From: Balanoglossus misakiensis
Lineage: Eukaryota; Animalia; Hemichordata
Length of the DNA stretch: 64,000 nt
Assembly: GCA_040954595.2 (NCBI GenBank)
Contig: CM082582.2
Coordinates: forward strand, 7,442,063-7,506,062
Direction of reading: 5' to 3'
Shown one piece after another: positions 1 to 64,000 of this stretch (position 1 is the first letter of the stretch; each line of letters opens with the position of its first letter). Made by a program: the position numbers and the translations under genes. A model generated the notes under the pieces. That model ran no database searches, was not told the origin of the DNA, and saw nothing but the letters and a program-made list of their open reading frames with translations.

Positions 1-70
1 AAATTTAGTATGACTCATTGAAGAATTTCAAGCGGCGTAATATTCACATTTTTCTCTCATTTCTTTACAG

Positions 71-2460
71 ATATTTACCATTGCCTCATTAGTATGCGTC
101 ACCACCACGAATTATGCCGGCCTAAATTACTTATCCCTGCCGCTTTCCGGTAGATCCAGATTCTTTGTATTTACATCAGTTGTATCACTATTGGCAACCA
201 CGGCTGTCGTGTTCTTTCATTCCACTGGTCTGTCGAGGAAAATGCCCATCAACTGGCATCTTTTTGTAAGTACAAACAACATTTATACCTAACACATGTA
301 CAACTGTGGTCTTATTGCTAACTTAAAAACTATAAAACAGTATTTTGTAGTACTATAGATGGTTTCCCCATTTTTTTGAGCAGATAAGGTAGGTGTATCT
401 CAGGTAATTTCCACTTCAGCTACCCCCCCCCCCCCTCCCCTTCTGTGAAACGGAAGGAAAAAAAGCAGCTCATACGGTTGATTGGAACTGAGGTTGACGT
501 CTGTTCTAATTTGATAACAAAACACATTAGCCCGATTACAGATTAAAAGGGGTCTTTAGAGTGAAAATTAGCGCCATTACAGCTGGAGTGGTCTGCGAAC
601 AGGGTTACTGGTTGCCGGCTGACTGAATGCCATTGGACTGTCTGCAGATAACATCTTAATATGTTATCTACTGAGATAGCCAAACGTCTCCAGCGAAATC
701 TCAAGATTGAAAATAACCATTTGAGAGTGTAAATTGAACTATCTCAAAATTAGACCACTGCAGCATCATGATGCTACGCACAATTAAATAAAACACAAGA
801 GAACTGTGATGCGCTGTTGTCCTGGCAACCAGGCAGTAGACATCGCCATTGCGTCTGATATGCCTTCTGATTTGTACGTTCGTTCAGCAATCCCGGTTTT
901 CCAATTCCCCGTAGAACTTTATTTTTTCCAAAAAAAATAAAAAAGCGAATCCACCAAAATGCCCAGTGGGCCCATTACCCAGCGATGGAAGTCTGTATTT
1001 GACTCCGCGGAGGCAAATCAATGCAAGACTCACTGACAAGACTCCAGCTGTCACTTGACCTGCCAGATAAGAAGAGCAGTTGAGTTTCACGTTCGGATCA
1101 GACAGACTCCATTTGTCTGGTGTCTCCATGATTCCTGATAAAGATTGCACCGCAGGGGAGCCATCTTGTTTTGATGGTTGTGCATAGGTGATATGACACC
1201 TACTAACCGCTGTTTCTGTAATATCATCATCGATCAAAAATACTTGCATCTGAAATTTAGAAGCTGCACAAACTCATGCAAAATAGCGAGATGCATTTTA
1301 GATGTAATGTACAATAAATATACATAAGGACACTTTTCTGCTACTAATAACTTGTGTCGAATGCCTTGATCATGATTGATAGTTTGAAACTGTCATGTTG
1401 AATTATTATAAGTCTAGATCTCTCCCTGTTTTGTTTTTTTTGCAGGATTTTATCCTCTGTGTTTTCCTGTCCTTCCTGTATCTAGTTGCGTCTTCGTTGA
1501 TTGGCTCAGCCTGTGTCATCTACCAGAACAGGTACTCTGATTGGACATCCGTTCAACTCCCCACTGGAGTAGTAAGTACAACCAACATACAAATCTGTAG
1601 AGATATATGCACTGATCAAAAAAGCCCTTGTCTCGCCACTTGCGATGAAAAATTCATGAACATTATACAACTGCCACTTCTGTTCTTCACAGTTGATATA
1701 TTGCTTTGGGCAGGAGCATATTATAGAATTTTCTCAGAGGATTACTGACTTTCCTGAAAGTTCTATCCTAATATTTGTTGCAGGACACAAGTCTCGTGAT
1801 TTCTCTAATGGAGTTTATTTAAAAATAGAAATTTTCTTTTACCTGGTCACATTTTCTCTGTGAAATATTTTACTATTTTCACCAATTTTTCTCATATTTT
1901 CCCCTTAGTTTTAGACCTAATGGATATAACATGTTGTATTTTCCATTGGCTTCAGGTCTTAATCAAAATTTAAGCTATAATGTTTAAAAAGTTATGTGGA
2001 TTTATTTTTTTAAAGACGACAAAGGTGTCGTTCGAAAGATAAATCTATCCTTCCACCTATGACCCTGATCACTTAGGCTGATGGCACCACGCAAAACGAG
2101 CATGTCCCCAGATTATAGTGTGCCCTGACCCTGAAATGGTGATTATGTGTCTGGGGCACAAGTGGCTTGTATAAATATTACTGCATTATTCAAATAGATC
2201 ACACCCTGGGGACATCATATTGGAAGACATGTCAAGGCTAAATCTGTCAGTTCTCTGCCATGGCCAAGCTTGTACAGTCACTCTGAAAATTAAGGAGATA
2301 GTCTATTTTCATTTTACAGATCTTGGGATATGTGTGTTTGGTACTGTATGGTGTTGGCGCCATTTTAGCCTACAGGAAATGGAAGAGAGGCACTCAGTTC
2401 TTACATCGAAGGCTGGAATCGAGACAACAGGGCTGCACTTCTACAAATGTCCTGACCTGA
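71..2460 (+). CDS. MARVEL-domain four-TM membrane protein (CMTM/MAL/singles-bar-like), 3' part; 5' end lies outside the window
   Basis: Three phase-0 exons with canonical AG/GT ends: 71-265 (IFTIASLVCVTT...RFFVFTSVVSLLATTAVVFFH...PINWHLF), 1446-1571 (DFILCVFLSFLYLVASSLI...) and 2320-2460 (ILGYVCLVLYGVGAILAYRKWKR...stop). Four hydrophobic helices and the W..(F)D junction are typical of MARVEL domains. AATAAA at 3415-3420 is followed by GT-rich sequence. Confidence 0.75.
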
Positions 2461-3845
2461 ATATATAGAATTGGATTTTAATAGAATATAAGAAAGTTCT
2501 ATATTTTTAATTCAATGTACTTAAACGACGGACATATTAGATGTTATTGCTGTTCAATACCGTATGTTTAATACTGACATTCAAATCACAGTAGTGTTAC
2601 CATGGGTAGTTGATGTCATATGTTAATTCAGCCATTATTGGTTGCTCTGGAGACTACAGTGGAAATCTGGAGTGAGGTTTGGAATTCGGGTGAAAAATGT
2701 AGACTAGTGCGACACCACTGTGAACACAATTACGTCTGTTTGTCCTGTCCTGTTGCAGTGTCTCATAGTTTTGGAATAAAATTCAATATTTGGAGTCTTT
2801 GACAAGAGAGGACCTAGAATTCAGTTTGAATGCAACATCTGGTAATGTTCCAATGTGCTTTCACTACCAGCTTGTCATAATGATTATTTCTAGTGAAATC
2901 ACGGCCTCTGCAGGTGCTCAGTGTCTTTCTAGTGCCGACCGACAAAATGTGCTTATTTTTGCTTGTAAATTATTCAAGTTGGCTACTCCATAGAATGCAG
3001 TGGTTGAAAATTCACTACCACTCTGTTTAAATTTTATCCAACTAGAAAATACACACTTCAAAACTACAAATGTTCTTCGCTTTATTCTTCACTGCAGTAT
3101 TTTCACACAATGTGGCAGAGCTCAATATTTTTCGTCTGTGTGTGTAAATTTTGCCTCAGCGCCAAGAGATGTCGATTCTCATCTCTTATTTTAATGAGTG
3201 CTTTTTGTCAAATTCTTGGCATCTGTTGTCTATTTGCAGCTACTTATAGATGGTGTGTTGTGCCATTTAATATTGTACATCTGAAATATTTATGTTCCTG
3301 TATAAATTGTTTATTTATTGACGTATTTGTCACTGTAATTTATTTCAAGTGTTTTTTTTTTACACCAGAAAGTATATTTTGTGCAATATCATGTTTGTAA
3401 ATGTTTTATGTAACAATAAATGGACTTGGTGTAAGTGTAAGATTGTGTGTTTTTCTTGTCTGTGTGGGTATTATTGTAAATGATGATCAATATTTAAATA
3501 GAGGGGAACAAATCAGTTTTGGAAATCGTCAAATTATAGAGTTCTTTTGACTAACATCAATTCGATGCAACCTGGTATTTTGGTGAAAGGTGACAAAAGT
3601 AGACTAGGGATACAAAGTGGAAACGAAGTGACTATAGAGTTGGAAGACTGTTACATATAAAATTCTTTATTTCATATGAAGATTTCAATCATTCTGTTAA
3701 GAAGATAGCGATGTTCTTCACCAAAAGACCAAAAATTCACTGTCAGAGTTCTCAGAGTGCACAAACACAATTTCATCTTGAACTTGGACAAATCCTGCTC
3801 CGTATATCATCACCAAGATGGCAACACTGACTACAGCACACAACA

Positions 3846-4253
3846 CTACCAGAAGTCTTGATCCGTGACGTATTTCCGCTGATAAGGGTCTTGGTTGTCC
3901 ACTTTCAAGCTTCTCTGCTTGTGTCTCGGCTTGCTGCGGCAGTAGATGTACCAGCGCCCCCGCCGCTTCACAAAGTAGCAGTCCTTGCAGCGTCGCCTGA
4001 GAACCACTTTCGATTTGAAAGTGTTGACGTGTTGTACGACTGCCGGCAGGACTGGCAGGAGACTCGTGTGCGTGTGCCCGACGCAGTGTGGTGGTATACA
4101 GTGTTGCTGTGGTAAGTCCTGTCTTCTGTGACTGAAGACACTGTAGGAGGATCGCAGTGCCGTGCTGGCGGTGGTGGTGGGGTTCCAAGAAGATGTGAGC
4201 CCTCTGGTGGCCACTGTTAGCAGACCCCTACACTTTCCAAGCAGGGAGTTCAT
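3846..4253 (-). CDS. MRPL36: Mitochondrial ribosomal protein bL36m
   Basis: Single coding exon. An N-terminal Ser/Thr/Arg-rich presequence precedes [36 protein letters not shown], the L36 CxxC...C...H zinc ribbon. Probable 5'UTR intron (donor near 4705, acceptor 4297-4298). Minus-strand AATAAA at 3666-3671. Confidence 0.95.
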
Positions 4254-5051
4254 GTCTTCCCTTTGTACACTACCTTTTCCAATTGTACTGAATTTGCTGT
4301 TCAAAAAAAATAATTAAAGATGGGTAATTGGTATCACATCACGGCTAAGCCATAGCGTGTGAATTTAGAAGATACCTTGCAGTTCATGATGTGTGTGGTT
4401 ATCATATGCCTAGCTCATCCTTTTTCTTCCACAAGTAATTTCAGAATTATGAATTGACGTACTGTATTGCACAATTGGCATACCATATATGAACATTGCA
4501 TCTTCCTGTTTGCTGAAATGGTTCCACTCCACCCACCCCATTCCAGACAAGAGCAACCAACTGAATGATATGCATAGTTTGTGTACCATCCTATGCCATA
4601 TCATTGTACACTGATATTAGCTGCCACTGGTTCTCAGATCAACCAGTGATCGCGAAGCCTCAACTGGAGATCAGTTTTGACATTAAGTTACTCATGAATA
4701 CTTACTGCCTAGTTACGAGAAGTATGATGTTTTCGGCTCTATGAAGATATGTCCGTCATTCACCGACCACTTGATCTGGTGGTTCCGTCGTCAGTAAGTT
4801 CGTTCACACACGCTCACCGACAATAGACCCTTTAACTCAATGCTAAACATCAAACTTTTTCGTTAGCACTTTACAGTGAACAATTAGTTCACGCGTTCTT
4901 CTTAAACGCTGCTTTGATTTCGGATATTATTGTATTAGCTTACCTAAATACTACATTTTTAATATAATTCCGATTATTTTAGAATCTGAACTCTCTAATC
5001 ATTAACGAGATAAAGGGTCCATAAGATATCCCAGTGGACCTTGCAACCATC
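4254..5051. promoter_or_regulatory. Probable bidirectional promoter and 5'UTRs shared by MRPL36 and NDUFS6
   Basis: Divergent start codons about 800 bp apart. The NDUFS6 ATG sits in a YY1-like CATGGCGGC context. Confidence 0.7.
4824..5021. mobile_element. Candidate MITE (about 198 bp) in the MRPL36/NDUFS6 promoter
   Basis: TAGACCCTTTAACTC (4824-4838) and GAGATAAAGGGTCCA (5007-5021) form a 13/15 inverted repeat around AT-rich non-coding DNA. Flanks are CAA and TAA, an imperfect possible target-site duplication. Confidence 0.4.
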
Positions 5052-6058
5052 ATGGCGGCGCTCAGGTTGTTGTCAAAACGGATTCCAACAATTTCCAGGC
5101 GAATTCAAAGTGTTGCAAGGCCCATCAGTACATGTAATGCCTGTTTTATTGAAGACAAGCAAGTAACACATACGGGCCAGGTAGGCATAGGCATTTTAAC
5201 CACGTAATGATCACAGTTTCGGATGTGTGTACAGTCGTTAGTGATGAGAGATCGTGCAAGGTCGTTTGACCTTGCAAGTTGTGGTCACCACATCACAACA
5301 GGTCCGTACGTAGGTGCTGGATAGTCTTTAAGCCGAGCGATCACGCATATCTAACACATTAAATACAGGATTGGTGACATTTACGCCTCACCTTGCTTTC
5401 TACAGGTGTTTGATGAAGGTGATTACAGAGTGGTCAGGTTTACCCAGGCACAGAAAGAGGTAATGTCTCTATGGATGGTCTGCTTTTACAGTAATCTATC
5501 GCACTAACAATGTGTTATTGTAGGCTACTTGTGAACTTATTGCATGGGCATATGAAACTACTTCTATTCATATGATTTCACAAAATAATAATAATTATTA
5601 TATCATCATTGCTGTAAGATGACAAATAAATCTTGTTTGTGATCATGATTAGTCAATTTAATTATTGTCCTTAATTAAATAACAGTTTATTCGCAATTCT
5701 GAGTTGTTTGCTTTCCTCTTTTACAGATCAACCCAAAGTTTGCAATAGATCTAATCGATGACATACCACCAAAAGTTATTGATGGTCGTCATGTGTGGTG
5801 TGATGGTGGAGGTGGTGCTCTAGGGCATCCAAAAGTCTACATTAATTTGGTAAGTGGTGTTTTGCATAAAGCACATGAGGCTAAAAACACAGCAGTGGTT
5901 TGGTTAAAAGGCAGTTGGCTTTGAAGGCAACATGCCTCTTTTACACCACTAACAGATTAATTAATTAAATTCTGTTTCAATTGTTTTTATTGCAGGATCC
6001 CGAAGGTCCCCACCCATGTGGATATTGTGGACTTCGTTTTATACAGAAAGCGCATTGA
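5052..6058 (+). CDS. NDUFS6: NADH dehydrogenase Fe-S protein 6 (complex I 13 kDa subunit)
   Basis: Exons 5052-5180, 5406-5459, 5727-5849 and 5996-6058 splice in frame: ...VTHTGQ|[12 protein letters not shown]...|[10 protein letters not shown]...[17 protein letters not shown]|[15 protein letters not shown] (zf-CHCC). AATAAA at 6474-6479. Not present in the ORF track because the exons are short. Confidence 0.97.
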
Positions 6059-7232
6059 GTGTACTTGGCTAGGCCTTTTGTTCTTTTGTTGATAAGTTGG
6101 AGTGAATGCTACCAGGTGTGATCTATGTATCTTTATATTTAAATTACTAAGGGGCATGTTAAGACAGTGTGTTGCTGAAATGATTACATGTAGACATACA
6201 GATTGTTATTCCCACACAAGCAAGTTAGCTGAAACAGCACCATTTGACGTAGAAAAACAAACAAACAAACAAAGAAATAAACGGAAACGTTCCATTCTTG
6301 TGAACAACCTGTCTGAAATACTGAAGTAGACGTACGTGTACTGTACTACTATTTTGTGTCTAGCTAATGATCAATGCATAAAGTATAATGATTTGCATTT
6401 ACTTTAGTACGCAAGTGTCAAAGAGTGGGTTTAGAATCTTTATGTATGTGCGCTTGTTTGCTATATTTCATTGAATAAAAACTGTTAATAGTTATAAATT
6501 ACATAATCTCTGTTCTGATTCTTTAAATATCGCCACCAACGGCGGGTATGACAAATAGTGCTCATATGACTTGTGCGGAAATTGTTGGAGAAATAGAAAT
6601 TACCCGAATAAAAAGCAAAAAGTCATTCGAAGAATTTTGCTCAGCTTATTAACTATGTTTGGGCGATTATTCTTGAGTTTTTCTTTCACTTTTACAATTT
6701 CATAAAATATTCTTAAAGTTACTCTCATAGTATTTCAACTTTAACCTCTTTGGGGGTTTCTCAAGCTTGGCTATAGGCTATCTTGTCATTTACAATTGTT
6801 TTGCTAAAATTTTCACTCTTGTATTTTGCTGTGCCATGTAAAAGCAGCTGAAATATTACTATAAGTAAAAGGTTTATTTGTGTCAGTGGCGCCCTTCACG
6901 GTAGCAATCAACAAGTGTCAAATAGTAGCAGAAAACTGGTAAATGCGATTAGTAATTCAATAATATGGAACGCAACCATTAATGTAGCAGTTATATTCAT
7001 TTAACAGTTATGATAATCAGTTAAATTGTGATCCATTTCGCGGATATTGACACATCAATATTCTTGTATAGACTTCTCTTCCCCTATGTTACCTTTTAAT
7101 TTGCATAACAAAAGACCGGTTGCCACATACCTAAACACAATTCACATTGCTCCTAGCGAAGTAGTTGTGTGTGTAGTGCAATATCCATGGCGAGTGTCCT
7201 TGTCACCGCTTAATCGGCCGATTTCTGGAGCC

Positions 7233-10200
7233 ATGAAGACAGCTATCATGGGCCCAGAGAGTGAGATCACGGGACAGACGCTTCTGACGGCGGTGTACAG
7301 TCAAAATTGGCCGGCGCCGGATCCTTCCAGGACGCCGTTGCGCGGATTTCAAGGGTACGTACTCAAAACCGTGTCTGTCAAGTTAGTGGAGTTTGTGTTT
7401 GGATTGTCGAGCGAGATATTGCCGATGATTTTTCAGATAAGGAATGTGTGTTGATCGTCCGTGGCTGATCGCTCTTGCAGGGACAGGAGACGCCAAAATG
7501 TGGCAAGGGTTGGAAGTGCCAAAAGTTTCCGAAGAGGCGGGCTGTTGTCGACGGAAGAGCGGGCCGAGTTGATGGCTTCTCGGCCGCAAACACCGAGTAT
7601 ACACAGCCATACTTTGGACAGGGTAAGTTGTCAATCAATCGATTGCATTGGATCTGCTGTAGATCTGATGCGTTGTCTTTTCCTTGACAAATCCAAATGC
7701 CAAAGCAGGCATCTTCACTTTGAAGGGAAACATTTCATATGGTTGAAGTGTGGGATAGTGATGTTATCAGTGATAACTTTAATCATGTTAATCCCAAAAC
7801 TTCATTTACTGCAAGTGTATTTCAAAGTTGGTGTTCTATTTTTCAGGATACGGTGAAGTGGAAATCGTGGTCGGCCAGCAATGACGACCAGGGCACTTAT
7901 ACAGGTCAGTAACTGGACCGTATCCACACGTTCCGTTGCCCACTTTTGACTCGATATAACATTACGAGAAAGAAAAGAAGGCTGTCATGTCGTCAAAACA
8001 GAGTATCGAACGAGGGAAACCCTATCTGAAATCTATGCCGCCAATCAACAAACCAAAACTGTTAATACCACAAACATAAGTTTCAAGTGCCAGATAAAAA
8101 AAATCAGTCGCCCCTATAAAACGTGTGAGTGTGTGTGTCCATAGCACTTATAAATATATTCATTTGTTATCGTTCTTTTTTTTCATCTTCAGATCTATCG
8201 CTGTATAAAATCACACAGGTAAGCCTTATTATTATATAATACCCCATTTAGAGACTGCAGATAGTTAAGTGTTTTCCAATTGATTTCTGCAAAGCAAACA
8301 GCTTCTGTTCAGGGTTTATTTGCCGATGACGGCAATACTTGGGAATCCCATTGAAGTGGTGCAGACTAGAAACACTAGTATCAACCCGAAAGTCAACCTC
8401 CACAAACACGTCAAAGCAAAATTCTTTTACCAGTTGACGTTTCTTAAAGCAGTGGCACTTTGGCGCGACTCCAGACAAGTGTAATTATTATGAGCCTAAT
8501 TTACTTGTTATAGGGGGTAATATCGGACGTGAACAAAACGAGTGACCGCAGATGATAAAAAAATACACACATTGATTTTGTTATGCAGCACGTAATATAA
8601 AAGACTTGAATTGAATTTTTTTGTGTGTAAAAAATGAACGGTCCAGACCAAAGGAAATTAATGATGCCACTGCGGTTATATACCTAAAGGCCAGTAGTTT
8701 CTTGTGCCTGTGTACAGTGTGTGTGTGTGCACTTGCGTCAAACTAAGCTCAAATGCCACATTGTTAGGACGGACAATACTTATTCACCGGTGATAAAGCC
8801 ATCTGATGGCATTGACAAAGTTCCCCCTTCAAGGTGGATGGTATCGGTTGCATCTAAGATGCTTAAATGCTAAACCCGGATAAGACAGGTTACGAAAACC
8901 CTGTCCGGCCTGTTCAGGTGTTGCACTTCTTAGACATGCGAGACATCGCTTGTAGCTTGCCTGGAAGTACTTCAGAAAAATTAAAACAAATTGTTTTGTG
9001 TTTTTATTGGAGCTATAAATATCTCTAGGAGAACATGAAACTGCACTTTAGTATTCACGAAGTAATTTGAAAACACTCCGCTGCAGTTTAGAGAAAATTT
9101 CTCACAGGATTGTTCCTAGTAACACTCTTTTTTCTTCTATACAGGACACGTTTAGAAAACTGACCAATCAGGTGAAAGATGTCAACCACATGATGACCAA
9201 CAAATTCCGACATGCTGGTTTTAAGGTTAGTGTGAAAAAAACATGAATGCTTATTCAAATTGTTGTCACAAACATCAAAGATGTGAATATATATCTTTTT
9301 TACCGAAGTTTGGCATTTTCTCCATAAAAAATACTAATCAGTCAGTGTAGAAGTTGTGTGTGAATGGGTTCTCGTTTGTTCTAATAAAGATCAGTAACAC
9401 TAAAATGACTTCAGTTGAGGCATGCGTGGCAAATTTCCAAATATCAGTAATCACAGCATCTGGGGTATGCGGGATATTACTGTGTGAGAGGAGAGAGGTT
9501 TAATCAACTCCAGATTATTAAATGTCTACAAAGTGCTGCGTTGACAGCTCTGCAATGAACTGAAATGTTTGTCGATCGCAAGATTTGTTGGAAATTGAGG
9601 AATTCGTGTACAGGTGGGGATAGTACGGTTGTATCTACCGACAGATGCACAAATTTAAGCCACAGTAGAGCAGGAAAAAAAAAACATGTTTGTGGAATAA
9701 TGATTCTTCATCTAAATGTGAGTAATTCTCATTTCTGACTTGTTTCTACAGAAATACTATGTTACAAAGGACAAGGTTTCTCCAGCTGTTCATCCCACTC
9801 AGCTGGCCTCCAGTTTGCGGTCCACACGCCCGTCGTACGAACGCTATCAAGCGCCCGACAACATCGAAGAGGTGGCCGTCCAATCAAGACCAGTTAGCCG
9901 GACAGAAAGGTGTGGTGTCTTGATTATTTAGAACTTAAAGAAATCATGCTGTTTTTTTTCAACTATAACATTTTTTCTGTCAACTTCCTTTCAGAGTGTT
10001 CTTTTTGTTGAAGTTTAACCTATACAATCAATTGATCACACAATATGACTGAATCAATTTCCCAGACTCTGTACGGTGTTATTGAGACAACTTGTGGAAA
10101 CATTTTAATAGCACATTACAATTGGCTGTTCACTGCCACCTTTTGTGTTGAGGTTATCTTTTACAGAGATGAGATAAGAAAATCAATATGAATGGTTTTT

Positions 10201-13200
10201 GTTACTATACCTCATCGTAACCTTTGCACCCTGACCCCTTGACCCTATAATGTCATTTGGAAGTTTTCTTCCAAGTTGGGGTTCAAAGGGTTAAACGAAG
10301 AGATTCAAAGTTCAGTTGATATGATTTATATGGTGGCTTTAACCACAACGTGAAGGAAAAATCGGTTTACAATGTTTTGTGTTGAGTGCGACCTCTGCAC
10401 TCTGTGGTTTTCTTTGGAGGTTCCCACCCATAAAATTTGGAGTTTATTTTCTCGACAAAGGATACAATGACTTGAAGCCGAGACTGTGCGTGGCTAGGCA
10501 CGATAACAGCCACGCAAGACACCTGTAAGGGTCAGATCCATTTGTGAGCGCGGTTTGGATGCATAGAAGCCGTCCCAAAGCAATCAATATCAAAACTTTG
10601 GTTTGACAATACAGCACAGTGGAACGTTTAACACTCATTTGATCAGTGCCAACCAGGAGCAGTTGGGCTGTGTTGAATATAAAAATGGGCTTGGTTCATT
10701 TCTACGGGATCATAATAGATTTTTATTCAGACGTCACATGGTGTCATCAACACTGAAGTGTAAATAAAGACAAAATATGGCATGTTCGAGCAGCAACCGT
10801 GGCAACAGTTGATATGTAAATTTTCTGAGAAATGAAAGAAGCATTTGTTTGTGTGTGTGGTGCGCGCTTTTAACTTCAGGTTCAATGGCTGTGTCCCACA
10901 CCTAACTTTTATTCAACAAGTCCAACGAAGTCACATTATGCCTTCACACACGCATGTGCAACAAACCCGTTTGATAACCAAACAAAGATACGGTACCCTG
11001 CCACTTGCTGACTTCATGCAAAATCTTGGCAACTGCGCCTTGAATCATCTGAAAGGATTATGGGATAAGACTCCGGCTTTGCTCTGACTCTGATCGCATG
11101 TGCACCACACATTCTGTTTGCAACTTTATAGCTTCTAAATCATGTTTTGTCAGTTTCTATGGTTACTGCACAGTTTGTTATATGTTTTGGTGTTTTGGGT
11201 AATCCATGTCTCGCTTCTACAAAATTGCTGTAATTTTCTTCCCATCCGGACAGGGCAAAAGTGATCAATTTCACCAGTACAGCTTAGAAGCCATCACCAT
11301 AATTCAATCAGTGGGATAGTGTCTTTTAATTAAATACGAGCGAGGTCGAAAAGTCAAGCTGTTCTCCATATGCGCCGTGTAAAAAAATATCAGTGAAATA
11401 TTCTCTGTATGCTTGGCTGTTTGCTCAGTAGCAAAAAATCAATTGGCTCCGGATGGATTAAGGCTGGATTTACTCTGGTTTCCATGGCGACGCTAAAACA
11501 AACCCAGACAAAGGAGCAGTGTGGGGTAATACCGGAATGGCTTTCAAGCACCCACGAGAAGCCTTAATTATTACAGTCATTTACAGTTTCAGCAAATATT
11601 CACGTTGAGTGGTACTCATAACTTTGAAAATTATGAGTCGTACATTATCCCATAAAACAGTTACTTGTCACTTTTGACATTTCCTGGCCCTAAAAAATTC
11701 ACTGTGCTTTGGTCAATAAAACTTGAATTATCGTATTTTGTAGGTAAATGAAAAGTGCTGCTGAGCACGTAAATTTTACAGCATTCCATTTATGAACAGA
11801 AAACAGCAAAATATGATTAACAACTAGCCAAATTCATAGTTTAGGTAAATCTTGACTTACTGAATGCTAATTGCTGTTGAGTTTCTTCAGTTAAAGCAGT
11901 AGCAAGATCAGTTAATGAATTTATTTGAACACAGGTACTCAAGGCTGTTTGACTATGTTAATGCTTGTTTGTAATTGTGTAGGGTAGGTGCTCATAGTCA
12001 CCATTAAAATACTGTCTCACTTGAGTCTGTTTGTTTCTTTATCCCCCAGGTCCAGACAACTGTCCCCCAGGCCTGCATCCTCGTTGCCAAGGCGACCGCA
12101 CTCAACAATGTCTCATTACAGCAATGGGTCGGTCTCATCGGGGAATGACTACGACAGCCTGACGCCTGAAATTGTGCGCCAGCTAGGGGACCTCAACAAG
12201 TCGACGCCCTTCTACGATGTGCCAGAGGGACCCTTCAGGACGGTGAAATGTGGCAACTGGTCGGATTCGGAGGAGGACGACAAGAGTGATGAAGGAGAAA
12301 AGAAGGACGATGATGCAGAGGAGGAGGTGAAAGAAAGTGATGATGAAAGGGAAGACGAGAAGGAAATCCGACACAAGGAGTTCGTTATTCCATCAGATTT
12401 AGAAGATTATTATGATGATGATGTGTTCTTCAACGAATCTAACGTGGAGGAACCGGAGCAGGATTACGCCGAACCGCTGACGGAACCGTTTTGCGACATG
12501 GACCTCTTGTACCTGGCGTGCCTGGAGGAGGACTGGAAGGAAGTGCTGGAGAAGAAACCGGAAGGCGAGGAAGAGACGTACATGGAGCGGCTGGTGGAGC
12601 TGGAGAGACTGCAGTGGGGGACCGTCAACTGGGAATACGACAAGCTGAGAAACGTCGGGAAGCGGTCGCAAAAGCAGAAGAACGGCGGCAGCGATCGGGC
12701 GCAGAGCGCGGGACCCGGCGGCACCAGGCCCAAGTCGTCGCGGAACTGCGCGGACGACTGCATGCAGGTGGCGTGCGCCGGGGACTGCCCGTCGAAGCGG
12801 CGCGTCACCTCGGCCAAGGGCTGCTACCACTGCAAGAAGCGGACCTGCAACGGCAGCTGCACCGAGTACGGTTACCAGCACTTCGTGCGGTCGCCGAGAA
12901 CCGACAGCGACAACGACGAGCCCCCGAAGAGCCGGCCCAAGTCGTGCAACAGCTGCACGCGCAGGTCGAACCGAGCCAACACGATCAACAGCAACAACAC
13001 GATTCTCGGCCGCCCAAGGTCCCTCTACGCCACGTACAGCGCGTCGGAGATGTACACTGCGGACCCCAAACCCATCTCGGGCGCCATCCACTCACCCCAA
13101 CAGGTAGTAATTACGCCCACTTCTGCGAGACCCTCCACCCCGCACTCGAACAAATCCTCCTCTCGCCCGTCCACGGGCAAGGCGCCCAAACAGAAGGGTC

Positions 13201-13340
13201 GGGACTCCGTCAACATCGGCAAGAGCTTTACCTCTCAGAGAAAGAACTCCATAACAAAGCCGAATGACATAAACATAGTCGGCGCAAATTCAAGAGTCAA
13301 ATCTGGCAGAAAACGAAGGCCACGGACAGCCAAGAAATGA
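7233..13340 (+). CDS. FAM217-like protein with acidic tract, Cys-rich module and basic C-terminus
   Basis: Phase-compatible exons 7233-7354, 7481-7622, 7847-7904, 8193-8218 (26-nt microexon), 9145-9225, 9752-9909 and 12050-13340. The last exon has YAEPLTEPFCDMDLLYLA...ETYMERLVELERLQWGTVNWE, matching my recollection of the FAM217 core (YPDFLPPPF..DL..MA...YIDRLIQLEWLQVQTVQCE). Gene structure is well supported; the family call is from memory. Confidence 0.7.
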
Positions 13341-15294
13341 AACAATCAAACGAGTGAAAAACTACTTCAATTAATATCTGTATGTTTGAGCTCATCAGTT
13401 AGCATGTTAAGTTGGGTGTTTCCAGACAGTTGTACTTTACAGTCCTATTGCACTTAATTTTAACTGAAGTGAATGAAACATGCATTTTTAATATAAACTT
13501 TTTTAATGCCCCAGAAACTCTCAATCAAATGTACAGTCAGTTTATTTTCCTTCACTTCCATTTCAACCAAGGAATTCAATCATGGTGTTAAAGGGTATTT
13601 TTTTATTCTTTGAAAAAGCAAAAGCGGGGAAGTGATCTTGTTAAAATTATTAGAAACTGCTGGAGTGTGGAAGTCTTCCAAGGTCAGGGGTCATTATTTA
13701 CAGCGTCATCGGTTGCCCCTAGTAACCGGGCATGTTGTCAAGGCATCAGTGGCTGACCTTCTCTCTCTCAAAAATAACCCCCACAAACAAAAAATCATGA
13801 ACTTTATGCAAATAACGTGTCTAGTGGAAATTCTTATTTGTAAAATCTCCTGAGATTGATAGCTATGGTAACTTCTGTCATTGTGCTGTGAATTGAATGG
13901 CTGCAATAAGTGCTATGTACTTGAAATGTATAATGGCCATCGGGTGCCTGTTTGTTTACGCAAACACTAGAGTTGTTTAGTGTTTATGTGATGACAGGCA
14001 TGAGTTATTGATACTAAAAGTGTATCTTTAGTTTGTTACATTTACAGGACGGCTGAAAGGGCACATGTGGTCGCTCCATGCCAGAACTGAAATATAGTAT
14101 TTTTATTTTTAATCACCGCTGGAGAGTATGTGGTGATCGATGTATGTTTAAAATGTCAAATTCACAGTGGTTTCATGTAAATATAACAGGCTAAATTAAG
14201 GCTGGCTGCTTCTTTTTTTGGTACCAGGGGATGTGTATATAACTGATAAGACGTCTCCATGGTACCAACAGAGGCTGCAGACATGCAGAGACAGACAGAC
14301 AGACAGGCAGGTACTGACAGAACACAAAGGGGAAGATCAGAGAACCAGAGAGATTTGTCCCATAAGTGCTAGGAATGCCTAACCAATTGAAGTCTCAATT
14401 CGTCCCCACACAAATTTTCAAGTTGGTTTTATGCACCAGAAAACTGAGAGCACTTTTACAATTGGTGCATATTTCCCTCAAGGAGAGAGATGAGTATTCA
14501 ATATGCATGATGTCACTTGGAAGTGTGTCTATTTATAGCTTGGGTGGTGACAATTATTGTCCTGACTCTGCTCTGGTGAAAGGAAATGTCTTTTACGTAA
14601 TAATAAAATTTTATGGCATTTATTATTATGTGTTTTTATTCTGCTAGACAGAGCAATTATTCCTCGTCTGTTAGTTGCCTTGAGCAAAATACGAGGAAAG
14701 ATCGGAGGCTTTGTTTTTTGAGGTGCAGTCTACATAAAGCGACAGGCTTGAAACCCCCCCCCCCCCCCAGAACTAGAACATTTACAATTGACTTGAGGTC
14801 CTCACTGCATTATTGACTGCGCAGACTGTTCTTTGATCTCAAAATAACATCGATGCACTGGGGTTTCTTAAATTAATAATAAGAATCAATGAAGCCTGGC
14901 AAATTTGACATGGCAGCTGCACAATGCTGACAGAGACCAAAATACACTGTAGCATTGATATAACTCTTGTTCAATACATGATAAATTTTCCGCACCCAAA
15001 TTTTTCAGACAAGAAATTGATTACTTTTGCAGACGGGATGTTTCTGTAATGGTCATTTCCCTGTGAGATTTTATTGATCGCCTGATCGGCCTGTACCTCA
15101 TAATAGCCTCCTGTCTGTTTTATTGATTCGTATACTGTGGTCTATTCAGTCATGTTTGCTGACATAGACATAAGTACACAGATACATCAATAAGGGGCAT
15201 TCTGTTTTGGCAGTGGCCGATCTCAATGATACAATGACTGCATGGAGATATTGTTGGGCTGCCCTCCTTGTATTGACCAACACCTGTGTCTGTC

Positions 15295-15318
15295 TGTGTG
15301 TGTGTGTGTGTGTGTGTG
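15295..15318. repeat. (GT)n microsatellite
   Basis: Visible dinucleotide tract. Confidence 0.9.
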
Positions 15319-16420
15319 TACCTGTGCCTTTGTGTGCCAGAGCTTCTTTGAGCACTCCATTGCATCCCAGGTAATGTCAGGGTAACATAACAAAATTATA
15401 GAATTACTGGATTGGAGTTTTGTCCTAGGACACTTAATGAATATATGTTTCAGCGTTTTTTCATCAAGCAGACACTGACTTTAGTTTTGGCAGAAAATGG
15501 TTGACATTACTTTTTCTGGAATTATAAACGCCACTTTCGACAAAAATCGATGTTTGCCGTTGGTGGCGCTGCTCTATGGACCAAGCTTGGATATGACGAG
15601 TGCGGGATGCTCTTGACTGGTCGCGTCGTGAGGCAGATTCGTCTGTATTTTACTTACGACAAAAACAAACAATATACAATATTTAATATATAACGCACAC
15701 AGACGATTTTAAAGACCAGTAGTACAGGTTTTATGTGTTGAATTATCCCGATACTGGATATAATTTAACTTCTAAATTGTCCAATGTCAGTAGACAACTG
15801 AAACTTCTCCTGCCCACCCAGGCCCCAGATCACCCAAGAGACTAAATTTACATCAGCGGCATGTGTCTACAGACAGTAAAGCTACTTCTTCCGAGTAGAA
15901 GGCCACTCAAAAACGATATCAAATCTCATGAGTTTTTTTCAAACAAAAGTTTTCTTTCGGATTATTGTATGACCGACCGAGTCAGTTTGATTCATTTAGT
16001 ATTCAAACCACCTAAACGCCTACACCCCAGTCCTGGTTGATATTTAAAACACGTACGACTGGTGATTGGCTAGAACAAAATAAGACAGGTGTTGTTGGAG
16101 ACTTTATAGAATACAGCTTGTTCATTCGCTTCGAAGACCTAGAGTGCTGCATACATGACATCACGACTGAGAAAATTTCACCGACTTGCACACCATGCGC
16201 TCGCCAACCCGTGAAGGATGACGGTTTTTCTTAGTCGTTATAGAGTCAAAATTAAATGCGTACCTGGCTGTCTTCATCAATTAAGCTGTCCTGCGTACAT
16301 GTACATGTAAACATAGACTGGAAAGTGGAGGGAATCAGTCAGGCGTAGGAAGAGTTGCATCTGACAACTATCTGGTTTACGTGCGTCCACCTCTGAAGTA
16401 TCAGAACCCAAATTCTTCCC

Positions 16421-18567
<2,147 letters not shown>

Positions 18568-21500
18568 CATTTTGGACCCCTTTTAATGGGTCACTTTTTA
18601 TCATAGGCTCTGCGTTTTGTTTTGTTTAATCACAGCATGAATACCACTGAGAAAAAGTGACTGGACTTAACATTGCTGGAAGACCTGTCTTTTTTTACTT
18701 TTATGAGAATTTATAGTCGCCTTGAATAAAGAAATCTGAGACAAAATGTCCTTTTCTTTTTTCACCTGTTGCCATATTAAAAAACACAAAAACGAAACTT
18801 TCTCCGCTGTGGTTGTCTTTTTGCGAGATTTGTTCAACTAACACTGGATGAAAATACCAGAACGCTTCACAGAAGTCACAAAGTCGCATCATCACAAATG
18901 ATGGCCACATACCACGCGCACATTTCATAAACTCATAAAGCCATTACTTGTATCAAATAGCGTTTATTTATGACAGTTAACATAAACCAACTTTGAAGAT
19001 CTAACAATGTTGAGCTAATCACTGGTGTCTACTCTGCTAGCCTCTTTGACTGCTTGTAGCTCGGATTGGCCGAATACCAGGTGGTATATGCGAAATCTCT
19101 GGGCAACAAGCAGGGTAAGAGGCTCACAGAATACATCCTATCCCACACCAAAAGAGGAAAAATTAATGTACAACAGTTATTTACACACAAACATGAAAAA
19201 GTCATCACAATTCAATAAAATGAGATCAGCATCATCAAGAGCAGTTCTTTAAAATAGTCTCATTCATAAAGTTACATATTATATAGACCAGATAGCTCTT
19301 TAACAGTTCCAATACTGACATCTCGTTTAAGAAATCAAGGTAAAAGTTACAAGACTTGATTGATCACAAATCTAAGAGAAATGGGTACAAGAAGGCAGGA
19401 CCAAACTGATATATGTCAAGTGAACGACCATATTATTTTATTCATCTTCCAACAGGGAAGAGTCCCCCTCCCCTCCCCCAGTAAGGGAGAACAGAAGAGA
19501 AGAGAACAGCCTTACTCACGGCCTATACAGTTCTAACATTGCACGGTCGAAAAAACTTGCTAAGTTGATATTGCTGGAAACTGGTCGAGCTGTGACAACA
19601 CCAATTTGGTCCTACCCCGCTGTACCTGTGCAGTATACAGTAAGAGGTATCACGGTTTCTTCCACTTGGGGTGTTTATTGCATGGAGGAGCTTCTCTTAG
19701 AGTTACAGACCGCTGAGAGTGGGTAGATTGTACTTGCCTTGTCTGAAACAACACAAAAAAAGAATCGCCAACAGAAAATCAGTGTGACATACTCTGATTT
19801 TGGGGTGAAAGGTCAGTAATGAGTCAGTGTTCTCTCCAATAATTCCTCAGACAGCATCACCTTATTGCAATAAATGATAATGAGGTTCTATTGTTTCACC
19901 CAAATTAAAGGGTATCAGCTGATACTCTTTAATTGTTCTTGGGAGAACACTAACAACAGAAGTTACAAGACTACTACAATTTCTGGTTTCTTATATTATT
20001 GGGGAAAAAACAACCAGATCAATAATCCAACTCATCCCAGCATCATCATATACGGTAAGTATTGTTCAAACAACTTTTGCATCTGGCAACCTAACTACCT
20101 GTAAAATAACAACGCAAATGTGAAAACGCAGTGGGGAAAAAAGTGGAGTGTGCTTTGGCAGAAATGTCAACCTTTTTGAGGATCCTCTTGATCAGCCGGC
20201 AGCTCGGAATCAGCGTCCAGATATCACCTAGTTATAAAGACAAGCAGACAGGAGACAGGTGTCTAGTACCACTCAATATATTCAGCCACACGTCTATCGG
20301 TTTGGCTTATGTTACAAGGGACTGAGAGAATTTGCAGGTGAAGTTACTCTAACGACTTTAATCTTTTGATTTGCTCTGAGTGCAGATTTTATGCTTAATG
20401 CCAAGTTTCTTCATCAAATACTGGTGAGTTAGACACGGAACTTGATGAAACGTCCTATGAAAATTCTGAAAGGATTTAATACCCTTCACCCACAAATTCA
20501 ATTGAAATTATCAACTTCAAACGTACTCGAATTTGGCGTGAAGTCTAGTCAATTTAGTAAGTAAGGTTTGCTATAGAGAAATCTTTGAGAAAAGGTTTGA
20601 TTTCGTTAAAATTGTTCATGTTGCTATCAAAAAATCTTTGATAAGTGAAATACTTAGCTTTTCTTGAGAAGGGTAAACAAATGTATGTTTTACAGGTTAT
20701 GTTAGTAACTGACTTTACCATGGGAACTGTCAGAATTTTTTGTTAGAAATTCAAAGATACACACACATAAAAAATGTACAACCGCTTTTACGTGCACAAT
20801 AAGCCCACATTTTCCATGGGGGAAATATATTTCTGTTCTTGTCACGTTTTTTTTGTCAACATAACATACCACAACACCATTGGGTAAACTAGCACACGGC
20901 TAGTGTCAGCATCATGTGGCAGCCTGAGTGACAACCTGGCGCTGTTTACGCACATCTCCGACCAAGAAAGAAAAAGCATAGCGTAATGGTTAATGTCCAA
21001 TCTACCGACACAGCAGCAGAGCAAACCCCCCATATTTACAAACACACACAGCTACACACCCCAGGTCCTCACCATCAAAAAAATAAAAATAATCCCACCA
21101 ATAATCTTCAAAACTGACAATTACTATAATCCATTTTTTTATTGTAACCGAGATCTGAATTAGATTGGACACGTACACTACAATCACTAGGTGAAATTAA
21201 AAAATAAAATAACACTGTAACTATATGATTGATCAATTATTGAATATTTTCTCGGAAAAACCAGAACAGTGATGACTATCAAACTGCTACTAAACTAAAG
21301 GCTCTCACACAAGCATATATAATCAAAAGAAAAAAAAATTACATTGGCAATTTTGATACACCTCTGATAAAAAAAAGACTTCATATCGAATGAACAGATC
21401 ACCCGGGCCCCTATGGTTACCTGTTCCCATCACATATCACGTTTTGGAAAGGGCCATATAACATGATCTACGCTCTATGCTGACAGTATGTATTTAGCAG

Positions 21501-22060
21501 TGGTAAGGGGAAAAAAATAAGACTCATCTAAATAAGTACAACACTTACCCGTTGGGAATGTCACTAGAATCGAGAAACAGCTCGAGGAGGTCAAATCGTG
21601 ATTAGGAAATACACAGTAAGAAAATTTGAAATCTAAAAATTCCTCGACAATGAGGAAAATGTGTCTTCGTCACAATCCAGTGCATTTCATAATAAGGCAG
21701 CTTCAGTTCGTACTTTGTTCTGCACGCATACAAAGCTGTCACAAAAAACTCGGAAATGAAACTATTTGATATGGACTGTACCTGACACATATCTTGTAAT
21801 TTGATGGTCTTATCACAAGAGTGGTTTCATAGTCTCTAGCCGGATTCGCAACACTCCCCATCGACTGCCAACTAGCTTTGGCACCCTAGTGGTCACAAAA
21901 TAAAAACAGTCATTTAATCCAGTGGAACTAAAGCTCTCTTTCTCTCTTCACATCATATAGCGGTTTTCTCATCCTTTTGCATGGGGGAAAAAATCATGAA
22001 TAATATTTACACAGTTAACGTAAAGACAACAAAATCTCAGTCTTTCATGTTCGTGTGTGT

Positions 22061-28302
<6,242 letters not shown>

Positions 28303-29385
28303 TTTGTATATGTACTGTGTCGTAGTCGCGAAAACCCATGATGCATTGGGCAGTAAGAGGGCGCTGTTCGGAGTGGCGAAAGGAGAAAAACAACAGTCAT
28401 CAGCAAAAACATGAATGAGATCTTACTGTTCCTTGTCAGATTTTTCCATGATGCCATTTGCAGTAATCTTTACCTTTACTATCTTCTTCGAAAAGCATTC
28501 TGTAGTCTCACAATGAAGAGAAGTTTCCAAAGCTGATCCACACTATACAAAAATGGACACACATCAACAATTTTTCCCATAAACTATTTTATTCAATAAA
28601 TTTGTTTGTTTTTAAGTCATTCTTTTTTTTATTTTAAATACACTTTATCATTTTGACAGACACACTCCTGGCAATACATTCAGATAGCAACGCCCATGGC
28701 ACAGGATTTCAATACTGTGTTGACAAGTGCTGCTCCATAATAGTATCATGACATGAGGTGTTGCAGAATTTTCTTGAAATGTCTTCACCAAAGTTCCTAT
28801 CTTGTGTATTGTTAGTTTACAGATGCGTTGGCATGTACACAAAATGAAAGGTCGTAATTTCTTATGTGGGACCACTTTAGCTCAGGATAATAAACATGTT
28901 ACAGGTCAGCCACATTGCCAAATACCGGTAGTTAAAACGCAGTATAGTATTGAGCCTTTTTCCCCACTTCAGGCTATTTCAACATCTTCGCATGGCTCAT
29001 ATTTAGAATGTGACGTACTTTGGCTCAGCTCGGGTATTTTTCAAAACAGAAGTTAAATTCCCAACTTCTCTCCAAGTTTATAAAGACACCTGACAATTCA
29101 AGGAAGCCTTGAAACAACACACCATTGTTTGACGCAGCCACTTTATCATCTTACGTTTGCCTTATTCATTGTAAGCACAAGCAAACACACAGGCCATGCA
29201 CCAAAGAACACGAACCCCGATACAATTTAATACTGCCACGCTAAAATTCCTTCGACACAACCCACCTCTCATTTTTTAACCCTCTCAGTTACAAAAATAA
29301 GTTACAAAAAAACAACAACAACAACGAAATGCTGTAAAGATACTGTCGAACGCCAGTACTGTCTGTCGTCTCAAAAATTCCAAAC

Positions 29386-32300
29386 TCAATCTTTGGTGTC
29401 GGTCGACATGCTGGGGGATTCAAGAAACTCCCTAAGTTCTCGGTCAATTTCGGCTATGCTGGCTTCCTCCTCGGCACTCATGTGGGACGGCGTGTTTGCC
29501 GGTGATGCCAGTATGTCTGTGATGTCGATCTCCGGGGGTGTACTCTGGGGTTCTTCCGGCACACTGATTCCCATGGCATTCCGTACGGCCTGCGAGGATA
29601 CCACTGCTCCTGGTTCAGTCTGGGGCAAAAATGAACAGAAAGTACATGATTATATTTTTCTTTAAATGTTGGTTTAGACTCCAGCTTTCAGTCTGTGTTC
29701 ATCCACACTTATTACACAAACCTAATGTGCATATTTTTTTGGGGGGGGGGTGTAACAACTACCACACATTTACCTGTGACGTAAGCTCTTTAAGTTGCTG
29801 TGTAAGTTTTTCCGCTATTTCACATTCCTTATCGGATGGTCCCGGGGCGTACTGTAAATTTGCCGGTGGTTTTTTACTCAGTCGATCAAGTTGAGATTTT
29901 TCAAGATCTTTGATCATGTCACCAGTTTGGTTCAACTTGTCTTGGATGTTGCCATCTTCGGACGCCAAATTTTCTTTGTTCAGTTCTTTCTCTGTTGAAA
30001 GGAATAAAATAAAATAAAATTTCTCATTCACATAGGGAGAAATTTGTGTCAACCATCACAGAGGATATTTTAGCTAGCCATGTAAGAGCAAAATGTTGTT
30101 GACAGACAGAACCATCATACTGATAAAAACCTAGCCAAATATTACAGTTCCTGTATCTCTAAATATTAGTTATTGTCGCTACTAAGTAAGGCCATTGCTA
30201 TTCTCACCCATGGCTGGTAGAAACGACATATCGATGCCAATGTCAGACAACGATCTCAAGGCTTCGAAGTCGATCTCGGGGAGTGGTTCCATTGCGTGGC
30301 TCTCCTCCTCTTCCTTCACGTGAATGACCTCATTCGTATTTGTGTTGCAGCTGCCGCTGTTTTCTGGACAGGAGGATTCCTTGGTGGCCGGCTCCTCTTT
30401 TATTGACAATTTATCGGCCTGTGAAGTGAGTGGGAGAAGACTGTTGGTTCATGCTAAAACTTGTCTGAATTGGTGTTGTTGAGGAAGTCCAACATTTTAA
30501 AGCCCCAGTAACTCCAACTGTGGGCTATCGTCTTAGTATTTTAGTTTTAGGTATCAACTGTGGTTTCATTTTATAATTATTTTACTGCAGTGGTTTAAAA
30601 TTCCATGACTTTCTAGGAATGTACAAAAGCTACTTTGTCATTAACCTTCACAAACTCAGAGCTAAAAGTTCAATCAAAACCTCACCGTTTTGTTAGAATC
30701 TGCAGTAATGTCTTTATTTTCTTTATCATCCGATGGATCATCTTTCTTTCTTTCTGCTTCTCGTATCTTCCTCTCTTCCTCCTCTTGTCTCTACAAAAAT
30801 ACAAAAAAATACTTATCAGACCTCGCTGTCTGAGAATTGAGGGGTCAAGACCCAGACATGGTCACGATTTTTCTACCCTTGAGCAAGGCACTTTTCTTCT
30901 CATTGCTTCTCCCTAACCCAGGTGTGGTGGGTGGACTACCTCGTTCTGTAATTGGGATCGTTGGATGACGGATAAAATACAATAAAAAGAATGTCTTACC
31001 TCCTGGAGGACTCTCATTGTCTTAGAATGTTCGCCACTAGTTAACGTGTCTAACAATCCATTGGCTAGCTTGATGGCGTAGTCACCGGTGTCCTTGACGA
31101 ACGACTGTAAACTGATGATGTAGGAATGGTACAAAGGATGAGATTTTTTTCATAAATGCCATGAACATTCACTTTCAAGAACATATATCTGAGTGTGGTT
31201 TTTTTCTTTGTACAAAGTCCCCCCAATGCATAATTATGTACACAACCCTACGAGACCAAATGTCTGAAATACGAATGCAATTCACCAGTTTCCATTTCTA
31301 CCTTATTACACTAGTGTTGATTAGGGCAACATTGTACGCACCTTTTAGCATACTGAATTCCCGTCTCGTCTTTGTAGGTGGAAAATAACAAATCCGAATC
31401 TTCTTTACTGATTGTAGCAAAACTGGAATCATATGTCGGGGCGTGTGAGCCAAAGGGTCCATACATCAAATAGGATACTGAGGGAAAAAAACGAAATCAA
31501 GCGGGTTAAAATACAATGGTCTGATGTGACTTTATTATGTCTTCCATTAAATTTTATAATTCAAGCAGTGATAGCAAATGTAAACCATTTTATTAACTTA
31601 CGATTGCACAGTGAAATAAAAGAGTAAATCACCTGGATTAACTTTGTTCCTCTTGTCTTCCCTAAAACCGGCTATTGAACTAGAGCCTGCGGTAAGTTTT
31701 CCGACTAGCGCGCCCAGATTGACCGGATGCACCTCTTCACCAGACTCGATGCCGGAGTCTGGGTTCACGACAGCCAGGGTTGTGGTGCCATCTTTGTCTC
31801 GTCTTAAGAAACCAATCTGGTGACGGTAAAGACACAAATTGATTCAGGTTGTTTCAACGATTTAACGTTTACTTAGGAGGAGCTGATTGAAGTACGATCC
31901 GCCTACATCATTTATGAACAACATAATCTGCCTGCCACTTACTTTACTGTTCGGACATCTTCTTGATAACTTATCCTTTGCGTACTGTGCTGCATATGTG
32001 GCCTGTTCTAGGATTTCGTCCGCAGTCAGACCGTCATCGCCCTCCTCCATCTCTTCTATGGCCTCAATCTCGTCTTCCACAGAAACCGGTCTCACTTCTA
32101 GTTCCTCGTATCTACAAAATAATTTCAGAGATTGCTTATATGTATTCCTACTTTTGAAACATAGTTCTATTAGACAAAATTGTCTCATACACGCACTGCA
32201 CATGCAAAACAGGTATGGATGGGGTGTTTGACTGCTTGTGCACCAGGATGTGCATGATTGACCTATGCTGTTCCCATAGAGTTTTTGGAATTTTGGAATT

Positions 32301-34868
32301 TCAGTTTAGATGGAATACCACTCCAGTACCAAATGTCAGCTTTACTACAAAATGCGGCATACTTCTAACTCTGAGGCACATCTGCCGTGAAAACACCCAC
32401 CTCTCTTTGTGCACTTTTTTCTTCTTTGGTTTCGGCTCAACTTCTTCACTTTCAATGACATCAACGTCTCCTGAGCTGTCCTCCATCATCTCTTCTTTCC
32501 TGTGTTTCTTCGGTTTCGCCTGCAAGTCAAGATCTTCCACGTCGAAGCCCACGGCTCGCTTCAAGGAGTTTAACCGCTCCTGCATGGTGAAGGAACACAT
32601 AACGTGTCATGATATCATCGTTTTTGAGAGCAAGTATATAAAGACAGATAGCTTATATACAGACGACACATTCAGGTTTTCATCTCTTATAGTACAAAGG
32701 TTTGAATTTTACATCTTGAAATGCATGTTTCAGGGACTCCCTATGAATGATCACTAACATGATCCTAGCGAATTCTTGCATCAATTCCAATTTCACTTAC
32801 TTTACTCATAATTTTGTAGCCATAACTGAGCAGCTTCTTTGCGGCCTTGAAATAAACCGTCTCTGGTCTGTTGTAGAGCATGGCATTCTCACACATCTGT
32901 CTGAGATCAGTCTGAAAGAAAAGAATGGCCCACAATACTATTTCGTAAAAGAAAGACACAATTCTCTCAATATCACAGAAGATGTATTTTGAAGATTTAA
33001 AACTGTTTGGGATGGAGAGAGTTGTTGGCTTGACGAGACAACAGCAAAAAAATCTAGGCCATGGGATTGCAGTATTCTCAGATATCACCAAGAAGTAAAA
33101 ATTACACTCGGCAAATCAAAAGACAAAGGTGATAACCCTCTCTACATCAATCCCAGAATGAGTATCTCACCTTATAGTCATCAACGTTGTGATATTCGCA
33201 GGTGTCAACCTTATGCTGCATTGTACTGAAGTCCATGGGGTTTTGTATAATACTGGAGTAGCCGGGAGCGATCATGTCGGTCACCGGCCAGGCGAAGAAT
33301 TGGTTGGGGTCCTTCCGCTGCAATTGCCTCTGCAAGATTTCTAGTAGTTTCCTCAAGGGAGTTTCTGGATCTGAAAATAAATGCAATGATCAGTCAAGAC
33401 TCTATTACAGCATGGGCACTTGTGTTTTGTTTCGAATATCTACAACAACCACAAATAGGAGTGTAGCTGTGTTGATCTTAATATAAATGTAGACTATTGG
33501 TTTGATAGCACTCTTAACATCAGTTGATCTCAGAGTGCTATCAAACCTTAGTTTATATGACAACCAACCACACACGGTCAAAACACAGCCACTGGTCACA
33601 TTTCTGTTTACCTCGTTCCCTGTCCCTGCACGTTCTTGCTGGCTGTAGCCTTCTCTCCGGTAGTGACAATGAAAGTGGAGGAATAAAACTTGGTGTCTTT
33701 GTGACGAGCGGTGGAGGCGGTGGCAGTGGTGCTGGGGGTGGTGGTAACATTTCCTCGACTTCATAATCTCCATCCAACTCCCTTTCACGTTTCCTGCTGG
33801 ATTTGTCCTGTGGAATACAGGAGACAAACAAATTGATCACCTGTCTGTGCCCACATCACTTGATATTAGTGATCAGTATTTCACTATGATATCACCAACC
33901 TTTTTATCATGGTGTCTGTGTTTTTCATGTGATTTCTTTTTCTTCTTCTTCTTTGAACTTTTGTGGTGGTGCTCTTTCACGGTGTTTTCATAAAACGGTT
34001 CGTCAAACTTGTCACCAGAAAAGTCAATGTCGCGATCCTGACCTGCCCCACCCACTTTTAACACCAATTTCAAGGGTTTCTCTGTTGGGAAAGAAATAAC
34101 AATAGGTAAACTCAACAATTATTCATTTTTAGATAGTGTGTTTAAACAATTACAAAGAATGAATCCCTTGAAGGGTGGGGCATGTATTCGTCATCAAAGG
34201 ACTGCAGCATGCCGATGCACCCTGTTTTAGGGAATTTCACACATGACTCCACCTCTATTTCCTTATTTAGAATGCGATGATGTCATTTGGTTTACACATT
34301 GTTACATTGAGTGACCAATTAGCTTACACACAAGATTTACCACCCGTGTCGTTCTGCGCACAGAATTCGGTGCGTAAATAGAGACTGTCACCGGGCGTTC
34401 CTTTTCCCCTACTACGCCCTGGTTCCCGGGCTAAGTTTTACTATGTAAGATAATAAAGCTGACAGCGATCACCCCTTGACCATCGCAAGATGCGTAAGCG
34501 TGTACTCGCTATTCCCGGAAACGCTATCACTAGCTGTACACTACAGTCTACTGTGTACACGTGAAATCAGCAAGCTGATCACTGATCAATAACAGAGGTC
34601 AGCCACAACAACATGCAGCACTGAACTACAAGTTTCCTCGTGTCAATATATTTTGATATTGTTCACATACAGGTGTACAATCGGCATCGTACGCCGACAA
34701 GGGCTGTGTGGACGTGGGGTGGGTTATAGAATAGGCCCACCCACATACAACCACGTACAAGCAATGTACAGTACACTGTATACAGACGATAACAAAGAAA
34801 ACCCGAACTCACTAACCTTCATGAGATCTTTTGTCTGACTTATGATGTTTCTTGTGTTTCTTTCCCAT
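29386..34868 (-). CDS. BRD7/9: Bromodomain-containing protein 7/9 (pro-ortholog of vertebrate BRD7 and BRD9)
   Basis: 14 exons: 34868-34817, 34081-33900, 33807-33612, 33370-33171, 32911-32801, 32579-32401, 32111-31943, 31816-31633, 31477-31342, 31111-31000, 30790-30686, 30418-30208, 29991-29774, 29619-29386. MGKKHKKH start, EKPLKLVLKVGG, bromodomain LQRKDPNQFFAWPVTDMIAPGYSSIIQNPMDF...CENAMLYNRPETVYFKAAKKL, and DUF3512 segment YLMYGPFGSHAPTYDSSFA. AATAAA on minus strand at 28588-28593. Confidence 0.95.
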
Positions 34869-35598
34869 TTCTGTGTCGTGGCAGTACTATAACACAACCT
34901 TGACAAATCAAAAAAATGTTCGAAAGACAGAGGCAAGTAAGATTTCGGGCGAAAATGAAGAAGACGCCTTCTACACCCAGACTTCTATGTAAGTCGCCAT
35001 TTTTTTCACGTTGGCCATTCAAAATACTCCTTTGTTACTCTCAATGGTGTCTGAAGGTTTACAACCCCTTTTATCAGAGTCTATGTGTCAATTGAAAAAA
35101 GTCTAGCATTTAAGTACGAAATTCACAAAGGAAAACAACAAACGTAACATAAACTTAAAAATATGATGACTAAAACCCGACAAAATGGCATTTACCCAGG
35201 TACAAGAGACAAGAGAAATGGGAATTATTACACAGTTTAACGTAAATTTATTCTGTCTTGCCTTACCCACAATTCAACACGTCACTTATATTATGGCGGA
35301 CATTTCAAAATGTTGATCAGCCGCTGCCGTCAAACATAAACCGTGATCATGTCTGCTGTTTCTTGATATGTGTACGATCTCAATAGTCTGGGCGTAGAGA
35401 AAGATACCGTTGTGTCAAGTGAAGGTAACAGAAGTCATATCGTGTTCAAGTTGAAGTTTTAAATTAAGTTATTGACACAGGCCTGCGCTGAAGTGAACTT
35501 CCTGTATCCATTGACGACAGGTCAGCCGGGATATTTGCATGATTCCTTGTTAGGACAATACCATTAAAGACATAATTACCTAGTCATTTACTTCTTCG
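34869..35598. promoter_or_regulatory. Probable bidirectional promoter and 5'UTRs of BRD7/9 and TRIP13
   Basis: Divergent ATGs 730 bp apart. Outward-facing YY1-like ATGGCG motifs at about 34994-35003 (minus) and 35293-35299 (plus). Confidence 0.7.
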
Positions 35599-38543
35599 AT
35601 GATGGAACAAGTGAGTGACATAGGAAACGCTCTTCCGGACCCACTTGGAGCTTGTATACACGTAGAAGTTTGTCAAAATGCTTACAGGTAGGTATGTCAA
35701 AAGATACATCCAGGAAGTGACCTGGTTTGAACATTGTACATTGCTTAAAAGTTTTTTGTCACTTTTTAAAATTTTTATTGACGTATGTAACCTCTAGTTG
35801 GTTTTAGTTACACGACAAATGGAAACAAACATAAGTATTCAAACTAGACAACTGTTTCTTCTTGATACATACTAGTACATGACAAATTGGAATTGACACT
35901 ATTGGTTCTTATGTATTTGATGTATTTGTATGTTTATTCATATGGTTTATTAAATACTGTTTCCTTCACAGTACATTTGAAAAGCAACACATCAAAAAGC
36001 ATGTCATTGAACTGTTGAAGAAACATCGGCGGGCATATGGTGACTTCCTGATCACAGAATTTGATGACCCGATACTGGCTGAGCATGTCAAATCAATTGC
36101 AATATGCGACACTGATCTTAACAGACAAGAAAACCAGGTAATAGATGCCATCCCTCAACGTTCCTTTACTTTGCGTGACATTGATTGTATTTCTTTATTT
36201 TACAACCATAAATACCTTATATTCATTCTTTTCTCTCTTGACAGGTCATTGAATTTTGTACTGCTAGATTAAGTGTACATATATTTCAATTACAAGAGGA
36301 AGGCCCTGGTTCAGAAGAATTGGATGATGACAACTTATCAGCAGCTAACCATTGGTTATTGCCATCAGGTATTTTTCCATTTCCTAAACCTTGAATTACC
36401 ACTGTGATGCAAGTTATCATTGTCACCTCATAAATTTGCTTTCTTCTCTTCTTGACTTATTGTAACAGCGCCCTCTATGACAAGAAGAGGTTCAATGTTA
36501 CATTTCTCCTTCATACAGAAAGTGCATATTTGGATGTCTTAAATTTCATTGCTGACATTTCACCAACACTATCTTGATCTGATGTGTCTGTTTTTATTTT
36601 GCAGCTGATTTCCATGGTATGTGGGACAACCTGATATTTGATAGCAACGTGAAGGGAGATTTGATTCAGTATGCGGCCACCACTCTCTTGTTTTCCGACA
36701 AGAATATCGACTGCAACGTAATATCCTGGAACAGAGTTATATTACTGCATGGACCCCCGGGTACCGGGAAAACTTCGCTGTGTAAAGCATTGGCACAAAA
36801 ATTGTGTATAAGGTTATCAGACAGGTATGGTTGTACAAGAATACAACTTGTGTTTTAGCTGGCCGATTTTTAGCAACCAAGACAAATCAGATAAATATTG
36901 GACACGGCAATATAAACATCTCGTGATAAAAACACATTTCCTCAATTTACAGATACACCTATGGGCAGCTTATAGAAATCAACAGTCATAGCTTATTTTC
37001 CAAGTGGTTTTCTGAGGTAAGAAAAAGAGCTATTTCGGTTACTACTGATGACCTATGCAGAATTAATTTATTGAGACGTAACAGCATCACAGTACATGTA
37101 TGTACAGATCTAACTTCACTAGAATATTGAGCATTCACACTCAGAAGATTTGTTAATTTAATCTTAACCACCTTCACCATGTTATTTTGTCGATCTGTTT
37201 CAGAGTGGCAAACTAGTGATGAAAATGTTCCAGAAAATCCAAGAACTAATAGACGACCAAGATGCTTTAGTTTGTGTGCTTATAGATGAGGTAGGTTTAC
37301 TCTGTTCATTCCAGTCACTGTTGAGCCCTTTCCCGGCTATTGCTTCCTTAGGTTTCCTCACAGAATATGCAAAATCATGGTGTTTGGAGACAGTATAGTC
37401 ATCTTATGGTGATGATTATTTTGACCTCTCCTTATGACGGATTCCTCTGGTTTGTTTCTGCAGGTGGAGAGTTTAACAGCAGCCAGGAAAAGTTCACTGA
37501 ATGGAACGGAGCCCTCAGACGCCATCAGGGTGGTGAATGCCCTGCTTACACAAATAGACCAAATAAAAAAGTAAGTCTATGATATGAGCAGAATTGCTTC
37601 AGATCATTTAGTAGTGCAAAATGCAGGGATAAGTAAAGGATTGCAGTTGATATTACTGCTGATAATTTTCACAACTTTAATTAACATTGAAAATAATAGA
37701 TTTACTTCATGTGTTATCTCCCCAGGCACCCCAATGTGATTATTCTGACAACGTCCAACGTGACTGGTGCCATCGATCTGGCATTTGTCGACCGAGCTGA
37801 CATTAAACAGTACATCGGACCACCGTCACCGCCAGCTATATACAAGATATATCACTCCTGTCTCAATGAACTCATGAGAGTAAGTATCCTGCACAAGATG
37901 ATGATCTGAAACACTGGTATCTGCGTTCTGGGTACCATCTCATTGATTTTCTTGACAATGTGTTTGAATTTCAGGCCCGCATCATAACACCAACACAGCA
38001 GTTACTTGAAATGAGGGGCCTAGAATCGATGAGATTTATTGAAAACGACGCCACCAGACTCAGCCTGCGTCTCAGGGACATTGCCATGTAAGTGTTCAGA
38101 TAATTTACATCCTGTGTTCATTCTTATGTGACCAACCAATCCGTACACACATGCCTGTAAGCTACATCTTAAGGAAATGAATAAGACAAGACTATTGTTT
38201 CTTATTCCAGTAACAGCCATGGTCTTAGTGGAAGAACACTCCGGAAACTGCCATTCCTAGCACATGCAGTCTATATACAGGTTAGTCCAATCTGAAGGTG
38301 TGAAATCAAGAGTATTTCTTGACGCTGCATGACCTTGGTCTGTGTGTGACATTGTGTGGATAAGATTGTCCAGTTTTTGTTTCCCTGGTGTGAATTTTGG
38401 TCATTCTTTTTTCATGTGACACATAATTCCGTTTCATATTTTTTTCCCCTCAGAGATCCACAGTGACGTTGGAAGATTTCTTGTTTGCCCTGGCCAAAGT
38501 TGTTGAGAGGCAATTTGAAGAAAGGAGTAACTTAGAAAAGTGA
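35599..38543 (+). CDS. TRIP13: Pachytene checkpoint 2 / TRIP13 AAA+ ATPase
   Basis: 11 exons: 35599-35687, 35972-36137, 36245-36368, 36605-36824, 36953-37016, 37204-37290, 37464-37570, 37726-37879, 37975-38087, 38211-38280, 38454-38543. Walker [44 protein letters not shown], Walker [45 protein letters not shown] at 39670-39675. Confidence 0.97.
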
Positions 38544-40030
38544 AGGAGGAGAAATCTTGAAGACACGAAACCAGTACAGAGTACACTTCTGTGTCTCACC
38601 CCCCCCCCCCCCTGTTTTAATGAATAGTCTCACCCAATCCTTTGTAATATCTCAGGTTGATACCAAATACCACACACCCCCCCCCCCAATGGGGGTGGGT
38701 TCTGTTTGCGGAGTAAGCTCAATCACTGCCATTATTTTCATCTTGTGCAATTTTATCAACATTCTAATTTTACATATTTCAAAGCGATCTTTATATGTAT
38801 ATATGTTGTACAAGAGATCCATTTTAGATTAACTTGTCTGTCATATCTTTGGCGGCGTTAAGATCATTCCACTAGTTCTAAACCAAAATCACAACCTCTG
38901 CAGTTAAACTGAGCAAATTTTGTAGTTTGTATTATCCACTGAACACCTGCCAGCTGTACCTGTATCTCCAGTTTTCTGTATCATCAGATGCTGGTAATAT
39001 CATGCTATGAAGTTTATATCATACCAGAAAATTCAATTCAATCTGTACACACCTATCAATCAGATTCTGATAATCCTTTAGGCCATACACATGTACATGT
39101 ATATCATTATCCTGATATGAATAAAGGATTTTTCAGATACACAACGTTTTCGTTTATGTGCGCTGGCAACAGGTTGTGTGGTATTGATTTCATCTTGCTG
39201 TCAATGGTTACTTTATATACCGTAATGATTTGCATCAAAATTTATGATGGGATTAACACTGACACTTTTGAAATGAGATGTGTTGTATGATGGGACCATC
39301 TGTTTTGCAGACACACATGTTTGAGTGTGAATAGCTCAATGTGAAGTTCTGTGAATTATTTTCTTTGGGGTAACGACATTCTGTGTACATTTACTATAAT
39401 TGTAACCCTTGACAAGAACATATGTTATACATGTACATGTATAAATGGTGTTGAGCTTACAGTGAATGTAACTGCCTTGGTCAACAATATTGTTTTATAT
39501 AATGTTGCATGTATGCGAGAGAGTTTCACTTTGTATATAATGCTGTACTGAGATTGTTACTGTCTGAATATTTTCTGTCATGCAGAATTTACCATTTTTG
39601 TATTCATGCAATGCTTCACAATCACTCCTGTGTGGAGTGACTATGAATGTCTGGATGCTGTTGTAGAGCAATAAAGTTGTCGGATAGTAGTTGGTCTCGT
39701 TTACTTAGTCTTTTGTTTGATTTGAACCTAGGATCAATCATAACCATGGTGATAGTTTATACCTTTTGAAGTAAATTTTTCCAAAATCTGTACTTTTCAA
39801 ACCAAAAGAACAAAAAGTTCCTTTTTGTAAGCTAAATGGAAAGTTGATGAGCTTGCAGGATTTAATTCATACGCACAACTTTCCAATGATTTATTTGCCC
39901 AAGAAAATTTTGTGACGAAACTTCTAAGATTTCCCGATCATCAGCTGAGCAATTATATCGAGCGAAGGAGTGCGCGTCGAGGAGAAAGTGATTAAAATCC
40001 ACTAACTTGAGGGGTATCACCTTACTAAAG

Positions 40031-43000
40031 ATGGAGGAGGCCGAGAGACGTCGTGTTGCTGGTAGCAGGTAAGCAATGCGATGCAAGCGTGATTCTGGTG
40101 TAATGTTGCACTGTGCAGTGTCGTGGTTTCGGCTGGGCTGGCTGATCAGCGCCAGAAAACGAAGCGCGATCTTTGGTTACCCTTCAAACACGGCTGTAAA
40201 CAATGACGATCGACGCCGTCGACGCGATGCGATTGCCATTGGATTCCTTTGAGTTGGACGTCCCTTGTAGCCGTGGAAACGCAGCTGTACTGTTGGGGGG
40301 GGGGGGGAGTAGCATCCCTCCCAATGGTACAGCTGTGTTTCCACGGCTACGTTCCTTGATGTGGTGGTGACGGACCTTGATTGATAACAAGGATCACGAA
40401 AGCTAGTTTAGAAGTTTAGATCAAAATTTGCTTGAGAGAAAATTAGGCATAATGCATGTATAATGTTTAATAATAACAAGCAAGCGAAATTAACGTATTA
40501 CTTATAAAATTGTAAAACCATTTGGGCATAAGATCATCTCTACAGACTACAATATCGCTACTGCATCATTACACTTTATCACACAACACTTATTCATTCA
40601 GGCAGTGTCAAACTCATAAAGATTACCTGTCAACTATGAATATATATTGCCTGAACATATGAGTTTGTTCTGGAATTCATATTCCAAATAGATTGGGTCA
40701 GGATGATCTGATGTGGAAACGATTATTCGTCATAAATTTAAAACTGGCAGCTTTTTATTCCATGAAATGTACAGGCAATAACTGTGTCATCAAAGTCAAT
40801 CACAATTTATAGATTTCTGAAGTTAATAAAAGAAATGTCAGGACACACCATTTTTTCAGAGTTCAAAGATTATTAATTTCACTGTTCCAGAAATAATTAA
40901 AGGACCTTAGAAATTAACTTAAGTCACTGTTTTATCCAATATTTTAAATTATTGTTTACATGTTTTTTTTCATCTGCTTCAGATTTGAAGTAGTGCGAGT
41001 GCATGAATCCCAGCCAGTCAAGCAACGATCGCTCGTCGACCTGATACAAGCGGCCAACGCGGAGACACAACTCAACAGCAGACCCCAGTCCCGCGCCAGC
41101 CAAATCAGCCAGTCCACAAATGCATCGCCGCTCGACGCGGGAAGGAAGTCGATCAGAAGCCAGGCCAGCACTCCGTCGTTCTCCATGACGGAGGAGACGG
41201 AATGTTCCATCAGCCGACTCTACAGTAGTGCCGGTAGCGTGAACGATTCCGAAAGCGCGGTACTAATCCAGTCGAATGTCGGTGACCCGGAGGTCATCAT
41301 CCACCATGAACAGGTATTTAACGGATATAATAATATTGTAATGGTAATATTGTAAGTTATGTATTTTTATCACCAAATTTCTGTGCTGCATCGCTGATGT
41401 GCTGGTGGTTTGTAGCTGGTGTTTTTTTTTTTTACGGCACTCTGGGTTTTTTATTTTATAGCAACTCTGTGGATGGAGCTGTTGCACGAGAGTGACGATG
41501 TGCATTGGTGTCTTCGCCGCGGTGATGATCGTTGGCGTGGTGTTAATCGAGGTTCTCAGAATCCATCGAGAGATGCCGTTACCAGGTAACTTAAGTGTTG
41601 TTGATGGGGTGAATGAAACGTTTTCTAAATGATTTTTGACCCTGGAAATGATAAAAAGAGGGTTCAGAAAGTAAAAGCTAAATTCTGTTTAATTTCTTTC
41701 ACAGTGATGAATTTCTTGTATGTGTTCCGTGCTGTTGGCATATTTGGGTTTTCTGGAGGTGCCACCAATTGGGTTGCTATTAAATTGGTCTTCAATAGAA
41801 TACCAGGCCTCGTCGGAAGGTGAGTGTTAACCATTGGTTTACCTTTGCCCTTTGAACAAAGAATTATCCCAGAGCAAGTAAGCCAGAGGTTGAAAATAAT
41901 GAACTCTGGAGCAACCAGAGTTGTAACTTCACTTTGAATCTGGAACTGGATTTCCTTTTTCCACCAAATATTCTTTTTTTTACCCTTGACAGTGGTGCCA
42001 TTCCAAAACATTACACACAGATCAAAGAGCGGGTCAAGTCTACAGTCCTAGACATCTTCTTTGGGAGGGAATTTCTATCGCGGTATCTTCAAGAAAAAGG
42101 GGACGTCTTCCTGTCAACCATCAACCTCGGTAAGGATGTGAAGCAAAATATATTACTTGCTGTTGCAGACAATTGACTGTGACTTGGGTCTTACTCTATT
42201 AATTATTCATTTCATTTGATGTCACAGCCCCAGGAAGGACATTTTCCCCCATTACTTTTTTTTCGTCCATAAATGCAGCCTCGTTTTATCACTTAGTGTT
42301 GACCTTTTTCTCGTGGCATTTTGGTTTCACCTATACTGTTCTGTATGGAAACTCTTGGACAATCAGCATTTTTCACAAATTGAGCATGATTAAAATTTCA
42401 TATTACATGACAAACACATCCTAATAAACTGCGATCTTTAAGTCTAAATTCTTCAGGTGTGCAGAGTTGGTGAGAAAACTTCATGTACAGGAAATATTTT
42501 TGAAAAAAGTCTTTTGTATTTACCGAAAGTTGAAAGGGCTAAAACTGCTGTCATTAATTTGTATGATCGATCAACTCTCTCGAATCCCTAGCAGGAAGCC
42601 GGGAAACAGTGTGCACAGCTGTTCCGAGATTAGGTTTGACAAGCAATATCGTGATTTGCACATACCCTGTTTCACTTGGTAATAATTCAATTATGCCTCA
42701 GAACACTCCTGATGTGTATACTCATGATTGACTTCGTTTTCTTCTTTTTTTAAAATTCATGACGGCATGTATTCATCACTCTTATTACTACACAGTTGAA
42801 TTGAACTACATCATCAGTGGAGATAAAAGGCTTATAGTCGCTCGTATGTGGGCCGAAGTATCTGGCGATATTCCTTTGATGCTTATAGTTCTGGCTTGGG
42901 GCACAATTTGCTGCAAATTGAGTTTTTCTCGGAGTAATTCCATTTTAGGGCCCGGCATCGGATGATTTCGATCCGGCGTTTATCCTGGAAAATATCCGTG

Positions 43001-45948
43001 ATTTTTCTTTACGGCAGTGTGCAGTAGCAAACTGTTGGATTTTTTAATGGTGTTTCTCAGAGTGTGTATGTTAGCAAGATTACCTGTTATCAATGGATGC
43101 TCGTGAAATACTCCTTTTTAAGTGGAGAGCTCACCTAGTTCCTGGACACTTTAGATGACCATCTTAATGCAAACCACTTGCGGATGATTCTAAAGGGCAA
43201 TATAACCTGATTGTGTTTGTAGCACTTTTCAACGCTTGCTTGAAAAGTCTTGTAAATGATCGATCATGCAGGTCTAAAGCTCCATTACATTAGTTGTAAC
43301 TTTTTCGCTGTTTTTTTAGTATTTTTGTTTTCTGTGTCTATTGCGTTTCCTTGTTCAAATTTCTGAAACATGCTGAGTATTTTTTTGATTTTCACTAAAA
43401 TTCACTAAAACTCAAAACTGTAAAATTAGATTTGTATAAAATTTCAGCACACAAGTAACTTGTACAGTTTTGGAGATGTGTACTGCAGTGAAAATAGCTG
43501 ATTTGATGAGAGAATTTTGTCTGCGAAAAAATCTAACAACGAAATCTCTCTTGAAAGTGCATCCACCTATCTGATGCCAGATCTGATATCATGTGACCAA
43601 AGACGTTCATTTGCAAGCCTATACGTCCATGATAGCCAACGGAGCATTTAGATGCCGTCACGGATAACAAGATTTTGCATGGTTGACGCAAATGCAGACA
43701 CACACAGTACTCTGAGAGTCTGTGATTCATGCCTGCACTGTGCATTACTCAGAAAAAAATGTACGTCATCGCCACGACAACCAGCCAGCATCATCACTTT
43801 CTGTCACAGCCTTAGGTGTGCTTGCATTTTCGCGATAAGGACTGTTAATGGAATCTTTGTTGCAGCACCTAAGGTTAAGGGTCAACCTCTAGACAAATTC
43901 AGTCTCTATTTATTTTCTCAAGTCTGCAAAAATTAATTTACATGTCACGTATAGTTCCTTGGGATTAATATATAATAGATTTATATTTTGTGAATACAGA
44001 CTTGAAAGTATTTTTGTGTAGTGAGTAATAGAGTTGAGTGGATATAAGAGAAACTACAATGTTGCAATAGGAAAAGTAAATTGTATTACTTAGTGGTGTT
44101 TTAGAATACAGCTTTGTTTTTTTTCATGAAAACACGCTGTCAATATGCGAAGTCTTTTTATATCTCTATTTTACCACTGTAATCCATGCAGCGTTCCCTG
44201 TAGAACGGACAAACCCCTTTGATTGATGGAATCTCACTGCGTCTGAATCACTCTGCCTGCGGGACGAGTGGTAACCATAGCAACACTGACAGCAGCAACT
44301 TGTCTGTCTGTCACCCGACAAGAGGGAGAAATACTTTCACATTGGCAAGAATGACACGCCGCTTGATTTTGTGATTTTTTTTCTTCTGAAAAATGACCAG
44401 ATCGAATCCCTAAAAGCTCAAAACAGCAGATTATGCGATTTAAATCTCATTTCGGTATTGTCTTTTTTCTTCCTGGTCTTCAGAGGATCAGATTAAAGAA
44501 ATTATAAAATCTGGACAAATGGATTTTCTGATCGATAAGCAGATTGATGCTGTGCTGAGCGGACCTGAAGGTAATGATAGTTCACTGGGGGGATATTGTA
44601 CAATCAGGGAAATTGATGATGGATTCTTGAGGAAATGAGCGTTGCTGCTGCTTTCATAAAATCGGTTCAGAACAAAGGTTAATTCTTTCTGCTGATAAAG
44701 CAATTTTCTGCTTGTGAGGCAATTACAGCAGACTCTTCTCCTAACTGTGATCATACTACCTCTATTAAAGCTTTGATTTTATGCTGATAATATTTGTACA
44801 CCAATCAAATACTGTCTAACGGGAAATTTTCACGAACCTCGCTTGTTTTACATAAGTGTGTCCGTCATTGCCAAAATTTGTTATCTCGGTTGTTATCTCC
44901 CTAATTAAACTGCAAAGATCAATTAATACCCCCAAATGTTGTTATCTTTATCTCACAATCATATGGAGGTATAAATTTGTCTCTTGTCAGTGAAAAAGAC
45001 TGACAACCTCTTTTAATCTGGCCTTGTAGGAGCAATGTTCAAGATGGTCGGCATGGAATCCACAAAACTCAAGCCCCTTGTGAAGTCGCTCATTGATGGT
45101 CTAAGTAGCAGTGTCTCACAAATGGTGAGTTTTCCTGCCTATATTTTCACTGAGTTGTGTAATAAAAGAACAGTGCCTGTATTGTATTGAAGGGGCTGTA
45201 TGCTCCTGGGAAGTCCACAGCTTTTAAGCCACTGATGGAATTTCCGTAAATATCCTACAAAATGGAATTTGCCTCTGGATTTTCCTGGAAATTTATTAGC
45301 CATCTATGATTCAACAATTTGCTGAAGTCATCCATGCTGTCAGATGTCATAAGAAGAGACATCAGTATCTCTGTGACTTTCTCTCATTCACTCTGATTTT
45401 ATTCTAGTTAATGGTAAGCTTTAAAAATTCAAGATATTTTAATGCTGAACGCATCAGATGCGAAGTAGAGGCCATGATGGTAATTAGAATGGAGAGTGTC
45501 ACTGCAAAACAGGTCACAAAGGTAAGAATTTGAAACAGTAACCAAAAAAAATTGTCTGAAGGCAATGAGTAAGGGAAGATGAGGCTGTTAATGGAATTTT
45601 GTCAACTTCTGGCCTTTTATTATAGTCCCAATGCCCAACAAGACAAATGGATTTAGCGCTGTCTTTTCTGTTATTGCATGTTTCCATGATCATGTAATAT
45701 TGCATTTTCCTAAGGGAGGTGCTTCATTCATAATTCATGATTGTAAATACAAGTGCCTTTGATTTTTCACTACCTGGATTTTTTTCATAACCATAGTATC
45801 TAGAGTCACTCATAAATATATTCATTTATGTTCTTTTCAGATTGTAGAGGATTTAGTCTCGGAGCACCTCAGTTGGATAGTGGTGTGGGGCTGTGTGTTT
45901 GGTGGCTTTGTCGGCATGGTGACAGAGCTCCTGACCTCTGTGTTGTAG
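40031..45948 (+). CDS. DUF445-family membrane protein with an added Ser-rich N-terminus
   Basis: 9 phase-compatible exons: 40031-40068, 40983-41313, 41462-41585, 41705-41819, 41993-42129, 44484-44570, 45030-45124, 45408-45521, 45841-45948. Motifs GIFGFSGGATNWVAIKLVFNRIPGLVGSGAIP and IVEDLVSEHLSWIVVWGCVFGGFVG match the two conserved ends of bacterial DUF445 proteins as I recall them. Confidence 0.82.
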
Positions 45949-48881
45949 GCGTGACCTCTGCCTCGGTGAAGTCTGCTCAAATGAACGTGGGGATTTTCGT
46001 CTAGAAAACTGCACATGGTGAATCACTGTCTTTTTCAGCTGCACACTGTCACTGTATATACCTTGCTGAATGGAAAAGCCTATAATAAATATGCTTCAGC
46101 TATTTCTATAATACTGTACACAGTTTATTCTAATTATGCAAATATGATGCAAAATGCTTTAAATTTTTGTTGTTGAAAAATTACCGTGTAGTATCTTAAT
46201 ATCTGTGACCCTTGACTTTTAACCTTTACCCAGTACAGCCAGGAGATGTTTGTCATATGTGAAGCCTACAAGTGTATGTTTTCCTGTGAAAAATCATACA
46301 GTACTTCTTTTACATATTCGGCCTGCAAAATTTTGGTAAAGATTTTGAGACATTACAGACATGAGTCATCCATTTGGTGCGTGGTTGCACATTATGAAAT
46401 AAACCCTAGATCTGAGAACCCTCCTTGGATTTCTAAAACGGTTCAAGGTTAGGGATAGCTGTAAGCTACATGCTTGGAATAGACAAAGAGTTTGAACGTA
46501 TCACTCGAGTCAAAGTAGAATGCAATCCAGGGACATACTTTGAGAAATATAAAAAAACTCAGACCTCTAATTGCTTCATGCAAACTATAAAATTGAATTG
46601 AATCTCAAATGACGGCACCTATTGAGTAGTTATTCCTAATGAATCGTTTTATGTACACTCAAAATTTTACAGTCGCTGCACAGTTCCTTCTGTGTCAGGC
46701 GTAGAACTTGCCAGTCAGCAATTGTATGCCGTTCGCAATGTAACGACGTATTCTATGTCAGGGTTTGTGAAGTGTACTTGTGTTTCATTGGCAATTATCG
46801 CAGTCATCGCAGCTCAGAACGACTTTGGTATTACCCCGTTGAACAAGCCAGCCCTGCTATGCTAAGAACCTGGCGGATTCAATAATTGTGATGGACTACA
46901 ATCGACATCTGATATGCATTCGCCTCAATCATGGCATGCGTATACGTCAGTGTGCGTATCTGTTTGCATCAATCCTAGGTCGCTAAAGTTCAGATTGCCA
47001 ATTCAGTACGTTATTGACTTCTTGATTGTTTGAGTTTTCTTCTAAATTGATTATCCGTAGAAATTCCCTCTAATGACCTTAGTGTGCGGTTGGTTAGGAC
47101 GCACGCGATAATTTAGTCATTTTGTTTTTCAATGAAACTTCCTGAATTATCAGACATAAGAGTTCCAGTCATTCTCTGTACAGGAATCGTATAAAATGAG
47201 AATACTTTGTTGACATGATATTTGGCACGTACCAAAAATGCATTGTCAAACTCCCATTTACAAATACAAAAGACCAGGTCTTTGGTCACCCCTCATGTGG
47301 TGGCAATGTTTTCCATTATTAAATAACTACATTTTGTATCCCAAATTCAATCAGCCAGCAAGGAGAAAAAGACCATGGCCTTTTCTAAGCCACTGTATTA
47401 AAACCTCAGTGGGCTGGCTTCATGCTCCATCAATCAGATGAATTCAGACCACCCAGGTTGGTTGCAATTATTTTGCTAGCTTTACCATTACTTTCCATGT
47501 TATGGTACATGTAAATTTTATGTGATAATTTACACGGTCAATACAGCTTCACTGATGATTTGAGAGCGTTTCCCAAATTATGCATGTATCCAGTGCTTCT
47601 GTTACAATTATTTTCGGGGGAAATTTAAATGTTTTTCTGATTTTCTCACATTTGAAAACATATCTGATCATGAAATACCTCCAGGATCTGTATTAATTTT
47701 TCAAATCAGCATCACCATTATGTAAGGTGTTTTTAAGGTTGATTTTGTGATATTTTCTCATGAGTCTTTCAAAGTATGTGATCATGCGCTCATTTTACAA
47801 GGTGCATCATGATTGGTTGCTTCATAGCCTTCCTTTGCACACTATTATAGTTAGTAAACCAATCAGCAAAGAGTTTTACATTTAAGCTCTCAAAGAATTA
47901 TTTTACTATAGGGCCCGTGTGAATCTTATTTGGGCCACATATTCTTTTTCAATTTTCCATATTTTCGAATTTTTTTCTTTTTCAGAGTACTGTTAGAAAA
48001 TTCTTGCCATGTAAGATTGCAATGACAATTGTTTAGTACAGACCTCTCTCAGTGTGTCATATCTCGACATTGTTTTTTGTGCAATAGAAAAAGTTTTCTG
48101 TTAATACACAGGTAACATAACTGCCACCGGTGATGTTTTTGTAAGTTAAAAAAACTGTGAGACTAATCCAACATCTTCACATATGTTTAGACTTGTCAAC
48201 ATCTCTTCATATATATGTCTATGTAAACGCATACCCTTATCTCCAATGGAGATTATAATTATCACTCAGTAGAACAGAAACGCTTAAAACCAGAATATAA
48301 TATGCAATAGACAACAAGAAAAACCCCACCCAGGGCTATCTATGACAGTACATGTACATCAGCTGTACATGTTGCCAAGAAATTTACTGCCGTCATTGTC
48401 AACTCAAAATATATCAGTTTGATTTTTTTGATTTCCCTTTTATTGCACATGGATTTGTACACATCTCGGAGATGATTTTTGTACATTAATTGATGATATT
48501 GCCATATTTTTGTTCTGAAATCACAGTTCAACTCGCTTTCATGTGTGTAAATGCACACGTCTTTCGATTTTGGTTAATAAACTTTTTTCTATTTTTACAT
48601 GTAAATTGTTAAAAGGTGTATTACTTTGTAGCAGAATATATAACACTGGTATCTTATCTAAGGTATTAAATACCAAGTATGATTGGCAATGACAAAAACA
48701 GTATCAAAATCTTTTACAAAACACTAATGTGGTTTTGTACACTGACTTCATTTATATGTACACTTCTTTGACTTCGCCAGCAATCCTTATGAAAAATATT
48801 TCCTTCATTCTTCAGTCAGGGCATTGCCTTCCACGACAGACCTGAGAACAGTGGCAGCCTTGAGATATTTTTTTCTTTCTT

Positions 48882-51558
48882 TTAAAGTTTACTTTTTCCC
48901 TCTGTAAATTCGCTCCTGAGGACGGATTCTTGGGCAATTGACACAGCCAGGGTTCCATCCCGTCTCCACAATCTGCCCAAGTTGAAACCACGTCCCGAGC
49001 CTGCACAAAGATGGTGAACTTTATCAGGTAATGGGTCAGCATATGGCATAGTCATGTTAGCTGGTTTCACGCACATTTCAAGAAGTATCACTAAATTGAA
49101 AGAGATTTTGAGGTAAACAATTTAAAGCTAGTGGGCCTTCAAATAGATGCGTTTCACTTAGAGTTTTTACTCTTCTCCAGGTTTTGTCATTGTTTGCCGT
49201 TGGTGGCGCTATACAGATAGAAGGGCAACTTGTCTGGCGGATCTTACCATAAAATAAGTACTCCCCTAACACAGCTGTATAAAAAAAAATTCATGAAAGC
49301 AGTACCAATATTACCCAGACGGTCTGCATTGTGCTGACATGTTCATGATAGAGTCACAAATTTCCTGTAGAACGGGCCATGAATCCCCCCACCCCACTCC
49401 ACTCCCAGTTCTTGTTTACAAAATGGGACAAACTACCTGAGCGGGGACTCTCACACTCGTACAGCATCCACTCGTCACTTCTGAAAGGCGCGTGGAACCA
49501 CATGGAGTGGTCCAGCGAAGTTATCATGGCCACTGGCACCTTGGGCCGAGCCAGGTATGATGTCGTCGCCAACATCATGTCGGAGAAGTAGGCCGCCACA
49601 CATCGATTCAAAAGTTCGTCATCGCCTGAAATTAATCAAGATTGGTTACAATTGGATTGTCTACCTGTACAATGTCTGGTTTTCAGCCAGAGCATCTTGG
49701 ATGCAATGACTTTTTATTTTATTTTCACATGATGCTTGATCGCCATCTTAAAAGGAGCACTGATTGGCTGATAGACATCATGTGATGAAGCAAATTCACC
49801 AGCTAGCAATGATAGGGATTAAAGGTGGGGGGGGGGGGGGGTGCCTTGCCTATGTCTCCAGAGGCTCGTATCCAGACGACTTTCCTGGGCTCGTCCGTGT
49901 TTTCCAGATCAGGGAGCCTGCTTAGAATGGCCGATGGCAGCATCGATTCCGGGTTGATGGGCTTCACTTCAATGGGCACCTCAGTCGCTCGCCTCTTGCG
50001 CACGTATTCCTGCACCGTGTCCGGCAGATGACTGAGTGAAACACACAGAAAACATTGTGGTAATCTGTGTTGACACCTGACAGGCCATGAATAATATCCC
50101 TGTTCTCTCACTCGCACATTCAGAGAACTTCAAATTCCAAATGTAGGATGCACAGCTATAACATGACAGACAACTATATGCACGTCTGTCAAAAATCTTG
50201 AAAAGACAGACTTGTAATCTCACTGAAAATCCTTCTCTGTCAGAGGGAAGATAATGCAATCTTACGGACTGTTGCAGTTTGTCGCACATCCATTTTAGAT
50301 CAAAACCCATTTCCCTCAAATCACACAGTGTTCATGTCCACATTCACGAAGGACTGGCTCTGCATCTATCAAAGAACATTGAGCTCAAAATCCTACACCC
50401 ATATTGAATTTTGTTTAATTTATCTTACGATCTTACACAATTTTATGTAATCTTACTGAAAATACTTTTCCGTCAGCTCCTGTGCGTTGAGCAATTTCTC
50501 AGGTGGTGGAACCACAGGCATCGTGTACTGATGTTCAAACTGTGAATATTCATTTCTGTGGAACGACGCCTGCATGGTCAAAATAGCATTACCACGCTGC
50601 ACTACACTGACAGATCGGGTCGAGTAGCTCTGGCCGTCGCGAACTCTCTCCACTTGGAACATAATCGGACGGGTATGCAGTCCTGGTGGTGGTTGAATGA
50701 ATTAAAAGATAGATTACAAGCCATATAGGAAAAAGCAAAAAGTAAACTTTTATAAAAAAAAAAACATCCATGCATTTTATCGCAGGCAAGTAGTTAGGAT
50801 GCTCCCTCTCATTGGTAGAGCAAAAAGACATTTCTCGTCTTATAGAAAGATACTTGGTACATGTATGTCACCGTTGAAGCAAAGTTTCTTAGTAAAAGAA
50901 GAAATTTCAGAGGACCAAAGACATTAATTTATTTTTATGTGAGAATCGATACTGTCCGAAGTCAATGTCCCAGTACTGATACGTTTGTATGTAACTTGTT
51001 CCATCCATTTTCCTCCAGCTCATTCAGTCACGTTGCAATAAACCAAAATCTCACCTCGTCTAACGAAGTAGGCGTGCAGTGAGTGTACATGGAGTTCGGG
51101 GTCAACAGTTTTCCCTGCAGCCACCAGGGCTTGACCTATGACCTGACCTCCATACAGACCCCGCGTGTTCATAGGCGGCTTCCAGTGGTTGCTGCTTCTG
51201 AAGATGCAAGTGAAATGTTCATGTTCGACCTGTTCAACTCACATATTCATTCAGAGTAGTACCCACTTTTACGTTCCGTACTCTGTACATAGCAAGCATG
51301 ACGCAAACGCATGTATCCGTACTGCGAATGACCGTGGTACAAGTCAAACACCAAAGTCCACTCCATGCCATGGTCACTTCCGAGTCCACCACACACAGTC
51401 CCTCCCTACGTTGTGCGGTTCACAATTTATAATTACACGTACCTGTACAGATTGACATCCAGTTCTTCTAAATTAAGGATAGTGTGAACTAAGACATTGC
51501 GTAAATTTTCACCGGTTTTCGGCTTGCTTTCATCTTTGCTCTCTTCTGTTGCTGCCAT
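48882..51558 (-). CDS. ACOT8: Peroxisomal acyl-CoA thioesterase 8 (TesB type), paralogue 1
   Basis: Exons 51558-51443, 51197-51055, 50682-50457, 50031-49850, 49625-49437, 49000-48882. LYGGQVIGQALVAA, VHSLHAYF, VERVRDGQSYSTRSV, AYFSD, SLDHSMWFH, AQES; ends in SKL (PTS1). Intron 4 has a GC donor. Confidence 0.93.
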
Positions 51559-52190
51559 CTCGTGATCTCGCTGACCCTGCTCTATCGGTATCGTGGTCGA
51601 CCTTTGACCCGTAGGCAATCCCCGATTGGCCGACCGAGGGCGCTCTCGAAATATCACAAGTATCGAGAAACTACGGATAATTACTGCAGTTTTTGAACCA
51701 CGCACAAATTTCACGTAAAATTTCGTTACCTGGTCGTAAAAGCGAACAAACTTATGTCACTTTAAACGAGTCTAGCGAAATCTAGCGGAAAGTCATCTAT
51801 TGTGAAAGGCATGATTTGCCTATTGATGTTGAGAAAGTATGTGCATTTACGAGAACAAGGAATTTGTTTATTCGCATAAGAGTACATTGCGAATTGCTAG
51901 AAATCCCATTTCAACTAATAAGGATAGTCATCGAGATTTGTTACTACACGAATTTCAACACTAAATCACACAAGTTGTTTTAATTAGTAAATTGGAAGTC
52001 AAAATGATTGTTCGAAGCACTGCAAAAGTGCATGTCAGGTGACCACTGTATAATACATATTGCACATGATCGAGTTACCCTATGCATCTGGGCTTAAATC
52101 ACACAATTCTGCATGTCCCGTACGAGAACGAACTTTTGTCTCCAGCAGGACGTTTTAAACTTGTGCGCTATATGTTGTGTCACTTTTTAT

Positions 52191-54804
52191 TCACATTTTA
52201 CTCTCCCTGAGAACACACTCTTGTGCTATTGACATGGCCAATGTTCCATTTCGCGTCCAAAACCTGCCCACGACAAAACCACGCCCTCTACCTGTACAAT
52301 GAAAATAAAGAATGGTGCATGTTGATTTGGGAGTTTTTAAGAGACGCATAAATTGTTCATCCTGTCGGTTGGCACCCACACTGAAAAAAACCCACCAAAG
52401 CCTAGTAGCTTTTTTTTGTACGGAACATCCCCATGCATGACCCAAAGCAATCTGATTAAAATCAAAAACCCAGTCGCCGTTCCCTACATCTGATTTTAAT
52501 CAGATTGGACCCAAAGCCGAAGAGGAAGACTACAGACTACGTTACAATTGATTGATATTTCACCTGAGCGTGGACTCATGACTTCAAATAACATCCACTC
52601 GTCACTTCTGAACGGTGCATGGAACCAGACGGAGTGATCTAAAGACAGTGGCAGATATGTCGTGGCTTTCTCGGGCTTGGCTTGGGTCACCGTTATGTTT
52701 GGATAAAAGTCGGAGCAGTAGGCTGCCAAACACCGGTGTACAAGTCCGTCGTCACCTGTCATCGAAAAAGAACCATAGGACATCAAAAACAGTACGTAAG
52801 TCACCAAACTATTTGTATCGTGCACCTATGGAGTGCAGCCGTACTATTCTGTGCGGCGTGAAATATTAGTATACAGTCACTCAAATATTCTCCATTCCCA
52901 TCAATCACTCCAAGCTCAATACTTTTATGTGAACAGGACATTAAAACGTGAAAGTGTGACTGCGACTATTCGATGGCAAGCAGCCATCAGACTGAGAAGA
53001 ATAGAATGATTTTGCCATCCATACTAATATTTTATCTTTTATAATTGGCCGTGTGGCGGAGGCCGGGTGGTCTTGACAACACAACTTAGAGACCACCAAC
53101 ACACGCTGGGTACACTCTTACCTACATCTCCTTCAACCTTAATCCACATAACAGTTCTAGGTTTTTCTGTACGCTCCAAATATTTACGGTGAATTGGAAA
53201 GGGTAATGCAGCAATCTCGGGATACACATATCTTCTTTCTATTGGCACGTCGGCTTCTTCTCTTCTCCCGACCAGTGCTTGCATATTACCCGGAAGCTGA
53301 CTAGAAGTAGCACACAACATTGAGAACAGTTAAAACGACTAGAGAGAGCATTTTTTTCTTTCTTTCGTAGGTTGCAGCTACACCCACACAGATATACGGT
53401 CACCTGTAATTTACATACATTGTATGCTCTTGTATGGTCAAAATGTAAGTCTTCAAATGATAACGTGGCGACGCACTATTTTTTTCTCGTGTGCCACCCA
53501 CTGTAAATCTGTTGATTGGTCGTATTTCAATGTTCCACAGTAACAGTAACATTACACCTTTTAATAGTCTAAGCAAGAACGTAACTCACTCATAATACTT
53601 GGCCCCTATCTCTTCTGCAGTGGGCACCTCTTCAGGTGGTGGTGCTACAGGCATGGTATACTGGTGTTGAAATTGTGAGAATTCCTCTCTATGAAATGAC
53701 GCTTGCATGGTGAACATTATTTTCCCGTCCTGCTTCGCGGACACTGTTCTTGTGGCGAAGTTTCTACCATCCCTGATGCGCTCTACTTGGTATAGTATCG
53801 GGCAGGAGTTTTGCCCTGGCAATAAAGAGGAATGGAGATCCTCATTACCTTAAATATGTTTTTGCTAGTCAAGCAGAAACCAAGTATAAAAAGTTGAAAC
53901 TTCACATTGATAGGATTAGCATATTGGTCATACTGCACCTGGTCTGACAAAGTACGAATGCAGCGAATGCACGTGGAGCTGCGGGTCGACAGTTTTTCCA
54001 GCAGCCAACAGAGCTTGCGATACGAACTGTCCTCCAAACAAAATCATACTGTTAAGCAGGGGCTTCCAGTGGTTTTTGCTCCTGTCAAGAGAAAGGCCAA
54101 TTATTTATAAAGCCTAACCAACTTCTACTCTTGCAACGAATGCACGTTTTTTTCCCCAGCAGCCAACAGACCTTGAGCCAAGATCTGTCCTCCACACAAA
54201 ATAATTTGTTGTTACAATGGGGCACAATATTCTATAGGGCCTTTATGCAAATAAATATTACAATATTCTATAGAAAAATAACATTGTTCAACAAGACACT
54301 CAAGGAGGCCATGCCACCATCACAAACATGAAAGGTTCCATACAGTCCCAGCATACAGCATCCAATCCAATTTTTCACTCCCGGAAGACTGCTATCATGC
54401 CGTGAACTCTATACCTACATGCGACTTATTTGCAATGGCAGATATATGATAGGAACCACAACAACTTAGAACTTAGAGTTACTCGATTCTTAGTCAATTG
54501 CCAATATGAAGGTAAATTGTGAGTTATCGGTTATTTGTGATCACCGCGGTGCTCTGAATTACGTCCACTGTGAAATCACGCGGACCTTAATTGCACAGTC
54601 AGTGTTCACGTTTCTATTCCAAAGGTCGGATATCAAAATAATCATTTGTCCTAATCGACTGGGGTTTTTTTACCTGAACAGATTCAAATCCACTTCCTCC
54701 AAAGAAAGGATTTCATCCACCAATATGTGGCTCGCCCTGGCACTCATGTTTTTTCTGGTTTCACCCGCTACTAGTTGTACTACAGACTTCGCCAGGTATC
54801 TCAT
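52191..54804 (-). CDS. ACOT8: Peroxisomal acyl-CoA thioesterase 8-like, paralogue 2
   Basis: Exons 54804-54674, 54081-53939, 53815-53590, 53300-53122, 52755-52564, 52291-52191, with the same intron positions as paralogue 1. [40 protein letters not shown]; ends in SKM (PTS1 variant). AATAAA on minus strand at 51867-51872. Confidence 0.92.
53398..53565 (+). repeat. Short dispersed repeat, copy A
   Basis: Shares collinear blocks GGTCACCT..AATTTACATA, GTGCCACCCACTG, GATTGG and GTAAC with 57991-58167, at matching offsets (93 vs 92 and 142 vs 140). Confidence 0.7.
54125..54210 (-). pseudogene. Decayed duplicate of ACOT8 exon 2 inside intron 1 of paralogue 2
   Basis: Reads [27 protein letters not shown]-stop versus [32 protein letters not shown] in the adjacent functional exon. 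It has an internal deletion and a TAG, and I see no clear splice sites. Confidence 0.8.
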
Positions 54805-55014
54805 GGTGACCTTTTGCTCACTGCAACCTTTGAACTAGTTAAACACGTCCTGCCCCGGTACGTGACAAGAGCTGGTGCACAACTATGCGTGTAGATGTGT
54901 AGGCCCTATAAGATATGTTTCAAATTTCCCTTTTCTGCTCTTTTCCATCGACGGAAAGCTTAGTGGACCCAGAAACATTTCCGAATTGCACGGTGTCGCT
55001 TGTATCGGGCGGTG

Positions 55015-55052
55015 AGGGAGGGAGGGAGGGAGGGAGGGAGGGGAGGGAGGGA
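55015..55052. repeat. (GGGA)n tract
   Basis: Visible G-rich tetranucleotide repeat between the ACOT8 paralogue 2 start and the channel 3' end. Confidence 0.85.
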
Positions 55053-55518
55053 AAGCTTTGTGTTTTTATTGTAATTATCAACGTATTAATTAGTCAATTG
55101 CTTTAATAAAACATATTTATTAAAATTTAATCTTTGTCTCGATCGCCAGCCCGACAAATGCACAGAAATGTGTGCATTTATCCATTATATTATTGATCGA
55201 AACGTGAACCGTGGACATTTTTTTCTGCGTTTAACAAGTCTCACGAAATCTCACACCGAACGGAAAATCATCTATTAGCACTATAAGTCGCGAGATATAC
55301 AATAAATGTAAGATGAAACTGTTGTATATAGCTCAACATCTGGTCAATACACTGCATATTTACAAACTTAATGAACGTTAACATAAATGACGTTTTTTTT
55401 TTAAATCACTGCACTGACTTTACAGTCGTACATTTTGCAGTCAGTGTCACGTTACTTTATAGTAATAAAAGCTCAATTCAAAATTGCTTAGATCATTTTA
55501 TTGGGGGGTTCGGAATGT

Positions 55519-58500
55519 TCACCTTCGCTTCAAAGCTGTAACGATGTAGTATACAACCTCAAACAGTTCAAACAAGGTCATGAGTGAGAGGCCGATGAAC
55601 AGCCCTAGAGCGCCACCTATGTCGCTTATAAGCTGGAAAACCTGAAACAAAAGTCAAGAGGAAAATTAGATTTCAGTCAAGCATAGAATTCATAAGCTGT
55701 GACACATATTAATATAGACAAAACAAAACAAAGCAAAACCAAACAAACAAAAGAAAGTCATGACTTTTTTAATCGGGAAAGGTGGTAACACACGGACTTA
55801 TCATTATTGCACGAAAACCGTATGGGTGACTTTTACATACTCTTTATGGCCGTAAATAGTAAACCCTCAGAAGCATCAGCCCTCCCCTCCCCTCCCAGGC
55901 CCTAGGAAATAACGAGACACTACCGACCTCGAATTCTGGGTATTCCTCAATTTTGTTGTAGTTCAACTCATTAAAGTAGACTTCTAGACTCACAAGGTTT
56001 TCTCTGAAATTAAATGATTTCGAAATCTAGGTTCCTCGTGGATACGGAGAAGGATTGTCTATCAAGATAACCACACTGCAGATAACGTGGATTGTGAAAA
56101 GTGGGCACTTGTGTCCCCTTAAAGCATTTCCAGAAATTCATGTGTGCTTCCCGTTTCATGTCAGTCCACGTGAGAAGCAAATTCCTAAGTTAGCCTTGGG
56201 ATAAAGTATTTAAACTGCTTTGGACGCCATCTTGTACCAATGACTGCACACTGCGCACGCGCATAAACGAGAGACATTTTTAGATGAGACTCACCTGGCA
56301 CTGAATTTGTCGTTGATGTTGAAGGTTTTGTTGTTGACTGTGTGAATAATTTTGAGCAGATTACTCTGTGTAGATGGAGATGCGCAGAGAAACACAAACA
56401 GATAAAAAACACATCTAAATGTAAGATTTGGTATTTTGAGCATACAGATATCAGTGGAGACACGCACGAAAAACTTCAGGAGATAGGTAAGGTAACACAC
56501 AAAAATAATCAACAACAATGTTACGTTCACTTACAAGATATTGATTTGATGGCCACAGTGCCATTGATAGTTTTTCTCCGTAATATTTCCCCCTGTGGAG
56601 CGATGTAATTAAAAGTGTCATTAAAATCATATTAAAGGTCAAAGAAAATAAAATACATTTAGCGTTATTGTCAAGAATTTGAACAAGTTTCCAGATGTAT
56701 TTACTTGTGGTTATCTAGATGTTATGACGTCATCACTTACCGACAAGACTGTGGACATTTACATGGCAACAGGTCTTCTTGGTGAAAGTAATACATTATC
56801 TGTTTACACATGTCTACGAGAACAGAACACATATACAAAGCAGCTGTAGGCCCTATCTCTGCTCCATCAAATTAAATATTCGGTTTTGATGTCAAAAAAA
56901 TTACATGCTATTTGAAAAGTTGATACGGAGTAAGTCCAGTTCTCAGAGGAAATGCGTTTCCATGACATGCAAACAGAATCCATTTTAATAGTCGCAAATT
57001 AGCCTACGTACCCTGCGTTTTGTTGAGAATCTGGCACCTTTGGGCGTCCATCTCAAACGTATCCACGCAGCCGCAGTATTTCAGCATATGGCGTTGTACG
57101 CAAGCGCTTTGGCACGCCTTTGAAAACGAATGAATGAAATGCAAGCATGTGAACGAAAGGTAAATCTATCTCACCCCATGTATACACCATTGCAAAAAAA
57201 AACCAAAAAAAAAAAACCGGCAGAGTGATGTAGTGTGAAGGGTTCCACATCATCACTGAGCACAGGAACTTATTTTCTGTATCCAATGCTAACTTTCTTG
57301 AGATTTGGTTTTAACCTTTATCTCCACAGTCTTGACTCAATAGACAAAATAATGAATTATAAAAATGAAGTCGTTTTCTAATTTGTATTTCTTTCCACGT
57401 GTACAGTGTACTAAGAAACAAGGCACAGTCTGAGTGTACAAGCGATTAAGAAAGAGACGGTACTCACCGCCACAGAGTATTGCCGCCCGTGTAATGTTTT
57501 CTCGAGGTCTTCTTGGCTGTTACCGTACGTGCAGTTGCCATACGGATGCGACTTTCTAATCAAAACATGCTGAAAATGTAAATCATTGGAGAGTGAGAAT
57601 AGCAGAAGGACCAGATCTGAAAAACTGTGACAGTCATTGACGTACTAACCCGTACAAACACGACAAGGAAAATGTAGTTTTACCTCTCGTAGACCAATGC
57701 TTGTCTCAATTCCAGGCTGCACCGTCACTCCGTCCTCTAAGTTTATGTATTCAGACTCTTCGGGCGGCGTTATGGTAACCCGTATCCCGGACTGGCGTCC
57801 GTAGATACTGATATACTCGGCTTGTTCTGTGAACAGCGTCAACTTGAGACCGTAATGGGGTCCCGTTCGACTGACATAGAATGGTTCCTGCTCACTGCGC
57901 GCTCCCGGGAATGTGTAGCAGTTGCCGTAGCGATCGTCTTGAAACGCGGAAAAATTACTGAAATCAAACGGTGGCAGCGTACGATTAGGTGGTCACCTCC
58001 AATTTACATATGTTCACAAATGACAAAAAATGGCGTATCCGAGTGTTCCATAGAACATATGGTGGCACTCTTTTTTTCACTTGTGCCACCCACTGAACAT
58101 CTGTGATTGGCTAGATCTCAGTTTGCCATGGTAACTGCGGCTGAATTTCCATAGGTGTGCCTTTAATAACCATTGAAACACGAAGAAGCGTTACGTAAGG
58201 TACCTTGGGTAACATTTCTGTTGGTTGAAAGTGCACGTCAGAATCAAGTCTTCGGCTTGGTGTCCGAGTGTTCTGATCTCTTCGGCTTCGAGTTTCAGCA
58301 CCTCTTCCAGGTCACTGTAGTCTGGGGTTGAACTGAACGTGAGGAAACCATTCCAGTCGGGAGGGTCCTCTCCCTTGACTCGGTCAAACCCTCGATCCCT
58401 GTAAAAATTCTCTTCGAAATCCCTGTACTTTCTCGTGTCGCTGGTGAGAGTGAGAAATGGGTCTCGCCAACCTGCCGTGAATACGTCTTCAAACGCCGGC

Positions 58501-61500
58501 ACTGAATCAAGAGAAGGGGTTGTAGGCTAAGGGAATGGTTCAAGAAGTGCGGTCGACGCGACGCTGCCTTCATATTTGACCATATCTTGGATTATAATGC
58601 TGCTGCACCACCACAATCACCACCCCCATCGTCATCATCACCGCCACAGACCACCACACCATCATAATCATTATAATCACCACCACCACCACCACCACCA
58701 CCACCACCACCACCACCACCAGTATCATCATCATCATCAACATCGTCGACTGGGGACTTTTAAGGTTTCCTTGTTGGACAGAGAAAGAAAGGCGTTGAGG
58801 GCAGTGATTGAAGATACGATGATTAAATAGGAACGGCAGTTTGGATTTTTGCTCGGAAAGTTTGGACCATAGACCCGCATCAGGGTCCATGCTTGGACTG
58901 ACACGTGAGAATAAATGGTGAAAAAATCCTAATATTCGAGTGTTTTTGTTCACCAGTTGCTGTTTATGCCATCTGAAGCAGCGATTACCCTCTCAATCCA
59001 ATTGATATCGATAACACGCCTAGACAAACGAAAAGAACATACCCGAATGTGAGCAATTGGCTTCATCGCTGTAATCCTCGCAATTCATGTTGGTATCACA
59101 GTTTGAATACAGGTGCGCACACTGCCCATCGGAGCACGTGAAACCATCGCAAACCTGTACGGTGCTCGGAGTGTCTGCAGAATCAAAAGTAATACAAGAA
59201 ATGTTACTTATAATGTTATTTCTCTTCTAAAACGCTTTCTCCAGGTTAGTACAATGTTCCTAGCGAACAGTGTTCATCTTTATTCTCATACCTGGAGGAG
59301 AACTTGTGTCACCTTCACCGACTACTGTTGTCGGCATATCATCGGGATCTGGGGACACAGACGAGACTTCTCCTTCCGGGAGAGGGAGAGAGAAGGGGAT
59401 TGCATTTCCAGGAACGTTACGACCGCAGATTTCTGGGTCCTCGTCTTCACCGAACGGGCAGTCGATGACGTCGTTGCACATGTCCAACTCAGTCAAACAC
59501 TTCGAACCATCGAAACAACAGAAGGGACCAGCTGGTTAATAAAAGGGCAAAACTTTGGTGTTAAATACGGGTTACCAGTTCAGAAGTTGTTATTGTGCGT
59601 GTAGCGCTGATGTCGACAATTGTAACCAAACTGAGACCGAACGACCAAGGAAGCTAGTCGTTTAGATCACAGCAGCTATAATTAAAGGGCGACGACCGTC
59701 TTATGCGCATGTGCCTAATCAGAGACTCTGGTTGCAAAAATTATATACAATAAATGCAATAAGGCAGTTTGCTGTCCCATCATCGGTCAAAATGGCGGCG
59801 ATTGGGATTAAACATTTTCCCCAGCGAAGAGAGAATTAACATTTTAAGTTCTCCTATACCTTGTGAGGTAATGTCATTGGCGGAATCTTCCGGGACAGAT
59901 AAATCCACGGCGGGTCCAAATACATGTATAGAATTAAAAGACAATCCGCCGCACATTTCTGGGTCTTCGTCTTCACCGAACGAGCAATCGATTACGTCGT
60001 TACATAAGTCTAACTCTGTCAAGCACTTCGAACCATCGTAACAGCAGAAGGGACCAGCTGGTGGATAAAACGTCACGTTATTACAAAGAATTCTTGCTTG
60101 GGGGAACTTAATACGATTTTTATACATTACGTTCTCATATAAATATGTTTACTTTGAAAAAAAGGCGAGGAAAAAACAAAGGACACATTTCTCACCGGGT
60201 TGGCATCCTGCTGGCTCGTCCGAGGCGTCTGTGCAATCTTCGACAGAATCACACACCCACGAGGCGGGGATACACTGAGTTCCATTATCACAGGAAAATG
60301 TCGTGCATTCTTTGGAAAAAGGGAAGATATACATTTCAAATGCGTGAGAATAGAAATATAACAAGTGACGTAACTGCCGAGACCTCCACGCAAATTGATT
60401 TTCTTGATGGAGAAAATGATTTAGTTTACCAAAACCAACAGAAATTGCCCCCTCTAGGTTTAATCCCTACTGGAGCGGGAAACGGCACACCAAGTCTCTG
60501 TGTGTGGGAGGGGAGGGAGAGATTGCTAAAAGTAAGAGTAGTTTCTTACCACAGCCTGTTTCATCAGAACCGTCAGAGCAGTCTATATAATTGTCACATT
60601 GATACCAACCAGGAAAACAGGTCCCGTCATCACACGCGAACTCGTCACTTGTACAGACACCTAATGAGATTTTGAAAAAAAAAATATTAAAACGGGGTGC
60701 ATTTTGAAAATTTAAAGCAAAACTTATGATTTGCACAATGTGGAGATACTGAACTTCTCATTTGCAGTTAATTGATATTGATTACGATTATACCTGTTAG
60801 AGGCTCTGAGCCTTGTCCCGATCCTGCACCATTCCCACAACTTTCATTTTCATCCACGCCACCAATACAGTCAGGGTAACCATCACAAACCCAGTACATG
60901 GGTATGCATTGTTCTTCACACGCAAACTCCTCGTCCGCACACCCTTGAATAGGGTCACCTGAAAATATTTCAAATTTTATACATTACATACAAAGGAACA
61001 TCTTTTTTACACTGTGCGACGCGTCTCTCTGATACGTGTAAATTCTACCTGTCTTAATTAACTTCTTTACTCTTTGTGGTCGTTTCTTCAACGATTTTCT
61101 GACGTCACTGTCGTATGGTGGCATCGAAGTGCTCGTCTGCTAACTGTATTCATTTTTGTTCACCAATGGATAGAAAAATACTTTACGTTGACAGATGTCT
61201 TCATCCGATTGATCCAGGCAGTCTGGATAGCCGTCACACACGTATGACCCCGGAATACATGTTCTTCCGCCATCGCATGGAAACTCCAAGCATTCTCCTG
61301 CGTTAAAAATAAAAAGACACACATGTATGAAAGCTGCTTTGATTGTCCTGTTTTATCACACGAGAATACTCTTCAATAAAAACTCCCTGATCACGCGAGA
61401 TCTTGCAAGATCTGGTGGAGTTCGGAAAAGGGTCTATCGGCATACAATTTTTCCTAGCGCCCACCATTAAATACCGGCGTTATCAAACCAGCGAGCGACG

Positions 61501-61685
61501 AACATGTCCCCGATCTTACCCTCGCATGAGCGTTCATCGCTGCCGTCAGTGCAGTCTTCGGTTCCGTCACAGACCTTGCTCTTGAGTATACATCCGCCTC
61601 TGAAGGTGCATCGAAACTCGCGGGGTTTGCATTCTGTGGAGAAGACGGAATGTGAGTGGTTAATGCAATAGGCAGAGAGGGGAGC

Positions 61686-61733
<48 letters not shown>

Positions 61734-63123
61734 GAGACAGACAGACAGAGACAGAGAGATTCACAGACAGAGAGGGGGAGAGAGCTACTCACGGCAGTTG
61801 TCTTCATCCGAGCCGTCGTAACAGTGCACCTGGCGATCACACTCGTATCTCTTCTCAATGCAGAAACCCAAATCACTACCGTTCACACATCTTAACTGGT
61901 TGTCTCCGCATTCTCCTGGAAACGACCAATGACGTGACAATGTTTATGATGCTGGGCATAGGTGGTGGCCGGGGATGGGGATGAAGACGGGCAGAAATCG
62001 GTATTTAATAACGAATTACCCGCAGATGGATTAATTGAATCTCACATAACCATTGGCTACGCCATTAACCTACCGTAAGTGCAACCATCTTCATCGCTGA
62101 AATCCTTGCAGTGGTTGATTCCATCGCAGCGTAGATACTGTTTGATACACAGGTCACCATTTGCACAGTGAAAATCTCCAGATATACAAGGAGCTGCAAA
62201 ATATTCGGTACCATGTGTTTAATCCATTTTTAAACAAGTTAAGTGGCGTCGATAGATATATATATATAAGCGTAACTTACCGTAGTAGGGTAACACAACC
62301 TGCTCGTCAACAATCAACATCTTTTTGTGTGGAGACGAAGCGATGGCGGACTTCCTCAATTTGTTGACGTTACAAACAGTCACGCTGGGAAAGACGAGTC
62401 GCTTCTCCGTCACCACTTCAATCTGTCATACGTAAAAAATAGAGTCAATTATTCTAGATCTGTGGAAATGTGTAAAGTTTTTTTTTTCTCGAAATGATGA
62501 ACGAAGTCACGGATATACATCATATACCGGTAGGTGTACAACAGTTCCAATTAATATTTGTTACTTTGATACTAGATAAGAAATGAAATTGGTACGTCTA
62601 TGGATAGATTGATGGATGGGTGGATATATCGGTGAATGAATGAATGAATGAATGAATGAATGAATGAATGAATGAATGAATGAATGAATGAATGAATGAA
62701 TGAATGAATGAATGAATGAATGAATGAATGAATGAATGAATCACCTTCGTAATGACGTCAAATTTCAGGAATTGTCCAACTAAAGCCGACCCTTGCCACA
62801 GGAATGCTCCGAAACCCGTTAAAGTGACGACCAACCAGCAAATGGCAACGGTTCGATTGGTCGCCCCGCAGATCCTCGGGATGCCGTGAGTCGTGGTGTT
62901 CAGCCCGCATTGTTTCACCACGCCCCAGATGGTCGCCAGGTTTTTCTCCTCGGTTTCGTCGACGACGTTGACCCGGGGAAACGCGGGGTCGATGGTGTCA
63001 TACAGTTGCGGGCCAACATCTGACGCGCCGTTGAAGTTGACGGGTGGGGCGACACCAAACGCCTGGTCGGAGATCGAATAAATGGCGTTTTCCCGCGCAA
63101 ACCTGCCATTGTTGCGTTGATCG
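55519..63123 (-). CDS. DEG/ENaC (amiloride-sensitive channel family) subunit with ten LDL-receptor class A repeats in the ectodomain; start exon not found
   Basis: Channel exons: 63123-62745 ([11 protein letters not shown] motif + TM1), 62422-62281 ([10 protein letters not shown]), 58501-58204 ([14 protein letters not shown]), 57957-57684 ([19 protein letters not shown]), 57569-57468 (PYGNC), 57117-57012 (CQSAC...CGC), 56813-56741, 56592-56535 (WPS), 56365-56295, 56003-55928 (VYFNELNY), 55641-55519 ([24 protein letters not shown]2). Ten LDLa exons lie between 62193 and 59043. All junctions are phase-compatible. Confidence 0.93.
57991..58167 (+). repeat. Short dispersed repeat, copy B
   Basis: See copy A. 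Contains the internal inverted repeat GGTGGCAC...GTGCCACC (58061-58090) and ends in CCTTTAA. Confidence 0.7.
58606..58745. repeat. Degenerate (CAC/CAT)n microsatellite in a DEG/ENaC intron
   Basis: Visible trinucleotide tract; explains the poly-H and poly-V ORFs. Confidence 0.93.
59043..62193 (-). other. Array of ten LDLa-repeat exons within the DEG/ENaC gene
   Basis: Exons 62193-62074, 61915-61793, 61633-61520, 61297-61187, 60958-60794, 60660-60550, 60309-60196, 60057-59860, 59531-59292, 59174-59043. Each length is a multiple of 3, each is flanked by phase-1 introns, and each has six Cys plus a C-D-x-x-x-D/H/N-C-x-D-x-S-D-E-type motif, e.g. [36 protein letters not shown]. Confidence 0.92.
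61686..61784. repeat. (GACA)n/(GA)n compound microsatellite
   Basis: Visible tract in the intron between LDLa exons 2 and 3. Confidence 0.9.
62633..62741. repeat. (TGAA)n microsatellite next to the donor of the TM1 exon
   Basis: About 27 perfect units; explains the IHSF repeat in ORF 62598-62921. Confidence 0.97.
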
Positions 63124-64000
63124 CTGCAAGAAATCGCCAGTTCAACAGTTGGTTAGTGTTAACACGTACAGCACATGCTATTTGGTATTAAATAAATTAA
63201 TGAGATGAACTGTTCCATTTTCATATCTCCATGGTTACTCTATCTTGCCTTATTTTCACTTCCCCATCATCTATCAGCAACTCTACACGGTGATGAGGGG
63301 GTGTATTTGCATAATAGCCAACTTTGTTCAAGAAGGAAGGGAGTAAGCTTATATACATGGTCATAAAGAAATAAGATACACCAGTTATTTTTTTCTGGTA
63401 TGACCTAACGTTTAATTTTAGGCGCGCATATTAGGTCACGATATCAAAATGGCATTTATTCGATCGAGCTGTTTCATGCATATCCATGTACGTGATCCGA
63501 TACAACTGTACATGTCTATTTATTTCGTGATTTGTAAATCTTAGCCCTTAAACTGTATTGATTTGCCTTCCTTTGGTGATATTTTAGACTTCCATGGCCA
63601 ATACCCGGATTTTACTCTTTTCGTTCGACAAAACTGCTCACCAAAAATAAAAAAACACTACTTATACATTGTAGTTAGATAAGCATTTACTGTCATTAAT
63701 TCGCAATTAATTACAGCATTCTTGGTTGTCAAAAACATGAAACGTCACATTTCTGCAGACTCAGTCTGTTTTATAAGCCATTTTAAGAATATTAGCTTAC
63801 ATCCGATAAATATAAATCACGATTGTGGTGTGTCTCTATACGAAGCAAGGAACCTTCCTTCTCAGGACTTCGTTCTCAGTTCCCCGTGTGCAGATGCCCT
63901 CCCCTCGTGTGCAAACACATATAGGGCGTTCTCACTGAAACGTTTACACCGGTGCTACACCGGTGTAGATTCGACTCCGGCGGGGAAAAAAATAAGTGAG

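Follow-up and report, generated by a model that had tools for sequence, protein, structure and literature searches.

A DEG/ENaC channel gene of Balanoglossus misakiensis with ten LDL-receptor class A modules in its finger region and their possible role as an antenna

Can a DEG/ENaC ion channel subunit carry an array of LDL-receptor class A (LDLa) modules within its own polypeptide, and what could such an array do? The question is raised by a gene in a 64,000-nucleotide stretch of contig CM082582.2 of the hemichordate Balanoglossus misakiensis, referred to here as the window. A preliminary description of this gene, made from the letters of the DNA alone, had proposed a receptor-channel chimera. 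Known activators of DEG/ENaC channels are protons, short peptides, bile acids, proteases, and force, and we know of no member with a protein-binding array of its own.

A channel gene with ten LDLa exons

Our model of the gene has 21 exons on the minus strand (63123-55519), with GT..AG ends at all 20 introns. The joined exons keep the frame open from 63122 to a TGA ending at 55519, for a total of 1042 codons. Hydropathy analysis showed two membrane regions flanking a large ectodomain. The DEG/ENaC scaffold is intact, as first described: the HG motif, FPxVTxCN, YGNCYTF, the Cys-rich thumb, and the GLS of TM2 were all recovered, and Pfam ASC was matched. Outside the array, the ectodomain contains 14 Cys, counted by eye, the number that would form the seven bridges given as family-wide in excerpts of PMC6197857. 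No furin-type R-x-K/R-R site was found in the ectodomain and no PY motif at the C-terminus, where only a few residues follow TM2, and Pfam gave no EGF domain match in the gene. See Table 1 for the coordinates of all features.

Exons 3–12 lie within the interval from donor 62281 to acceptor 58501 and total exactly 1428 nt (476 aa), in agreement with the insert reported earlier. They hold 60 Cys, which corresponds to ten six-Cys modules, one per exon. All junctions from 62281 to 58501 are phase 1, and each of the ten array exons is a phase-1 exon. By pattern, six Cys and a terminal acidic motif are present in 10/10 modules. When the exons were scanned singly, eight of the ten passed the Pfam PF00057 cut-off; LA8 and LA9 gave no match, yet both keep the six Cys and a terminal DE. 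The earlier count of 476 aa of LDLa repeats holds for the ten exons, with roughly 100 of these residues belonging to Gly-rich and Pro/Ser/Thr/acidic linkers. Likewise, the acidic Ca2+ motifs noted earlier are present at the end of every module, but all four Ca-ligand acids occur in only 5/10, with residue roles taken from LDLR structures. Four modules (LA4–7) combine the four acids with the clamp aromatic and, by sequence, have a putative lysine clamp. The LA8 and LA9 exons are identical at 97/113 nt; over 36 codons, synonymous codons account for 9 of the differing nucleotides and non-synonymous codons for 5, and the flanking intron is unalike (30/63 nt match), as expected of translated exons.

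Table 1. Features of the channel gene, with positions in the window
Feature	Position	Strand	Basis
Exon 1: cytoplasmic N-terminus (5' incomplete), HG motif, TM1	62745..63123	-	ASC E 4.6e-6, hydropathy
Exon 2: beta1-beta2, FPxVTxCN, first finger helices; insertion point at its end	62281..62422	-	Model, Pfam
LA1: position-specific LDLa, second clamp Asp replaced by His	62074..62193	-	Pfam, module comparison
LA2: position-specific LDLa; tandem acceptor, start possibly 3 nt later	61793..61915	-	Pfam, module comparison
LA3: four acids kept, without clamp aromatic	61520..61633	-	Pfam, residue check
LA4: complete clamp set	61187..61297	-	Pfam, residue check
LA5: complete clamp set, with Gly/Ser-rich linker	60794..60958	-	Pfam, residue check
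LA6: complete clamp set	60550..60660	-	Pfam, residue check
LA7: complete clamp set	60196..60309	-	Pfam, residue check
LA8: divergent, under Pfam threshold, with linker; LA9 duplicate	59860..60057	-	Pfam, residue check
LA9: divergent, with Pro/Ser/Thr/acidic linker; LA8 duplicate	59292..59531	-	Exon comparison
LA10: final module, its end 113 aa ahead of GNCY	59043..59174	-	Pfam
Exon 13: clade-specific post-array segment and remaining finger, conserved Trp	58204..58501	-	75% identity over the exon to Ptychodera P0001
Exon 14: YGNCYTF, beta-ball, palm	57684..57957	-	ASC E 1.4e-12
Exons 15–17: Cys-rich thumb	57569-57468, 57117-57012, 56813-56741 (span 56741..57569)	-	Pfam
Exons 18–20: palm, knuckle, pre-TM2	56592-56535, 56365-56295, 56003-55928 (span 55928..56592)	-	
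Exon 21: TM2 (conserved Asp, GLS filter), then stop after a very short tail	55519..55641	-	Pfam
Candidate polyadenylation hexamer, directly past stop	55497..55502	-	Consensus match only

We found no in-frame start codon in the 21-exon model, in which exon 1 begins at phase 2 behind an acceptor. An ATG at 63109 has good context but lies in another frame than the channel reading frame. The 877 nt upstream of exon 1 contain six strong-consensus donors, and none of them (0/6) closes an ATG-started exon in the needed phase. The exon 1 acceptor is normal, and with the window edge 877 nt away the first exon may lie beyond it. These observations bear on whether the subunit is a regulatory member of a heterotrimer that does not conduct alone, or a defective copy with its true start out of frame. 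The lack of an in-frame ATG is in line with one or other of these, as are the many paralogs per genome among the relatives, which would allow heterotrimers in place of the 30-module homotrimer first envisaged, and the silence of EGAS subunits in oocytes (see below). We nevertheless regard such a subunit as decidedly improbable: the codons stay open throughout, the splice sites and pore residues are kept, the duplicated LA8/LA9 exons show synonymous bias, and exon 1 can be preceded by an exon outside the window.

Relatives, insertion site, and module positions

Proteins combining Pfam ASC and LDLa were found in RefSeq from three hemichordates (Saccoglossus, Ptychodera, and Glandiceps) and four echinoderms (Anneissia, Patiria, Acanthaster, and Amphiura), labeled "uncharacterized," "degenerin-like," or "LRP2-like." That automated annotations might exist had been foreseen, and the Pfam architecture search and phylogeny proposed at that time have now placed unnamed carriers from seven species in one clade with the Balanoglossus gene (support 97/96 in an IQ-TREE tree of 39 hand-picked rows under LG+G4 without mixture). 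Another tree was built with FastTree on 127 rows that remained after removal of fragments, close duplicates from amphioxus, ASIC sequences containing duplicated segments, and cluster members P0183-P0203. In the trees, from which ASIC rows were dropped, the gene lies outside the ENaC rows, which are alpha-like only, and apart from the mollusc FaNaC-like rows, which group separately as one clade (100/99; P0048 is the only row that its source calls FaNaC-like). The chimera is real but does not stand alone: it belongs to a large ambulacrarian clade whose members were already on record through automated annotation.

The arrays carry 2 to 12 LDLa modules and vary freely in module number and type: paralogs place kringle, PAN, CUB, TSP1, SRCR, F5/8, ShK, or HYR modules into the same loop. 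The top sequence match of the relatives' array is LRP2. The TM2 Asp is kept in 48/49 rows; GxS is found in 49/49, which is true by construction since the search pattern required it. A sister clade has no modules and retains the post-array finger motif, showing that a finger of this kind is possible with no array. We also considered a single origin for the gastropod and ambulacrarian LDLa channels. As one clade they were rejected (AU p 3.7e-32), and the gastropod modules have no LA1/LA2 preference. For a shared origin of the acoel channel, AU p was 0.49.

The closest full-length relative is P0017 (Saccoglossus LOC100372922), which is collinear, ortholog-like, and 54% identical to the Balanoglossus protein over the core; its collinearity upholds the earlier view of a single gene, not a separate nested LDLa gene. 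Automated gene models of this family are imperfect, as that of Ptychodera P0001 is limited to the last module plus exon 13, and Ptychodera P0043 is named a GRL101-like receptor in its source. Furthermore, the direct splice from 62281 to 58501 is also in frame, so skipping of the ten array exons is possible on DNA alone. A fusion that is only a gene-model artefact, with the LDLa exons nested or always skipped, could draw on both points. We consider it extremely improbable, given the same order in the same place with orthologous end modules in the seven named species, array exons without signal peptide, start, or stop, and isoforms of four genes in which 0 of 6 pairwise comparisons showed loss of the whole array and one isoform had lost one module.

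As first proposed, the array is located in the finger region, between FPxVT and GNCY, and 31 of the 104 fetched proteins having both motifs carry LDLa there. In 28/31 of these carriers the first array Cys lies 39–46 residues past FPxVT, the exceptions being two gastropods and P0025. The last module ends 111–126 aa before GNCY in 25/35 hand-picked LDLa rows, the Balanoglossus gene included; the other ten comprise five clade rows with intervening modules, one row without a value, and four gastropod, acoel, or gastropod-clade rows. The modules themselves are not equivalent, as those at the ends are position-specific and those in the middle are variable. The best match of LA1 is the first module in 17/24 relatives, and that of LA2 is the second module in 16/24. 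One Patiria isoform is without LA2, which is thus not obligatory. The first module has both clamp Asp in 0/29 proteins, and the full clamp occurs in 26/110 middle, 5/31 second, and 0/29 last modules, counts that are not independent because the 29 compared proteins are kin.

The GRIP domain of vertebrate ENaC lies between alpha1 and alpha2 of the finger, according to excerpts of PMC6197857. The array probably sits at this same place, the alpha1-alpha2 loop. The alpha2 assignment is based on MAFFT placement of one Trp, conserved in exon 13 and aligned with the ENaC alpha2 Trp, and on a predicted helix. Pairwise BLAST of exon 13 against salamander ENaC alpha gave no match, and the P3-P4 Cys pair of GRIP was not seen in the aligned Balanoglossus and relative sequences.

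An AlphaFold model of P0017, a relative and not the Balanoglossus protein, recovers the palm, thumb, finger, and knuckle fold with a mean pLDDT of 86. The modeled core matches ENaC gamma (6wth_C; Z 33.9, rmsd 2.7, 348 aligned) and FaNaC (7yvb_A; Z 33.6, rmsd 3.7, 397 aligned) in what is a tie, and ASIC structures score Z about 30 against 33-34 for these two. Its first two and last modules have pLDDT values of 85–92, and its middle modules 58–81 outside linkers; the higher end-module values may reflect alignment depth rather than packing.

Possible roles of the array

We tentatively favor a reading in which this DEG/ENaC subunit uses its finger array as an antenna that would bind an extracellular protein, soluble or anchored, and pass the signal to the gate, a proposal we put slightly short of an even chance. 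It is prompted by the clamp-bearing middle modules, the fixed entry and exit points, the intact pore motifs, and the location in the finger, the GRIP and peptide corner. LA4–7 would hold a secreted, mucus, or matrix protein by its lysines when Ca2+ is present, with LA1–2 and the last module acting as adaptors seated on the finger. Binding would then shift the finger and thumb such that the cation pore opens or closes, analogous to peptide binding in FaNaC or loss of the GRIP wedge in ENaC, and different modules would equip the paralogs for different ligands. On the side of caution, the full clamp is present in no more than about a quarter of middle modules, and the linkers rich in Gly and Pro may be flexible enough to break the coupling between array and gate. 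EGAS-1 to -4, the closest precedent for added modules, are silent in oocytes in excerpts of PMC10424705.

Long flexible linkers of low pLDDT in the P0017 array, free variation in module number and type, and the module-less sister clade with its retained finger motif would also suit an array whose only task is anchoring or sorting (to mucus, glycocalyx, cilia, or a partner subunit), with gating left to another cause such as peptide, pH, or constitutive leak. We think this unlikely because the end modules, which are position-specific and clamp-less, keep nearly the same distance to the core in animals ranging from crinoids to acorn worms, which suggests a kept interface with the finger.

The probable position in the GRIP loop raises the possibility of a GRIP-like inhibitory cap or protease dock, with cutting of the loop opening the channel. 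LDLa, SRCR, CUB, kringle, and PAN modules are reminiscent of the non-catalytic parts of trypsin-like proteases, and R-x-K/R-R lies between FPxVT and GNCY in 8/8 module-less or amphioxus relatives examined. However, 18/27 clade rows have no such site between these motifs, nor does the Balanoglossus ectodomain, and the missing P3-P4 Cys pair adds to our view that a cap or dock is quite unlikely.

Among the gating options raised in the preliminary description, the weakest is Ca2+ or pH sensing, in which gating would result from unfolding of the repeats at low Ca2+ or pH, and we hold it to be very improbable. The insert is certainly acidic (102 Asp/Glu vs 19 Lys/Arg in 476 aa) and LDLa modules require Ca2+ to fold, but they bind Ca2+ far too tightly to be tested by seawater at roughly 10 mM, and a sensor of this kind does not explain paralog loops made mostly of kringle, PAN, CUB, or F5/8 modules.

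Extending the antenna reading to the whole group, invertebrate deuterostomes might possess a family of directly protein-gated channels, in which phase-1 exons of receptors (LDLa, kringle, PAN, CUB, TSP1, SRCR, F5/8, ShK, and HYR) came by shuffling to follow a conserved LDLa adaptor in the finger loop, at the site of ENaC protease gating, and separately in gastropods; recognition of the receptor type would then be coupled directly to a sodium pore. We regard this as possible, if rather doubtful.

Comparison with known systems and significance

Vertebrate ENaC (SCNN1A/B/G/D) shares the DEG/ENaC fold and an extra finger domain, inferred here to be at the same alpha1-alpha2 position, but its GRIP domain is beta-stranded with polybasic cleavage sites, in contrast to an LDLa array. 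The Balanoglossus protein also differs from ENaC in having neither furin site nor PY tail and in its separate tree branch. FaNaC has the same fold, as judged through P0017, and excerpts of PMC11026163 describe its finger corner as the peptide-binding, ligand-sensing site and as a proposed matrix-tether site; unlike the present channel, it holds a short peptide in a pocket, has no module array, and belongs to its own clade. C. elegans EGAS-1 to -4 are likewise DEG/ENaC subunits with added extracellular repeats, which are EGF modules rather than LDLa, and they gave no current in oocytes (excerpts of PMC10424705). The RefSeq relatives have the clade and insertion point in common and differ in module count and type. 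The LDL receptor family (LDLR, VLDLR, and LRP2) also has tandem LDLa modules with one exon each, whereas the Balanoglossus protein lacks the YWTD beta-propeller/EGF-precursor region and the long endocytic tail and has two membrane segments.

This architecture appeared in none of the matches listed by a literature search outside subscription journals, in line with the earlier statement that no functionally characterized channel of this kind was known; some of those matches concerned TMPRSS-type proteases. "LDL" is absent from the main text of PMC10424705, PMC9234716, PMC9949801, and PMC10507113, and the trees in these papers may carry the sequences as unnamed tips.

Should the array control gating, these channels would be natural ionotropic receptors for proteins. 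A single polypeptide would also suffice to test the old tether model of degenerin mechanogating, since here the tether belongs to the channel itself and its exons can be removed one at a time. The clade would present the GRIP loop, to which the array is inferred to correspond, as a place where accessory domains in general can dock, a point relevant to the origin of ENaC protease gating. If the array serves for anchoring only, what remains is a large family of mis-annotated channels that the published accounts checked do not cover.

Gene model and array exons

The gene is modeled as 21 exons joined by GT..AG introns into a single open frame. Pfam ASC matches were obtained in five of the nine channel exons scanned, three of them exceeding the Pfam cut-off. 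Between the channel halves lie ten array exons, each phase 1 on either side, which together span 1428 nt and encode 60 cysteines; the numbers given in the preliminary description are correct. Eight of the ten match PF00057. The remaining two, the divergent modules LA8 and LA9, are mutual duplicates (97 of 113 nt identical) that differ mainly in synonymous codons and adjoin dissimilar introns.

The 5' end is open, as no in-frame ATG was found in the model, and no strong phase-matched donor occurs beyond exon 1 in the last 877 nt of the window. The out-of-frame ATG within exon 1 is either incidental or points to a defective allele or to a single-base slip in the assembly.

Features located in the window
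Feature	Position	Strand	Content
DEG/ENaC-type gene	63123-55519	-	21 exons, 1042 codons
Exons 1-2		-	HG motif, TM1, FPxVTxCN
Exons 13-21		-	Remainder of finger, YGNCYTF, thumb, TM2 with GLS
Out-of-frame ATG	63109-63107	-	14 nt inside exon 1; good Kozak context; frame differs from the channel's
Intronic simple repeats	62634-62742, 61690-61770, 58590-58740		TTCA, TCTG, GGT/GAT runs; introns 1, 4, 12
L36 ORF	3849-4313	-	Ribosomal protein L36 family; probably mitochondrial
FAM217 ORF	11988-13337	+	450 codons; FAM217 family match
Arg/Ser-rich exons	26067-27619	-	Resemble PRP4 kinase N-terminus; zero matches in Pfam scan

Relatives with a modular loop

Exon 13 shares 75% identity with a protein of Ptychodera flava, which makes an acorn worm the probable source. 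A search with exon 14 returned 10 proteins, 8 of which combine ASC with LDLa. A channel-half query from one such protein gathered 46 proteins; an HMM search listed 150 of its 391 matches. Carriers were named in Saccoglossus, Ptychodera, Glandiceps, Anneissia, Patiria, Acanthaster and Amphiura. The architecture sits in automated annotations, as had been guessed, under misleading names. The nearest full-length protein, P0017 of Saccoglossus, is collinear with the window gene across array, linkers and core; that the LDLa-channel fusion is an artefact is scarcely credible. Paralogs combine LDLa with kringle, PAN, CUB, TSP1, SRCR, F5/8, HYR or ShK. In the Branchiostoma relatives P0030, P0031, P0033 and P0081, the same loop is ~800-1150 aa long and consists of modules of the F5/8, kringle and link-like types, with LDLa absent among them.

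In a channel-core tree, 20 chosen ambulacrarian LDLa rows, including the window gene, form one clade (support 97/96) nested within a deuterostome-plus-acoel clade (100/99). FastTree with 127 rows is concordant on both groupings (90 and 99). Uncharacterized ambulacrarian and cephalochordate channels have been placed near ENaC and FaNaC (PMC10507113, in part). Two LDLa modules also occupy this loop in distant lineages, namely gastropods (P0160, P0113, which bear polybasic sites too) and the acoel Symsagittifera (P0165). Grouping the gastropod channels with the ambulacrarian clade was rejected by a tree test, and they fall in another clade; their insertion would be either a separate gain or the remnant of many losses elsewhere. 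For the acoel channel the test did not separate the alternatives.

A subclade of five proteins (P0020, P0022, P0109, P0161, P0009), including Glandiceps and Ptychodera members, has a long N-terminal extension ahead of the channel. In most of them it opens like a signal peptide and includes FN3, and there is also a third hydrophobic segment. Many EGF-like repeats were judged by eye in the extension, FN3 being the only Pfam match, and the arrangement recalls the C. elegans EGAS design. The array of these proteins contains a ShK-like module, and the design is present in more than one species.

Array position, pore and cleavage sites

Of 31 carriers, 28 have a first LDLa module that starts 39-46 residues past FPxVT. 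The AlphaFold model of P0017 (99-row alignment, mean pLDDT 86, pTM 0.70) shows the array entering immediately after the first finger helices; the last module is followed by a pair of helices specific to the clade, then by a helix beginning at a Trp conserved in 32 of 34 clade rows. MAFFT places this Trp on that of ENaC alpha2, but pairwise BLAST of exon 13 against a salamander ENaC alpha detected no similarity. The core of the model is as close to ENaC gamma (Z 33.9) as to FaNaC (Z 33.6), and slightly less close to ASICs (about 30). The GRIP domain, described as unique to ENaC (PMC8791634, in part), sits between alpha1 and alpha2, wedging finger and thumb (PMC6197857, in part). In FaNaC, peptide binds at the alpha1-alpha3 corner, which its authors list as the place where, across the family, protease and proton inputs act, as well as a proposed matrix-tether input (PMC11026163, in part). 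On these grounds the array probably occupies the main gating input of the DEG/ENaC family. An array that only anchors the channel is a lesser possibility, and a Ca2+/pH sensor is quite improbable.

An R-x-K/R-R site is absent from the window protein's ectodomain. Such sites occur at scattered positions in 9 of 27 clade rows, whereas each of the 8 examined relatives that are module-less or from amphioxus has one. This makes furin gating an unlikely common mechanism of the clade. That the array is a protease-released cap or a protease dock is doubtful. In a module-less sister clade from sea urchins, a sea star and Ptychodera (P0027, P0034, P0036, P0007), the GRIP position is taken by a low-complexity loop that is rich in Gly, Ser and Trp and contains furin-type sites; the members of this clade are candidate protease-gated invertebrate ENaC-like channels.

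The TM2 Asp is conserved in 48 of 49 clade rows, and the residue before it, the degenerin site, is Ser, Ala or Gly in every row. The nearest precedent for the window gene's design, EGAS, gave silent channels in oocytes (PMC10424705, in part). A silent or defective window subunit is nonetheless improbable, since sequence comparison of the clade's TM2 residues and the window gene's retained HG motif gave no sign of a dead pore.

Module differences and the role of the array

LA1 and LA2, the first two modules, are position-specific across the family. We scored modules for the lysine-ligand clamp, assuming the residue roles of LDLR. With modules classed by distance from FPxVT and rows that are kin, both clamp aspartates were found in 0/29 LA1 modules, and the full clamp in 5/31 second, 26/110 middle and 0/29 last modules; in the window gene it is present in LA4-7. 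This pattern agrees with adaptors that are fixed at the base and an arm of variable modules that would do the binding, although one Patiria isoform without LA2 counts against fixed adaptors. End modules score above middle modules in the P0017 model, which alignment depth could likewise produce.

Our leading interpretation, held tentatively, is that the array serves as an antenna whose binding is coupled to the gate: a protein ligand, soluble or anchored, would bind it and thereby act on the gate. The preliminary description knew of no functionally characterized channel of this architecture, and our search of the open-access literature likewise found no description; "LDL" is absent from the main text of four DEG/ENaC papers, PMC10507113 and PMC10424705 among them. 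The finding is a clade of channels with a modular loop, and the window gene is one of many in it.
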